A DNA stretch of 64,000 nt from contig VXLY01000004.1 of assembly GCA_009841335.1 (NCBI GenBank), positions 28,837 to 92,836 on the forward strand. Direction: 5' to 3'. Below are positions 1-64,000 of the stretch, one piece after another. The DNA is from Rhodothermaceae bacterium (lineage in GTDB: Bacteria > Bacteroidota > Rhodothermia > Rhodothermales > Bin80). How positions within the stretch are numbered: the stretch's first letter is position 1; the number at the start of each line of letters is the position of its first letter. A program made the position numbers and the translations under genes. Below the pieces are notes generated by a model. The model did no database searches, was not told where the DNA came from, and saw nothing but the letters and a program-made list of their open reading frames with translations.

Positions 1-136
1 TGTCGGAGCAGGCGCTGAAAACGGCGGCGCATAATAGAATCAAACTGCTCAAGCCATTTACGCTCGTGTGGCCAATTCTGTCAATCTTGGCCGGGCGAGT
101 CATCGCAGTCTGCGGATGAATTCGAACTCCAGACAT
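1..136 (-). CDS. N-terminal end (about 45 codons) of a third copy of the beta-propeller lipoprotein paralog family; the gene runs off the window start
   Basis: The reverse complement from the ATG at 134-136 reads MSGVRIHPQTAMTRPAKIDRIGHTSVNGLSSLILLCAAVFSACSD. This is collinear with the N-termini of the ORFs starting at 1974 and 3816: an R-rich n-region, a GLSSLxLLC h-region and a SAC lipobox. Confidence 0.6.
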   Translation of the reverse strand, partial: MSGVRIHPQTAMTRPAKIDRIGHTSVNGLSSLILLCAAVFSACSD

Positions 137-729
137 TGGTTGGTGGTAGGCTAAGTTGGTGAATGATACGCTTGAGTTTATTATGCTGCTCCCATTGATG
201 TCCGACGAATAAACCGGGCGCGCTATCTTGCGTTCGTTGCTATACACATAGTTTTCTCGGCCTCGTGTACAACTCTATTGATCTGGTGTGAATGCACGCA
301 CGCGCGCCAGTGTTCTGGCATCAGCGGAGTGATCTCGTTTGCGGGACCAGAGTCAGCAATCCCGCACTACAAGGCAGCTTAAAGAAATAGATCTTCCGGG
401 TACAAAACCAAGAAACCAGACAACATTCGATAAAGCGACTTGGACAAGGCCGGTATTGTTCCGACGCGAAGGTTACGTTATCTAGCCAGAGTTGAGTGGA
501 AGGGTTTCCAGAGTGCAGTCCAAGGGTTGCCGACATGTTAATCAGACGTCTCGGCTGAGTCCTCTAATGGCACCGAGGACCAGAGCATGAACCCTCATGC
601 CAAGGGCCAGTTGCCTCTGCACTTATCAGCTAACGTGCGGTGTGGGGCGTTTCCCGGCGGTGTCCCTCCCATTGACACGCGTGCTGGCCACTGACTTACG
701 CAATCAGAGGATTGACCCTTTCAAGCACG

Positions 730-1974
730 TTACACGTTGAGCTCGTAAACAGCAACCGTAGGCATGCCATCTTTTGTTTCAACGGCATAGATACGTCCGC
801 CGCGTATGGCCTTGAGTCTCGCACCGAACGGGAGTATCACCTTACCAACCACGCGGGAATCCATATCCAGTACGATCCACTCCACATCTGTGGAATCCTG
901 AGTTGCGCTAAGCTCGAGCCATACGCGATTATTGTCATCCACCAGCAGCTCCTCGTAAGCGGGCTTCGTTGTGTGCAAACCTCGCTCACCGAACTTTGCT
1001 CTCATTTCGGGGCCAAAGTGCGACAGCCAGTCTTCCAATTCGGCATCTGAGATCGGAATCGGATCATGCGTAAGCGAAATGTGTTTTTCCTCGGGGCCGT
1101 AGATCGACATCACCGCGATGCTTATGGAGTCACTCCAGCCGGAGAACAGCATTCCGTCTGATCCCAGTCCCCAGTTCATGCTGCGCCCAAAAGGAATGCC
1201 GTTGGCACTTGGTATTTTTCGACCCACCAGCGGCACGTGTCTTAATGCTACAACGCCCTCAAAACCTGGACCCGTAGCTACAACTGGCCCGTAACTGCCA
1301 TCCAGATTTACTATTCGTATCACTTCACTCGTTTCGCGATACGCGGTTACCAATCTTCTTGAGGGTACCAACCTCAAATGAGCAATGTATCCGTCTTCAA
1401 CCACACCCAGAATGCCGAAATTTTCAACACGGTCACCTTCCTCAACGGGATACTCGGGAACCGGAACACTTCGCACAAACTCGAATTGGTCCGGTCCATA
1501 AATAGAAAGATGCCTCCTTCGCCAAGAGTCGAAAACGTAAAATGAGTCCGCTGGGCCTGTAAACATACCACCGAATAGTGGATCCGAATATTCTCCGGGA
1601 CCGCTGCCAACTGCGCCGACGTCAGCCAAGTATGAACCATCGGCATCGAACACGCGAATAGTTGTCGGTTGGAACTCCTCGATGAAGATTTGCCCGCGGT
1701 TATTGACAGCAATGTCACTGATATATGCGAAGAATACGGTATCCCCGGCCGCTTCGTCACCAATGCGAACAACTTCTTCTATGGACAATACAGCCGGTTG
1801 ACTGCTTCCAAACGTACCACTTTGATTCTGGGATTGATTATTGGAGCAAGCACTGAACACTGCGGAGCACAATAGAATCAAACTGCTCAGGCCATGAATA
1901 CTTTTGTAGCCAATTCTGTCAGTCAAGCCCGGCCGAGTCCGAGCAATGCGCGGATGAAGTCGAGATCTAGACAT
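730..1974 (-). CDS. 6-bladed beta-propeller-type lipoprotein (BF3164/DUF5128-like), paralog B
   Basis: The ORF spans 730-2088. I placed the start at the internal ATG 1972-1974 (MSRSRLHPRIARTRPG...) because it aligns with the start of the 414-aa paralog. It has a signal h-region and lipobox (VFSAC) and a GSGPGEY motif in a strand-rich repeat context. By eye, roughly four of five residues are identical to 2572-3816. Confidence 0.7.
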   Translation of the reverse strand: MSRSRLHPRIARTRPGLTDRIGYKSIHGLSSLILLCSAVFSACSNNQSQNQSGTFGSSQPAVLSIEEVVRIGDEAAGDTVFFAYISDIAVNNRGQIFIEEFQPTTIRVFDADGSYLADVGAVGSGPGEYSDPLFGGMFTGPADSFYVFDSWRRRHLSIYGPDQFEFVRSVPVPEYPVEEGDRVENFGILGVVEDGYIAHLRLVPSRRLVTAYRETSEVIRIVNLDGSYGPVVATGPGFEGVVALRHVPLVGRKIPSANGIPFGRSMNWGLGSDGMLFSGWSDSISIAVMSIYGPEEKHISLTHDPIPISDAELEDWLSHFGPEMRAKFGERGLHTTKPAYEELLVDDNNRVWLELSATQDSTDVEWIVLDMDSRVVGKVILPFGARLKAIRGGRIYAVETKDGMPTVAVYELNV

Positions 1975-2571
1975 TCGTGATGAATGAGTTAAGTTGGAGA
2001 GTGATAAACTTGAGTTGAAATTGTTGTTCCCATCGAGGCAAATGGCAAAACCGGGCGCTGTCTTGCGCTCGTTGCTACACTCATTCACTAGATCTTCGTC
2101 CCTGGTACAACTTACTTTATTTGGTTATGGACGACACACGTGTACTTGTTTCACTGCTCCACCGTAGTAGCCTCGATTGCATAAACATAGTCAGCATGCC
2201 CGCACTCTAAGGTAGCTTAATGAAACAGATCTTCCGGGTCCAACATCAAGCAATCGGACAACATCCAAGTTACCGACTCGAGTTGAGCTGCGACTGCATT
2301 GACGCGATGGCTGCGCTATAGATTGCTCGGCCAGAGTAGAGCGGGTTCCGGCAGTGCAATTCATACAATGCCGAGATGTTGATCAGACGTCTCAGGAGAG
2401 CCCTGCCAAGGCACTGAGGATCAAAGCATAATGCTCAAGCCGGGGCGGGTTAGTCGACTCTGCATTTATCAGCCTACGTCCGCTGTGGATGTTCCCCTGT
2501 GGCACCCCTCCGTTTGAATTGTGTGCTGGCCATTGACTTACGCGACCAGAGGTCTGACGCTTAGGAGAACG

Positions 2572-3816
2572 TTACACTTCTAGCTCGTAAACTGCAACCG
2601 TGGGCGCGCCCCCTTTTTTCTCAATGGCATAGACGCGTCCGCCGCGTATGGCCTTGAGTCTTGCGCCAAAAGGGAGTATCACTTTGCCAACCACGCGCGA
2701 ATTCAGATCCATTATGATCCATTCAACGTCCGTGGAATCCTGAGTTGCGCTAAGCTCGAGCCATACGCGATTATTGTCATCCACAAGTAGCTCCTCATAA
2801 GCGGGCTTCGTTGTATGTAGCCCTCGCTCATTGAACTTCGCCCTCATTTCGGGGCCATAGTACGACAGCCAGTCTTCCATATCGGCATCTGAGACGGGAA
2901 TCGGGTCATGTGTCAACGAAATGTGTAGTTCTTCGGGCGTGTTGATTGACATCACGGCAACGTTTATGGAATCATTCCAGCCGGAAAACAGCATGCCATC
3001 CGATCCCAGCCCCCAGTTCATGCTGCGCCCAAAGGGAATGCCGTCCGGGAACGGAACTTTTAGCCCTATCTGCGGCAGCTCTCTTAATGCAACAACGCCC
3101 TCGTAACCTGGACCCCTCGCAACAATGGGCCCGTAACTGCCATCCAGATTCACCATTCGTATCACTTCACTCGTTTCGCGATGCGCGGTTATCAACAATT
3201 CCGAGGATACCAACCTCAATTGAACAACAAATCCGTCCTTCGCCGCACCCAGCATGACGAGATTCTCTTCACGATTGCCCTCCTCAACGGGATACGGAGG
3301 AATCGTAACACTTCGCACAAACTCGAATTGGTCCGGCCCATATATAGAGAGATGCCTTTTCCGCCAACCGTCAAAAACGTACACAGAGTCTGCTGGGCCA
3401 GTTAGCACACCGCCGAATAGTTGATCCGAGTATTCTCCGGGTCCGTTGCCTACTGCGCCGACATCAGCCAAGTACGAACCGTCAGAATCGAACGCGCGAA
3501 TAGCGGTCGGTTGGGACTCCTGGATGAAGATCTTCCCGCGGCTATTGACAGCAACGTCCTCGATAAACGCGAAGAACACGGTATCCCCGGCCGCTTCGTC
3601 ACCAATGCGAAGAACTTCTTCTATGGGCAATAAAGCCGGTGGACGGCTTCCAGACCCATCACTATGCATTGGGGATTGATAATTGGAGCAGGCACTGATC
3701 ATTATGACGCATAACAGAAACAAACTGCTCAAGCCATGTACGCCGGTGTGGCCAATTCTGTTAATTGTGGTCGGGCGAGTCCCAGTAATCCGTGGACAAA
3801 GTCGAGTTCTGGACAT
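2572..3816 (-). CDS. 6-bladed beta-propeller-type lipoprotein (BF3164/DUF5128-like), paralog A
   Basis: A 414-aa ORF with an ATG start. Its N-terminus MSRTRLCPRITGTRPTTINRIGHTGVHGLSSLFLLCVIMISACSN carries a lipobox. It has a GNGPGEY motif and is collinear with paralog B to the C-terminus (..TVAVYELEV vs ..TVAVYELNV). Confidence 0.75.
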   Translation of the reverse strand: MSRTRLCPRITGTRPTTINRIGHTGVHGLSSLFLLCVIMISACSNYQSPMHSDGSGSRPPALLPIEEVLRIGDEAAGDTVFFAFIEDVAVNSRGKIFIQESQPTAIRAFDSDGSYLADVGAVGNGPGEYSDQLFGGVLTGPADSVYVFDGWRKRHLSIYGPDQFEFVRSVTIPPYPVEEGNREENLVMLGAAKDGFVVQLRLVSSELLITAHRETSEVIRMVNLDGSYGPIVARGPGYEGVVALRELPQIGLKVPFPDGIPFGRSMNWGLGSDGMLFSGWNDSINVAVMSINTPEELHISLTHDPIPVSDADMEDWLSYYGPEMRAKFNERGLHTTKPAYEELLVDDNNRVWLELSATQDSTDVEWIIMDLNSRVVGKVILPFGARLKAIRGGRVYAIEKKGGAPTVAVYELEV

Positions 3817-4002
3817 TGGTAGATGGATGGGTCAAGGTCGGAAGTTGAAACTCAAACTGGGACTCGGTGTGGTAATCTTGGGCCAAGTGCCAGGCTCAAG
3901 AATGTAGATTTGTTGGAGCGGGGATGCCTGTCATCAGTGGGTATACGATGTTCTGGACCCAATCGTTCAGGCAATGGACCACCAATGATCACGATGGTAA
4001 GG

Positions 4003-6273
4003 TCACCAGCTATCATTACGTATTCGTCCCCCGGGCTTCTGGATTGCGGAGACGGCCTGGACGAATCCCCGTGCCGAGAAGGAGCCAGCGTAGTAGCGGC
4101 ATCCGAGGAGGATTAAGGGCACTGTGGACCTTCTCGCGACCTCTAGAGCGAACGGGCCGATAGAGGGTTTGTGGCGGCGGCGGCTTTCCATTCCCATCAC
4201 GAGAAGGTCACTCTCTGATGCCCTGGACACAATACTGGCGATCGGATCGTCCACTAAATCGATTTCCACCTGATATGGTCCAGCAGCTTCGTCCCTGGCG
4301 AGACGCTGGATCATTAGCCTTTGTCGTCGCTGGGCCTCCACTCTTGTGGCAGAAGGCAACGTCTGTACGAACGTCAGGTCGGGAGGGGTTGTGCGAGACA
4401 AGCTAGCGAACAATCGTGCACGCAAGGGACTATGCACGCGCTGGCCCCGGACAGGTACGAGGATCCGCGTTGCCTCAGAAATACGCCACCGCGTCGGGGC
4501 CCTCACAATGACCACGTTCGCATCGATGGCCGAAATTAATCCTTCCATCCGGGTTTCCACTCCAGATTTCTCGATACGGGGTAGGCCAAGGAGGACAGTT
4601 TCACAACTGTGCTCGTTAGCTACGCGTGCGATTTCTTCCCATACGTCGGATGCTACAGTAAACAGCGTTTCTGGACTTGCAGTGACATCAAGATTCTGAC
4701 CGAATGACTCGGCCAAAATGTCCTTTGCGTCGCGGATCATTGCATCGTCGGGAATTTGGTCCGGGCGCAACACCGAAAGAAGAACCACCTTCCCCGCATT
4801 CGGTGTACATACCGTTGCGGCCACGTTGGACAGGCTTGCAGTGCTTGCTGGATTAGCGGTCGGCGCGAGGACAAGCGGATTCCGCCCCCTCGAGCGAGCC
4901 AGCTCTGGGTCCTTGGCTTCGGCGCTCACGTCAGCCAGCCTCGCGCCAGGCGCAAGTGCCATAAGGTATAGGACTACGCCGACACCCAGCCACAGGGCCG
5001 CGACACGGCCCGCTTCAGGCACAACGACGGCCTGAAATATTGCCAAGGCCAGGCAGAAGATTACTCCCAAGACTGGTAGCAGCGGAAGGCGGACTTCCCC
5101 TGAGCGCCGGAGAGTAAGGATCGCGGTACAGTGTACCATGGCGAATGAAACGAGAAATATCAGGCTTGCAGCTGCTCCTGCAGCTGCAACGTTATCCACT
5201 GCGAGCACAATTACGACCATCATCAATCCGGTCGTGATCACCGCTATAGCTGGTGTTCCTGCCCGTCCGCGTACCTGTCCAATTTGACGTGGAAGAGTGC
5301 GGTCGCGGGCCATAGAAAATGCCACGCGGGAGGCACCGTACAAATTGGCGCTCAGGGCCGACAGCATCGACAGAATGCCTGCCCCAATCACGAGCCAATA
5401 ACCGGGAGTTCCCAAGTACCGGTCCACAGCCTCAGCAACGAGCCCCTCGGGGTTTGCCTGCGCCGCCGCATGGATTCCTTCGGGTGGAGCCCCCACTGTC
5501 GCTATAATTGCGAGAAGCGGTAGGTAGATCACAAGCGTAATGCCGAGGGCTGCGTACATCGCGAACGGCACGGTGCGCTGCGGGTCTTTCACTTCGCCGC
5601 CTACGGCGGCTATCAGGTCGAATCCCTGGAGGGCTATGAAGGTGTAACCCATTGCCTGCACAACCCCCAATAAGCCACCGGGCGCAAACGGGCGCAAGTG
5701 CTCGACTGCTTCGGCTGGACTTCCACTTAGCCACACCCACAGTCCTCCCGCAACCAGCAGCCCAAAAACAACCACTTTGCCAACCGTGGCTGCATTGCCG
5801 CCTCCTGCCGAGCGTCTCACAAGAAACCAGGAGTAAACCCCGATGGCGGCGAGTGCAAGCAGGAGTTCTCCTCGCCCGTCTCCAACCCAGCTCCACTGTT
5901 CCGCAAGAGCTGGGAATAGTCGGATTGCACCTTCAACGGCAAAGACAGCGAAGCCGAGTGAATAGAGCACGCCGGCTACGATCGAGGCAAACCAGACTAC
6001 CCACCCCACGATGAATGCAACCTCGATCGAGACTACTCGCTTCGCATAGGCATACGTGCCGCCGGACTCAGGGTAGCGGGAGGCTAGTCGCACGAAACTG
6101 ACAGCCGTAAGGAATGCTATGCCTCCATTGAGTGCAAAGGCTACGATAGCAGCCGTGCCGGCAGTGGCGAAGGCAACGCCTGCAAGCGCAAGAATGCCGC
6201 CCCCAACTATCGCACCCACGCCAAGTGCGGTTGCGCCGAAACGACCTAAATGCCGTTCGTCACCGTTGCTCAT
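4003..6273 (-). CDS. APC-family amino acid/polyamine permease fused to C-terminal universal stress protein (USP)-like domains
   Basis: A 756-aa ORF. The N-terminal half is polytopic membrane protein with an APC-type start (GATALGVGAIVGGGILALAG). The C-terminal roughly 290 aa is soluble with two USP-like alpha/beta segments (VVLLSVLRP...ETVLLGLP and ILVPVRG...DLLVMGME). Confidence 0.8.
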   Translation of the reverse strand: MSNGDERHLGRFGATALGVGAIVGGGILALAGVAFATAGTAAIVAFALNGGIAFLTAVSFVRLASRYPESGGTYAYAKRVVSIEVAFIVGWVVWFASIVAGVLYSLGFAVFAVEGAIRLFPALAEQWSWVGDGRGELLLALAAIGVYSWFLVRRSAGGGNAATVGKVVVFGLLVAGGLWVWLSGSPAEAVEHLRPFAPGGLLGVVQAMGYTFIALQGFDLIAAVGGEVKDPQRTVPFAMYAALGITLVIYLPLLAIIATVGAPPEGIHAAAQANPEGLVAEAVDRYLGTPGYWLVIGAGILSMLSALSANLYGASRVAFSMARDRTLPRQIGQVRGRAGTPAIAVITTGLMMVVIVLAVDNVAAAGAAASLIFLVSFAMVHCTAILTLRRSGEVRLPLLPVLGVIFCLALAIFQAVVVPEAGRVAALWLGVGVVLYLMALAPGARLADVSAEAKDPELARSRGRNPLVLAPTANPASTASLSNVAATVCTPNAGKVVLLSVLRPDQIPDDAMIRDAKDILAESFGQNLDVTASPETLFTVASDVWEEIARVANEHSCETVLLGLPRIEKSGVETRMEGLISAIDANVVIVRAPTRWRISEATRILVPVRGQRVHSPLRARLFASLSRTTPPDLTFVQTLPSATRVEAQRRQRLMIQRLARDEAAGPYQVEIDLVDDPIASIVSRASESDLLVMGMESRRRHKPSIGPFALEVARRSTVPLILLGCRYYAGSFSARGFVQAVSAIQKPGGRIRNDSW

Positions 6274-7028
6274 TTATTCGTAAACAGAATCTGCTTTAAG
6301 CTAGAATGTAGCCCCATTCGGTAAACAATGTTCCATTTACTTCCAAAAGGTCTCACATCCTATCAAAGTGGCACTTTCTCGCATATTACTGTTGGCGGCA
6401 AACTCCAGGTACATTACTCTCATACTTGATCTTTACTCTGAGTTGTTGCACTAGAATCTCTATCAAAATCTCCTCGATTGGAGGCTAACATTGTTCTGGG
6501 AGTGTCAAACTAACTGCCGCTGGTCAACTAGGAAGCATCCCAAAATCAGGAATGTCCGTGTGCGAATAACGTCATCTCCACAATACTGAGGGATGCAAGT
6601 TCTCCGCGACACAACCGAGTGTAAGGGAACAGCAACAGGTGGGACCTGCGGAGGTCATTTCCATTACTTGGAATGCGGGTGGCAGGGTAGGGATACCCAT
6701 GAAATCCCTTTGCGATAACCGACATCTTGCCAGTGAATGCGCGTTTTGGATCGTAGCAACTCCACATGGACCGGCAATCATGCGTTACCGTCTTCCGAGA
6801 TCCAAGCACATAAATACAAGTCAGACTAGCCCAAGAAGCCACTAGACCGCTTCTTCTCAAGCCAAACGGCGTATTACTTGTAAACAAACGTTGGGCCCCG
6901 TTAGCTCTACTTGAGTTGACCCACTCAATGTACGAGGGTTTTGCGGGGGAACACAATGACAAATATGCGCCGGCTCCAGTTTCCCAAGATTGGCATGCGG
7001 CGCGCCGTGATCGGTTGATCCAGTGGTC

Positions 7029-7805
7029 TCAATTCTCGGACTCCAGTTCTTCCAGTGAAGGAATTAGCTCATCTTTCACCCATCCGAAATCTGGGTTTAT
7101 TTCAAGTGCCTGTTCAAACGACGATCGGGCCTTTTCCAGTTCTCTTTGATCCATATAAGCAATTCCGAGTCGCATATGGGCGTGGGCATGCCCCCAGGAT
7201 GGCATGAGAGAATCCTCAACTCTTTCCTCGGAAAAAATGTCGATTGCCCGCTTCAAACCCTCAATCCCGCGTTCTTTATTACCCCCAGCAATTCTCGGGA
7301 TGTTATAATCCATGATGCCTTTTAAGAGCACGATTCGCGGGTTATTGGGATCTAGTTCCAAGGCCTTTGACATAGCCCAGTTGTACTTGCGCGCCAAGCC
7401 CACAGTCCTGAGGGGACTTACAGAGATCTTATGCGCATAGGAGGTCGAAAGCAAGGCCCATCCTTCGGCAAACGATTCGTCTATTTCCACCGATGCTTCA
7501 TAGTTTTCAATGGAGTAGTTGATGTGCATTCGAATTTCTCCTCGTTTCCCCGAAGCCTCTTGATCTGTCAGTACAGTGGCTATATCACTGGATGCGGACG
7601 CAGCGTAATAATAGGCAAGCATTGATAAGCTATCATCATTGGTGACTTGCTCAAAAATTGTACGCGCCTCCAGCAATACGTCTATATCTCTGCGATTAGT
7701 CCCGTCGTCCAGGAGCTCCTTTCCCTGGAGTAACAATTCCCTGGCCGTCTGTGCTTGAACAGGAAGGCTGAACGCAAGAAGGGCGATGATTAGCGCGTAT
7801 CTCAT
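7029..7805 (-). CDS. Secreted TPR-repeat protein
   Basis: A 258-aa ORF with a signal peptide (MRYALIIALLAFSLPVQAQ). It has TPR-like helical repeats (AHMRLGIAYMDQRELEKARSSFEQALEINPD). Confidence 0.7.
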   Translation of the reverse strand: MRYALIIALLAFSLPVQAQTARELLLQGKELLDDGTNRRDIDVLLEARTIFEQVTNDDSLSMLAYYYAASASSDIATVLTDQEASGKRGEIRMHINYSIENYEASVEIDESFAEGWALLSTSYAHKISVSPLRTVGLARKYNWAMSKALELDPNNPRIVLLKGIMDYNIPRIAGGNKERGIEGLKRAIDIFSEERVEDSLMPSWGHAHAHMRLGIAYMDQRELEKARSSFEQALEINPDFGWVKDELIPSLEELESEN

Positions 7806-8006
7806 AATTTTTTCTTTATGAGGTCACATAGTATCTGGCCGAAAATTACGTATTTCTGGCCGGATGAGATTCTTTTCATTTGATCTGCCAACAATTTGGG
7901 ACGCCCCCTGTCCTATACGGAGAGTTTGCCATCGATTCGCAACTCCTGTTCCAGGGTAAATGCTAACTGGTGCTGCCGAAACGTATCATCTGCAAGTTAT
8001 TGGTAC

Positions 8007-9635
8007 CTACAGGGAGACTCCACGTTTCCACGGGATAAAATCATGCTGTCCCAAGCGTGTTGCAGCAGTGATGTAATCGCCGCTTGCGACATTCACAACA
8101 AAGTCAAGGATTCTGGCCCCGACAGGCTCAACAGATTCATCGCCTCCAATAACACTTCCTGCATCTACATCTATCAGGTCTGGAAGTCGTTGGGCAATTG
8201 CAGAGTTGCTGCTGATCTTGACAACCTGGGCAATGGGGTTACCAGTTGGCGTTCCCATACCCGTTGAGAAGAGTATGATCTGGGCCCCCGCTCCGGCAAT
8301 GGCCGTAGTAGATTCTACATCCCCTCCAGGTGTACACAAAAGGTTCAGGCCGGGCTCAGTGGAATATTCGGGGTAATCAAGTACTGCCGTAATGGGGGAC
8401 GTACCGCCCTTACGCGCAGCGCCAGCACTCTTCATGGCATCCGTGAGCAACCCATCCCTGATGTTTCCTGGTGAGGGGTTCATTTCAAAGCCGGAGCCTA
8501 CGGCCTCCGCCAGTGTGGCATACGATTCCATTAAGTCAGCAAAACGAGTGGCCGCTGACTCATGCGTGCATCGGTCAATCAGGGACTGCTCCAGACCACA
8601 AAGCTCCGGAAACTCCCCAAGTATAGCACTGCCGCCAAGTGCCACGAGGAGGTCGGTAGTGTACCCCATTGCCGGATTTGCCGAAATGCCACTGAACCCG
8701 TCAGACCCCCCACATTCAAGTCCCAGGGTAAGTTTGCTCAGAGGTACGGGATTACGTCGAGATTTGTTGGCTTCCCGCAGGCCAGAGAAGGTATTCGCAA
8801 TGGCCTTTGTGATAAGGGCATCTGCGCTTGCGAATGACTGCTGTCGGAATATGTAGAGGGGTTTGTCAAATGCAGGGTTGCGCTTGTGTACCTCCTCCAT
8901 GAGTATTTTGTATTCCGCGTTCTCACAACCCAGACTTAGTACAGTTGCACCACAAACGTTTGGATGATTCAAATAGCCTGCTAGAAGACCGCAAAGGCTC
9001 CTGGCATCCTGGCGTGTTCCACCACATCCTAGTTGGTGTGTAAGAAAGTGAACACCGTCCACGTTTTGAAATAGCCGCTCAGACGCAGTCGCTGTCCCGA
9101 TTGTGCCTGCCGGTGGGTTACCGGTACGGTATTCATGTGCCAGTGCAGCGACTTGTTGACGGTAAGGAGAGATTCGACTATATCCCAGTTCATCTTCAAA
9201 AGCGCGGCGGAGTACATCAATATTCCGATTTTCACAGAAAACCAAAGGGAGCACAATCCAGTGATTCGCAGTACCTGCCTGGCCGTCGCTTCGGCGGTAC
9301 CCCAGGAAGGTGGTCTCTTCCCAATTTGAGACATCGGGGGCTTGCCAGACAGGGGGCCTGTGTGCCGACCGGACACGGTATTCCGCGGTGTCATGTGTCA
9401 GATCATTACGGTTGAGACGGTCTCCAACATGAAGATCACGCAGCGCCCGACCAACCATTACTCCGTACATGATCACGGCCTCCGATTGGCGGATAAACTC
9501 CGTAACGACCTTATGCTTTGAAGGGACGGGCGACCGGGTTATGCAACCGGGCAGAAATTCAATTCCCACAGGGAGTGAAACCAATGCGACAGCGACATTG
9601 TCACCGGGATGAATTTGCAACACCCGAGCCGACAT
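8007..9635 (-). CDS. uxaA: UxaA-family (altronate/galactarate-type) sugar-acid dehydratase
   Basis: A 542-aa ORF with an N-terminal SAF-like segment (LQIHPGDNVAVAL) and a Cys-rich UxaA core (HQLGCGG..., GLECGGSDGFSGISANP). Its start overlaps the stop of the upstream gene by 1 nt (TGATG). Confidence 0.8.
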   Translation of the reverse strand: MSARVLQIHPGDNVAVALVSLPVGIEFLPGCITRSPVPSKHKVVTEFIRQSEAVIMYGVMVGRALRDLHVGDRLNRNDLTHDTAEYRVRSAHRPPVWQAPDVSNWEETTFLGYRRSDGQAGTANHWIVLPLVFCENRNIDVLRRAFEDELGYSRISPYRQQVAALAHEYRTGNPPAGTIGTATASERLFQNVDGVHFLTHQLGCGGTRQDARSLCGLLAGYLNHPNVCGATVLSLGCENAEYKILMEEVHKRNPAFDKPLYIFRQQSFASADALITKAIANTFSGLREANKSRRNPVPLSKLTLGLECGGSDGFSGISANPAMGYTTDLLVALGGSAILGEFPELCGLEQSLIDRCTHESAATRFADLMESYATLAEAVGSGFEMNPSPGNIRDGLLTDAMKSAGAARKGGTSPITAVLDYPEYSTEPGLNLLCTPGGDVESTTAIAGAGAQIILFSTGMGTPTGNPIAQVVKISSNSAIAQRLPDLIDVDAGSVIGGDESVEPVGARILDFVVNVASGDYITAATRLGQHDFIPWKRGVSL

Positions 9636-10633
9636 CAGGACAAGTACGAGTGATCACCAATGTTTAACTGCGTGGATTTACCCGAAACAGAACTGTTCAT
9701 ACCAACCATTGAATGGTCTAGTACAGCGTCGGTGACTTCCGCAGATTCAAAGATGATGCTATTTCGGATGACTGAGTTTCCGATGTAGGCACCAGACTCA
9801 ACAGCTACGTAGGGTCCAAGGACGGAGTTTTCAACAACTGCGTTTTCGGCAATGTACACAGGTTCGCGAATGACTGAGTGCTTGCAGCCGGGGCGTACGG
9901 TGTCCTGCGGTTCATGTTGTAACAGATAGCGGGTTGTTTCCATGAATGCTTCCAGCGTACCGCAGTCCAGCCACGCTTTTACGGCAGCTGTTCGAAAGGT
10001 CAGACCCTGTTTCAGCATCAAATCAAAAGCATCTGTCAAGTAGTACTCTCCACCCTTACCACAGATATTCTCGTCGAAAAGTACCTGGATTGCAGACTCT
10101 AGTTTACTGAGTTCTCTTATGTAGTAGATGCCAATCAGTGCCTCATTGGAAATAAACTCCTGCGGTTTTTCGACGAAAGCGATCACGCGGTCGCCCTCGC
10201 GAACGGCAACGCCAAACCGGCTGGGATCATCCACCTCTTTGACCCAGGTAACCACATCGCTGTTGTCGAGGTTATGCACGGGATCCATATCGAATACTGT
10301 ATCCGCATAAATGACGACGCCCTCGCCATCTAGAAACTCCTGTGCACAGATCACCGCATGGGCGGTCCCATTTGCTTCTTCCTGGATCACGTAATGTGCG
10401 TTTATGTTGTGTCGTGCGCAAACGGCATCCAATACTTCGTATGCTTTGCGATCAAAACCCGGTCCCAGAATGAAAACTCCATCGGTCACCGGCCGAGGAA
10501 GCGTTTGGGTAAACTTTTCTACGATGCGCTCCACCATGCATTGACCGCGTACGGTCAGCAGCGGTTTGGGGGTGATTGATGACTGGGGGCGCAGTCGCTT
10601 GCCACGGCCAGCCATAGGGATAATGAGTTTCAC
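9635..10633 (-). CDS. Sugar-phosphate nucleotidyltransferase with C-terminal left-handed beta-helix (hexapeptide) domain
   Basis: A 332-aa ORF with the N-terminal NTP-transferase signature MKLIIPMAGRGKRLRP...PKPLL. The C-terminal part has hexapeptide-like repeats (VENSVLGPYVAVESGAYIGNSVIRNSII). Confidence 0.8.
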   Translation of the reverse strand: MKLIIPMAGRGKRLRPQSSITPKPLLTVRGQCMVERIVEKFTQTLPRPVTDGVFILGPGFDRKAYEVLDAVCARHNINAHYVIQEEANGTAHAVICAQEFLDGEGVVIYADTVFDMDPVHNLDNSDVVTWVKEVDDPSRFGVAVREGDRVIAFVEKPQEFISNEALIGIYYIRELSKLESAIQVLFDENICGKGGEYYLTDAFDLMLKQGLTFRTAAVKAWLDCGTLEAFMETTRYLLQHEPQDTVRPGCKHSVIREPVYIAENAVVENSVLGPYVAVESGAYIGNSVIRNSIIFESAEVTDAVLDHSMVGMNSSVSGKSTQLNIGDHSYLS

Positions 10634-10636
10634 GGT

Positions 10637-11110
10637 CTAGTCCAGAATTAGATTTTGGTCTGTGCGGTCTTCCCAGCGGATCTCGTCCACCGCTTCTTCT
10701 CTTCCGTATCCTGCATACAGTCGATTTGGGCAGTTGATGACGATAGCATCATACGCACCGGTATTGCGGTATGCATGAATCACGCCTGGGGGGACCTGCA
10801 CAGTGCAGGGGTTATTTCTTCCGGTGTCAAGTATTTGACGGACTCCATAGGTCGGGGATCCGCTACGGTTATCCCAGAGATAAAGTCTGAATGTACCGCT
10901 CAGGAAGGCAAAGATGTCCGTCTGGTACCGATGCTCGTGGGGACCGCGCGCAATACCCGCATGTGTCATGGAGACATAGGCCATAGCGGGATGCACTTCT
11001 GGGGCAAGCTCATCCTGTCGGAATATTTCCGACAGCCAGCCGCGAGCATCGGTGTAGCGTGTCAGCTGTCGGACTATACAATCGTGCACGGTGCCAGTTT
11101 TCCAAGTCAT
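10637..11110 (-). CDS. dTDP-4-dehydrorhamnose 3,5-epimerase-like cupin (RmlC family)
   Basis: A 157-aa ORF with RmlC-like motifs (DARGWLSEIFRQ, GIARGPHEH, PPGVIHAYRN). It overlaps the upstream gene by 4 nt. Confidence 0.75.
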   Translation of the reverse strand: MTWKTGTVHDCIVRQLTRYTDARGWLSEIFRQDELAPEVHPAMAYVSMTHAGIARGPHEHRYQTDIFAFLSGTFRLYLWDNRSGSPTYGVRQILDTGRNNPCTVQVPPGVIHAYRNTGAYDAIVINCPNRLYAGYGREEAVDEIRWEDRTDQNLILD

Positions 11111-11868
11111 GGGCTTGCTTCTTCTTGGGAACTCAGATCGGGGTAGACCAAGTTTCTCGATAGCTGATTGGCCTCATGCCAACCCTCCAGTGTTCCGGCG
11201 TCTCCCCACCAGCCCTTGAGCACCCCATAAGTGAGTTCGCTTTGATTAACATAAGCGGAGTTGAGATCACTGACCTCGTATTCTCCACGCCGACTTGGCG
11301 AGAGCGTTCGAATGAAGTCAAATACCTGTGCATCGTAGAAGTAAAGGCCGGTCACAGCATACTTGCTTGCCGGTCTATTGGGTTTTTCTGTGATTTCTAC
11401 GATCCGATCTCCTTCAAACCGGGGGACGCCATAACGTTCGGGATCAGGAACCTCTTTCAGAAGAATCCTTGCCCCCCGCTTCTGGTTCCGAAATACCTCT
11501 ACCTCTTTGACAAGGTTATCTTCCAGAATATTATCTCCAAGGGCGACCAGGAAGGGTTTACCGCCAGCAAAATTTTCACAAAGTCCGAGGGCCTGTGCGA
11601 TACCGCCCGGCTTATCCTGTACGCGATAAGTCAGGTCAAGTCCGAGTGCTCTTCCACTGCCAAGAAGATTGACGACATCCCCCATATGCTCTGGGCTGGT
11701 AACCACAGCAACACGTTCAATCCCCGCTTCTCTTAGCCGCATAAGCGGGTGATAAATCATGGGGTATCGGCCTACGGGCAGTAGATGTTTGTTGGTGACT
11801 TTGGTGAGCGGATATAGCCTGCTCCCTGTGCCACCAGCAAGGACAATTCCGCTCAAGGATTCATGCAT
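11107..11868 (-). CDS. Glucose-1-phosphate nucleotidylyltransferase (RmlA-like, short form)
   Basis: A 253-aa ORF with GIVLAGGTGSRLYPLTKVTNKHLLPV at the N-terminus and LGDNI in the sugar-binding region. Confidence 0.8.
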   Translation of the reverse strand: MHESLSGIVLAGGTGSRLYPLTKVTNKHLLPVGRYPMIYHPLMRLREAGIERVAVVTSPEHMGDVVNLLGSGRALGLDLTYRVQDKPGGIAQALGLCENFAGGKPFLVALGDNILEDNLVKEVEVFRNQKRGARILLKEVPDPERYGVPRFEGDRIVEITEKPNRPASKYAVTGLYFYDAQVFDFIRTLSPSRRGEYEVSDLNSAYVNQSELTYGVLKGWWGDAGTLEGWHEANQLSRNLVYPDLSSQEEASP

Positions 11869-11923
11869 TTGTGAAATTGTGGTTTAGGGCCGGATCAATG
11901 CAATTTCCGGCGCTTTGATCCAC

Positions 11924-12976
11924 CTAAACAGAGGATGCCCGTTCACGTTGCAGGTCTCGTTCGACCATTTCTTCAACCAGTTCTTCAAACGAAGTGGTTG
12001 GTATCCAGCCGAGCTCCTTTCGTGCGAGGGAGGCATCTCCCAGCAGATGATCAACCTCGGCTGGCCGGTAGTAGCGGGGATCAACTTCAATCAGTGTCTG
12101 TCCTGTCTTGACACAGCGTCCTTTTTCTGCTCTGCCCGTTCCGGTCCATTCCAAGGGTAATCCGGCTTTTCTGAAAGCCAATGAGCAGAGGTTACGAACT
12201 GAGGTAGCACGCCCGGTCGCCAGTACGTAGTCACGAGCTTCTTCCTGCTGTAGCATGGACCACATGCCCTCCACAAAGTCACGTGCATGCCCCCAATCTC
12301 TTTTAGCATCCAGGTTACCCAGATACAGCCTCTGATCAATTCCGAGCTTTATTCTTGCAGCTGCTCGGGTGATCTTGCGTGTTACAAAGGTTTCTCCACG
12401 CAGTGGACTCTCGTGGTTAAAAAGAATACCGTTACATGCGTACATGCCGTAAGCTTCTCTGTAGTTGACGGTAATCCAGTACGCATAGAGTTTGGCAGCG
12501 CCATAGGGGCTACGCGGGCGAAAAGGGGTTTTTTCGGACTGAGGTGACTCGGGCGCGTTGCCGAAAAGTTCGCTGGTAGAAGCCTGATAAAAGCGGATGC
12601 AATCCTCCATACCAAGAATACGTATCGCCTCCAGTAGTCTAAGTACACCGACCGCGTCGGCATTGGCTGTGTACTCGGGTGTTTCAAAGCTTACCTGCAC
12701 ATGGCTTTGTGCCCCCAAATTGTAGATCTCGTCCGGCTGGACCTCCTGTACAATGCGGATAAGGTTTGTAGAATCCGTGAGATCTCCGTAGTGGAGCCGG
12801 AACCGGGCCTCGCCTACATGAGGATCCGTATACAGATGATCAACGCGCTGGGTGTTAAAGAGACTGGCACGGCGTTTTACGCCGTGCACGGTGTATCCCT
12901 TGCTCAGCAGAAGCTCAGAGAGATATGCGCCGTCCTGGCCGGTCACTCCGGTGATCAGAGCCGTTTTTTCTTTCAT
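11924..12976 (-). CDS. gmd: GDP-mannose 4,6-dehydratase
   Basis: [46 protein letters not shown] is a classic Gmd N-terminus. I placed the start at ATG 12974-12976 ([10 protein letters not shown]), which gives an ATGA overlap with the fcl stop at 12973-12975. Confidence 0.92.
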
Positions 12977-13932
12977 GAGCAATGTCCCTGATACCAGGTA
13001 TAGGTCTTTTGTATACCCATTCGCAACGATGTTGGAGCCTGCCAACCCAACTGTGTAAGGCGAGAAACATCTACAAGCTTACGAGGCGTGCCATCAGGCT
13101 TGGAACGATCGAAGTCAAGTGTACAGCTTGTACCGATGACTTCTTGAAGCAGCACGCACAGCTCCCTGATGCTCAGATCCTTACCACAACCCACGTTCAG
13201 CATCGAGTCGGGGGCTGCGCGGTTAAGCTGATCTTCCGGAGTTTCCAGCACGAACACACAGGCATCGGCCATGTCTTCGCTATACAGAAATTCTCTCCGG
13301 GGTTTGCCGGAGCCCCATACAGTTACACGATCGTCACCCCGTATGCGCGCTTCATGAAACTTGCGCATGAGCGCAGGCAGTACATGGCTCGAAGCGAGGT
13401 CGAAGTTATCTCCTGGACCATAGAGGTTGGTCGCCATTAGCGTAACAAAATCACAGCCATGCTGCCGACGAAGCGCTTGGCATTGAACCACACCAGCAAT
13501 CTTGGCCACGGCATACCATCGGTTTGTTTTTTCGAGGGGGCCCGTGAGCAGTGCAGTTTCTTTCAGAGGTTGCGGAGCATCCCGGGGGTAGATGCATGTA
13601 CTGCCCAGAAAAACCAGACGTTTTACACAGCTGTTTTTCGCGGCTTGTAATACATTGTTCTGGATTAAGAGGTTATCACCCAAGAAATCTGCGGGGTACT
13701 GGTCGTTGGCAAGTATACCTCCTACACGGGCTGCGGCAAGGATGACGTATTCTGGCCGATTTTCAGCAAAAAAATCATTGACCGAGCTTTGAGCACGAAG
13801 ATCCAGTTCACTGCTTGATCGAAGTAGCAGATTTCTGTACCTGTTTGCACGAAGTTTCTTGACGATCGACCGTCCCAACAGTCCGTTATGTCCAGCCACA
13901 TAAATGGAGGCTTCTGGATCAACAAGATGCAT
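12973..13932 (-). CDS. fcl: GDP-L-fucose synthase (GDP-4-keto-6-deoxymannose epimerase/reductase)
   Basis: It has an SDR fold ([14 protein letters not shown]), YAVAKIAG (YxxxK) and a [11 protein letters not shown]-terminal region. I chose the start at ATG 13930-13932 (MHLVD...), just downstream of the upstream stop at 13937-13939. The longer ORF to 13995 would overlap UXS. Confidence 0.88.
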
Positions 13933-13936
13933 ACTG

Positions 13937-14881
13937 TCAGGGCGTCTGTCTAATTTTTTGACGAACATAGGCGAGCGTGCGCTGGAGTCCTTCAATGCGG
14001 TCTACGCGCGGGCGCCAGCCAAGAAGATCCTGTGCCAGAGAGGTGTCGGGTTGCCGATTTTTGGGGTCGTCCTCGGGTAGCTTGTGCTGAATGATTGTAC
14101 TCTTACTATTTGTCAGCGAAATAATTTCTTTTGCAAAATCCATAATGGAAATTTCATCACGGCTACCGATGTTGACAGGACTCGTTACGTTGCTGTTGAG
14201 AAGCCGAACGATTCCCTCGATAGTATCGTCCACATAAGCGAATGATCGCGTTTGGTCTCCTGTTCCGTGGACCGTAACGGGCTCGTCACAAAGCGCCTGA
14301 CGCATAAAGGCGGGGAGCGCCCGCCCGTCATTCAAACGCATGCGAGGGCCATATGTGTTGAAGATGCGCACAATGCGCGTCTGTACGCTGTGGTAGCGAT
14401 GGTAGGCCATTGTAAGTGCCTCGGCAAACCGTTTGGCTTCATCGTAGACTCCGCGCAGTCCAACCGGATTTACGTTGCCCCAATACGTTTCTTTTTGGGG
14501 ATGCTCCAAGGGGTCACCGTATACTTCGCTTGTTGAGGCTAGCAGGAAACAAGCATTCTTAGCTTTGGTCAGTCCGAGTGCGTTATGGGTGCCAAGTGCG
14601 CCCACCTTGAGTGTTTGAATTGGGAGTCGCAGGTAGTCAATTGGGGAGGCCGGGCTGGCAAAGTGGAGGACATAATCCAACGGGCCGTCAATCTCAATAT
14701 ATTCAGTTACGTCGCGTTCAAGGAAAGTAAATCCAGAGTTTTGCTCCAGGTGGGCGATATTGCTGGATGATCCAGTCAGGAAGTTGTCCATGCAGACAAC
14801 CTCGTGTCCATCGTCCAGTAGCCGGTCACACAGATGAGATCCTAGGAAACCAGCGCCACCAGTGATCAAGGTCCGCGGCAT
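13937..14881 (-). CDS. UDP-glucuronate decarboxylase (UDP-xylose synthase)
   Basis: A 314-aa ORF. Motifs are [61 protein letters not shown] and YDEAKR. Confidence 0.88.
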
Positions 14882-14969
14882 CAGCGATGATAGGCCGTCC
14901 TAAGTGATTAAGCGTATGTTCATTTCCGAACAAAGTTACAACCTGAATGCTCACCAATTGACAGTTTAT

Positions 14970-15722
14970 TCAGAGTGGGGCAAGCTTGTGAGGAGAGGTC
15001 TCCCGGATCAGCGCACGTGCCAGTGCACGGGCAGGATCAATGAGGGTTACATCCGGCATGTGCGGTACAGCAAGTGGCAGTTCTGTACATCCCAGGATCA
15101 CAGCTTCTGCACCCAGATCACAGCATGTGTGTACAGCTGAAAGAACCATATCGCGTGCTTGTGGAGTTACAGGGGCCGACTTGGCTTTAATTCCAAATAT
15201 TGGATCAAATATAGCACGGTGTACCACATGTTCCGCGATTTCGTTGCTGGGCATTATTGGGGTAAGGCCAGCACGTTCCACAGCGGATTGGTACAAGCCC
15301 AGGCGATGAACACTCAGTGTTGACAGACATCCAATTTGAGTTATACTCGGCAGTGCTTCCTGTATAAATCGAATGGTTTCGTGGATAAGATGCAGTATGC
15401 GGATGTTCAAGTCCTTTAGTGAGCTTGTAAGTGCGTTGAAAATTTCTGGAGCATGCGCAGAATTGCAAGGAATCCCTGCCACGCGAACCCCTAGTTCGGC
15501 AAGTGTACGGGCCACCGAAGCTATGGCGAATCCGGGATTCTTAGTAATTTCCCCGAACACATATGCACTTCGATCCCCAATCTTGTGACCGTAAGAAAGA
15601 AGCGCCATTGGAAGATGCTCTTGATCTTTTGCAGCGGTGGTTTCCGCAATGACTTTTTCGGCAAGGTCCAGACCGGCTTGTGGTCCCATTCCGCCAATAA
15701 TGCCAATAATTGGAGGTTCCAT
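14970..15722 (-). CDS. Aspartate/glutamate racemase family protein
   Basis: It carries IIGIIGGMGPQAGLDLAEKV and ILGCTELPL motifs. I placed the start at the internal Met (MEPPIIG); the ORF extends to 15755. Confidence 0.8.
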   Translation of the reverse strand: MEPPIIGIIGGMGPQAGLDLAEKVIAETTAAKDQEHLPMALLSYGHKIGDRSAYVFGEITKNPGFAIASVARTLAELGVRVAGIPCNSAHAPEIFNALTSSLKDLNIRILHLIHETIRFIQEALPSITQIGCLSTLSVHRLGLYQSAVERAGLTPIMPSNEIAEHVVHRAIFDPIFGIKAKSAPVTPQARDMVLSAVHTCCDLGAEAVILGCTELPLAVPHMPDVTLIDPARALARALIRETSPHKLAPL

Positions 15723-15812
15723 TGATGTTTGTTGTAGTATAAGGTTATTGACCAAGTTGTAATTTTTATCTTTGCGTACACAAAGTTATGGGCTATCCCC
15801 AAATTTAGCTAT

Positions 15813-15883
15813 TGCCCGGTCGTCTAATGGCAGGACAGCGGCCTTTGGAGCCGTCGGTGGAGGTTCGAGTCCTCCCCGGGCAA
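15813..15883 (+). tRNA. tRNA-Gln (anticodon UUG)
   Basis: It folds by hand into a cloverleaf. The acceptor stem pairs TGCCCGG with CCGGGCA. The anticodon stem pairs GCGGC with GCCGT around the loop CTTTGGA (anticodon TTG). The T-arm is GGAGG-TTCGAGT-CCTCC, and the discriminator is A. Confidence 0.85.
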
Positions 15884-15917
15884 CTTGATTGTTTTGATTC
15901 AACGCAGACTTTAAGAG

Positions 15918-16859
15918 ATGACGTCAAATCAGGAGTTACCCATTGGGATATTTACCGGTAGCAGTAATCCGGCGCTTGCGAAGAAGATTGCGGCTGCCTA
16001 CGGTCAGTCACTTGGCAAACTCAGTCGGGTTGTGTTTTCAGATGGTGAATTGTACGCGAAGTATCAGGAGTCTATTCGGGGTAGAGACTTATTCATTATC
16101 CAGAGTACGTACCCGAATGCAGACAACTGGATGGAGCTTCTCCTGCTCATAGATGCTGCCAAACGCGCTTCAGCGGTTCGAATCAACGCCGTGATCCCTT
16201 ACTTTGGCTATGCACGCCAGGAACGCAAAGATCAGCCCAGGGTGCCCATTGCTGCCAAACTGATGGCAGATCTGTTGCAGACAGCAGGCATAAACCGGGT
16301 TTTGACTATGGATCTGCATGCTTCACAGATTCAGGGATTTTTTAATGTTCCGGTGGATCATTTGTACGCCTCAGCAGTATTCACGGGCTATTTTCAGAAA
16401 CTCCGTCTGACGAATTTGGTTGTGGTTGCTCCCGATGTGGGGGCGATCAAGATGGCCCGGGCTTATGCCAATAGACTCGATACAGATCTAGCGGTCATAG
16501 ATAAGCGGAGGCCACATCCGAACGCAGCGGAGATCATGAATATTATTGGTGAGGTCAAAGGACGCAATGTGCTCCTGATTGACGATATAATTGACACGGC
16601 GGGAACCTTAACGAATGCCGCCAATGCTCTCAGAGAAGCTGGAGCTCACGAAATCATGGCAGCATGTACACATCCACTCCTTTCAGGTAAAGCCTATGAA
16701 AGGATTGAGTCTTCTGTTTTGAGCAAGCTAGTGGTTACCGACAGTATCCCTCTCAAACGTGAGTCTGAATGTGTGGAGGTAGTCAGTGTTGCCGAGATGT
16801 TTGCTGATGCAATTCGGCGCATCGCAACTGACGACTCAGTTTCTATCCTGTTTAATTAG
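15918..16859 (+). CDS. prs: Ribose-phosphate pyrophosphokinase
   Basis: A 313-aa ORF. Motifs are IFTGSSNPALAKKIA, YFGYARQERK and the PRPP loop LLIDDIIDTAGTL. Confidence 0.95.
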   Translation: MTSNQELPIGIFTGSSNPALAKKIAAAYGQSLGKLSRVVFSDGELYAKYQESIRGRDLFIIQSTYPNADNWMELLLLIDAAKRASAVRINAVIPYFGYARQERKDQPRVPIAAKLMADLLQTAGINRVLTMDLHASQIQGFFNVPVDHLYASAVFTGYFQKLRLTNLVVVAPDVGAIKMARAYANRLDTDLAVIDKRRPHPNAAEIMNIIGEVKGRNVLLIDDIIDTAGTLTNAANALREAGAHEIMAACTHPLLSGKAYERIESSVLSKLVVTDSIPLKRESECVEVVSVAEMFADAIRRIATDDSVSILFN

Positions 16860-16876
16860 TAAGTCATCAATTTTGA

Positions 16877-17482
16877 ATGAACGCTATTTCGATCGCAGCA
16901 GAAGCACGTGCACCTGGAAAGGCCGCGGCCCGGGCAGTGCGTAGGCAGGGCAACGTACCATGTGTTCTTTATGGGCATCATGTAGAGGCGCGATGCTTTA
17001 CAACCAGTGAGAGAAGTCTCAAACCGCTCATTTTCACCAATCGCACCCACATTGTTAACGTGAGTCTTGGAAAGGACAGCTGGGATTGCATTATTAAGGA
17101 CGTGGCCTATCATCCGGTTACTGACCGTCCCATGCACGTGGACTTCCAGGTTCTTCAGGCAGGTGAGAAGGTGACACTTTCCGTGCCGCTCAATTTTGTC
17201 GGTGTATCGGTCGGACAAGCTCAGGGCGGCTTGCCGACCTTTATACTTAATGAGCTGGCGGTGAGCTGTTTTCCACGGGATATTCCTACCCAGATTGATG
17301 TAGATATCAGTGAAGTGGAGATTGGGCAATCTCTTCACGTACGTGACTTAAACGAGGACACGTTGAATTTTCTGGCGCCGGAGGACCAGATTTTGATGAC
17401 CGTAGGGGCTTCGCGAGCTGCTGAGGCTGAGGTAGAAGAAGGAGAAGAAGAGATAGAGGAAGAAGAAGTCCACGACGAATAA
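16877..17482 (+). CDS. rplY: 50S ribosomal protein L25 / general stress protein Ctc
   Basis: A 201-aa ORF with RRQGNVPCVLYG and HVDFQ motifs and an acidic C-terminal tail. It sits in the conserved prs-ctc-pth order. Confidence 0.9.
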   Translation: MNAISIAAEARAPGKAAARAVRRQGNVPCVLYGHHVEARCFTTSERSLKPLIFTNRTHIVNVSLGKDSWDCIIKDVAYHPVTDRPMHVDFQVLQAGEKVTLSVPLNFVGVSVGQAQGGLPTFILNELAVSCFPRDIPTQIDVDISEVEIGQSLHVRDLNEDTLNFLAPEDQILMTVGASRAAEAEVEEGEEEIEEEEVHDE

Positions 17483-17512
17483 GCCCAGAGAGACCGTTCA
17501 CAGGTGGGGCCT

Positions 17513-18145
17513 ATGGCGCGACGAAAACGCGTGATTCTGGGGCTAGGCAATCCGGGGGCGAAGTATGCGGGTACCCGTCACAATGTGGGATTTGAGGTAG
17601 TTGACCGGATTGCGGAACGGTGCAAAATATCGCTGAAGCCAAATCTTCGAACGAACGCAATCACAGGCAAGGGGCGCTGGCGCGGTTACAAGTTTGTCGT
17701 GGCAAAATCTCAAACATGGATGAATCGTGCAGGGGAGTCAGCGCGAAGCCTTCAACGACGAATGCTTCTGGGCCAACAGGAATTCCTGGTAGTGCTGGAT
17801 GATATTCATTTGCCGATCGGAGCTTTACGGTTGCGACAGGGAGGAAGTGCAGGAGGACATAACGGCATGCAGAGCATTATTGATAGCCTTGGAAATGAGA
17901 ACATCCCAAGGTTACGAATAGGGATCGGAGGAGATTTTGAACGTGGCGGGCAGTCGAATTACGTCTTGTCCAAGTTCACTGAAGAAGAAAAAACCATAAT
18001 GGACACAACGCTCAATGACGCGCGGGATGCGGCACTGATGTACGTTACAGATGGGATTGTGCCAGCTATGAATCTGTTTAATCGGCGAACTACGACACAT
18101 TCCGGGGCAGGCAGATCTGAAGGTACAGAAAAGCTGGACCGATGA
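17513..18145 (+). CDS. pth: Peptidyl-tRNA hydrolase
   Basis: It has VILGLGNPGAKYAGTRHNVGF and GGHNGMQSI motifs. I placed the start at ATG 17513; the ORF opens at GTG 17504. Confidence 0.92.
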   Translation: MARRKRVILGLGNPGAKYAGTRHNVGFEVVDRIAERCKISLKPNLRTNAITGKGRWRGYKFVVAKSQTWMNRAGESARSLQRRMLLGQQEFLVVLDDIHLPIGALRLRQGGSAGGHNGMQSIIDSLGNENIPRLRIGIGGDFERGGQSNYVLSKFTEEEKTIMDTTLNDARDAALMYVTDGIVPAMNLFNRRTTTHSGAGRSEGTEKLDR

Positions 18146-18221
18146 TGAGCATATATATCGACAGCAAAAGCCGCCCGGTCTCAGGTTTGATCACTAAGTC
18201 TGAATTCAATTCAATTATATA

Positions 18222-20330
18222 ATGCAAGTAGGTCTTTTGATTTCGCTGGTGTGCGCTTGTGGGTTCGTCGCACTTTTCTTTGCCTGGACCAAGGCAAGAT
18301 GGATCACAAGGCAATCTCCCGGCACCGAGCAAATGATTGAAATTGCCGGTTACATAGCAAGGGGAGCCCAGGCCTTTCTGAGGCGGGAGTACCGTGTTCT
18401 TTCGATCTTTGTTTTTTCGGTAGCCGTGATTCTCGCGGTGACAGGCCTGATGGGAGGAGCGGATTCAGGTCGCTCCCCACTCATTGCTGTGTCATTCCTG
18501 GTTGGCGCCGTCTGCAGTGGGGCTGCAGGATTTGTAGGTATGCGTGTTGCCACAAAAGCGAACGTTCGGACGACCAATGCAGCACGAACGGGGCTATCCG
18601 AGGCGCTCAGTATTGCGTTTTCCGGTGGTCTGGTCATGGGATTATGCGTGGTTGGCCTAGGTATTCTGGGGCTCGCTGGCCTGTTTTTGGCATACAGCGG
18701 GTTGACTGACTGGACCACGTTCAAAGTTATAGACGTAATTTCCGGGTTTTCTCTGGGAGCTTCTTCTATTGCTCTTTTTGCACGTGTAGGTGGCGGGATA
18801 TACACAAAGGCTGCGGATGTAGGGGCTGATCTGGCCGGCAAGGTATACGAAGGAATCCCCGAAGACGATGCACGTAACCCGGCGACTATTGCCGATAACG
18901 TTGGAGATAATGTTGGAGATGTTGCCGGTATGGGAGCGGACCTCTTCGAAAGTTACGTCGGCTCAATCATCGGTGCGATGGTGCTCGGTACGGGTTTCCT
19001 GACAGTGTTTGAGGGCTCGGGGGCGGCGTTAGGCGATTTGAGTGCAGTGGTCCTTCCTCTGGTGTTAGGGGCTGTGGGGATCCTGGTTTCTGTGTTGGGA
19101 TCCTTCTTCGTTCGTGTGAAGGAGGGCGGAAACCCGCAGAAAGGACTAAATCTTGGTGAATTTGGTGCGAGTGCAGTTATGGCGGTACTCGCATTTTTTG
19201 TGATCACCTGGATGCTGCCTACTGAATGGGTGGCCACTACAAGTATTGTCGGGGAAAAAGTCTATACATCCGTGGGCGTGTTTTGGGCAATGCTTATTGG
19301 ATTGGTATCCGGTGTACTCATTGGTCTGGCAACCGAGTATTTCACATCTACGGCTACATTGCCAACATTCCTTATAGCTAAGCAGAGTGTAACCGGGGCC
19401 GCAACCAATATTATTTCAGGTCTCGGAGCAGGCATGTATTCAACGGGAGTTCCTGCATTGGTGATTGCCCTGGCAATTGTCGGAGCTTTCAGTACCGCCG
19501 GTCTTTACGGAATAGCCATTGCAGCGGTGGGGATGCTATCAGTTACCGGTATTCAGTTGGCAGTGGATGCATATGGTCCAATCAGCGATAATGCGGGTGG
19601 CATCGCAGAAATGGCCCATCTGCCGGCAGAGGTCCGGGAACGAACTGATAAACTGGACGCGGTTGGAAATACGACAGCGGCCATAGGCAAAGGTTTTGCA
19701 ATTGGCTCGGCTGCGCTGACTGCGCTGGCACTGTTTGCCGCGTTCATGCAGCAGGCAGGGCTTGAAACGATCAATGTTGCTCAACCCAATATTCTTGCTG
19801 GTCTTTTGGTTGGGGCCACACTGCCTTACGTGTTCAGTGCGATGGCTATGGGTGCAGTAGGACGTGCATCGGCTGATATGATTACGGAGGTTGGCAGGCA
19901 GTTTAGGGAGATTCCAGGGCTGCGCGAAGGAACAGCCACAGCAGAGTATGCCAAATGTGTGGATATCTCAACTGCAGCTGCTATCCGAGAAATGATTGCT
20001 CCCGGCCTGTTGGCTATTCTAGTGCCGGTGATTGTTGGATTCATTAGTCCAGATATGTTGGGAGGCCTACTTGTTGGCGTAACGGTTTCGGGTGTTTTGT
20101 TTGCCATATTCCAATCGAACGCTGGTGGAGCGTGGGACAATGCGAAGAAGCGCATCGAGGGAGGGATTAGTATTGATGGAGTGGCTTTAGGGAAAGGAAC
20201 AGAAGCACACAAGGCCTCCGTCGTTGGTGATACGGTGGGGGATCCATTCAAGGATACCTCCGGACCGAGCTTGAATATTTTGATTAAGCTGATTGCGGTG
20301 GTTGCACTTGTTATTGCACCGCTTCTTTAA
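18222..20330 (+). CDS. hppA: Membrane-bound ion-translocating pyrophosphatase
   Basis: A 702-aa polytopic ORF. Signature motifs are [37 protein letters not shown] and [22 protein letters not shown]. Confidence 0.95.
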
Positions 20331-21102
20331 GGTCAATCGTTCTCGGGCGCCGCTTTTGCAAGTTAGCCGTGCGTCGCGAAAAAGACGATCATTCCGTTCT
20401 ATCTAATATCGGCAGCTCCAACTCGTGGCCGCTTCGCAGGGTCGCGTTTTTGCGTAACTTATGCCCGCATCACCACTTTAGTGGTAGCGTATTACTTTTA
20501 CAATTACAGGCAGTCTCTTTATGTTTGGGAGAAGTTCAATACCTCCCTCAACCAACAGGAAGTAATCGTCCCCATCTACATAGTGTAGCACGATCGCTGT
20601 GCCAATCTCAATTGGTACGCTAATTGATTAGCCTGTGCATCAACAATTTCAGGTGGTCGCTGTCCCTGAACTAATTGCATTGACGGACTACATGGGCTGA
20701 CCTTAAACGACAATTGCTTATCGGTCCAATCCCGCCCGAACTCGGCACACATATTTCCGTGTCGTCACCATGTAGGCCAAAAAACATTCCTGACAAGGGC
20801 TCCCGCGTAATACGCCGTGCCCCATCACCCCTTTTGCCCATAGCAATCCCTTGTGTTCTTCCTGTTTATGTGCTGTAATCAACGATCCGATCTACTGGCA
20901 CTGTGGGAAAGTCCTTCATGCGTGGAGCGACTACAGCTGGGAAGATTCACCGTTGCTGGGGTCCTTTAGGTGCCTTATCCCCTCACAGGAGCAGCTCTCA
21001 TGCGCGATGGCTGCGTAGCTGTATAGAAGGCGCGTTTCATTCTAAATATTTTGTTGCAATTTACGTATCATACTATGAAACGCAATAAAAATCTATTGTT
21101 TT

Positions 21103-24100
21103 ATGTGGGAAATGACGAGGAGACTGAGCCCGGCTATGGTTTCTGGCCGGTTACGAGAGTTAAGGGGGACCGGAATGGTCCATTCTCTTTACCTGCGACA
21201 GTGTGAGGCTCTCTGCGCGACTCTGGACGAGGCGGGGCGGTCGGACAACGCATTGCCTTTTCCCAAGGCCCTTGCGACGCTCTATCCAGATGCCGCACCT
21301 GAATCCGTTATGGGCGCGTTCCGGATATGGCGTAGCCGCCTCAACCAGCGGCTGAGCGCCGCCAATGCCACCTTCTGGCTCTCGGTCTCGCAAAATCGTC
21401 GGTTACCTCTGGAGGAGCGCCTTTGCTGGTTTGAGGGAGAAGACCTCACGACCGCCAAGTTCGACACCTTCAATAGCGCGGAGGCGCGGCTGGACGGTCA
21501 ATTCGAGAAGTCACGCGGGCGCCCACGCACTGTTACCTACTTTGTAAGCTATGCCCACGCGGACCGTGACTCAGTCGAGTCGCTGCTGAAACGGTTGGAC
21601 CTTCGGCTGTCACAATGCGGGGCATTTAATTTCATGCCTTGGCGAGACGTTGACGCCATGGTCCCCGGCGAAGTCATTTCCAACGAAATCGAAGCAGGGA
21701 TCACCAGCTGCCAGATCGGTCTCCAAATGGTTTCCCATGGATACATGGCCAGTAAGTTCGTCCGCGAGCACGAGCGGCCGCGATTTGTACCTGGCAAGAC
21801 GCTCGCATCGGATTCCAGCCTACGCTTGGGTTTTCCTATTGCAATCGACCAACCGGACTGGGAGAACATTGACTGGGAGGAGTTTCGCCGTGACGAAGGT
21901 GCGCTGTTTTTCCACGATGGCAAGGCCTACCGGGATCTCCGAGAGGGCGACCACGAGCTCCGGCAACATAATCGTGATGCGTTTGCCAAAGCGTGCGTCC
22001 AGAAGATCGTCCAAGCGACCCAGCGTTATCTTGGCGGCTCTGGCGACGACCCGCTTCCGAGAAAAAGGTTGACTGAGGAAGTCATGTGGGAATCCGTGTC
22101 GACCGGCTCTGCTGGTGAGTACGTTCCGGCACGCGGGCACGAGACCCGGATACAACAGGGCTACGGATCCGCATTCGAAGGCGCGTCGCCGGCGACACAA
22201 GGCATCCTTGTTCTCAACCACCTTTTGCACTGGGCCACTCTGCGCCGTTCAATACCACTATTCGCGCTCCTTGGCGAGTACGGCATGGGCAAGACCGTCA
22301 ATTGCAAGCAACTGACCCTCGAATTGCTAGAACAGCGGAAGCTAGCCGGAGTAGATGCCATTGCCCCGCCGATGCCAGTCTACTTGGACATGCGCTACGC
22401 GCGCGGCTTGTTCCGAAGCGAGGCGCTGGAGCAGGGCACGCGCCGCTTTGAGCATGTCGAGATCGACGATCTGGTCAACGCGATTTTTCGCGAAAGCTGG
22501 AAGGCTCGCGAAAAACCCGACGCTGCCGATCTTCGCCGGCTTATCGCTAGTGGTAATGTCTTGATCATCTTCGACGGTTTCGATGAGATCGCTGTACATC
22601 TCCACCCCGCCGAAGCCCAGAGCCTCATTCGGACCATGTGGTCTTTGTTACCGTCCAACGCGTTCAGCACCGATGTCGAACGGCCGCTTACGGGTACGGA
22701 AGCGGTGCAGATGCTTATAAGTTGCAGGACCCACTACTTCCGCGATGTAACGCAGCAGGTGAACCTCTTCTCTGGCTACCAGCGAGAACTTGAGTATTCC
22801 GTCGACCTCTACGATGCGATCACCCTTCTGCCCTTTAACGAAAAACAAGTTGAACGCTTCCTTGCCGCCAAGCTGCGCGACGAGACCAAGGCCCGTCGCG
22901 CGTTCGACACGATCAGAAGCATTCACAACCTGCCCGAACTGGCGCGACGCCCGGTGCTACTTGACCGCATTTGCGGTCAAATCGAACAGATTGAGGCGCT
23001 CGCGGAGACTGGCGAAAGGATCAATGCTGCGCGGCTGTACGATCTGCTTGCCAACGAATGGCTTGCCCGAGATAACGCCAAGCATACCTTGGACATCGAG
23101 ATTAAGAAAGCCCTTATGGCACGCCTCGCCGGCGCAATGTGGCGCAGTGGGGAGCGTTTCTGGCCAGCGGGCGAGATCGAAACGTGGCTTGACGGAGAAC
23201 TGCGTAGTGATGTGCGCCTCAATGAACGTTATGCCGGGCTCTACCGCGGCAAGGCGCGCGAAATACTCTACGAAGATCTGCGCACCTCTGCCTTCGTGGT
23301 TCGTTCCGACAATGAAGGTTTTCGATTTGCCCATACCTCAATTCAGGAGTATTTCCTCGCAAGATATCTTTTCCAGACCTTACGCGACGGAGTGGCGGAC
23401 GACTGGGAGGGTATTGATCCCTCGCCAGAGTGCCTAGATTTCCTAGCCGAGATTGCTTGCGAAAACGCGCGTGAAGTGGAAAAGCAGCGCTTCTTCGATA
23501 GTCTTGGCACATTGCTCCGCCACTCTTATCGCCCGGGCATCTCCGAGGTGGCGTTTCGGGTCGTACTGGATGCGCAGTGCCGGGGCGAAACGGCAGCACC
23601 TCGGGGGCGCTATCGACTGGAAGGTGCTAAACTCGGGGGGTGGAATGTTGCGGGAGGGGACGGTGCCGACAGGATTGAGTTGTCGGGGTCTAATTTTACC
23701 GGTGCTGTACTGAGAAACCTGCAATTCCTCGACGTCATTGCTCGGGGCTGCGTTTTCGATGGCACCACGCTGGAGTTTGTACTCTTCGAGCGTGTTGACC
23801 TTTCGGGAAGTTCATTCGACAGTTCTCGTACGCTGGCCAGTGTCTTCCGCCAGTGCCGGATGAGTGCAGTACAAATTAGTGGCGCGAATTGGCACAATAC
23901 GACGTTTCTGCATTGTAATGATCTAAGTGAATTTGCGAGGCACGATGATCAATCAGGCATACCGCTGATCATCTCCAAAGACATCCTCGGATCACTCCAG
24001 ACACAATGTGATAGATCAAGGCTCCAAGTCCAAACGAGTAACCATTCCTCGGTTGGAGCCTATGCATTCAGCCCTGACGGGACGCGCGGCGTGTTCCATG

Positions 24101-26328
24101 GATATGCCAACACGTTGAGTCTATGGCATGTGGAAACTGGTGAGAAGATGGCAGTACTCCAAGGCCACACGGGGAGAGTTCGGGTTTGCACTTTTAGTCC
24201 CGACGGGGAGCGCATCTTATCGGGATCCGACGACGGAACTTTACGACTATGGGACGGCAAAACCGGCGGGAAGATTGCAGTCCTGCGGGGGCACTCATGT
24301 CCGGTCTGGGCCTGTGCCTTCAGTCCTGACGGTGAACGTGTCGTTTCGGGATCTGACGACGGGACCCTATGCCTATGGGATGGCAAAACAAACAAGGCGA
24401 TTGCGACTCGGCCGGGGCACTCGCTTTCTATCTGGGCCTGCGCCTTCAGTCCTGACGGGGCTTGTGTCGTTTCGGGATCCGACGACGGAAGTCTGCTCCT
24501 ATGGGACGGCAAAACGGGCGAGATACTCGCACTTCTTCAAGGGCACACACAACGCGTGGGGATCTGCGGATTTAGCGCTGACGGGACCCGAGTCGTCTCA
24601 GGATCTGACGATGGTTCGCTGCGCCTATGGAACGGGGAGACCGGCACGGAGATAGCGGTCCTGCAAAGTCACACGGCGAAGGTTACCACACTCGCCTTCA
24701 GCCCCGAGGGAACACGCTTAATCTCTGGATCCGATGATTGGACATTGCGCTTGTGGGACGGAGTGACCGGCGCAGGAATTGCGATTCTCCGGGGTCACAC
24801 GGAGGCCGTTTCAGCCTGCGCATTCAGCCCTGACGGGAGACGTATCCTTTCGGGATCAAATGACGGTACACTACGTCTCTGGGACGCAGATACTGGCGAG
24901 GCTATTTCAACTCTTCGAGGCCATACCGGCCGAATTGTAGCATGCACCTTCAGCGCTGACGGGACACGAGTGGTTTCATGGTCCAGTCGCAGCTCGTTGC
25001 GCCTGTGGGATGGGCACGACGGTGAGGAAATTGCCGTTTTCCAGAATTACGTGGTCCCTGTCTCAGCTTTGGCCTTCAGCCCCGATGGAACACGCATCGT
25101 TTCGGGTTCCGCTGACGGCACGCTTTACCTTTGGGATGTAGAAACCAGCAAGCAGCTCGAGATCCATAAAGGGCACACTAAGGAAGTTAGATCCTGCGCG
25201 TTCAGCCCCGACGGGACGCGTATAGTTTCTGGGTCAGACGACGGCACGCTGCGACTGTGGCAGGGGGAAAGCGGGGAGGAGATTGCCGTTCTCCGAGCGC
25301 ATTCAAGGGGGGTGTTCTACTGCGCCTTCAACCGGGACGGCACGCGTATCGTCTCTGGAGGCCAATACGACGCAGTGCGCCTGTGGAACACGGATCGCGG
25401 CGAGGAGATATTAGGTGCCCATCGTCACCTAAACGGCGATTATAAATGTGCCTTCACCCCAGAAGGGACGCATGCCATCTTTGGAGGCTTTGGCCCGGCT
25501 CGGCTGTACAACATCGAAACAGGCGAAGATGTTGAGATACCTGAGGGCCACATAGGAGGATCGTTCGTCAATGCGCTCAGCCCCGAAGGCAATCGTGTTG
25601 TCTACGGATGTCATGACTCGCTTTTCCTCTGGAACACCAAAACTGACAAGGTACGCGAGGTTTACGTGAATCACGCAAAGGGAGTATCTATTTGCGCGTT
25701 TAGTCCGGACGGGGCATGCATCGTTTTGGGGGCCTACGATGGTACCCTAGGCTTTCTGGAATTCGAAACCGGCATAATAATCCCAGTGCGCCAAGGTCAC
25801 TCAGAACGCGTTAGAACGCTTTCCTTTAGCCCTGACGGGGCACGTGTTCTCTCGGGATCCGACGATGGTACCCTGCGTCATTGGGATATTGAATCTGGCA
25901 AGGAGATCGCGGTTTTTCGGGGTCACACAGGATGTATCTTGACCTGCGCCTTCAGCCCTGACGGAGAACGCATCGTGTCCGCGTCCAACGATGGCACATT
26001 ACGTTTATGGGATGCGGCAACAGCCAAGGCAGTAACGGTGTTCCATCATCTGTCGGAAGGCGGCTATCTCGTTTTTTCCGAACATCACAACCAGGTGCTC
26101 GGTGCCTCTGGGAATGCATGGCGCTATTTTCGTTGGTTCGCACCGGATCGGAATCTATTTCCGATGTTACCGCTGGAGGCGGACCCTCGGATCGGCAAGA
26201 TCCCTAACAACGGCTACTGCCTCAGTGCGGTTAAACCCTCGATGCCTAACCTCCAGTCACAAACGTGGCAGTCTCGTGGATCGAAAGCCTCGCCCGTCGA
26301 CGGACAACAATGGGAACGGAAATCGTAG
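21103..26328 (+). CDS. STAND-class NTPase with the order N-terminal unknown region, TIR, NACHT, pentapeptide repeats, 16 WD40 repeats (bacterial NLR-like, putative anti-phage sensor/effector)
   Basis: A 1741-aa ORF with an ATG start. The TIR-like block begins at aa 143 (TVTYFVSYAHADRD...). The Walker A motif is GEYGMGKT (aa 391-398) and the NACHT-type Walker B is VLIIFDGFDEI (aa 486-496). Seventeen 5-residue repeats span aa 859-943 and sixteen roughly 42-aa WD40 units span aa 986-1656. Confidence 0.9.
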   Translation: MWEMTRRLSPAMVSGRLRELRGTGMVHSLYLRQCEALCATLDEAGRSDNALPFPKALATLYPDAAPESVMGAFRIWRSRLNQRLSAANATFWLSVSQNRRLPLEERLCWFEGEDLTTAKFDTFNSAEARLDGQFEKSRGRPRTVTYFVSYAHADRDSVESLLKRLDLRLSQCGAFNFMPWRDVDAMVPGEVISNEIEAGITSCQIGLQMVSHGYMASKFVREHERPRFVPGKTLASDSSLRLGFPIAIDQPDWENIDWEEFRRDEGALFFHDGKAYRDLREGDHELRQHNRDAFAKACVQKIVQATQRYLGGSGDDPLPRKRLTEEVMWESVSTGSAGEYVPARGHETRIQQGYGSAFEGASPATQGILVLNHLLHWATLRRSIPLFALLGEYGMGKTVNCKQLTLELLEQRKLAGVDAIAPPMPVYLDMRYARGLFRSEALEQGTRRFEHVEIDDLVNAIFRESWKAREKPDAADLRRLIASGNVLIIFDGFDEIAVHLHPAEAQSLIRTMWSLLPSNAFSTDVERPLTGTEAVQMLISCRTHYFRDVTQQVNLFSGYQRELEYSVDLYDAITLLPFNEKQVERFLAAKLRDETKARRAFDTIRSIHNLPELARRPVLLDRICGQIEQIEALAETGERINAARLYDLLANEWLARDNAKHTLDIEIKKALMARLAGAMWRSGERFWPAGEIETWLDGELRSDVRLNERYAGLYRGKAREILYEDLRTSAFVVRSDNEGFRFAHTSIQEYFLARYLFQTLRDGVADDWEGIDPSPECLDFLAEIACENAREVEKQRFFDSLGTLLRHSYRPGISEVAFRVVLDAQCRGETAAPRGRYRLEGAKLGGWNVAGGDGADRIELSGSNFTGAVLRNLQFLDVIARGCVFDGTTLEFVLFERVDLSGSSFDSSRTLASVFRQCRMSAVQISGANWHNTTFLHCNDLSEFARHDDQSGIPLIISKDILGSLQTQCDRSRLQVQTSNHSSVGAYAFSPDGTRGVFHGYANTLSLWHVETGEKMAVLQGHTGRVRVCTFSPDGERILSGSDDGTLRLWDGKTGGKIAVLRGHSCPVWACAFSPDGERVVSGSDDGTLCLWDGKTNKAIATRPGHSLSIWACAFSPDGACVVSGSDDGSLLLWDGKTGEILALLQGHTQRVGICGFSADGTRVVSGSDDGSLRLWNGETGTEIAVLQSHTAKVTTLAFSPEGTRLISGSDDWTLRLWDGVTGAGIAILRGHTEAVSACAFSPDGRRILSGSNDGTLRLWDADTGEAISTLRGHTGRIVACTFSADGTRVVSWSSRSSLRLWDGHDGEEIAVFQNYVVPVSALAFSPDGTRIVSGSADGTLYLWDVETSKQLEIHKGHTKEVRSCAFSPDGTRIVSGSDDGTLRLWQGESGEEIAVLRAHSRGVFYCAFNRDGTRIVSGGQYDAVRLWNTDRGEEILGAHRHLNGDYKCAFTPEGTHAIFGGFGPARLYNIETGEDVEIPEGHIGGSFVNALSPEGNRVVYGCHDSLFLWNTKTDKVREVYVNHAKGVSICAFSPDGACIVLGAYDGTLGFLEFETGIIIPVRQGHSERVRTLSFSPDGARVLSGSDDGTLRHWDIESGKEIAVFRGHTGCILTCAFSPDGERIVSASNDGTLRLWDAATAKAVTVFHHLSEGGYLVFSEHHNQVLGASGNAWRYFRWFAPDRNLFPMLPLEADPRIGKIPNNGYCLSAVKPSMPNLQSQTWQSRGSKASPVDGQQWERKS
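21529..21900 (+). other. TIR-like domain-coding segment of the STAND gene
   Basis: The sequence is TVTYFVSYAHADRDSVESLLKRLDLRL...WRDVDAMVPGEVISNEIEAGITSCQIGLQMVSHGYMASKFVREHERPRF. It matches the bacterial TIR pattern: FxSYxxxD, then D..i.pG..i...I...I, then a SxxY..S.a...E region. The C-terminal boundary is approximate. Confidence 0.7.
22273..22590 (+). other. NACHT P-loop core (Walker A 22273-22296; Walker B 22558-22590)
   Basis: GEYGMGKT is followed about 90 aa later by a hydrophobic strand and DGFDE. The hhhhDGhDE form is the NACHT-clade signature. Confidence 0.8.
23677..23931 (+). repeat. Pentapeptide-repeat (quadrilateral beta-helix) module, 17 pentads
   Basis: ELSGS NFTGA VLRNL QFLDV IARGC VFDGT TLEFV LFERV DLSGS SFDSS RTLAS VFRQC RMSAV QISGA NWHNT TFLHC NDLSE. 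The second position is L, F, I, M or W in 14 of the 17 pentads (the exceptions are A, T and D), giving a strict 5-residue period. Confidence 0.7.
24058..26070 (+). repeat. Array of 16 WD40 repeats (126-nt period), enough for two beta-propellers
   Basis: The unit consensus is CAFSPDGxRxVSGSDDGTLRLWDxxTGxxIAxLxGHxxxVxx. FSPDG codons start at 24193, 24319 and 24445, an exact 126-nt spacing. Units 11-14 are degenerate. Confidence 0.9.
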
Positions 26329-27502
26329 AGTCCGGGCTGGTCTTGGGAAGGTATTGGCAGAAAACCCTACTGTCGATAGGAGGCTTTTGGACGAACAGCG
26401 GAGGCTATTGTAACGCGCTGCTGGTCACTGATGCCACGACATGATTCATCTTGAGTGATCAGTGGTTAGTACCGGCGTTGTTCTGGAGGTGATCAGGGAG
26501 TAGTTAAGGTCATCACTGACTTTCCCGTCCATGAGCACCCCTAAGACCCGTAGCCATCATTTCTCGTCGCCTTGACTGAATGGCTCACCGATCTGCACAC
26601 CTGTCAACAATAGCGTATGTCGATTCTTCAGTCGAAACTTCACGTTCCAATACCTCTGGTCAGCGATCGACGGATGGCACCAGACGTCCTGCACTATCGG
26701 TGGGAGGTTGAAGTGGTCCTCGCGAAAACTTCCGAGAACCGAGAGAGATACTCGATCCCACATACCACACCGCGAGTGAACGAGAAAGCTTACTTTGAAG
26801 CAGATGACTCATTTGAATCTTTTGATTATGGCCCATGGCTGCAATTTGTAGTGATTTCTATCTAGCCGGTCAATGAATCATACTGGAGGCCAGATACTAC
26901 CAAGGCCAATATGATGCGATCAAACCTAGCTCAGAAACTGGTGGATCATCTATACTCAACAAGGAGGTCAAGCCATTATGTCTAGAGTGCTCTTCAGTTG
27001 ATCCATCGTATTGCGGGAAAACTTATGAATTGTATAGGATACTTGAAATCGTTGACATCTGCCTCATTATGTGAAGTAAACCAAAAAGAAGGGCATGGCG
27101 AAGCCAAGGTGCTCAACTGAAAGGGGGATCTCGCTGTAGAGTTCCCGAAGGGGATACCGGGTGATAAGGCGTCTGGCAAGTGGAACAAGTTGGTGTATTG
27201 ACCGAACGATTAACTGTTTTGCCAACCGTATTGAAGCGCGAACCTGAGCCCTTACAGACACAAAGAAATGCGGTATTGCTGCCGTGGCTGCAGGAAGTAC
27301 TTCATAGAATGCTCCAAAAACGGCCTCCAAAAAGAGATTGCTGGCACCGTTCCGCTAAAAGGTATCGTCCAGAGTCTGGATTCGGTGAGGCTGCCAGACG
27401 TATCCAGCCAGAGAATCAAGCCAAGTCGACCGCAGACAGCGCTACCAGAACCTCGAGCGCGTGCTCATTGTAATCATCGCGGCAGGGGAACGGTTTTTTC
27501 GT

Positions 27503-28987
27503 TTACTTCTGTGCCAATTTCTCTATCCGGGATAATTCATCCGTATCGATAGAAAGAACCTCTATCGGGCGCTTGCGGATACCTATACCGTGCTCGATCA
27601 GCAGGTCGACAAGCTTGTCCCCGTCAATGAGTGTAATCGGTGCGGCACCTCGGGCAAATGCCGCTTCGGTAGCTCCTTTAGCAAAGCGGGAAGTCGCTAC
27701 TATGGTCCCTCGGACAGCGTTGAATCGGTACAACGAGCCACGCAGTGCATCCAAATCCTTACGCTGCACAGTGCGCCTGTGTCGCTTCGCTTGGACCACT
27801 TCGCGGACCGATGTGACACCAAGTTCTATCTCAGCAGTCACATCGACACCTCCATCACCGGACTCTCCTACGACCTTCACGTTTAGGTAATTCATCTTCT
27901 CGAGCAGGAGTCCGACAAGTATCTCGAAGGCATTAGGGTTCATCTGCAGGAGGGATTCAAGAAGATCTTCGCGAACTTTTTCCTCAAGTTTCTTGGCGAG
28001 CTTGCGGATTTGCTGTCGTTCGTCAGGCTCAGGCAACGTCCCGACACGCCCAAGGTACGCGATTCCTGCATCGGTGGCCGAATAGTTGGCGCCCTCACGA
28101 TCAATTAGTCCACGATCAAGAAGATTGTTCAGACGACGACGAAGGGCGTCACGGATGGTGGAATCGGTTCTGAGTCCAGAGTATTGCTCAAGGTACTCGG
28201 CCCACGGATCAACAAGGCCCGCAAAGCGAACGGGGCCGCTGTCTGAGATCATCATGAGAAGCTCTGAAAGTCCCTCTTGCTGGTCAAGAAAGATTTCGGT
28301 GCTTCCACCCTGATGCTCGATGAAATCACGACCTTGGTCGGTGAGGCGGAGTTTGTCATCCAAGTCTGCCTCAAGGAGCTCGTATTTCTGGACTAGAAGC
28401 CAGCTCCCATAGATGTACCTAGGATTGACAACTTTATCGCTCTTAGTCCATATGGCCATGGCGAGATCAAGTATATCACCAGAGAGCTTTTCAGGGATCC
28501 AAGTATCGGGATCTGTCCAATCGACAGGATTCTGAGGTGTACCACGAAGCTGCGCCAACGCGCTGCGGAGTCCAGTAACGTGTGTCTTAATGCAGCCGGG
28601 CCAGATTTTCAGCAACTGGCGTACCTCGCCGTACGTAGGAAACAGTGGAATGCGAACTCGCCTAGAGAGGTCAGGCACGCCGCTCTCGTCCTCACGGCGC
28701 CGATCGGGCAATACACTAAGAACCTTGACTTCAGATTCCGGTAATGCAGCATGCAAAGCACGCAATCCGTAGATGCCAGGGCCAAGTCGAATAAATTCAC
28801 TATTGCCGCCGTTACGTGTGATATCGGTAGACAAGGTATTGTTTAGCGTGTTTTCTGGCTTCTTGGCGGACGATGTCACCAGGCCTTTGCTGAGAATCTC
28901 TTCAGTCAGCTTGCGGTAGTGCATGGGACCGAATTCCCTCAGCAGTTTGATGGCTGCTTGGCTTAGAGTGTTCTTGCTCTCGTGCAT
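27503..28987 (-). CDS. Mrr-type (type IV-like) restriction endonuclease with N-terminal HARE-HTH and central winged-helix-like region
   Basis: The N-terminus LSQAAIKLLREFGPMHYRKLTEEILSKGL...FIRLGPGIYGL is HARE-HTH-like. The C-terminus AFEILVGLLLEKMNY...GESGDGGVDVTAEIE...VVQAKRHRR...TIVATSRFAKGA is an Mrr_cat PD-(D/E)xK pattern (D...QxK). I chose ATG 28985-28987 as the start; the ORF opens at TTG 29017. Confidence 0.8.
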   Translation of the reverse strand: MHESKNTLSQAAIKLLREFGPMHYRKLTEEILSKGLVTSSAKKPENTLNNTLSTDITRNGGNSEFIRLGPGIYGLRALHAALPESEVKVLSVLPDRRREDESGVPDLSRRVRIPLFPTYGEVRQLLKIWPGCIKTHVTGLRSALAQLRGTPQNPVDWTDPDTWIPEKLSGDILDLAMAIWTKSDKVVNPRYIYGSWLLVQKYELLEADLDDKLRLTDQGRDFIEHQGGSTEIFLDQQEGLSELLMMISDSGPVRFAGLVDPWAEYLEQYSGLRTDSTIRDALRRRLNNLLDRGLIDREGANYSATDAGIAYLGRVGTLPEPDERQQIRKLAKKLEEKVREDLLESLLQMNPNAFEILVGLLLEKMNYLNVKVVGESGDGGVDVTAEIELGVTSVREVVQAKRHRRTVQRKDLDALRGSLYRFNAVRGTIVATSRFAKGATEAAFARGAAPITLIDGDKLVDLLIEHGIGIRKRPIEVLSIDTDELSRIEKLAQK

Positions 28988-29324
28988 GAGCGTCTCAGTT
29001 ATTGATAGCAGGTTCAAAATAATGACTTATCAGGATCGGAGCAAAATCCCTCAGCTCGACAAAACACTTAACGTAGCTTTGTAGGATGGCCGGCCCTTCT
29101 CTATCCGAGCATTTAGGCAAAAGCGTTGCATACCGGTTTGAATTTACTTAAGTACACTCGAAATCCCCGCTAACAGCTACAGTTCGGCGTATAATCCCTA
29201 GAGTTGATATCATGGCCAGTATAGGTTTAGCAAAGTACCGGAGGATAGGGCCCGTCGAGGAAACCTGTCATGTCATGGTATCTATAAGGTCTAAGTTTTT
29301 TATAAAATCTCTAATTTCGCTCCT

Positions 29325-32012
29325 ATGAAATCAATTTTGCTCATTCTTGCAAGCTTCTTTTCAGTGAGTGTATCCTGGGCGCAATACAACCTTTCTGGAA
29401 CTGTAACGACGCGTGACACCGACGAACTGCTACCCGGAGCCTCCGTGATCATAGAAGGTTCTTCGCGTGGCACGACTACGGATATAGACGGACATTTTTT
29501 ACTCTCCGACCTTTCACCAGGTACGTACACCATTACCGCCTCTTTCGTGGGCTTCGAAGATGAATCACAGGTTGTGACTGTGCGAAGCGCAGATGTTGTG
29601 TTGAACTTTGAAATAGAAGCCACCAGTGTGGCGTTGGAGGGTATGGAAGTATTTGCTTCCAGAGCCTTGGAGCAGAGGACGCCAGTTGCCTTCACAACTC
29701 TGGGAAAGGCGCGATTGCAACGCGATCTCGGTTCGCGTGATGTCCCGCTTGTGCTCAACACCATGCCTTCGGTTTACAGTACAGTACAAGGGGGAGGAGC
29801 GGGAGACGCACGCGTAAATGTACGTGGATTTAATCAGCGTAACATAGCAATTTTAATCAACGGCGTCCCGGTAAATGATATGGAGAATGGTTGGCTTTAC
29901 TGGTCAAATTGGGATGGCCTGGAGGAAGTGACAAATTCTATCCAGCTCCAACGTGGGTTGTCAGTTGTCACAGTGGCAACGCCGTCGATTGGGGGTACAA
30001 TGAATATTCTTACCGATCCGGCACGCAATGCGCGACAAGTACTGCTCAAACAGGAGTTCGGCAACGATGGACTGCGTAAATCCACCCTCATGCTATCCTC
30101 GGGGCTCATTGATGGCAAAGTGGCTGTAACCGTTTCTGGAGTACGCAAGACCGGACAGGGATATGTAGATGGAACTTGGACAGACATGTGGTCCTACTAT
30201 GCTGCGGTTGGTTGGAATGCGAGCAGTGCGCACCGCCTCGACTTTTCGGCGGTCGGCTCCCCACAGCGCCACGGACAAAATTTTTCCCGTCAGAATATCG
30301 CTGCTTACGACCACGAGTATGCCAGTAAAGTATTTGAGCGGGATGGATTGGATGCCGCAACCATCAGCGAGATTCTGCAGGCTTATCCAGAAAGAGGGCG
30401 GCGCTGGAATCAAAATCTCGGTGCAGTTTCGGAGACTTATACAAGGGATCAGCATAATGGCTTTGGACCTGTGCAGCGCAAGAACAGCGGATATATTGAC
30501 GAATTCGAGAATTTCTTTCACAAGCCCATATTGAGCTTAAGTCATTTTGGACAACTGACAGAAAAATCTCTTCTTTCGACCATCGTGTATTATTCGGGAG
30601 GAAAGGGGGGCGGGTCAAGTCGTCATGGTGACTTGGTTGCAGATCAGAGCGGTCCCTCTCCGGTCCCCGATTACGATGCAACCATTGAGGCCAATAGAAA
30701 AAATGGACTGTCTCGCGGTATAATTCGGAACCGCCATAATGTACAATGGACGCTGGGGGCTATTTCAAAGTTGACCCATCAAGTAAACGATCATATTGAA
30801 CTGGAAGCTGGACTCGACTGGCGCAGTGCCGAAATTCAGCATTTCAGTACTGTGAGAGATCTGTTGGGGGGGCAGGGATATTTGCGATTCGACAATGATT
30901 TCTGGGGTTCGGGGGGACGTGCGCTACAGTTAGGGGAGCGGTTTGACTACGATGATATCGTGACTATAAACTGGATCGGTGGATTTTTACAGGGGCGATA
31001 TGAAACAGGACCGTTGAGCAGTTTTGCAGTAGTGGGTTATTCGAGAATCAAGTATACATTTGAAGATTTCTTTACTGATGATGGCCATGGAAGGCCATTT
31101 GCTGCTTCGCCATCACCTATCGGCGGTTATCAAGTCAAGGGAGGGGCAAACTATCGTCTGAACGAGGTCTTATCTGCTTATGCCAGTATCGGCCGCGTTT
31201 CAAAGGTTCCTGTTTTTGATGGTGTCATTGACGCCATCTCCGGCAGTATTAACCCGGATCCCCAGAATGAGTCCTTCATCGGGATCGAAGGCGGTGTGAA
31301 TTTTCGATCTTTAGACAGGAGGGTTACAGCAAAGCTGAATCTCTATCATACAACATGGAATGATCGAACCGTGACACGCAGTCTGTTGGAGCAGAGTGGC
31401 AATGATGCATTAGTCAACATAGGAGGATTGAATGCGCTGCACAGAGGAGTTGAAGGAGAGCTTGCCTGGCAACCGGTAGATTTCGTGCGTTTGGATGGGG
31501 CTTTCTCTGTGGGGGACTGGAAATACACGGATGATGTTTCTGGCACATATACCCCTGATCGTTCCAATCCAGATAGCCGAGAACGGGTGTTTCTCCCCCT
31601 CAGCGGGGTAAAGGTGGGGGATGCCCCGCAGACTCAACTCGCCTATGCCATAACGGCATTTCCCAGGTCGGGGATGCATGTTGTGCTGACTGGACGTTCC
31701 TATGCCAAACATTTTGCGGATTTTGATCCTGCCGGCTATAGCGAACGAAACAGTCCGGTTTGGGAGGCCCCCGGGTACACAGTTTTCGATCTCAAGGCGG
31801 GCTATAATTTTGATAGGGGGCGTTTTGGTGTCCGATTGTTTTTACATGTCTTCAACGTAGCGAACACATTCTATGTGCAGGATGCCGTAAATAATTCCCG
31901 TTTTCACGCTTACACCCTTAACGGAATAAATATGGGAAGGGCAGATGACGCAGAAGTATTTCTTGGTCTACCCAGAACATTCAATCTTGGTACACGTGTG
32001 ATCTTCCGATGA
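29325..32012 (+). CDS. TonB-dependent receptor with N-terminal carboxypeptidase-regulatory-like domain
   Basis: An 895-aa ORF with a signal peptide. It has a CarboxypepD_reg-like segment (LSGTVTTRDTDELLPGASVIIEGSSRGTTTDIDGHFLLSDLSPGTYTI) and a plug segment (VNVRGFNQRNIAILINGVPVND), followed by a long barrel. Confidence 0.9.
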   Translation: MKSILLILASFFSVSVSWAQYNLSGTVTTRDTDELLPGASVIIEGSSRGTTTDIDGHFLLSDLSPGTYTITASFVGFEDESQVVTVRSADVVLNFEIEATSVALEGMEVFASRALEQRTPVAFTTLGKARLQRDLGSRDVPLVLNTMPSVYSTVQGGGAGDARVNVRGFNQRNIAILINGVPVNDMENGWLYWSNWDGLEEVTNSIQLQRGLSVVTVATPSIGGTMNILTDPARNARQVLLKQEFGNDGLRKSTLMLSSGLIDGKVAVTVSGVRKTGQGYVDGTWTDMWSYYAAVGWNASSAHRLDFSAVGSPQRHGQNFSRQNIAAYDHEYASKVFERDGLDAATISEILQAYPERGRRWNQNLGAVSETYTRDQHNGFGPVQRKNSGYIDEFENFFHKPILSLSHFGQLTEKSLLSTIVYYSGGKGGGSSRHGDLVADQSGPSPVPDYDATIEANRKNGLSRGIIRNRHNVQWTLGAISKLTHQVNDHIELEAGLDWRSAEIQHFSTVRDLLGGQGYLRFDNDFWGSGGRALQLGERFDYDDIVTINWIGGFLQGRYETGPLSSFAVVGYSRIKYTFEDFFTDDGHGRPFAASPSPIGGYQVKGGANYRLNEVLSAYASIGRVSKVPVFDGVIDAISGSINPDPQNESFIGIEGGVNFRSLDRRVTAKLNLYHTTWNDRTVTRSLLEQSGNDALVNIGGLNALHRGVEGELAWQPVDFVRLDGAFSVGDWKYTDDVSGTYTPDRSNPDSRERVFLPLSGVKVGDAPQTQLAYAITAFPRSGMHVVLTGRSYAKHFADFDPAGYSERNSPVWEAPGYTVFDLKAGYNFDRGRFGVRLFLHVFNVANTFYVQDAVNNSRFHAYTLNGINMGRADDAEVFLGLPRTFNLGTRVIFR

Positions 32013-32341
32013 AAGAAACTCCCATCGTCCATTTAATATCGGGAATCTCCAATGCATATTTTGTTCCAGGAATGTCTTGACAAATCTACATCATGCACAA
32101 TCCACGGAAGCTAGTAACAGACATTGAGATTGTATATCTAAGTAACCACCTTAATAGTCGTTATATTCAGCATTGGGGCATGCTTTCAGGAACATGATGA
32201 TAAGGCAGCGTATGATTTCCGAGTGATTCATCCAGTGAATCTCGGACAAGGGCCCTGCACATGGAGATTTGAGCTGACCGTTCATGTGATTCGTGAAGTG
32301 GATGTAGCGCTACTGTACACAATTGCAAAAATATCCATTCA

Positions 32342-34012
32342 ATGGCGAAGGTCGAAGTGCAAATGCCCAAGATGGGCGAGAGCATTACCGAGGGATCGGT
32401 AATTGTCTGGCACAAGCAAGTCGGTGATCCAGTCGAGCTGGATGAGGTCCTACTGGAAATTGGAACCGACAAGGTAGATACGGATGTCCCTGCGCCAGCG
32501 GGCGGCGTAGTTACGGAAATTCTCACCCAGGAGGGTGAGACCGTTCCGGTTGGACATGTGATCGCTATAATTGCTACCGAGAGCGAAGATTCAACTGGCA
32601 CAACTCAAGGTGCTGCGGCTTCTGAAACAGCGGAAGCTCCGAAGTCACCCGGACCAGAATCGACATTGGCGTCAGCGGCAGATATATCTGTAGTTATGCC
32701 GAAGATGGGCGAAAGTATTACCGAGGGGACGGTGATTGTCTGGCATAAGCAGGTAGGAGATTCGGTTGAACTAGATGAGACCCTGTTGGAAATCGGGACC
32801 GACAAAGTAGATACGGACGTGCCGGCCCCTGCCACGGGCATTCTTCGAGAAATTCTGGTGCCCGAAGGAGAGACAGTTGATGTAGGCACTACGATCGCAT
32901 TGATCGGTGCCGAAGGGACCGTGCCCGTGCAGGATGCAGGATCAATGCCCGATACCGTAGAGGAAGCTGCTCCATTGTCGTCTGGAACGGTAGAGGAGCC
33001 TGCTCCGCCTTCTGAGATCACACCTGCGGGCGAGCCGGAACAGATTGATAGCGACCGGCATCTAGCGGACGGACGATTCCTGAGCCCACTGGTGCGCAGT
33101 ATCGCACAGGCTGAGAACATATCTAGGGATGAATTGTCCAGGATTAAGGGATCTGGACGTGATGGACGGCTCACGAAAAAAGATGTGGTAAACTATCTGG
33201 AATCCCGCAAGAGGCCTACAGGGCGAACGAGAACTCCGGTCAGTACCCCGCCTGTAAGGAAAAAGGTTTCCCACCCTGTACCTGCTGACGGGGACTCGCA
33301 GCGGGTAGAGGTTATCCAGATGGGGCGGATGCGTCAGCTTATTGCTGAGCATATGATACATTCCAAACGTACGTCAGCACACGTAACCTCATTTTCAGAG
33401 GTTGATGTGACACGACTTGTCCGCATACGAGAGGCCAATAAGCAGGCTTTTCTAGCGCGCGATGGAGTGAAGCTGACGTACACTCCCTTTCTTGTTCATG
33501 CAGCGGTTGAAGCTTTGCGTGAGTTTCCTATCTTGAACAGTTCGGTGGAGAAAAACCAGATTCTGGTCAAAAAAGATTACCATATCGGTATTGCGGTAGC
33601 GATTAAGGAATCTGGACTGATTGTTCCAGTTATCCGGCATGCTGGGCGCTTGAGTATAGCTGGACTCGCCCATGCTGCAAGCGATTTAGCGCATCGTGCA
33701 CGCTCATCTGAATTGCTTCCTGATGATTTACAGGGTGGAACTTTCACCTTGACGAATGTGGGTTCTCTGGGGTCCTTGATGGGTACGCCAATCATCCTAC
33801 AGCCGCAAGTGGCCATTCTTGCCACGGGCTCTATCAAGAAACGGCCAATTGTAGTTGAGCATCCTGAACATGGCGACACGATTGCGATTCGCCACATGAT
33901 GGTCCTGTCGTTGTCCTATGATCATCGTGTCATTGATGGCGCTATGGGGATAGCTTTCCTACGTCGGTACACGGAGGTACTTGAAAACCTTGACCCGGAG
34001 ATGGAGCTATAG
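32342..34012 (+). CDS. 2-oxoacid dehydrogenase E2 (dihydrolipoamide acyltransferase) with two lipoyl domains
   Basis: It has two lipoyl domains (EIGTDKVDTDVPAP appears twice) and an E3-binding segment (SPLVRSIAQAENISRDELSRIKGSGRDGRLTKKDV). The catalytic motif is LSLSYDHRVIDGA. Confidence 0.92.
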   Translation: MAKVEVQMPKMGESITEGSVIVWHKQVGDPVELDEVLLEIGTDKVDTDVPAPAGGVVTEILTQEGETVPVGHVIAIIATESEDSTGTTQGAAASETAEAPKSPGPESTLASAADISVVMPKMGESITEGTVIVWHKQVGDSVELDETLLEIGTDKVDTDVPAPATGILREILVPEGETVDVGTTIALIGAEGTVPVQDAGSMPDTVEEAAPLSSGTVEEPAPPSEITPAGEPEQIDSDRHLADGRFLSPLVRSIAQAENISRDELSRIKGSGRDGRLTKKDVVNYLESRKRPTGRTRTPVSTPPVRKKVSHPVPADGDSQRVEVIQMGRMRQLIAEHMIHSKRTSAHVTSFSEVDVTRLVRIREANKQAFLARDGVKLTYTPFLVHAAVEALREFPILNSSVEKNQILVKKDYHIGIAVAIKESGLIVPVIRHAGRLSIAGLAHAASDLAHRARSSELLPDDLQGGTFTLTNVGSLGSLMGTPIILQPQVAILATGSIKKRPIVVEHPEHGDTIAIRHMMVLSLSYDHRVIDGAMGIAFLRRYTEVLENLDPEMEL

Positions 34013-34048
34013 GTTTGCTTGAGGAATAATCACAGGTCCCTCTGAGGC

Positions 34049-34963
34049 ATGTCGTCTGAAAATCGTGACCGAGCCAACACTTTGACTACGGATGCGATTT
34101 CTGCGCGGGTAGAGCACTTCCTAAGCAGCCTGGCTTCTGAAAAATCTCCGGCTACACGGAAGACATACGGTAGGGCGCTCGGAGTTTTTTTGTTTTGGGT
34201 TGATGAGAAGGGCGGCAAAGTCCAACTCTCCCGGGATAGTCTGGAGGATTATCTGCTGTACTTGCGCCGAGTGCGGAAAGTCAAGGATCGAACGATCCAG
34301 ACTTATCTGACAGCGGTGCGACAGTTTTTCGCTTTTCTATCCGAAAAGGGTTTACTGCAAGAAGATCCGTCAAAGGGGCTTACGGTGAAGGTAAGTGCGT
34401 CGGCTAGGAGTCGGGGAATATTGACCTTGGGCGAGGTTGAGCGCTTGCTTCAGGTATCGGAGTCCTCGGATCCTATTGACCTGCGTGATCGGGCCATCCT
34501 GTGCTGCATGCTTATAGAGGGTCTCTCCGAGGGAGAGGTTGTGCGGTGTAACTACAAAGACTTGGAGAATACGATAATGGGCGTAGAATTGGTTGTTCGT
34601 GGTAAAGGGGGGCGCTTACGAGTTCCAATGGATTCACGAACGTACAAGAGTATTGTAGCCTACCTGACCAGCCGGGCTGAGTATATCAGACCCATCGATC
34701 CGCTCTTTGTGTCGCATGGTCCTCGCGGGCAAAACGAGCGCCTGAAAGTTCGAACAGTAAGGGCTCGCATGCGCGAGTTGCTCGATCGAGCCGGAATTAC
34801 GCGTCTGGATGTTTCCCCACAAAGCCTGACGCATACGTCCATTTATCTGTTGATCCAAAGCGGCGTCGCAAGGGCAGAATTACGGCAACGCACACGCCCG
34901 TGGAGACTCTTCCACCGCCTCAATGATCTGAAAGCTCAGGGGCTTATTGATGCCTCCTATTGA
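34049..34963 (+). CDS. Tyrosine-recombinase-fold (XerC/XerD-like) protein, apparently lacking the catalytic residues
   Basis: A 304-aa ORF with an N-terminal SAM-like core-binding region (TRKTYGRALGVFLFW, TIQTYLTAVRQFFAFL). The C-terminal domain is collinear with Xer proteins, but EGLS replaces TGLR, QSLTH replaces HxLRH, and no Tyr sits at the nucleophile position. Confidence 0.7.
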   Translation: MSSENRDRANTLTTDAISARVEHFLSSLASEKSPATRKTYGRALGVFLFWVDEKGGKVQLSRDSLEDYLLYLRRVRKVKDRTIQTYLTAVRQFFAFLSEKGLLQEDPSKGLTVKVSASARSRGILTLGEVERLLQVSESSDPIDLRDRAILCCMLIEGLSEGEVVRCNYKDLENTIMGVELVVRGKGGRLRVPMDSRTYKSIVAYLTSRAEYIRPIDPLFVSHGPRGQNERLKVRTVRARMRELLDRAGITRLDVSPQSLTHTSIYLLIQSGVARAELRQRTRPWRLFHRLNDLKAQGLIDASY

Positions 34964-35930
34964 ACCTTCTGGCCAAGGTGAATTGATGCAGTCCGGCAAA
35001 TGACCAGGAGCTGAAGGCATAGTCAACCTGAAAGCCCCGTACACGGAGTCCGAATCCGACAGCCGTTCCTGCAAGATCTAGTCGGCGCTCAGATTTAAGG
35101 TTGCGTTTGCGGTGGCTGTAGCCCAGGCGAAGATGAAACGCGGGTATGGCCTCGAACTGGAGGCTGAAGATCGCATGACGAAATCCGTCATCCACGGCTG
35201 TGATCTGGTGAGCATTCTGCAGATTGTGGAGCGTGAGGCCGAACAGGACTGGAATGTATCTGAGTCGTTTGGACACGACTATACGAATATCCATTGGAAG
35301 TTCATCACGCGTAGGGCCAAGGCTCGAAAGGACTATTCCCGTGTTCGTTACTGCCGCTGAGGCGACAAATCCCTGGTCGGGGATATGGTAGGCAGCACCC
35401 ACATCTACGGCCGCAGCTATTGCATTGAATTGTCCTACGGAAGTATAGATCAGATGTATACTCCCGCCATAACGTAGTCCGGATTGCCAAGATCGTGACA
35501 GACCAGCGGAGAGTGCCAGATTACTTGATGTGAACGTGCCATTGCGCTCACCGTATATATCTGCCTTTGCGATGCTACCCCAGTGGAAAAAACGTACTCC
35601 TACTGCGCCTGTACCGATTGGGCCAAGGTTTTGAGCATAGGTAAGTGCGCCAGCCTGGAGGTCGCTTAGGTGGTTCAGCCAGGATACCGAAAGATTTCCG
35701 TCGAGATCCTCGCCCAGAAGCGCCGGATTGTAGAACAGGACATTCCCCTGGTTTGAGGTGGTGCTCAGTGATGTACCTCCTAGGGCGGCTGCTTGGGCAG
35801 AAGGTTCAAGCCGAAGAAAATCAAAGCTTGAGAGTGTCTGGCCGTGTACGGTGTTTATCCCACATAAAATCGTAAGTGCGGTTAGCCAGAAAATATTCGT
35901 GCGAACAACCACACTAGAGGGGTTAGCCAT
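34944..35930 (-). CDS. PorV/PorQ-family type IX secretion outer-membrane beta-barrel
   Basis: It has a signal-like N-terminus followed by SFDFLRLEPSAQAAALGGTS (a family hallmark) and an alternating beta-strand pattern to the C-terminal F-rich end. I placed the start at ATG 35928-35930. Its 3' end overlaps the convergent Xer-like gene by 20 nt. Confidence 0.75.
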   Translation of the reverse strand: MANPSSVVVRTNIFWLTALTILCGINTVHGQTLSSFDFLRLEPSAQAAALGGTSLSTTSNQGNVLFYNPALLGEDLDGNLSVSWLNHLSDLQAGALTYAQNLGPIGTGAVGVRFFHWGSIAKADIYGERNGTFTSSNLALSAGLSRSWQSGLRYGGSIHLIYTSVGQFNAIAAAVDVGAAYHIPDQGFVASAAVTNTGIVLSSLGPTRDELPMDIRIVVSKRLRYIPVLFGLTLHNLQNAHQITAVDDGFRHAIFSLQFEAIPAFHLRLGYSHRKRNLKSERRLDLAGTAVGFGLRVRGFQVDYAFSSWSFAGLHQFTLARRFNRRHQ

Positions 35931-36445
35931 GAAGTTCAGCTCCACATTCTTGGGGGGTTGAACTGCGCCAGGGGCAGACACAAGCAAAATCCGTTTTGCA
36001 AATTGACTGGCCATATGACCAAACTATTGAGTGCTCCGGCGGAGTGAGGGAGGATAAACTGAGTAACTGGATTTGTTCCAAACAAAACGACAAGAAGGCT
36101 AAGTGCTTTCAATTAGGATTACGAAGTATCAGCGAGCTTCAGAATTCAGCAGTTCCAGATTCCATGAAGTCGATATACACATTTGTTGGCGTACATACGC
36201 GCCCATGGCAGATCATAATGTGTTTCACAGACAGAATGACATTCAAGCACGCATTGGAATGATGTTTGCTGAGTGACTCCAAAGGATAGCTCACAGGGCA
36301 CTGAATTTTACCGTAAAGGGAACGGATTCGGTGTATAAGCGTGTTAGCAGTCCGCCGCTCGAGTGGAATGCATCTCGTGAATCTCCTCCGCAATTCGTTA
36401 GTGCAGGAAGCGCCTCAAAACTAGCTGAGCTAGTGCCGTAGCAAT

Positions 36446-39400
36446 ATGTTGAAGTTCGTTAATCAATTATTCGGTGATAAGAACCAGCGTGAGATTGATC
36501 GCAAGTATCAACCTGTGGTTGATAAGATACATGAGGCCACTTCTGCGATCAGAGGATTATCGGATGATGATCTGCGTGGCCAAACAAAAGTGTATCGTGA
36601 ACAGATCCAAAATGCAGTAGGTGAAATAGAAGCACGGCAGCAGGAGATTAATGAAGCGCTTCGATTGGGACATACACAGGGGGATGAAGAAGAATATCTT
36701 ACACTAAATGATCGCCAGGACTACTTTGAAGAACTGGATGAATTGGAGGAGGAGTGGTTGGAGGTAGCAGAGGAGACCTTAGACGAAATTCTCCCAAAAG
36801 CCTTTGCAGTCGTAAAAGAGGTTTGTCGAAGATTGACCGATAGGGGTTCGTTGAGGGTGCGAGCCACCGATCATGATCGCGCCATTCGCGCTCGTCGTGC
36901 CTACCCCAACCTACAGGGATCATACGCAATCTGGCCGAATACGTGGGAAGCAGGTGGTGCACAGATCAAGTGGGAAATGATTCCGTACGATGTACAGTTA
37001 CTCGGAGGGGTGGTGCTTCATCGCGGAAACATCGCCGAGATGAAAACTGGAGAAGGCAAGACACTTGTGGCAGTCGCACCGGTCTACCTGAATGCACTCC
37101 TTGGCCGCGGCGTACATCTGATAACGGTGAACCCTTATCTGGCGCAACGGGATGCCGAGTGGATGGGGCCTATTTTTGAATTCCTGGGGTTAACGGTGGA
37201 TGTTATTGATGGATATGATGCACATTCAGGTGGTCGTCGAGATGCCTATCGCGCCGATGTTACCTATGGGACAAATAATGAGTTCGGTTTTGATTACTTG
37301 CGGGACAACTCCTTTGTAATTGATCCCAATCAACTTGTACAGCGAGGTCACCACTTTGCAATCGTGGATGAGGTAGACTCAGTACTTGTGGACGAAGCCC
37401 GAACCCCTCTAATAATAAGTGGTCCGGTTCCGCAGGCTAACAAAAGCCGTTTTGATGAGCTCAAACCAGCTGTTGAACGATTGGTGCAGGCGCAGAAGCG
37501 AATCGTAGCCGGGTGTGTGGCAAAAGCTGAAAAATTTCTCAAGGAACGTGATCTGGCGATTGAAAGGGGCGATGAGAGACAGGCGAAGGAGGTGGAAGGA
37601 AGTGCAGGATTGGAGCTCCTGCGTGCCTCTCGTGGTTTCCCACGTAATAAGCGGCTTATGAAGCTTCTGCAGGAACCTGGGGTTGAGCAGTTGCGGCGCA
37701 AGACGGAGTATTTCTATCTCCAGGACAATGCAAAGAATATGCCCATAGTCGATGGGGCATTACATTATGCACTCGATGAGAAGCAGCACGCTCTGGAACC
37801 CACGGATCAGGGTCGTGAATTTGTTGCACGGGCGGCAGGCGAGGAAGTAGATTTATTTGTGCTTCCTGATGTGGGGGAGGAGACCGTACGCCTGAACCGG
37901 GATTATGAGGATCGGAAGAATCAACTTTATGACTCGCTCAGAGAGCGTGAAGATATCTCTGAGGAGAAGCGGGAGCACAAGCTGCAGAATGACTTGCGTG
38001 TTCTAAAGAATGCACTTGATGAGCAAACACGTAAACTCTATTCAACTTACTCGAATCGTGCGGAGCGATTACACGCAATTGAACAGCTTCTAAAGGCTTA
38101 CACACTGTATGAGCGGGATACCGAGTACATTGTTCAGGATGATAAGGTGCAGATTGTGGACACGCACACTGGGCGGGTGCTCTCTGGTCGCCGTTATTCG
38201 GATGGTCTGCATCAGGCCATTGAAGCCAAGGAAGGCGTGAAAGTACAGGCAGCCACGCAGACGTACGCTACAATTACGCTGCAGAATTACTTCCGTATGT
38301 ACAGCAAATTGGCTGGCATGACCGGTACAGCAGAGACCGAAGCAGAAGAATTCCACAAGATATATAAGATGGATGTGGTGGCAGTGCCGACTAATAGGCC
38401 TATTGCAAGGCAGGATCTGGAGGATCTTGTATTCAGAACAAGACGGGAGAAGTACAGCGCGGTCATTGATAAGATTGAGGAATATCACGACAAAGGCCAA
38501 CCAGTGCTCGTTGGGACTACTTCGGTGGAGGTATCTGAAACATTGAGCCGAATGCTGAGACGTGCACGTATTCGACATAACGTGCTCAACGCCAAGCGTG
38601 ATCGTGCAAAGCAGGAGTCTCTGATTGTAGCGGAAGCTGGCCGGCGAGGTGCGGTCACTATTGCTACAAATATGGCCGGGCGCGGCACAGATATTAAACT
38701 GGGCCAAGGAATTCCAAAACTGGGCGGCTTAGCCATTATCGGGACGGAGCGGCATGAAAGTCGGCGAATAGATTTGCAGCTCAGGGGTCGTTCTGGACGA
38801 CAGGGTGATCCTGGGGAGAGTCAGTTTTATATCTCACTTGAAGACGATCTTATGCGTCTCTTTGGCCCCGACCGGGTAGCGGGCGTCATGGATCGACTCA
38901 AACTTGAGACAGGTGCTGTAATCACGCATCCCTGGGTTACGAAAAGTATCGAGCGTGCGCAGAAAAAAGTTGAGCAGAACAATTTTGCCATTCGTAAACG
39001 GCAGCTTGAGTACGACGATGTGCTGAATGCCCAGCGTGCCGTGATTTACGACCGTCGCACGCATGCGCTGAAAGGAGAGCGTTTCCGCGGAGAAATTCTG
39101 AGCATGCTGCAGAAACTTATACAGCAACTGGTGCAGCGTCATCACGGAGAGGGAGAGGTGGATGAGTTACGAGAGGAATTTCGCAGACTCCTTTCGTTTG
39201 ACTATCAGATTGACCGTAAGCTATTCTTTGATCTAGGTGATGATGGGGTAGCAGAAGACGCCTATAATAAGGCGGTTGCTTACTATGAACGTAAACGTCG
39301 CGCATTGGCCGAACCATTCTTCAATAGCATGAAGACGGTCCTGGAAAGTGATGTGGAGAACAAACCTGAGCGTGCATTTATAGATTTCTCCGATGGACAT

Positions 39401-39922
39401 CGTAAGCTGCGTACGGTTGTTCGTATTGAGGATGTCGTTCAATCAGAGGGGCAGGAGATTAACGATAGCCTTGAGCGAACTGCAATGCTGTCGTTAATTG
39501 ACGAGCATTGGACAGAACATTTGCGCTCACTTGATGAGGTAAAGGAAGGAATCGGACTTCGGGCGTATGGCCAACGGGATCCACTTGTAGAGTACAAGAT
39601 GGAAGCATTCAGGCTTTTTTCGGAGGTCATAGACCAGATTGGTGAAGATGTCGTGACCTTTGTTTTCAGGGCAGGTCCATTGGTTGAGCGCAGGGGCAAT
39701 GGTAGTGTGGGCCAGCGTAGCCGAATGGATCGTAACCGTGCAACAGCCAGACATCAATCGGCCGCCGCCTCCTTCGGTGTTGTCGGATCCAGAAATGGTG
39801 GGGCCCAACGAGACCCAAGCGCCAAACGGAAACCTGTTCTAGTTGGTGAGCATGTGGGAAGGAATTCTTCATGCCCGTGTGGCAGTGGCAAGAAGTACAA
39901 GCATTGTCACGGACGTACCTGA
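36446..39922 (+). CDS. secA: Preprotein translocase ATPase SecA
   Basis: An 1158-aa ORF. Motifs are MKTGEGKTLVA, DEVDSVLVDEARTPLIISG and TNMAGRGTDIKLG. The C-terminal zinc motif is CPCGSGKKYKHCHG. Confidence 0.97.
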   Translation: MLKFVNQLFGDKNQREIDRKYQPVVDKIHEATSAIRGLSDDDLRGQTKVYREQIQNAVGEIEARQQEINEALRLGHTQGDEEEYLTLNDRQDYFEELDELEEEWLEVAEETLDEILPKAFAVVKEVCRRLTDRGSLRVRATDHDRAIRARRAYPNLQGSYAIWPNTWEAGGAQIKWEMIPYDVQLLGGVVLHRGNIAEMKTGEGKTLVAVAPVYLNALLGRGVHLITVNPYLAQRDAEWMGPIFEFLGLTVDVIDGYDAHSGGRRDAYRADVTYGTNNEFGFDYLRDNSFVIDPNQLVQRGHHFAIVDEVDSVLVDEARTPLIISGPVPQANKSRFDELKPAVERLVQAQKRIVAGCVAKAEKFLKERDLAIERGDERQAKEVEGSAGLELLRASRGFPRNKRLMKLLQEPGVEQLRRKTEYFYLQDNAKNMPIVDGALHYALDEKQHALEPTDQGREFVARAAGEEVDLFVLPDVGEETVRLNRDYEDRKNQLYDSLREREDISEEKREHKLQNDLRVLKNALDEQTRKLYSTYSNRAERLHAIEQLLKAYTLYERDTEYIVQDDKVQIVDTHTGRVLSGRRYSDGLHQAIEAKEGVKVQAATQTYATITLQNYFRMYSKLAGMTGTAETEAEEFHKIYKMDVVAVPTNRPIARQDLEDLVFRTRREKYSAVIDKIEEYHDKGQPVLVGTTSVEVSETLSRMLRRARIRHNVLNAKRDRAKQESLIVAEAGRRGAVTIATNMAGRGTDIKLGQGIPKLGGLAIIGTERHESRRIDLQLRGRSGRQGDPGESQFYISLEDDLMRLFGPDRVAGVMDRLKLETGAVITHPWVTKSIERAQKKVEQNNFAIRKRQLEYDDVLNAQRAVIYDRRTHALKGERFRGEILSMLQKLIQQLVQRHHGEGEVDELREEFRRLLSFDYQIDRKLFFDLGDDGVAEDAYNKAVAYYERKRRALAEPFFNSMKTVLESDVENKPERAFIDFSDGHRKLRTVVRIEDVVQSEGQEINDSLERTAMLSLIDEHWTEHLRSLDEVKEGIGLRAYGQRDPLVEYKMEAFRLFSEVIDQIGEDVVTFVFRAGPLVERRGNGSVGQRSRMDRNRATARHQSAAASFGVVGSRNGGAQRDPSAKRKPVLVGEHVGRNSSCPCGSGKKYKHCHGRT

Positions 39923-39938
39923 TCGGGCAGAGAATCTG

Positions 39939-41657
39939 ATGCTGCGTACCCTCTACATTCGGGATTACGCTATCATTGATGAACTTGAGGTTGATTTTGA
40001 AAATGGCCTCAATATCCTGACAGGCGAAACAGGTGCAGGTAAGTCCATATTGATTGGAGCGCTCAAGTTGATGTTGGGTGAGCGTGCCTCCGGTCAAATG
40101 ATCCGCTCAGGTGCAAAAAAAGCAATCGTCGAAGGGGTCTTTGACAATATATCCTCACCGGAACTGGACCAATTTCTCGAAGAGGCTGAGATAGAGTCGC
40201 AGCCCGTACTGATTTTGAGACGGGAAATCACGGAGGCATACAGCCGCGGTTATATCAACGATTCGCCAGCAACGCTCACCCTGATGCGTAAGGTTGCGGC
40301 GCAGATGATTGACCTGCATGGTCAACATGAGCATCAGTCCCTGCTCAAGATTGACACTCATCTGGCATTATTGGACGGCTTTGGTGGACTCGCAGGTCTG
40401 CGCTCAGAATACGAGGACGCCTACAAGTCTGTAAGTGATCTGATTAAACAGCGTGAGAAACTGTTGTCCAATCAGGATAGTCTGGAGGTATTGCGGGAGC
40501 GATTAGCATACGAGATAGAGGAGATTGATGCAGTCTCACCACAGGAGGATGAAGAGGAGGAAATCAGGAATGAAATGCATCGGTTGGCACATGCAGAGCG
40601 TCTCAGCGGATCTGCGGCCTCCCTGTATTCAATGCTCTATGCCGACGACGACTCTGCCACTGATCGGTTGTCTATTGCATACAGTGAGCTTCGTGATCTG
40701 GCGCGGATAGATCATACGTTGGAAGCTGCCTGTGAGGAGATCAATCAGGCGAACATTTCGGTGTCAGAAATCGCAGCAATGCTGCAGAGTTACAGTGAGA
40801 GCATAGAATCAAATCCGGCCAGACTCGAAGAAGTACGCGATCGTTTGGGTGCGCTGGATACATTAAAGCGCAAGTATGGAGGCACCATAAAGGCCGTATT
40901 GGCTTATCGTGAGCAGATTGCAGATGAGTATGCAACTGTTGTTGACTACGACGCCGCTCGTAAGAAAATTGAGCAATCTCTTGCGGATGCACAACGTACA
41001 CTTTCAGATGCGGCACTGCTTTTGTCGACTAGACGTCGAGAGGTTGCCGCACAGGTCGGCGCCACAGTCACAGGGGAGCTTGAATGCCTTGGGATGGTGT
41101 CTGGGCGCTTCAATGTCCGTATTGATAGGCGTCAGGACGCTACAGGCTGGATAACGCTGAAAACTGCGAACCAGCAAAAGGTGCGGTATAAGGCTTACCG
41201 CCATGGGATGGACGATGTAGAGTTCCTGATTACAACAAATGTTGGAGAAGCGCTAAGGCCGCTTGTACGTGTGGCTTCAGGAGGAGAAATCAGCCGCATC
41301 ATGCTGGCAATCAAGCGTGTTTTAGCTGAGGCTGAGCAGTTCTCCATTCTTGTGTTTGACGAAATAGACATTGGAATCAGCGGTTCCATAGCGCGAATGG
41401 TGGGTAAGAGCATGGCGGACTTGGCTCGTCATCACCAGATTATAGCGATTACGCACTTGCCTCAAATTGCAGCTTTGGCAAAGGCGCACTATGTAGTGGA
41501 AAAGCCCGTGGTGAAAGGACGGGCAACTACGCAAATTCGGCGCCTGGGACCTGAGGAATCTCTGGAACATGTGGCTATGTTGATCACCGGAGCTGAGGTT
41601 ACTGATGCGATGCGCCAGAGTGCAAAAGAACTCATGGAAATAAGAAACGAATCTTAA
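39939..41657 (+). CDS. recN: DNA repair protein RecN
   Basis: The start is MLRTLYIRDYAIIDELEVDFENGLNILTGETGAGKSIL. The C-terminal part carries SGGEISRIMLAIK and LVFDEIDIGISG. I placed the start at the internal Met, 17 nt after the secA stop. Confidence 0.93.
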   Translation: MLRTLYIRDYAIIDELEVDFENGLNILTGETGAGKSILIGALKLMLGERASGQMIRSGAKKAIVEGVFDNISSPELDQFLEEAEIESQPVLILRREITEAYSRGYINDSPATLTLMRKVAAQMIDLHGQHEHQSLLKIDTHLALLDGFGGLAGLRSEYEDAYKSVSDLIKQREKLLSNQDSLEVLRERLAYEIEEIDAVSPQEDEEEEIRNEMHRLAHAERLSGSAASLYSMLYADDDSATDRLSIAYSELRDLARIDHTLEAACEEINQANISVSEIAAMLQSYSESIESNPARLEEVRDRLGALDTLKRKYGGTIKAVLAYREQIADEYATVVDYDAARKKIEQSLADAQRTLSDAALLLSTRRREVAAQVGATVTGELECLGMVSGRFNVRIDRRQDATGWITLKTANQQKVRYKAYRHGMDDVEFLITTNVGEALRPLVRVASGGEISRIMLAIKRVLAEAEQFSILVFDEIDIGISGSIARMVGKSMADLARHHQIIAITHLPQIAALAKAHYVVEKPVVKGRATTQIRRLGPEESLEHVAMLITGAEVTDAMRQSAKELMEIRNES

Positions 41658-41663
41658 ACCTAT

Positions 41664-43259
41664 ATGCGTACAACTGCAAGAGATATCCCCCGATTAGTAC
41701 GTGCATACTACACGGAAACACCAAGTGGAGCAGTCACGTTCGGCACCTCGGGCCATCGGGGATCGTCTCTAAGTGGATCTTTTAACGAGTCGCATATTTT
41801 GGCGGTATGTCAGGCGGTCAGTGAACTGCGTCCAGCGGATGGGCCGCTGATCATGGGAATGGACACGCATGCTTTGTCCGAACCTGCCTGTGCTACAGCA
41901 TTGGAGGTATTTGCAGCCAACAATGTGCCTGTGATACTAGGTGAGGGATATGCTCCCACACCGGTAGTTTCGCATGCGGTTCTGGGGTGGAATCGGGATC
42001 GTAAGGAGGGTTTGGCGGATGCCGTGATTATTACGCCCTCGCATAATCCTCCAGAAGATGGAGGCTTTAAGTACAATCCCCCGTCCGGCGGGCCTGCTCC
42101 GAGTAATCTTACAGCTATGATTCAGGAGCGAGCGCGAGCGCTCATGTCGTCTGGGTTACAGGGAGTCAAAAGAGTGTCCTTACAGAAGGCATACAGTGCT
42201 TCCACGACTATGGTAAAGGATCTGATGACTCCGTACGTGGCTGATCTCGCTGCGGTACTAGATATGGAAGTAATTAAGGGTGCGGGCGTACAGATTGGAG
42301 TAGATCCAATGGGTGGAGCTGCAGTTCGTTACTGGGAACCGATTGCCGAGCAATATGGCTTGTCCATAAGCGTTGTTAATGATCAGGTTGATCCAGCTTT
42401 CGAGTTTATGCCGCTGGATCATGATGGTAAAGTGCGTATGGATTGTTCTTCCAGATACGCAATGCGCCGTCTTGTTGATCTTAAAGATCGCTTTGATATC
42501 GCCTTTGGTAATGATCCAGATGTAGATAGGCACGGGATTGTTATTAAAACCAGTGGCCTGTTAAACCCTAATCATTATTTGGCGGTGGCAGGTAAGTATC
42601 TGTTTGAGCACCGTTCGGGCTGGCCAAAGGGTGCCAGTTTCGCCAAGACGCTTGTATCAAGCTCCATGATCGACCGTGTTGCCGAGGATCTTGAAAGAGA
42701 TCTTTTTGAAGTCCCCGTTGGGTTCAAGTGGTTTGTGGACGGGTTACTTGAAGGAAGGTGCGGATTTGCGGGTGAAGAGAGTGCAGGAGCGTCATTTTTG
42801 CGTCGGGATGGGACTGTCTGGACTACGGATAAAGATGGGATCATATTGGCACTTTTATCTGCTGAGATTCTTGCTCGCACAGGACATGATCCAGGGGAGC
42901 ATTACCAATTCCTGACAGAGCGCTTTGGAGAGCCGGCTTATCGGCGGGTTGATGCTCCTGCCACGCCTACTCAAAAGAACGCGCTTTCCAAGTTGTCATC
43001 CGCAAGTGTAACGGCAGATATGCTGGCAGGTGAGACTATTGAGGCCAAGCTAACACGAGCATCCGGCAATGATGCACCCATAGGTGGGCTAAAGGTAATA
43101 ACAGAAAACGGCTGGTTCGCTGCAAGGCCATCCGGCACGGAAGATATCTACAAGATTTATGCTGAAAGCTTTCTGGGAGAATCTCATTTGCTTCAGATCC
43201 TGGAGGAGGCTCAACTCATTGTTGATGATGCACTTTTGATCAGTGATCCACATGAATGA
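41664..43259 (+). CDS. pgm: Phosphoglucomutase (alpha-D-glucose-phosphate specific)
   Basis: A 531-aa ORF. The active-site loop is [22 protein letters not shown], the Mg loop is [11 protein letters not shown] and the sugar loop is GEESAG. Confidence 0.9.
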
Positions 43260-44637
43260 ACCCTTACGTTTCGGGACGGACGGCTGGCGTGCTGTGATCG
43301 CGCGTGAGTTTACCTTCGCCAATTTGGACCGGCTTGCCCGCGCAACCGCCAGGTGGTTAAAGCAATCCGCCAGAACCTCGCCAACCGTGATCGTCGGTCA
43401 CGATACGCGATTCCTGGGTCGGCAATTTGCTGAGCACGTCGCGAAGACACTTGCGGATGAAGGAGCAGCAGTGATTCTTGCAGGTGGTGTTACGCCTACT
43501 CCGGCCATAAGCTGGGCAACAAAGATGCGCGGGGCAGATGCAGGTGTGGTAATCACGGCCAGTCATAATCCGCCGGAGTACAGCGGATACAAGATCAAGG
43601 CAAATTTCGGGGGATCAGCCACCTCAGAGATGACTGCAGCCGTTGAGGCGGCAGTTGAGCCTTATTCCCCAGATCGTCAAGAGCGTCGTGGAGGCAAGTT
43701 AAGTGAGGAAGATATCACAGGCCAGTATGTGGAATTTCTGGGAACTCGGTTTGATCTGAGATCTATTCATTTGGACATCGTTCATGACCCAATGTATGGG
43801 GCAGGGCAGGGAATACTGTCGACACTGTTAGGTAGTGATTGCGTGACGGAGATACACGGTTCCATCAATCCCAGTTTTGGAGGTATACCGCCAGAGCCGA
43901 TTGAACGTAACCTCCAAGACCTTATGCGTTGTGTGGTGCAGGAAGGTGCTGCGATCGGTATTGCCCATGACGGAGATGCAGATCGAATTGGTGTTGTCGA
44001 TGAACTGGGGTGTACAGTCACCTCTCATATGGTGATGGCGCTGCTGGTCGCGCATCTACACAAGTATCACGGTATGAGTGGTGCGATTGTACGCACTTTT
44101 GCAACTTCTGCGATTCTAGAAAAAATGGGAGTTGCTTGGGGAATCCCTGTAGAGACGTTTCCGATAGGTTTCAAATACGTGACTCCCCGGTTTCTGGAGA
44201 CAGAGGTACTTGTTGGCGGAGAGGAATCAGGAGGTATTGCTGTGGCAGGACATATACCAGAGCGTGACGGCATCTACGTGGGGCTCGTACTTCTGGAAAT
44301 GCTTATGCAACGCGGGAAGTCGCTTACTGCTCTTGTTCAGGAGTTGTTTGACGAGTTTGGACCACACGCTTACTATCGCGCAGATGTGCATGCCGAGCAG
44401 CAGCCCGAGATCATTAAAACCTTGCGTCGCACCGGTGGATTGAATGAAATCGCAGGTCGAAAAGTCCACTCAATGGACACTCTTGACGGGTTCAAGCATC
44501 TGATGAAGGATGCTTGGTTGTTGGTGCGTCCATCGGGAACTGAACCCATACTTCGAATCTATGCAGAGGCTCCTACACGTGAGGGAGCGGAGGAATTGGT
44601 GTATGACACACAAGTTAGGCTTGGACTGAAGGGTTGA
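43252..44637 (+). CDS. Alpha-D-phosphohexomutase family protein (phosphomannomutase/phosphoglucomutase type)
   Basis: Motifs are [39 protein letters not shown] and VRPSGTEP. The ATG at 43252 overlaps the pgm stop (ATGAATGA). Confidence 0.88.
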
Positions 44638-44764
44638 TCGAGTTGTCGGTAACTCTTGATGACTCGGATATGAGGCAATAGGTTGGACTCGTTGTGCGGA
44701 TCCTGAAACCACAGCCAGTGCCCTAGTTCTGGTGGTCGTATGGCAAAAGAGACAATTGGAGGGC

Positions 44765-45187
44765 TTAAGAAGAGGTACGGGTGATAATCTTCCGAAGAAA
44801 TTTCCATTCAAAACCATCCTTTAGAGTCTTACAGGCAATGCGAAGTGCTGGAACCCAGATACAAAAAAATATTAAAGGAGAACCCCATGAATCAGGATTA
44901 TGAATCCAGGAAACAATCCCCACAACTATACAGAGCACCCAAAAAACAATGCCTACTTTTGAGGCTCTATTTCCGAGTTCCACCTTCGCAATTAAATCCG
45001 CAGATACAAAAATACTGATGCTGACAACTATAGCTGCAATCGTGACCACTAGAAATTCAGTCCCTCTCTGACCGCGACCAACTTCGCCCAAATATACCCA
45101 CCAACTTAGCAGAGGGTAAACAATGGAAATCAGAAGTCTTCTCGAGTACTTAACAAAGAAGGAGATCATGGTGAATGGTTGAAACAA
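44765..45187 (-). CDS. Hypothetical small integral membrane protein
   Basis: A 140-aa ORF with 3-4 hydrophobic spans (LLISIVYPLLSWWVYL, FLVVTIAAIVVSISIFV, VGIVFWVLCIVVGIVSWI, LIFFCIWVPAL). I recognised no family. Confidence 0.45.
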   Translation of the reverse strand: MFQPFTMISFFVKYSRRLLISIVYPLLSWWVYLGEVGRGQRGTEFLVVTIAAIVVSISIFVSADLIAKVELGNRASKVGIVFWVLCIVVGIVSWIHNPDSWGSPLIFFCIWVPALRIACKTLKDGFEWKFLRKIITRTSS

Positions 45188-45494
45188 CCCCGCCTTGGAG
45201 TACCCACTCTAGTACCAAAGTTACTAACAGTCACGCGCTTTTTGAACAAGCTCATGTCAATGATAAATGCTCCATCTAGGAAGCTAAACCCTTCGGGTTT
45301 TCTCCAGAGATGATGCCGTGGTAAACGACACGCTACAATATATCCATCATAATGTTGAGATGAGGAGCGGCGGCTCACCGGGGGAAGCGAATCCACCATT
45401 CGCCTTAGCATTTGCCCTCAGCCACAACGATAAGTGACATGCAACGAGGTGTTGCATGTTCGCAAAGGCAAATAAACAAATCCGAATCGTTTAG

Positions 45495-46229
45495 TTAGGT
45501 GGCTCCTTGATGAGCTTTGACGAGTGCTGCCATCGAAGTGAATCGGAAATCATAATGGGGCCTTGATGTTGGGGGCATTGTTGCGCCGTATCCATCTTGC
45601 TTCGATCTCCGGTAAATGTGACAACTGGCAATCCCTGCGCGGTTAGCAGGCAGGTGGTCGTGGAACATGCTCTCCGCAGTGTGAAGAATCTCGTCTTTCT
45701 TGATCCCAAGTGTAGCCAGTTGATCAATCATAAAATCAAAATTACGATCCTGAGGTTTGTAACTTCCAATATCCTCGGCTGAATAGATTCCATCAAAGGA
45801 AACGCCAAGTTTTTCGTTGCTCCATGCAAAACTTTCGTTATCAACATTGCTGAGAACGAACAGCCGGTAGTGATCCTTCAAGTATCGCAAAGACTCAACC
45901 GAATCAGAAAATACCGGCCACTCACGTACGGACTGACCATATCGCAAACACTCCTCCCAAGTCACATTGATTTGCCATTGTTCCGCGAGTCGACGATATA
46001 CTACTGCCAAAACATCCTGGTACAATTTAGAGGGCGTGAGAGCTTGCTGATATGACTCGTACCTGGCATGTGTCTCCAGTATTTCATCACGCGAGAGGTC
46101 CCGGCTAACTTGGTCAATCAGGGGCCGTAGAGCATTTGAGATACCCGTTTCCCAATCGATCAAAGTTCCGTAAACATCAAACGTCAGAGCCTTGAATGAT
46201 CGCAACCTGTTCGAACACTCTTTATTCAT
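45495..46229 (-). CDS. HAD-superfamily hydrolase (haloacid dehalogenase type II-like)
   Basis: HAD motif I is LTFDVYGTLIDWE. It also has LSNVDN and SYKP segments in the usual order. Confidence 0.8.
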   Translation of the reverse strand: MNKECSNRLRSFKALTFDVYGTLIDWETGISNALRPLIDQVSRDLSRDEILETHARYESYQQALTPSKLYQDVLAVVYRRLAEQWQINVTWEECLRYGQSVREWPVFSDSVESLRYLKDHYRLFVLSNVDNESFAWSNEKLGVSFDGIYSAEDIGSYKPQDRNFDFMIDQLATLGIKKDEILHTAESMFHDHLPANRAGIASCHIYRRSKQDGYGATMPPTSRPHYDFRFTSMAALVKAHQGAT

Positions 46230-46365
46230 TGCCGAGGAAAATTAAGTGAATGGTTGAAAAAACGCTTCGTAAGAGTACCTGCTTATCTGCCATTTGTTGA
46301 TTCGAAACCTGTTGAAAATTGATGAGTTTCCCCGGCCAGTAGCAGCAATCATCCATTATTGATCA

Positions 46366-48552
46366 ATGAGCAAAACAGCCAGTTGTCCTGTGCAGGGTGG
46401 GAACCACGCGAATGCAAGAAGTTATTCCAATCTGGACTGGTGGCCGAACCAGTTAAATCTCAAGATTCTAGCCCAGAATTCTCCTCAGCTGAATCCCTTC
46501 GGAGCAGATTTTAACTACGCCAGAGAATTTGAAAAATTGGATCTGGATGAGTTGAAAAGTGATATTTACGCCTTGATGACCAAGTCACAGGACTGGTGGC
46601 CCGCAGACTACGGACACTATGGTCCTTTATTCATTCGGATGGCCTGGCATAGTGCAGGGACCTATCGCGTCGGAGACGGGCGTGGAGGCGCATCAGCGGG
46701 TACGCTTCGTTTTGCTCCCCTTAACAGTTGGCCGGACAACGCAAACCTCGACAAAGCACGACGGTTGCTCTGGCCTATAAAACAAAAGTATGGGCGCAGA
46801 ATTTCGTGGGCTGACCTCATGGTGTTAACGGGGAATTGCGCATTGGAATCCATGGGACTCAAGACGTATGGCTTCGCTGGAGGACGCGAAGATGTCTGGG
46901 AACCTGAGGAAGACATTTACTGGGGACCAGAGACCACTTGGCTGGGCGATGAAAGATATACTGGAGATCGCGATCTAGAACACCCATTGGGTGCAGTCCA
47001 GATGGGGCTCATCTATGTCAATCCTCAGGGACCGAACGGTACTCCAGACCCTTTGGCAGCTGCCACGGATATTCGTGAGACCTTTGCCCGTATGGCTATG
47101 AATGACGAAGAAACGGTTGCTCTCATTGCCGGTGGACATACGTTTGGGAAGGCGCATGGAGCCGCGCCAGATAGCGAATATGTTGGTCCCGAACCGGAGG
47201 GAGCCTCCATTGAAGAGCAGGGGCTGGGTTGGAAGAACAGATTTGGGGATGGCAGGGGAGTTCACACGATTACAAGTGGACTTGAAGGAGCCTGGACTAC
47301 AGAGCCTGCAAAATGGGACAGCAATTTTTTTGAAAATTTGTTCGGATACGAATGGAAGCAGGTAGAAAGCCCCGGTGGAGCAAAGCAGTGGACCCCGACT
47401 GAATCATTTGCGAACGGAACAGTACCTGACGCACACGATTCGTCTAGGAGGCATGCGCCGATGATGTTGACGACGGATCTAGCATTGAGAGAAGATCCAG
47501 TCTATGCTTCAATATCGAAAAGATTTCAGGCTAACCCTGATGAGTTCGCCGATGCTTTCGCACGGGCATGGTACAAGCTTACGCATCGGGACATGGGACC
47601 AGTTAGTCGCTATCTGGGACCACTGGTTCCTGATGAGCCGTTGCTATGGCAGGACCCAGTGCCGGAGGCAGACCATGAGTTGATTGATCGTCAAGATATT
47701 GATTCCCTGAAGCTCAGCATATTGGCATCGGGGCTTTCGATTTCAGAGTTGGTTAGAACAGCTTGGGCTTCGGCAGCCTCATTTCGGGGTACTGACAAAC
47801 GCGGAGGAGCTAATGGTGGTCGCCTTTGCCTGGAGCCACAAAAAAACTGGGAGGTCAACAATCCATCCGAGCTCCAACAGACACTTGGTGTTTTACAGAA
47901 AGTTCAGGAGGGTTTCTATGCAGAGCATGATAAAATGGTGTCGCTTGCGGATGTGATTGTTCTGGGAGGCTGTTCAGCAGTCGAGGAGGCCGCCAGGCGC
48001 GCAGGGCATAAGGTTGAAGTTCCTTTTTCACCCGGCCGCACAGATGCAACGCAAGAAGCGACCGATGTAGATTCGTTCGCTGTGCTGGAACCAGTCGCTG
48101 ATGGATTTCGCAATTACATAAAACCGGGGTCACCCCAGTCCGCGGAAAATTTATTGATTGACAGGGCATACATGCTGACGTTGACGGCTGTTGAGATGAC
48201 AGTGTTGATTGGTGGTTTACGCGTTCTGAAGGCAAATTTTGATGGATCCAAGTTGGGTGTGTTTACCGATCGACCGGGGTTGCTCACAAGCGACTTTTTT
48301 GTGAATCTCTTGGATATGGACATTAAGTGGACGCGTTCGGATACAGCCGAGGGCGTCTTTGAAGGACGAGACTATAAAACTGGGGAACTCAAGTGGACGG
48401 GTTCGTCTGTTGATCTGATATTCGGTTCAAATTCACAGCTGCGTGCAATCGCGGAGACCTTTGCCTCCAATGACGCGGATGAGATGTTTGCACAGAAATT
48501 TGCGGAGACTTGGGCAAAGGTGATGAATCTTGACCGTTTCGATCTTCGGTAG
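46366..48552 (+). CDS. katG: Catalase-peroxidase
   Basis: A 728-aa ORF with [34 protein letters not shown] and a duplicated peroxidase fold. Confidence 0.97.
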
Positions 48553-48886
48553 GTAGTGCCGAGATCGGAGAATTACTACTCCGACAACTACATAAAGCCC
48601 GAAGACAACTCTGGCCATTAATTATTCACGGTCTGACTGCGGAAGCTACTACGCTGCGGGACCTTTCTGGCAGCATAATGCTGTAGACGGCGTCCAACAT
48701 CGTGAAAAAACACTTGTAGGCAAGGGCGGTGAGACTATTGAGGTAGGTCAGGTCATGAGTTTCCGAATGAAGCCGAACACACCTTACGCGTCTCTGTTCA
48801 GAATACGCGGAATAAACTAGGACAGGTGACGAAACTTAGCGAGCCAGTTATATTCAATAAATCCAAACAACCTATGCCGCAATAAG

Positions 48887-49783
48887 TCAGTCTTTTGCCA
48901 CCAAGTGTTCTCTGAAGAATGCAATGGTTCGTTCCCAGGCTAGCTTGGCCCCCTCTGGATCGAACCGGGGTGTGGTGTCGTTGTGGAAGCCGTGCTGAAG
49001 ACCCTCGTACATGTAGGCGGTATATTCTTTTTCATGGGCCTGCAAAGCGGCCTCGTAGGCAGGCCATCCAGCGTTAACTCGTGCATCCTGTTCAGCAAAA
49101 TGGAGCAGGATGGGGGCTTGGATCTGGGGGACGAGCTCCGCATCCGGCTGCCCACCATAGAACGGCACTGATGCCCCGAGCTCTGGCAGGCGCGTAGCCA
49201 TCATGTTCGAAATCCAGCCACCAAAACAGAACCCTACGACTCCAACATTGCCAGTACAACTATCGTGTGTACGCAGGTACTCATAGCCCGCGATGAAGTC
49301 TTCCAGCATCTCGTTACGGTCACGCTGACGCTGTAGTTCGCGTCCCTCGTCATCAGTGCCGGGATAGCCGCCAAGTGGAGTCAGTGCATCTGGCGCAAGC
49401 CCAACGAATCCAGCGAGCGCTACGCGTCGGCATACATCTTCGATGTGTGGATTGAGTCCGCGGTTTTCGTGAACGACAACTACACCAGGCAATGGTTCAG
49501 AAGCACCTTCTGGGATGCACAGTAACCCACGCATAGTCCCAGCTCCGTTAGGGCTGTCGTAGGTCACATACTCTTCGGTCAGCCGTGGATCTCCGCGACG
49601 AACCTGTTGTGCCGAAGTATATTTCGGCGACAGAAAATCGAGCATCACAGCAGCTGTCATAGAACCAACTGCATACTTCGAGGCTCTGTCCAGAAACTGC
49701 CGTCGGGAAATCAGACTGTGGACATAGCGGTCAAACAGATCAAAAACTTCGCGCGGAAGATCTTCTTTGGAGATACGCTTCAT
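48887..49783 (-). CDS. Dienelactone hydrolase family protein with a Tat-type signal
   Basis: It has an SRRQFLDRA twin-arginine motif, VVVHENRGLNPHIEDV and a GFCFGG nucleophile elbow. Confidence 0.85.
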   Translation of the reverse strand: MKRISKEDLPREVFDLFDRYVHSLISRRQFLDRASKYAVGSMTAAVMLDFLSPKYTSAQQVRRGDPRLTEEYVTYDSPNGAGTMRGLLCIPEGASEPLPGVVVVHENRGLNPHIEDVCRRVALAGFVGLAPDALTPLGGYPGTDDEGRELQRQRDRNEMLEDFIAGYEYLRTHDSCTGNVGVVGFCFGGWISNMMATRLPELGASVPFYGGQPDAELVPQIQAPILLHFAEQDARVNAGWPAYEAALQAHEKEYTAYMYEGLQHGFHNDTTPRFDPEGAKLAWERTIAFFREHLVAKD

Positions 49784-49864
49784 GGTAGGCTCGCATTATT
49801 CCCATGAGGCAACCTTTGATGCCACGAATCGTTCCCTGCTAATCTGAACTGTTCAGTATTCTGC

Positions 49865-50767
49865 ATGCGGTGGGCTCTACTCCTAATAAGTGTGTTGTTT
49901 GTTTTTCCTGTGGTAGCTCAGGAGTTGAACAAGGAGCAAATACTGGCTAACCTTAGATTCCGTGTACCCAATCTGGAGAATGCCGAAGTTGTATTGGGAG
50001 ACATAGAAGACAGCCCGTACGCTGACCTGAAACAGGGATCGTTCACTATAAATGGTCAACAAACTTTCCAGTTTTTGCTCTCAGAAGATCCGCCGCATCT
50101 AATCCTTCTTGCTACCGATCCTATTGATGTAAGCCTGTCAGAAGCAGAAATCGCGGACCTGCTCGCTGAACAGGAAAGGCGGGAGCAGCAGGTTGCTGCC
50201 GAGTTGCACGATGCGTTGAATCGGTTCTCGGAAGGCAAGCCGAGCAGGGGACCCGCAGATGCTCCGATCACCGTACATGAATTCAGTGATTTTCAGTGTC
50301 CCTATTGTGCGCGGACAAGTGTCGTTGTTGAAGAGCTACTCGATAAATATCCCGACGAGATTCGGTTTGTTTACTTGCATTTTCCGCTGGCTATACATGA
50401 CTGGGCGAAACCGGCGGCGGTGGCGGCGGAGTGTGCTGCCAGACAGAGTGAATCTGCTTTCTGGCTTTTGCATGATAATTTTTTCGAGTTCCAGGGGAGT
50501 ATTTCGATGGCATCTATGCTTGAAGATGTTCGTTCCTGGCTTCAGGATTCGGACATTGATCTTGATGCCTGGGAGGTTTGTGCTACGGATGAATCGTCCG
50601 CGGCTAACCAGGGAGCAACCCTTCAGGTAGATATCGCCAGTTCAACGGCCGAACGATTTGGCCTCACGGGGACACCGGGCTTTTTTGTTAATGGTCATCT
50701 TCTGAGCGGATCACAGCCGCTGGAGGTATTTGAAGATTTGATTGCCTCAATCAAGTCTGAAATGTAG
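49865..50767 (+). CDS. Secreted DsbA-family thiol:disulfide oxidoreductase
   Basis: It has a signal peptide and a thioredoxin-fold segment with the CPYC active site (HEFSDFQCPYCAR). Confidence 0.8.
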   Translation: MRWALLLISVLFVFPVVAQELNKEQILANLRFRVPNLENAEVVLGDIEDSPYADLKQGSFTINGQQTFQFLLSEDPPHLILLATDPIDVSLSEAEIADLLAEQERREQQVAAELHDALNRFSEGKPSRGPADAPITVHEFSDFQCPYCARTSVVVEELLDKYPDEIRFVYLHFPLAIHDWAKPAAVAAECAARQSESAFWLLHDNFFEFQGSISMASMLEDVRSWLQDSDIDLDAWEVCATDESSAANQGATLQVDIASSTAERFGLTGTPGFFVNGHLLSGSQPLEVFEDLIASIKSEM

Positions 50768-50886
50768 GCGAACATCTGTGAGGACGCCAGCAATCTCCAG
50801 ACAAGTTACTCCGGGGACTAACGGCTAGCAATCTCGAATCTCACTGCGCCTTTGCCGGAGAAGCTGTAGGGCGCAATAAGAATAAA

Positions 50887-51708
50887 TCAAATTCCAAGCC
50901 CTCCGGTAACCTCCAAGGTATGCCCGGTGATATAGCCCGCAAGAGGGGAAGCCATAAGGATTATACCATTGGCGGCTTCTTCCGGTGTACCCGGTCGCCC
51001 CATAGGGATGGTTGAGAAGGCGGCTTTTCTCACATTCTCTGGGATCCCCAGCGATACCTGTTCTCCGTCAACTGTAAGTGTGTGTCCTTCATCCGCTGGG
51101 CGTGTCAGACGCGTATCAATAAACCCGAATGCGACGGCATTGCATCGAATACCGAAGGCACCCCATTCTCGAGCAATTGTTTTGGTCATCCCAATGACAC
51201 CCATTTTTGCTGTGGCATAATTGATCTGCCCGATGTTTCCGTGAAGACCGGATGTCGAAGACACGTTAACAATACATCGGTGGGGATGGGGTTGACCGGC
51301 GGCAATTTCAGCCTTTGCAAGCGGACGCCATACTCTGGCAAGTGCACGAACTAGGCGAAAGGGTGCCAGGGTATGCACATCCTGAATACGGCGCCATTGT
51401 TTGTCAGTCATCTTATGTAGCATGCCGTCCCACGTAAACCCGGCGTTGTTCACCAGCACATTAAGTTGACCGCATTGGTCCATAACCTCTCTGATTAGCA
51501 GCTCAGGCAAAGCGGGATCAGTCACATCGCCCGGCATGCTCCACGCGATATTCCCGGCGTCCTGAATTGAACGAACAGCCGCTGCACATGCATCTGCATC
51601 CAGGTCATTTATAACGACCTGAGCACCCATATCTGCAAACTGCTGCGCCGCAGCATATCCAATCCCCTTTGCAGCTCCTGTAATCAATACGATCTGATCC
51701 TTAAACAT
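50887..51708 (-). CDS. Short-chain dehydrogenase/reductase (SDR) family oxidoreductase
   Basis: Motifs are LITGAAKGIGYA (TGxxxGIG), NNAG and YATAK (YxxxK). Confidence 0.88.
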   Translation of the reverse strand: MFKDQIVLITGAAKGIGYAAAQQFADMGAQVVINDLDADACAAAVRSIQDAGNIAWSMPGDVTDPALPELLIREVMDQCGQLNVLVNNAGFTWDGMLHKMTDKQWRRIQDVHTLAPFRLVRALARVWRPLAKAEIAAGQPHPHRCIVNVSSTSGLHGNIGQINYATAKMGVIGMTKTIAREWGAFGIRCNAVAFGFIDTRLTRPADEGHTLTVDGEQVSLGIPENVRKAAFSTIPMGRPGTPEEAANGIILMASPLAGYITGHTLEVTGGLGI

Positions 51709-51854
51709 GAAACTCTGTTTTTTCGTCCGTCAGAATAACAGCGTGTGAAAATTTTGTAACAATCAAGTCCAAGCTCTCGTAAGGGCAATCAGTACTTTGC
51801 ACGGCCTGGAGGTGCAGTATGCTGGTTAGCCATTCACACAACCAATTGTAGCCC

Positions 51855-54161
51855 ATGAAAAGATACTTTTCTGTTGCCCTCCTAAGTACTGTGTTATACT
51901 TCGTGTCTGTTACCCAGGCCCAGACGCTGGATAATAACCCCGTCTCTCAACAAACGGTTGCCTCCGATAAATTTAATCCCAATATAAAACCCTCTTTGGT
52001 GCTCACAAAGGCATCCGGGAGCATTGAGGTTGATGGAAATTTGGACGATGATGCTTGGAGGCACGCCGCACTCGCGCGGAATTTTTCCGAGGTTTTTCCA
52101 GGGGACCAAACTCGCCCACCTGTAGAGGTAAGTGGAATGATGACCTACGACGATGATAACCTCTATGTAGGCATCATTGTTAAAGATGATCCGAACCTGA
52201 TTCGGGCTAATCTCAGCGATCGTGACGAGATATGGCAGGACGATTACGCCGGGATTGTGCTTGATCCCAATCGCGATGGTCAAGGCGTGTACTTTATAGC
52301 ATCGAATCCCTTGGGCATACAAGCCGATACCTACATTACGCCGAACAATGAAGATGATGGGTTTAGCCTGCTTTTTCGCTCGGATGCGCAGATCACGGAA
52401 GATGGCTATCAGGTAGAGTTAGCCATTCCGTTTAAAAGCCTACGTTTCCCTAATGTGGATGTCCAGTCTTGGGGAGCAACATTTTGGGTTACACACCCCA
52501 GAGAAAGCAGAAGCCAGTATTCCTGGGCGGGGATTAATAGGGATGATCCATGTATGAGTTGCCAACTGGGGGAGATCAATGGCATCCGTGGAGTAACATC
52601 CGGCCGTAACCTGGAGGTCCTGCCATCATTGACCGGCGGAGGCGCAGGGGCCCTCCGTGATGCCGCTGCACCTGCTTCGGGATTCAAGAATGAACGCGTG
52701 ACACTTGAGCCGTCGCTGAACGTCAAGTACGGTATAACTTCCGAGTTAACTGCAGATGTAGCGGTGAACCCTGACTTCAGCCAAATCGAGTCTGATCAGG
52801 CGCAGATTGATGTGAATTCAACCTTTGCGCTTTTTTTTGACGAACGTCGCCCATTCTTTCAGGAAGGGTCAGGTCTCTTCAATACTGAGATTCAAACCGT
52901 CTACACCCGCTCCATCAATGATCCGATTGGTGCGGCAAAAATGACGGGGCGTTTTGGAACGGTTGACGTGGCCTACATTGGTGCACGGGACAATAATTCT
53001 CCTCTATTGCTTCCCTTTGAGGAAGAAAGCAGACTGCTTGAAGGCGGACGAAGCGTGTCCAATATTCTGCGGGTAAAGAAGAACTATGGGAACGATTCGT
53101 TTATTGGTGCAATTTTGACTGATCGAAGATTAGATGAAGGTGGATCTGGATCAACCGTCAGTATTGACGGGTCTGCAAGATTTCTGCAGAAGTATATGTT
53201 TGGTGCCCAATTAGTGTACAGCAACAATTCTGAACCTACGAATGAAGAATTGAACGAGGGTTTGGAGGACATCACGTTTGGTTCCAAGGGATACACCGCG
53301 GCCTTGGATGGCGAAACCTTTAGCGGGTATGCTGCAAAACTTGAACTTGATAGACAAGCACGTTACTGGATGTTTGAAGTAGGGTATGAAGCCGTAAGCC
53401 CAACGTTTCGTGCAGACAATGGCTTCGTGCGCCAGAACAATGATCAGACAGCTTATATGTGGCAGGGGGTCACGATTTATCCTGAAAAAGTGATCCCTTT
53501 CATAGACCGAATTCGGCCGAACCTGGTGATGGGGAGCAGATGGAATTTCGATGGCCTTCAAAAGAGTTTCTTCTTCCGTCCGGCGGTGTATTTCCAGCTT
53601 AAGCGACAGACCAATGTTCAGCTTAACTGGTGGTTCAGGCAGGAGCATTTTGCAGGACAGCAGTTCGACGGGATCACAGCGGTCAATCTCGAAGTCAGCA
53701 GCAATTTCAGCAAGCGTGTAAACCTGGGAGTAGAAGCTCGCATAGGCGAGTCAATTGCCCGATTCCTCAGTGATCCAGAGGTCGGCAACAGCCTTGATGT
53801 CAGTGCATGGGGGGTATTTCGTCCGACGCAACGGATGTCTCTTCAGCCGCAGTTTTCATATTCACGGCTTTCTGAAAAAGGGACGGGGGAGGAGTATTTC
53901 AGCGGATACATTGCCCGCATGCGCTTGAAGTATCAGTTTAGCCGTTACTTCTTCCTGCGTACGATTGTACAGTACAATGATTTCTCCAAATCTTTGGAGG
54001 TTGATCCACTACTCACATACAAGATCAATGCATTTACCGCTCTACACGTAGGCTCGACCCATGATCTTGACCAGTTCACGCGTACGGAGGGGGCGGCAAA
54101 GTACTTCCGCCAGAGTAATCGACAGGTGTTTTTCAAGGTCCAGTACCTCTTCAGGAAATAG
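51855..54161 (+). CDS. DUF5916 / CBM9-like domain outer-membrane-associated protein
   Basis: A 768-aa ORF with a signal peptide. The N-terminal segment is CBM9-like (GSIEVDGNLDDDAWRHAA...DDDNLYVG). The C-terminal region is long and beta-rich and ends FFKVQYLFRK. Confidence 0.7.
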   Translation: MKRYFSVALLSTVLYFVSVTQAQTLDNNPVSQQTVASDKFNPNIKPSLVLTKASGSIEVDGNLDDDAWRHAALARNFSEVFPGDQTRPPVEVSGMMTYDDDNLYVGIIVKDDPNLIRANLSDRDEIWQDDYAGIVLDPNRDGQGVYFIASNPLGIQADTYITPNNEDDGFSLLFRSDAQITEDGYQVELAIPFKSLRFPNVDVQSWGATFWVTHPRESRSQYSWAGINRDDPCMSCQLGEINGIRGVTSGRNLEVLPSLTGGGAGALRDAAAPASGFKNERVTLEPSLNVKYGITSELTADVAVNPDFSQIESDQAQIDVNSTFALFFDERRPFFQEGSGLFNTEIQTVYTRSINDPIGAAKMTGRFGTVDVAYIGARDNNSPLLLPFEEESRLLEGGRSVSNILRVKKNYGNDSFIGAILTDRRLDEGGSGSTVSIDGSARFLQKYMFGAQLVYSNNSEPTNEELNEGLEDITFGSKGYTAALDGETFSGYAAKLELDRQARYWMFEVGYEAVSPTFRADNGFVRQNNDQTAYMWQGVTIYPEKVIPFIDRIRPNLVMGSRWNFDGLQKSFFFRPAVYFQLKRQTNVQLNWWFRQEHFAGQQFDGITAVNLEVSSNFSKRVNLGVEARIGESIARFLSDPEVGNSLDVSAWGVFRPTQRMSLQPQFSYSRLSEKGTGEEYFSGYIARMRLKYQFSRYFFLRTIVQYNDFSKSLEVDPLLTYKINAFTALHVGSTHDLDQFTRTEGAAKYFRQSNRQVFFKVQYLFRK

Positions 54162-54223
54162 CTTCCCATCGTTAATTAGCTTGCTTCGTCGTAACTTGTG
54201 TGTCACACTAGTAATTATGACAC

Positions 54224-55546
54224 ATGAAGCGACTTACCGATCGTAGAACATTCATCAAAACGGCTTCGGCCGGTGTAGCCGGGGCCACTCTTTTGGGAGC
54301 TGCCCGTGGAGTGGCCGCGCCGTCGAACCGCCTGGTTGCTGCCGTTATGGGAGTTAACAGCCGGGGTGGGGTACTTGCTACCTCGTTCGCGCGTGCGGAA
54401 GGCTGCGAAGTTGGGGTTATCTGTGACGTGGATGAGCGTGCCATCTCCCGGTCAATCAAAGAAGTTTCAGAGGTTGGAACCGGCAGGGTACCAACAGGGG
54501 TTGTGGATGTCCGCGAGGCACTGGATAACCCAGACATAGATATTCTTGTGATCGCAGCCCCCGATCATTGGCATGCCCCTGCTGCAATCATGGCCCTGCA
54601 GGCCGGTAAACACGTTTATGTGGAAAAGCCGTGTAGCTATAACCCACAGGAAGGAGAGTTGCTGGTCCAGGCACAAGCCTATTACAATCGCGTGGTACAG
54701 ATGGGCAATCAACAGCGTGCTTCTATGGAGTCCGCACAAGTAATTGATGCCATAAATGAGGGTATAATTGGGCGCCCGTATTACGGACGGGCTTGGTATG
54801 CTAATACCCGGGGTTCCATAGGTCGAGGCAAACCGGCGCCCGCACCTGATTGGTTGAATTACGATTTGTGGCAGGGGCCGGCTCCTCGCATGCCGTACAT
54901 GGATAATCTAATTCATTACAACTGGCACTGGTTCTGGCATTGGGGGACAGGTGAGATTTGTAACAACGGAACCCACGAAATTGATATGTGCCGTTGGGCG
55001 CTTGGCGTTGATTATCCTACCAAGGTAACATCGGCCGGTGGCAGGTACCGTTACGACGATGACTGGGAGTTCTATGACACGCAGATTGCCTCCTTTGAGT
55101 TTGAAGATAACAAGACCATCACCTGGGACGGTCGCAGTTGCAATGGCCGGGTTGTTGAGGGGCGAGGACGCGGTGCGTCAATTCACGGTGATCACGGAAC
55201 CGTTGTTATCGATCGGGATGGCTACGTAGTTTATGACCAGGATAATCGAGAGATATGGAGACGTTCAAGGGCTACCGGAGAAGCAACCTTGGATATTCGA
55301 GGCGGGGGAGGTCTAACAGATCGGCATATTGCAAATATGCTGCGGGTGATCAGGGACGGCGTTCCACAGAACTCGCCCATTGACGAGGGGCATAAGAGTA
55401 CACTACTTTGTCATCTTGGTAACATTGCCCAAGAAACTGGACGGACACTGAACTGTGATCCAAGCAATGGACATATACTGGGGGACGATGACGCGATGAA
55501 AATGTGGGGGCGTGATTATGAGCCGGGCTGGGAAGTCAAGGTATAA
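54224..55546 (+). CDS. Gfo/Idh/MocA-family oxidoreductase with a Tat signal
   Basis: It has RRTFIKTASAGVAGATLLGAA (twin-arginine), a Rossmann segment and an EKP motif (HVYVEKP). Confidence 0.85.
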   Translation: MKRLTDRRTFIKTASAGVAGATLLGAARGVAAPSNRLVAAVMGVNSRGGVLATSFARAEGCEVGVICDVDERAISRSIKEVSEVGTGRVPTGVVDVREALDNPDIDILVIAAPDHWHAPAAIMALQAGKHVYVEKPCSYNPQEGELLVQAQAYYNRVVQMGNQQRASMESAQVIDAINEGIIGRPYYGRAWYANTRGSIGRGKPAPAPDWLNYDLWQGPAPRMPYMDNLIHYNWHWFWHWGTGEICNNGTHEIDMCRWALGVDYPTKVTSAGGRYRYDDDWEFYDTQIASFEFEDNKTITWDGRSCNGRVVEGRGRGASIHGDHGTVVIDRDGYVVYDQDNREIWRRSRATGEATLDIRGGGGLTDRHIANMLRVIRDGVPQNSPIDEGHKSTLLCHLGNIAQETGRTLNCDPSNGHILGDDDAMKMWGRDYEPGWEVKV

Positions 55547-55555
55547 TCAATACAT

Positions 55556-56896
55556 ATGAACCGGCGTGATTTTATTCGAACCGGAAGTACTGCTGCCGCC
55601 GGGGGGCTGCTTGTGCGTCCCGGAGAACGAGAGCACCAGCGCATGAAGGTTGCGCTTGTAGGGACAGGTATACGTGGTAGCACTATGTGGGGACGCTCTC
55701 TGGTTCGCGATTATGTGAATGAGGTCGAGTTTATAGGTCTGTGCGATATTAATCCCGGACGTTTGGAGTATGTCAAGGAGTATATGAGGGTTGACTGCCC
55801 AACCTTTACGGACTTTGACGAGATGATGCGAGCTGCCATGATGCGGGGTGACAAGCCCGATACCGTGATCGTGACAACGGTTGACTCCACGCACCACGAG
55901 TACATCATTCGTGCTCTGGAATACGGTTGTAATGTGGTTACAGAAAAACCGATGACCACGGATGCAGAAAAATGTCAGGCTATACTGGATGCGCAGGCCC
56001 GCACTCGCAAGGCAGTAACTGTCACATTCAACTACAGATACTCGCCACACCGACAGCGTATGAAGGAGCTACTCATGGCGGGTCGTATCGGAACAGTTAG
56101 ATCGGTTGATTTTCACTGGTACCTGGATGTGTATCACGGTGCGAGTTATTTTCGCCGCTGGCACGGCAAGGAGCGCTACGGAGGGACGCTCTTCGTTCAC
56201 AAGGCAACCCATCATTTCGATCTCTTGAATTGGTGGCTCGAATCTGAACCTGAAGAAGTGTTTGCCTATGGGGAGCTGGAGTATTATGGGCATAACAACC
56301 CATTCCGACACACGAATTGTCGCGGATGCCCACATGCCGAGCAATGCAATCACTATTGGGACATTACAACGGACTCACGTTCTATGGATCTCTACGTTGC
56401 GCACGAGCATCACGATGGCTACCTTCGAGATGGATGTGTATGGAGTGAGGAGATAGACATCTATGACAAAATGTCCGCACAAATTCAGTACGCCAACGGT
56501 GTTCATGTGAGCTATTCATGCACGACCTATTCGCCGTATGAGGGCTATCGGATCGCCTTTAATGGAACTCGCGGCAGGATGGAAGCCTGGGTAAAGGAAC
56601 GTCAGCCCTGGCGGAGGGAGCCATATGACGAGATCCGTGTAACGGACAATTTTGGGGAGACCGAACTGATCCAGGTTCCTCACGGTGGTGGCGGACATGG
56701 AGGAGGAGATCGAAGGTTGAAAGATCGAATCTTCAAGGATCCCACCATGCCTGATCCGTATCGTCAGGCGGCCGGGGCCCGGGATGGCGCCATGTCAATC
56801 TTGGTCGGCATTGCAGCACGAGAAAGCGTCAAAACAGGTGAGCCTATCAGGGTCGCGTCGCTCACCTCCCTCAAACCAAGGGCGATACGCCCTTGA
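55556..56896 (+). CDS. Gfo/Idh/MocA-family oxidoreductase with a Tat signal
   Basis: It has MNRRDFIRTGSTAAAGG (twin-arginine), VALVGTGIRG (Rossmann) and VVTEKP. It starts 9 nt after the previous gene ends. Confidence 0.85.
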   Translation: MNRRDFIRTGSTAAAGGLLVRPGEREHQRMKVALVGTGIRGSTMWGRSLVRDYVNEVEFIGLCDINPGRLEYVKEYMRVDCPTFTDFDEMMRAAMMRGDKPDTVIVTTVDSTHHEYIIRALEYGCNVVTEKPMTTDAEKCQAILDAQARTRKAVTVTFNYRYSPHRQRMKELLMAGRIGTVRSVDFHWYLDVYHGASYFRRWHGKERYGGTLFVHKATHHFDLLNWWLESEPEEVFAYGELEYYGHNNPFRHTNCRGCPHAEQCNHYWDITTDSRSMDLYVAHEHHDGYLRDGCVWSEEIDIYDKMSAQIQYANGVHVSYSCTTYSPYEGYRIAFNGTRGRMEAWVKERQPWRREPYDEIRVTDNFGETELIQVPHGGGGHGGGDRRLKDRIFKDPTMPDPYRQAAGARDGAMSILVGIAARESVKTGEPIRVASLTSLKPRAIRP

Positions 56897-56914
56897 TCTT
56901 AATCACTGCCTATT

Positions 56915-57328
56915 ATGCGTTTTATTCAAATCAAAATAGTCCTGCTCGTAATTCTTTTTGCCAGCTCATGTGCTTCCTCTGGCGAATTGGCTTCGACTGA
57001 ACCCGCGAACCCTCTTCTTGGGAACTGGGCGTACGCCATTGATACCCCGGATGGAATCTTTACGGGTGGACTGCACATAAATGAGGGGGAGTCGGGCCTG
57101 AGCATTGGCCTGACAGAGGAAGGTCAGCCGGAAGGAAGCGGGCAGCTGATGGCTGACGAAATCACGTTCGATGAGGAAGCACAGACACTTTCTTTTTCCT
57201 TTATTCATGATGATTATGGAAAAATGGTAGTCAATATGGTACTCGGTGAGGAAGGAATGGCTGGCACCTTGAGAGTAACTCAATTTGGTGTAGATGTGCC
57301 GATTACCGCAATGCGCGCAGAGGAGTAG
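56915..57328 (+). CDS. Hypothetical lipoprotein
   Basis: A 137-aa ORF with a signal and lipobox (LLVILFASSC). It is tightly spaced within the same-strand cluster. Confidence 0.6.
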   Translation: MRFIQIKIVLLVILFASSCASSGELASTEPANPLLGNWAYAIDTPDGIFTGGLHINEGESGLSIGLTEEGQPEGSGQLMADEITFDEEAQTLSFSFIHDDYGKMVVNMVLGEEGMAGTLRVTQFGVDVPITAMRAEE

Positions 57329-57337
57329 CTCTCAGAC

Positions 57338-57616
57338 ATGTATAGCTATATAGGTAAGCAGGTTCGTGTCTATCTCTACACACGCGGAGGGGAAATGATG
57401 GGACCGATTTCCGGTCGAGTGGCAGATGTGGCTGCTGATGTTGAAGTTCGTCCTGGTATGAAAAAGGATTTAGCATTCGTTATAGACATCAAAGTGCCAG
57501 AGGGAGAGGTCCCCTACAGGCATGTCTACGAGGAAAGAGATGAAGGATGGTTTGCCATTCAGGATATGGAGATCATGGAAGAAGAGGAGGTTGTACCGGG
57601 TTGGTTTAAGAACTGA
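57338..57616 (+). CDS. Hypothetical small protein
   Basis: A 92-aa ORF. It starts 9 nt after the upstream stop and ends 6 nt before galM. I recognised no family. Confidence 0.5.
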   Translation: MYSYIGKQVRVYLYTRGGEMMGPISGRVADVAADVEVRPGMKKDLAFVIDIKVPEGEVPYRHVYEERDEGWFAIQDMEIMEEEEVVPGWFKN

Positions 57617-57622
57617 TTACAC

Positions 57623-58750
57623 ATGCGTTTCTATCTCGTCGTCATTACTTGGGCAGTAATAGTTTCCTGTCAAGTTCCTGAACAGCCGAGGCAAATGATA
57701 GAACGCACGTCCTTTGGCATGCTACCGGAGGGAGAAGAAGTCGAACGTTTCCAATTACGAAATACTGCGGGAGTTGAAGCTTCAATCATTACATATGGGG
57801 CCACATTGACCGCTCTGAGCGTGCCTGATCGTGATGGAATTATGGAAGATGTCGTATTGGGACACGAAACGCTGACTGGTTACCTTGAAGACAATCCGTA
57901 TTTCGGTTCGATTGTAGGCCGATACGCCAATCGTATTGCCGAAGGGGCCTTTACTCTTGACGGGGAAATCTATACTTTGGCTCGCAACAACGGTCCAAAC
58001 CATTTGCACGGGGGCGTCAAAGGGTTTGACAAGGTTAACTGGGAAGTGGCAGAGGTAATTGAAGACACCAATCAAGTGGGTTTATCCCTGAACTATGTCA
58101 GCGCTGATGGGGAGGAAGGATATCCGGGTATGCTCACCGTACGTGTGACTTATCTGCTGACGGAGGATAACCGGCTTATTGTTGACTATGAGGCAATAAC
58201 TGATAAAGCTACACCCGTCAACCTGACGCAGCATGCCTATTTTAATTTAGCGGGACAGGGTTCGATAGAGGGGCATCATCTGACGTTAGCCGCGAGTCAC
58301 TACACTCCGGTTGATTCAACACTCATTCCGACCGGCGAAATTTTTCCTGTGGAAGGAACAGCGTTTGATTTTCGATCGGGAAAAACGATTGGTGAGCATA
58401 TAGATCATGATGATCAACAGCTCATGTATGGAGGAGGATATGATCACAATTTTGTACTTGATCGTATGTCAGGTGACTTAATGCCGGCGGCGACCGTATT
58501 GGAACCGCAGAGCGGTCGAATCCTCGAGGTCCATACAACCAAGCCGGGGATTCAGTTTTATACCGGTAATTTCCTGGACGGGAGCATTACGGGTAAGGGC
58601 GGGGTACAGTACGGACGAAGATCAGGTTTTTGCCTGGAGACGCAGTACTACCCAGATTCACCGAATCAGCCGAACTTCCCGTCTACCATTCTGCGACCTG
58701 GGAAGGTATATCAAACACAGACGGTGTTCGTATTCCGAACAGAGGAATAG
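57623..58750 (+). CDS. galM: Aldose 1-epimerase (galactose mutarotase), secreted
   Basis: It has GRYANRIAEGAFTLDGEIYTLARNNGPNHLHGG, a HAYFNL motif and FCLETQ. Confidence 0.9.
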   Translation: MRFYLVVITWAVIVSCQVPEQPRQMIERTSFGMLPEGEEVERFQLRNTAGVEASIITYGATLTALSVPDRDGIMEDVVLGHETLTGYLEDNPYFGSIVGRYANRIAEGAFTLDGEIYTLARNNGPNHLHGGVKGFDKVNWEVAEVIEDTNQVGLSLNYVSADGEEGYPGMLTVRVTYLLTEDNRLIVDYEAITDKATPVNLTQHAYFNLAGQGSIEGHHLTLAASHYTPVDSTLIPTGEIFPVEGTAFDFRSGKTIGEHIDHDDQQLMYGGGYDHNFVLDRMSGDLMPAATVLEPQSGRILEVHTTKPGIQFYTGNFLDGSITGKGGVQYGRRSGFCLETQYYPDSPNQPNFPSTILRPGKVYQTQTVFVFRTEE

Positions 58751-58822
58751 TTGATTGGCGTCGCCTTTACCCCGAAGGCTTCTGGACATAAATGACCCAC
58801 TTCCGAAGGGGAAGTCCAAGCA

Positions 58823-59953
58823 TTAATGCAACGCCTGCTTGAAATCAGCAATCAGGTCATCCTCGTGCTCAATCCCAACCGAAATACGTAACAGAGAATC
58901 CCTTATTCCTGCGGTTTCTCGCTCCTCTGGCGTGAGCCCCGCGTGAGAACTGATTGCTGGCCGCGTCATGAGTGACTCGACACCTCCAAGGCTCGGTGCG
59001 TAGAGGGGCAGACGGAGTCGGTCAATCAAGTCCGTGACAGCGTCCAATTCCCCCTTGAGTTCAATGCTCAACATCCCACCAAAGCCTTCGAAGAGACGTG
59101 CCGCCCGCTCGTGCTGCGGGTGGGAAGGGAGCCCAGGATAGTATACATGCGCAACCTTGTCGTGGTCTTCGAGGAATTTGGCCAGAGCAAGCGCGGTAGA
59201 GTTGTGCTGTCTCATTCGCAATGCAAGCGTCTGCATACCTCGGTTGAGCAAAAAGCAGGCATGAGGGTCTAGGGCACCCCCCAGATGCTTAAGTGTTTGC
59301 CGCGATTGATAAACCTGTTCCCGGTTGCCAACGATTACTCCTGCGACGATATCAGAATGACCATTCAGGTATTTAGTCGCGCTGTGAAGAGACAGGTCAA
59401 ATCCGGCAGCGGTAGCCTTATAATTGAACGGCGTAGCAAATGTATTGTCAATCAGCGATGTAAGGTTGTTGGCCTGGGCAAATGCAACAATGCCCTCCAG
59501 ATCGCAGACATGGAGCAGGGGGTTCGTAATAGATTCGACATAAATCGCACGCGTATTGGTCTGGAGAAGTGATTGCCACGTATCCGGTGCATCTGCATCA
59601 AAGAACGAAACAGTTATTCCAAGGTCTGCCATCAGCGTGCACACGAATCCATGCGTACCACCATAAAGGCTGTTCTGGGCAAGCAAATGTTCGCCTGGTT
59701 TGAGTACGGACAGGATTGCTCCGGTGATGGCTGTCATGCCGCTACCGGTGACTAGGGCTTCCTCTGCACCCTCCAGTACCGCAAGTTTGCGGTTGAGCAC
59801 TTCCTGGTTAGGTGTGTTATTGTAGCGGATATATCGTAAGGGGCTATCATCATGCTCAAACATGGCAGTTTGAAAAATAGGCATGCGTACAGCCCCCTCC
59901 ACGCGATCCGTTTCTCCCGCATGAATGAGTTGTGTGTCAATAGCGTGATTCAT
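58823..59953 (-). CDS. Cys/Met-metabolism PLP-dependent enzyme (cystathionine gamma-synthase/beta-lyase/methionine gamma-lyase family)
   Basis: A 376-aa ORF. SATKYLNGHSDIVAG carries the PLP lysine, and DNTFATP and SLGGVESL are also present. Confidence 0.88.
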   Translation of the reverse strand: MNHAIDTQLIHAGETDRVEGAVRMPIFQTAMFEHDDSPLRYIRYNNTPNQEVLNRKLAVLEGAEEALVTGSGMTAITGAILSVLKPGEHLLAQNSLYGGTHGFVCTLMADLGITVSFFDADAPDTWQSLLQTNTRAIYVESITNPLLHVCDLEGIVAFAQANNLTSLIDNTFATPFNYKATAAGFDLSLHSATKYLNGHSDIVAGVIVGNREQVYQSRQTLKHLGGALDPHACFLLNRGMQTLALRMRQHNSTALALAKFLEDHDKVAHVYYPGLPSHPQHERAARLFEGFGGMLSIELKGELDAVTDLIDRLRLPLYAPSLGGVESLMTRPAISSHAGLTPEERETAGIRDSLLRISVGIEHEDDLIADFKQALH

Positions 59954-60016
59954 TAAGTATTATTGGTTTGTTTAATGGCAAGCCCCCATAGAGACGATAA
60001 CGTGAATCAGTAACAA

Positions 60017-60898
60017 TCAGGGCAGATGAAGTGTACCGGCAATCACGGTAACTGCTTCTCCTCCAACTTGGACCGCAGATATATCGTTACGCGGTCCCAA
60101 TACTCTTACACGAGCTTGCCCGGGACGCTGCATCCAGGTTCCCTGCGATGCAAGAAAATCAGGTGCATCCATGAGACCATAATGCCACAGGTATGCTCCC
60201 ATTCCTCCTGTGGCGCTACCAGTAAAAGGATCTTCGAACACGTCTGGTGGACCGGCAAAATGGCGGGCGAACGTTCCTGAATCAATTTTGGCAAACAGGT
60301 GCACACTGAAAAACAAAAACTCACGACGTAGCTTTGAGAGTGCATCAATGTCGACCTGAATTTTTCTCAGGCAATCCAGTGCCTGCACGGGTACCATAAG
60401 TTGCGGAGTTCCAGTGCTGACGACTTGCACGGGCCTTCCGGTTACGAGATCCTCGGTTGACAGTCCGAAGACAGACGCGGCCCTGTCATGGGGAACTGTG
60501 GAGAGGAATTTTGGCTTGAGCTGTGTCATAACGATTTCGCGGGGTTGTCCCTCTGCCGATAATACATCAACAGGCACGATCCCGGCCTTAAGCTCAAGGG
60601 ATATTCTCGTCTGCGCCCCTGTGAGCTTTATACGGTTGGTTTCTATCAACGTGTGGATAGATGCAATCGTTGGATGACCGGCAAGCGGAATCTCCTCGGC
60701 TGGCGTAAAATACCGAGCTCGCACGTCGGCTTTGTCCGAGTGCAGAATAAATGCGGTCTCCGAAAGATTCTGTTCACGTGCGATCGCCTGCATTTGATCG
60801 CTGGTCAGTCCGTCTGCGTCAAGTACAACTGCGCAGGGGTTGCCATGGAGCGGCTCACTCGCAAATGCGTCTACTTGAAAGAAGGGGAAGGACGCCAT
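60017..60898 (-). CDS. PhzF-family isomerase
   Basis: It has FFQVDAFASEPLHGNPCAVVLDA and LSETAFI motifs. The fold is duplicated. Confidence 0.88.
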   Translation of the reverse strand: MASFPFFQVDAFASEPLHGNPCAVVLDADGLTSDQMQAIAREQNLSETAFILHSDKADVRARYFTPAEEIPLAGHPTIASIHTLIETNRIKLTGAQTRISLELKAGIVPVDVLSAEGQPREIVMTQLKPKFLSTVPHDRAASVFGLSTEDLVTGRPVQVVSTGTPQLMVPVQALDCLRKIQVDIDALSKLRREFLFFSVHLFAKIDSGTFARHFAGPPDVFEDPFTGSATGGMGAYLWHYGLMDAPDFLASQGTWMQRPGQARVRVLGPRNDISAVQVGGEAVTVIAGTLHLP

Positions 60899-60997
60899 CT
60901 GTCAGTAGCTACCAGAACCATGAACGCGGATCGGAAGCACAACACTTGCAAAGTTGAAGATAATGGCTTTAATTACTAGTCGCAGTCACACGAGATC

Positions 60998-61093
60998 ATG
61001 AACCGTAAGCAGCGAAAAAATATAATAATCGCACTCGCTATCCTCGTGGGGATTACCGTGGTCCTGGCAATCGTTACCCAGTTGAGCAGTTAA
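60998..61093 (+). CDS. Candidate 31-aa single-pass membrane micro-protein (below the ORF-track cutoff)
   Basis: From the ATG, MNRKQRKNIIIALAILVGITVVLAIVTQLSS then TAA. It has a positively charged N-terminus followed by a 20-residue hydrophobic helix. I have no homology evidence. Confidence 0.3.
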   Translation: MNRKQRKNIIIALAILVGITVVLAIVTQLSS

Positions 61094-61126
61094 TAGGCCA
61101 GCTTGCGCGCTTGCTGTTAGCCGTGG

Positions 61127-61828
61127 CTATGCGAGTTCGGAAAAGAACACATCAAAGTCGTCCTCATCTTCCTCCTCGTTCTCCAGGAACGGATAGATAT
61201 CCTGTAAGAGTTCCTGAAGTTTTGTACGTCCGCGATTGATTCGGCTCTTCACGGTACCCATAGGCAGTCCGGTGATAACGGCAATTTCCTCGTAGCTGAG
61301 CTGCTGAATATCTCGCAGGATCACAACCTCACGAAAGTGGTCAGGCAGTGCAAGAAGCCCATTCTGGATGTGCTGATCCTGGATGGCACTTTCGGCATGC
61401 TTGTCGGGTGCGAAGGTCTCATCGGGGAGGGGCATTTCAAACTCCTCACCATCCCGATTGAACGACTGGATGGAGTCCATCCGACGCCTGCTGCGTTTGC
61501 GGTACTCCGTTTTTGCCAGGTTGCCGGCAATGGTATATAGCCAAGTGGAAAACCTGGCTATTCTTTTGTACGAGTGCCGGTTGCGGTATACACGAAGGAA
61601 GGTTTCTTGGATTAGATCCTCACAGGCTTTCTTATCTCCGGTAAACCGGTACAGGAAGTTGACAAGGGGACCAGTCCAGCGCTCCCAGAGGATATTATAT
61701 GCCTCGACTACACCAGCCTGGAAATGCTCCATCAGGTCCTCGTCGGACATCTCCTGTAGTGCGTCAAAGCGGCTGAGAGCCGAACGGCGCCTAACGTCCT
61801 TTCGAATGATGCGTGCTATGTTCCTCAC
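61127..61828 (-). CDS. ECF-type sigma-70 family RNA polymerase sigma factor (paralog 1)
   Basis: Region 2 is DLIQETFLRVYRNRHSY...FSTWLYTIAGNLA. Region 4 is VVILRDIQQLSYEEIAVITGLPMGTVKSRINRGR. It has an acidic C-terminal tail and a GTG start. Confidence 0.88.
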   Translation of the reverse strand: MRNIARIIRKDVRRRSALSRFDALQEMSDEDLMEHFQAGVVEAYNILWERWTGPLVNFLYRFTGDKKACEDLIQETFLRVYRNRHSYKRIARFSTWLYTIAGNLAKTEYRKRSRRRMDSIQSFNRDGEEFEMPLPDETFAPDKHAESAIQDQHIQNGLLALPDHFREVVILRDIQQLSYEEIAVITGLPMGTVKSRINRGRTKLQELLQDIYPFLENEEEDEDDFDVFFSELA

Positions 61829-62296
61829 TTTTCTCTTATCTATTTTTTAACGGGACCAACCTCGGCCCCCGTTACGTATTATATATACACCTTGTTACAC
61901 CCTATGGCATAACGTACTCGGGTTTCACAAAATTGCCTTCACTGTAAAAGGCTGGGAACCGTTGAATACCCATAGAGTAAATTCGGCAAATGTTCGTCAG
62001 TTTGTTGTACGGTGGAGCATGTAACAACCTGATGTTATAGTCGACGACTCCAGTACAGCTAAGAAGTTTACGAAATATTTTTTACAAAGTCAAGTACTTG
62101 TGCATTGACTACAACAATCTTGATTTTGTCTGGACAGCAGGATAGTTCGTTCGAGAGATAGCAGTCTCTCATGTTCATCTATGTGGCTGTGGCGGGATTG
62201 CCATTGGATTGGTCTGATTGGGGCCGGCGCTCATGACTATTGAAACGGCCACAGACCCTGTCCGATGATCCTTGGACCGGTGGCAAGGTACCTACG

Positions 62297-62626
62297 CTAT
62301 CGACACGGACACATTGCGCGCAGGCGCTCCCAAGTGAAAATGCCACTGTTATGTCCATCATCCCAGGTCAGGCGCAAGCCTACGCTGCCAGCTACCTCAA
62401 CTTTGACATTCTCCCACCGCACGAGGGCCGGTAAGTGGAAAATTTCTGGATCTGGCAGCTCGTGCATTTTCTCATGCCCTTGGCAGCCGGCGCACGGACA
62501 TGCACGCCGTAGCCCATCCAGCGGAAAGGAGCAGGCGTGGTTATCAGACCATTGGATGTCAAAAGTTTGACGCTCCCGGTTGACAATCACGCGAAGACAG
62601 GTTACCGTTTCAGGCATACTGCTCAT
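62297..62626 (-). CDS. DUF971 (gamma-butyrobetaine hydroxylase N-terminal-like) protein
   Basis: A 109-aa ORF. It has FDIQWSDNHACSFPLDGLRRACPCAGC and LTWDDGHNSGIFTWERL. Confidence 0.8.
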   Translation of the reverse strand: MSSMPETVTCLRVIVNRERQTFDIQWSDNHACSFPLDGLRRACPCAGCQGHEKMHELPDPEIFHLPALVRWENVKVEVAGSVGLRLTWDDGHNSGIFTWERLRAMCPCR

Positions 62627-62708
62627 TCAGGAGCGAATGGTTGACTGACACTATCGTAGGTCTCTTCGTAAAGAGATACTCAAATGGGATGAACCCTCCA
62701 CCTGATGG

Positions 62709-63392
62709 TCAATTACGCCTATAACGCCCATTCTTATCCCTATTGAATGGGTATACCCCCTTTAATAGGTCTTGGAGTTTGGCACGTCCTCGATTAATGC
62801 GGCTTTTCACGGTTCCCATGGGAAGTCCGGTGATCTGTGCAATTTCATTGTATGAAAGTTGCTGAATGTCACGAAGGATCACAACCTCTTTAAAGTTTGG
62901 TGGAATTGAATCCAGCGCATCCTGGATATACTGATCCTGCAATGCACTTTCCGCATGCTTATCGGGCGAAAAGGTCTCGTCCGGTAAAGGCATTTCGTAT
63001 TCTTCGTTGTCTTTGTTTACGGACTGAATTGAGTACATGTGACGACGTTTCCGTTTACGGTACTCGCTTCTTGCAAGATTGCCTGCAATGGTATAGAGCC
63101 ACGTAGAGAACTTTGCAATACGCTGATAGGAGTGTCGGTTACGATGAACCCGAAGAAAGGTCTCCTGAAGTAGGTCTTCGCAGCGCTTGCGGTCTCCCAG
63201 AAAACCATACAGATAGTGCACCAGGCGCTCGCTGTATCGGCTTACCAAGATATCGTAGGCTTCCACAGTTCCTGCCTGGAAGAGCTCCATCAGGTCCTCA
63301 TCCGGCATTGCATGCAGGGCATCAAATCGACTGGCAGCCGACGAACGCCTGCGGTCATTGTTACGGGCTACTAAATGGACTGTACTGGCCAC
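62709..63392 (-). CDS. ECF-type sigma-70 family RNA polymerase sigma factor (paralog 2)
   Basis: It is collinear with 61127-61828 and about two-thirds identical by eye. The two share the same region 2/4 motifs, the same linker insertion (EMPLPDETFxPDKHAES) and a GTG start. Confidence 0.88.
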   Translation of the reverse strand: MASTVHLVARNNDRRRSSAASRFDALHAMPDEDLMELFQAGTVEAYDILVSRYSERLVHYLYGFLGDRKRCEDLLQETFLRVHRNRHSYQRIAKFSTWLYTIAGNLARSEYRKRKRRHMYSIQSVNKDNEEYEMPLPDETFSPDKHAESALQDQYIQDALDSIPPNFKEVVILRDIQQLSYNEIAQITGLPMGTVKSRINRGRAKLQDLLKGVYPFNRDKNGRYRRN

Positions 63393-63778
63393 GACCTACG
63401 TGCTCTCACACGATATTATTCTGATTGGAGAGTAGATGTACCGGTTTCTATGTAAGATTGTCTGTGCGACACTTCTGTATTGCACAGTTACGCGCTGCAA
63501 TTATATGGTCAACCGCAATCAGCATGCATTGATAACATTACCGTATAATAATGGCAAGATACTGAATTGGAACACAATAGGCTGTAGAATGACAGTGGGC
63601 TTAATGTTGACGCTCAGTTATGTAGGTCAATGCAGAACGACCTGCTTGGGTCTATTCTCGGAATGAAAGCAAGCGTTGATGCCCCGTGCCCAGATAGGAG
63701 GACGACATAATTTCCAAAATACATCTAATGGTACCCTCGGCACCGCGGTGCACCTGATGATCAGAACCGGAGACCATT

Positions 63779-64000
63779 TTGCCAGATAATCCTGACCAAC
63801 AGACCGAAGACCTAATCCGTTATCCCATTGACGGGGTTCTGGACTTGCACACGTTTCATCCACGGGATGCGGCCGAGGTGACACGCGAGTATCTTCGCGA
63901 GTGCCATAGAGAGGGTACGTACTGTGTGCGCATTATACACGGTAAGGGAAAGGGGGTATTAAGAGGTATCGTCCACGCAGTTCTATCCGATTGTTCTTTC
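63779..64000 (+). CDS. Smr-domain protein, 5' part (runs off the window end)
   Basis: The frame is open from 63761 to the window end. It reads ...YPIDGVLDLHTFHPRDAAEVTREYLRECHREGTYCVRIIHGKGKGVLRGIVHAVL, an Smr hallmark (LDLHG-type motif followed by IIHGKG). There is no in-frame ATG, so TTG 63779 is only a tentative start. Confidence 0.65.
   Translation, partial: MPDNPDQQTEDLIRYPIDGVLDLHTFHPRDAAEVTREYLRECHREGTYCVRIIHGKGKGVLRGIVHAVLSDCSF

Follow-up and report, generated by a model that had tools for sequence, protein, structure and literature searches.

A mobile single-gene TIR-NACHT-WD40 protein from Rhodothermales is an intact bacterial relative of animal NLR immune receptors and a putative antiviral switch

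Introduction

Within the window, the 64,000-nucleotide stretch of Rhodothermaceae DNA analysed here, one gene had been read from its letters as a TIR-NACHT-pentapeptide-WD40 protein of the STAND type, that is, as a candidate NLR-like immune sensor made by a bacterium. This raises three questions: whether the protein is an intact receptor of this kind, whether its domain order is as new as the sequence-only reading suggested, and what it might do for its host. Work on defence systems in Rhodothermales is scarce, and the gene offers a well-delimited, intact example from this lineage. We analysed the protein and its locus by profile searches, structure prediction, fold comparison and inspection of homologous loci.

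Results

One reading frame carries all modules

21103..26328, + strand: coding sequence of the NLR-like protein, 1741 aa, ATG start, stop codon included

No stop codon interrupts this ORF (1741 aa). The longest ORF overlapping it in any other frame comprises only 215 aa, so that a chance ORF can be ruled out. Profiles, fold comparison and motifs together gave the module order NNH6, TIR, NACHT (NBD-HD1-WHD-HD2), pentapeptide beta-helix, WD40 double propeller and a disordered tail with a conserved motif. As the sequence-only reading had it, a single uninterrupted frame carries all modules, and Pfam, motifs and Foldseek agree on a TIR-NACHT-repeat STAND protein that is encoded by a single gene and belongs to the NLR-related proteins of bacteria. 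A script check found every motif coordinate that it had listed to be correct, as well as the residues K397, E222 and E224. The protein, 1741 residues long, is intact and related to the NLR immune receptors of animals.

In Pfam searches TIR_2, Pentapeptide and WD40 scored above their cut-offs and NACHT just below; TIR and NACHT were both supported, NACHT by its motifs and fold. A search of the protein against NCBIfam returned only sub-threshold propeller and Qnr matches. PADLOC, applied to the full protein and to aa 1-999, gave weak TIR matches and one WD40 match (HEAT-ARM_XIII), but no STAND system model.

The N-terminal region comprises a constant helical domain and a TIR effector

21133..21483, + strand: NNH6 domain, aa 11-127 (Pfam PF22737; AF2 pLDDT ~90)
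21526..22032, + strand: TIR domain, aa 142-310, predicted NAD+-consuming effector (TIR_2 profile, AF2 fold)
21772..21774, + strand: codon of E224, candidate catalytic glutamate of the TIR domain (alignment to TIR-SAVED 7qqk_A)

The 142-aa N-terminal cap had been described as unassigned, but it is a known Pfam domain, NNH6 (NACHT N-terminal helical domain 6, PF22737), which matched with an E value of 3e-17 and with 58.6-63.2 bits across the query segments used (cut-off 27). In the AF2 model, it consists of four helices and a two-strand hairpin and has a winged-helix-like look. NNH6 is common to TIR- and PNP-bearing members of the family. As a winged-helix-like module that stays constant across both variants, it may serve as an adaptor or in regulation.

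A TIR-like block had been placed from aa 143 onwards, and both profile and fold analysis confirmed it. The script check located TVTYFVSYAHADRD at aa 143-156, the start of the block, and SHGYMASKFVREHE at aa 211-224. Pfam TIR_2 (PF13676) matched with 30-32.4 bits (cut-off 28), while Pfam TIR (PF01582) reached 24.3 bits with a 180-aa segment and 20.3 bits with a 985-aa query (cut-off 21.3). The Pfam match is partial: it spans positions 2-71 of a 122-position profile and so takes in its N-terminal two thirds. The PADLOC models SAVED_TIR and ThsB matched the domain weakly. In the AF2 model, strands at aa 142-149, 175-179, 205-210 and 242-247 alternate with helices, as in the flavodoxin-like TIR fold.

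Of the two glutamates proposed as catalytic, E222 and E224, only the latter stood. When aligned with TIR-SAVED (7qqk_A), E224, which comes after the third strand, fell on the Glu at position 84 of the chain, which we take to be the catalytic residue of that protein. It is kept in seven of 11 TIR-bearing homologs (P0003, P0004, P0005, P0031, P0032, P0033 and P0036) and lost in the other four (P0006, P0028, P0038 and P0040). The TIR domain is a putative NADase effector. Since some family members have lost the glutamate and some (P0006 and P0033) have a separate small TIR_2 gene directly upstream, a scaffold role of the fused TIR is conceivable for part of the family.

The central module is a NACHT NTPase of the NLR type

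22258..22782, + strand: NACHT nucleotide-binding domain (NBD), aa 386-560 (motifs, Pfam, Foldseek)
22810..23580, + strand: helical HD1-WHD-HD2 region within the NACHT module, aa 570-826 (AF2, invariant columns, PDB profile search)

The P-loop and Walker B motif were found where they had been proposed, with K397 as the Walker A lysine. The Walker A sequence GEYGMGKT (aa 391-398, nt 22273-22296) fits GxxxxGK[ST]. Within the Walker B sequence VLIIFDGFDEI (aa 486-496, nt 22558-22590), the residues DGFDE (aa 491-495) satisfy D[GAS]hDE, the signature that defines NACHT Walker B motifs (Kibby et al., bioRxiv 10.1101/2022.07.19.500537). The domain also holds a sensor-1-like motif, ISCRTHYFR. Among 24 family sequences, the NBD columns G391, G394, G396, K397, T398, D491, G492, D494, E495, C541 and R542 are invariant. 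Pfam NACHT (PF05729) scored 23.6-25.9 bits, just below its cut-off of 26.7, but was still the top-scoring NTPase family, and it is among the precomputed matches of most homologs.

The helical region of about 360 aa that had been noted behind the NTPase is present, but it is not a separate element: it represents HD1-WHD-HD2 of the NACHT module itself. It contains a WHD histidine motif of the form F-x-H-x-S-x-x-E, FRFAHTSIQEYFLA (aa 740-753, nt 23320-23361), and the WHD columns F740, F742, H744, S746, E749 and F751 are invariant in the same 24 sequences. When the AF2 model (pLDDT 77.6) was compared with known structures by Foldseek, the top 32 matches were all NACHT NLRs, led by NOD2 (3.5e-11) and including NLRP3, 14, 2, 9 and 7, with E values of 1e-11 to 1e-8 over 570-830 columns. 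NLRP1, the plant TIR-NLR RPP1 (7crc, E 1.4e-7) and SAMD9 followed lower down. A profile-to-PDB sequence search likewise placed NLRP9, 7, 2, 3 and 1 first and aligned the HD1-WHD-HD2 stretch to NLRP3 and NLRP1. An assignment to NB-ARC/AP-ATPases was rejected: no Pfam NB-ARC match appeared down to E=1, and the fold matches are NACHT NLRs.

The C-terminal half combines a pentapeptide helix with a predicted double propeller

23620..23922, + strand: pentapeptide right-handed beta-helix, aa 840-940, ~5 coils (Pfam, AF2, Foldseek)
24058..26136, + strand: WD40 double beta-propeller, predicted sensor, aa 986-1678, 16 units and a degenerate 17th closing unit
26137..26325, + strand: C-terminal tail, predicted disordered, aa 1679-1741 (AF2 pLDDT <50)

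The repeat numbers read from the sequence, 17 pentapeptides and 16 WD40 units, agreed with our counts. We counted ~17-20 pentapeptides of the tandem A(D/N)LXX type, which form ~5 beta-helix coils with an AF2 pLDDT of ~95 and a strand periodicity of 20 residues. Pfam Pentapeptide (PF00805) matched with 24-30 bits (cut-off 20.2), accompanied by PF13599 (Pentapeptide_4) and PF13576, and Foldseek retrieved HetL (3du1) and Rfr23 (2o6w). The NCBIfam Qnr matches to this segment scored 18-20, far under cut-offs of 240-460. The helix is a domain inside a larger protein and not a stand-alone Qnr.

Sixteen canonical WD units of 42 aa span aa 986-1657 and are followed by the degenerate 17th (Pfam WD40 PF00400, 438 bits over 13 stretches). 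At the DNA level, the region has a periodicity of 126 nt, and its repeats are 61-73% identical, which rules out the highly internally conserved WD repeats of the fungal type. Foldseek matched the C-terminal AF2 model to 2ymu (1.8e-55) and Apaf-1 (3sfz, 7.7e-41), and the TM score to the active apoptosome (5juy) was 0.49 when normalised to the query. The WD40 units are thus predicted, from the model, to form an Apaf-1-like tandem double propeller. Behind it, the tail carries the motif LPLEADPRIGKIP (aa 1689-1701, nt 26167-26205; pattern LP[LI]E..G.[IL]P), which is also found in P0002, P0100 and P0183 and, in looser form, in P0004, P0006, P0008, P0013 and P0015. A local HMM of the tail matched 99 of the 229 family proteins collected.

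Compared with a full-length ortholog (73% identical), the gene is under purifying selection, with an overall dN/dS of 0.28. The lowest value, 0.12, was obtained for the helical HD1-WHD-HD2 part, and the highest, 0.40-0.56, for propeller 2 and the tail. WD units 9-16 are the fastest-diverging blades (57% identity and dN/dS 0.40 versus the ortholog).

The architecture is widespread and its effector is exchanged

A profile of the NACHT-helical chassis retrieved 2509 cluster representatives at E<=1e-30. TIR-bearing proteins longer than 1400 aa make up 41 of the 229 collected family proteins, for example WP_321532730.1 from Desulfuromonas. Dozens of 50%-identity clusters, drawn from several phyla, show the exact order NNH6-TIR-NACHT-pentapeptide-WD40 as well. 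Other members carry PNP_UDP_1 (nucleoside phosphorylase), a 2-TM segment, a MinD-like domain or Mrr_cat in place of the TIR domain on the same chassis, and some have only 1-3 WD units. The family is well represented in socially complex bacteria, myxobacteria included (Enhygromyxa, Archangium, Electronema, Nocardia).

Pentapeptide repeats, beta-propellers, TIR and PNPase all occur among the accessory domains described for bacterial NACHT proteins (Kibby et al.). The domain order had been thought to be without a characterised precedent; given its recurrence in dozens of clusters, the catalogued modules and a cap that is NNH6, this novelty was not supported. The protein belongs to a large catalogued family and is not a new design. 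Our literature searches (NNH6, TIR-NACHT, pentapeptide-WD40) found no experimental study of the pentapeptide-WD40 clade.

The gene is a mobile cassette within a variable island

20668..26737, unstranded: single-gene cassette, i.e. the coding sequence with non-coding flanks of ~435 bp (upstream) and ~410 bp (downstream) (blastn vs L001)
20331..32341, unstranded: variable island of ~12 kb with the NLR gene, an Mrr-like gene and a TonB-dependent receptor gene, between H+-PPase and E2 acyltransferase genes
27503..29017, - strand: HARE-HTH and Mrr_cat gene, type IV restriction-like (PADLOC PDC-S02), a separate defence gene of the same island outside the cassette

Blastn against a locus of another Rhodothermales MAG (L001) yielded 79% identity over 20998-26737 and 76.5% over 20668-20966; the relatedness of the two genomes ends at these blocks. 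The L001 copy sits between DDE and ISL3 transposases and adjoins PD-T4-7. The NLR-like gene travels as a mobile single-gene cassette of ~6 kb and is associated with defence islands. In the nearest genome (L005, also a Rhodothermales MAG), ~90 bp separate the PPase gene (80% identical) from the E2 ortholog behind it. As these two housekeeping genes nearly adjoin there, the ~12-kb region represents an insertion relative to L005. The GC content of the NLR gene is 57%, versus ~50% in its flanks.

The Mrr-like neighbour, whose domains were assigned by Pfam, was recognised by PADLOC as PDC-S02 (E 1e-134) and mREase_IV (4e-27). We rejected it as a functional partner: it is convergent, 1.2 kb away, outside the block conserved in L001 and absent from the other loci. 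A second gene within the cassette was not found either. The flanking ORFs 20369-20623, 26617-26865 and 27067-27552 had no Pfam match, and the standalone TIR genes from loci of homologs, used as tblastn queries, hit only the fused TIR of the window. Apart from a tRNA-Gln at 15813, Rfam detected nothing; a promoter and terminator scan of 20300-27600 did not exceed shuffled expectation, and neither inverted nor direct terminal repeats could be identified convincingly at the ends of the cassette, the sole match being one 9-mer.

Homologs are neighboured by ShosTA, AbiEii, PIN/RHH modules or IS1595, or lie inside a conjugative element, while some neighbourhoods are plain housekeeping. Across the homolog loci examined, no operon is conserved, which speaks against a place in conserved non-defence operons.

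Discussion

Effector swapping, the mobile cassette and the variable neighbourhoods with defence, toxin-antitoxin and mobile-element genes fit a self-contained defence system. We consider it probable (roughly 0.7) that the gene encodes a bNACHT-type single-gene STAND NTPase that works as a self-contained antiviral switch, a putative abortive-infection sensor with a TIR NADase effector. NLRs, Apaf-1, plant TNL resistosomes, Avs and bNACHT proteins serve as models for the steps proposed here. At rest, the protein would be an ADP-bound, autoinhibited monomer with the pentapeptide-WD40 sensor packed on the NACHT module. The propellers, the beta-helix or both would bind a phage protein or sense a phage-induced change of a host protein. 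Binding would release the WHD histidine lock, allow ATP to bind at K397 and D491-E495 and lead to oligomerisation. The oligomer would gather the TIR domains into composite active sites around E224, and hydrolysis of NAD+ would arrest or kill the cell before phage progeny are released.

The same architecture might employ its TIR differently, as a signal generator making a cADPR isomer, as in Thoeris, or as a scaffold that, once activated, recruits an effector encoded elsewhere, such as a free TIR. Both modes are known for bacterial TIRs: ThsB of Thoeris is a signal generator, while the TIRs of TIR-SAVED and SPARTA are NADases. The small TIR_2 genes directly upstream in P0006 and P0033, and the missing catalytic Glu in the fused TIR-like domain of P0006, would suit such a role. 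However, the cassette in the window holds no second gene and tblastn found the fused TIR only, the island lacks a ThsA-like, SLOG, SAVED or Macro receptor gene, E224 is kept, and on this chassis TIR is exchanged for direct killers (PNP, 2-TM, Mrr). We thus regard a signalling or scaffolding TIR as unlikely for this protein. A regulated cell-death or self/non-self NLR that is not aimed at phages, serving kin discrimination or stress-triggered death, appears still less probable. NACHT-WD40 is indeed the architecture of the fungal HET-E/NWD allorecognition proteins, but the WD repeats studied here, with 61-73% DNA identity, do not resemble the recombining repeats of those proteins. Likewise, socially complex bacteria such as myxobacteria contribute many family members, yet the host belongs to Rhodothermales, a unicellular lineage, and the mobile cassette adjoins restriction-like and other anti-phage genes. 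On the other side, Kaur et al. tie such STANDs to multicellular prokaryotes.

We see very little room for a non-immune signalling or scaffolding STAND ATPase with a catalytically dead TIR-like domain, whose gene merely hitch-hikes in a variable region. The partial Pfam TIR match, the sub-threshold NACHT match and the winged-helix-like NNH6 of the AF2 model are compatible with it, and MalT and AfsR are STANDs that regulate transcription. Against it, purifying selection has kept the catalytic Glu together with every NTPase motif, effector-type domains are swapped, and the homologs adjoin no conserved target operon. A further proposal concerns sensing: beta-helix, double propeller, tail motif and constant NNH6 head might together define a mode new among characterised bacterial NLRs, which we hold to be rather doubtful. 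Possible forms are a DNA-mimicking beta-helix that baits a phage DNA-binding enzyme, a tail acting as intramolecular pseudo-ligand, and propellers completed between subunits where members carry 1-3 WD units. If such a mode exists, the clade would be a new class of pattern-recognition receptor.

This protein alone leaves current concepts unchanged, as its overall logic and all of its modules have been catalogued before. Its value lies elsewhere: nature provides an effector-swap series on one chassis (TIR, PNP, 2-TM, Mrr), and together with an easily cloned cassette of ~6 kb, this could make the gene an entry point to what WD40-type bacterial NLRs recognise.

Comparison with known systems

Among known systems, the bNACHT proteins (Kibby et al., bioRxiv 10.1101/2022.07.19.500537) share the central NACHT, which has a WHD and the Walker B signature D[GAS]hDE, the tripartite single-gene layout of effector, NACHT and sensor, and N-terminal helical domains of the NNH type; TIR and PNPase effectors as well as pentapeptide and beta-propeller sensors are listed for them. 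The NACHT tree of Kibby et al. has 25 clades, and bNACHT01, 11 and 25 are among the members studied experimentally, bNACHT01 belonging to the short-C-terminal clade 14. In the papers we located, we found no tested bNACHT member that combines a pentapeptide helix with a double-propeller sensor.

To our knowledge, Avs1-5 have TPR-like sensors and NTPases from outside the NACHT clade; no PADLOC AVAST/Avs model matched the full protein or aa 1-999. Like the protein described here, Avs/AVAST proteins (Gao et al. 2020, 2022) are single-gene STANDs with swappable N-terminal effectors (TIR, Mrr, transmembrane) located in defence islands, and they are characterised by pattern recognition of phage proteins.

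Plant TIR-NLR resistosomes such as RPP1 and ROQ1 likewise carry their TIR at the N terminus, fused with a STAND NTPase and a sensor made of repeats, and oligomerisation that creates TIR NADase sites is the expected common logic. However, plant TNLs use NB-ARC with LRR and C-JID, and their TIR products signal via EDS1, whereas the protein from the window has NACHT, pentapeptide-WD40 and an additional NNH6. Apaf-1 and bacterial Apaf-1-like STANDs (Nature 2026, PMC13581612) also place a WD40 double-propeller sensor C-terminal to a STAND NTPase; the STAND tree of that study comprises 589 clades. Apaf-1 differs in its AP-ATPase/NB-ARC NTPase, versus a NACHT-type one here, and in its CARD or caspase effector, versus a fused TIR; in addition, a pentapeptide beta-helix is inserted ahead of the propellers here. 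Fungal HET-E, HET-D and NWD proteins and animal NWD1 and TEP1 show the same succession of NACHT and WD40 recognition repeats, but with other N-terminal domains (HET etc.) and without a pentapeptide helix, and the fungal repeats are highly conserved internally and recombine, unlike those described here. The protein could illuminate the ties of NACHT-WD40 receptors to Apaf-1, NWD and HET-E.

Domain architecture of the NLR gene product

The NLR gene (window 21103-26328, + strand) begins with ATG and runs through 1741 codons with no internal stop, as the sequence-only reading had it. Since the longest overlapping ORF in another frame reaches just 215 aa, the frame is not a chance one. A script check found all coordinates of that reading correct, including those of the following motifs, and matched the residue identities of K397, E222 and E224.

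aa 143-224, + strand: TIR-like block
aa 391-398 (nt 22273-22296), + strand: P-loop GEYGMGKT
aa 486-496 (nt 22558-22590), + strand: Walker B VLIIFDGFDEI

A Pfam scan of the whole protein returned a list swamped by WD40 families, and segment-wise scans were therefore used.

Pfam matches; bit ranges span the segment scan and the 985-aa scan
NNH6 (PF22737): aa 11-127, 58.6-63.2 bits, cut-off 27
TIR_2 (PF13676): aa 147-223, 30.1-32.4 bits, cut-off 28
TIR (PF01582): aa 147-223, 20.3-24.3 bits, cut-off 21.3
NACHT (PF05729): aa 388-523, 23.6-25.9 bits, cut-off 26.7 (just below)
Pentapeptide (PF00805): aa 859-935, 24.1-30.4 bits, cut-off 20.2

Although the NACHT score stays under its cut-off, this is offset by the agreement of motifs, sequence profile and fold. 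The Walker B motif, DGFDE, fits D[GAS]hDE, the signature by which Kibby et al. set NACHT apart from other STANDs (10.1101/2022.07.19.500537). Family-invariant columns include the intact P-loop and Walker B, a sensor-1-like SCRTHYFR and the WHD motif F-R-F-A-H-T-S-x-Q-E-Y/F-F-L-A. When the NACHT-helical profile was compared with all PDB sequences, the first matches were NLRP9, 7, 2, 3 and 1. Modelled with AF2 from a 24-sequence alignment (mean pLDDT 77.6), aa 1-985 gave 32 top Foldseek matches that were all NACHT NLRs, with NOD2 best at 3.5e-11, followed by NLRP3, 14, 2, 9 and 7; NLRP1, the plant TIR-NLR RPP1 and SAMD9 came lower in the list. By the same evidence the stretch of ~360 aa after the NACHT motifs is indeed helical, but it is the HD1-WHD-HD2 part of the NACHT module rather than a separate region.

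The 142-aa N-terminal cap, earlier left unassigned, is the known Pfam domain NNH6 ("NACHT N-terminal Helical domain 6"), and Kibby et al. (10.1101/2022.07.19.500537) list NNH domains with the other accessory domains of bacterial NACHT proteins. The TIR assignment held in the profile search, where TIR_2 exceeded its cut-off. Among PDB sequences, the sole match of the N-terminal third was TIR-SAVED 7qqk, a weak one (E 0.43), whose alignment pairs E224 with the Glu at chain position 84. We take E84 to be the catalytic residue of 7qqk. E222 and E224 had both been proposed as candidate catalytic glutamates. In the family alignment, E222 is not conserved, while the E224 column is mostly kept in TIR-bearing homologs (Glu in P0003, P0004, P0005, P0031, P0032, P0033 and P0036; gone in P0006, P0028, P0038 and P0040), so that E224 is the residue to mutate. 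In two homologs, P0006 and P0033, a separate small TIR_2 gene lies directly upstream of the NLR gene (locus L087 7423-7941 and locus L088 7525-8004), and the fused TIR-like domain of P0006 has lost its catalytic Glu. Such cases suggest variants made of two genes, where the fused domain would recruit a free TIR.

The sensor region

The pentapeptide region (aa 840-940) forms a beta-helix in the AF2 model, with a 20-residue period, ~5 coils and 17-20 pentapeptides, a range that begins at the 17 first counted; Foldseek matched it to the pentapeptide proteins HetL and Rfr23. The WD40 region has a period of 126 nt (42 aa). The 16 canonical units reported before are present (aa 986-1657) and are joined by a degenerate 17th, FSEHHNQVLGASGNAWRYFRW. 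A second model, covering aa 840-1741 (pLDDT 73.5), is all-beta in the WD region to aa ~1669 and disordered in the last ~70 residues. It matched tandem double propellers over 620-790 columns, among them the Nostoc repetitive propeller 2ymu (1.8e-55), Apaf-1 3sfz (7.7e-41) and Aip1. The tail carries one further motif:

aa 1689-1701 (window 26167-26205), + strand: LPLEADPRIGKIP, family pattern LP[LI]E..G.[IL]P

This motif is kept in distant family members though it lies within the AF2-disordered tail; judged by sequence and model, it might serve as a docking or an autoinhibitory peptide. Four homologs (P0004, P0006, P0013 and P0015) have just 1-3 WD40 units and a degenerate closing unit. As these are too few for a one-chain propeller, these proteins may complete their propellers between subunits once oligomerised.

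Relatives and exchange of the N-terminal effector

A search with aa 1-850 returned 18 proteins, several of which share the Pfam set NNH6, TIR_2, NACHT, Pentapeptide and WD40 (for example P0003 from Ca. Contendobacter). On the same NACHT-helical chassis the N-terminal effector is swapped: P0009-P0015 carry a PNP_UDP_1 head, P0017 a MinD-like domain, and P0002, with a chassis 66% identical, a two-TM N-terminus instead of TIR. A profile search added TIR versions from Archangium and Nocardia, PNP versions from Burkholderiaceae and, more distantly, Mrr_cat-NACHT-pentapeptide proteins. An exhaustive HMMER scan of the NACHT-helical profile against 1.84 billion cluster representatives gave 29718 matches at E<=1e-3, of which 2509 reached E<=1e-30; each of the top 150 scored >510 bits, and many were 1550-1745 aa long. 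We sorted 229 collected proteins by locally built HMMs.

Classes among the 229 collected proteins
NNH6+TIR+pentapeptide+tail: 45
NNH6+TIR+pentapeptide: 20
NNH6+PNP+pentapeptide, with or without tail: 51
TIR-bearing, >1400 aa: 41 (a subset across the other classes)

One of the 41 is WP_321532730.1 ("TIR domain-containing protein", uncultured Desulfuromonas, 1572 aa), for which Pfam confirmed NNH6-TIR_2-NACHT-pentapeptide in the N-terminal 930 aa. The exact architecture occurs in Pseudomonadota, Myxococcota, Desulfobacterota-type taxa, Actinomycetota, Planctomycetota and Rhodothermota. Thus the order NNH6-TIR-NACHT-pentapeptide-WD40 is common.

A mobile single-gene cassette under purifying selection

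In a Rhodothermales MAG (OZ244823.1, locus L001), an ORF of 1770 aa shares 73% identity with the window protein along the full length. Comparing the two genes by Nei-Gojobori gives an overall dN/dS of 0.28, and selection is purifying throughout.

dN/dS by region, window gene versus L001 ortholog
HD1-WHD-HD2: 0.12
NBD: 0.20
TIR: 0.24
NNH6: 0.26
Blades 1-8: 0.27
Pentapeptide: 0.33
Blades 9-16: 0.40 (57% aa identity)
Tail: 0.56

The second propeller evolves fastest, as expected of a sensor. Nucleotide homology with L001 covers window 20998-26737 and a block at 20668-20966 and then ends, and the shared unit is therefore a single-gene cassette of ~6 kb. In L001 it lies between DDE and ISL3 transposases, adjoining a PD-T4-7 homolog. 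The non-coding flanks (20668-20966, 20998-21102 and 26329-26737) are 76-79% conserved; in L001 the two upstream blocks are separated by ~680 bp more. These flanks yielded no Pfam-matched ORF, no Rfam hit and no terminal repeats, and may hold regulatory elements. A second ortholog, P0001 (locus L004 10001-15765, 72% identical), resides in an integrative conjugative element that also carries an integrase, VirB4/VirB3/TrbC and methyltransferases. Gene calling splits this ortholog into four consecutive ORFs, but its DNA homology to the window gene is unbroken over 5 kb; rather than a truncated gene, the breaks probably reflect frameshift errors of a 6x-coverage assembly.

Genomic setting

20331-32341: variable island with the NLR gene, a Mrr-like gene and a TonB-dependent receptor, between housekeeping genes
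27503-29017, - strand: HARE-HTH + Mrr_cat gene, 1.17 kb past the NLR gene, convergent

Upstream of the NLR gene lie racemase, tRNA-Gln, prs, L25, pth and H+-pyrophosphatase (PPase) genes; beyond the Mrr_cat gene follow the TonB-dependent receptor and an E2 acyltransferase. In the nearest relative genome (a Rhodothermales MAG, OY762508.1, locus L005) the upstream genes are syntenic (PPase 80% identical) and the E2 ortholog comes ~90 bp after PPase. As the block is absent there, window 20331-32341 represents a ~12-kb insertion. GC content is 57% in the NLR gene versus ~50% around it. The 27503-29017 protein matches the PADLOC candidate system PDC-S02 (1e-134) as well as type IV methyl-directed restriction enzymes, with a secondary Pfam match to NA-iREase1 (NACHT-associated inactive REase); its gene seems to be a neighbouring defence gene independent of the NLR gene. 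Just after E2, a XerC/D-like tyrosine recombinase (Phage_integrase + SAM-like N domain; 34049-34963, + strand) has a 37%-identical counterpart at the same position in L005 and is thus probably resident, not an island member. L005 also encodes another WD40-repeat protein (20292-22067), ~40% identical to the window WD region, ~8 kb past PPase.

Homologs tend towards defence islands. Complete ShosA/ShosT (Shosta) defence pairs lie directly upstream of 34%-identical homologs in Flavimaribacter (locus L002 8357-9866) and Pararhizobium (locus L003 8258-9839), an arrangement syntenic between the two. Other neighbours are AbiEii, PIN/RHH modules and IS1595, and some homologs sit among housekeeping genes. 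No operon is conserved across the homolog loci examined, and close homologs were accordingly not found in a conserved non-defence operon.

Proposed mechanism and alternatives

By analogy with NLRs, Apaf-1, plant TNLs, Avs and bNACHT proteins, we infer that the protein would rest as an ADP-locked monomer. A ligand would bind the pentapeptide/WD40 sensor, followed by nucleotide exchange and oligomerisation of the NACHT module; proximity of the TIR domains would then form NADase sites around E224, and NAD+ depletion would abort infection. We put the probability that the gene is such a single-gene abortive-infection NADase system at roughly 0.7.

The interchange of TIR, PNP, 2-TM and Mrr at one position fits a direct killing effector. 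Membranes would be the target of a 2-TM segment and DNA that of Mrr cleavage, and PNP belongs to the ATP/nucleotide nucleosidase-type effectors. The TIR domain could instead serve as a signal generator or scaffold, a role that the standalone TIR genes next to P0006 and P0033 and the lost Glu of some family members would suit; the window cassette, however, comprises one gene only, and its protein retains E224. Less probable, in our view, are a role of the protein in non-phage cell death or kin recognition and its being a non-immune STAND.

Comparison with known systems

The protein is almost certainly a TIR-NACHT-pentapeptide-WD40 protein of bNACHT type. The identity and the likely role proposed from sequence stand, but the claimed novelty of the domain order does not: each of its modules is already catalogued among bacterial NACHT proteins and databases contain many examples of the full architecture, so this is no new kind of protein. 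Literature searches turned up no study of this pentapeptide-WD40 clade. By PADLOC models the protein is not Avs. It shares the NACHT-WD40 combination with fungal NWD/HET-E proteins, whereas its likeness to plant TNLs is limited to the TIR-STAND logic and that to Apaf-1 to the double propeller. It would work like the bacterial NACHT NLR-related proteins, to which it belongs by motif and fold.
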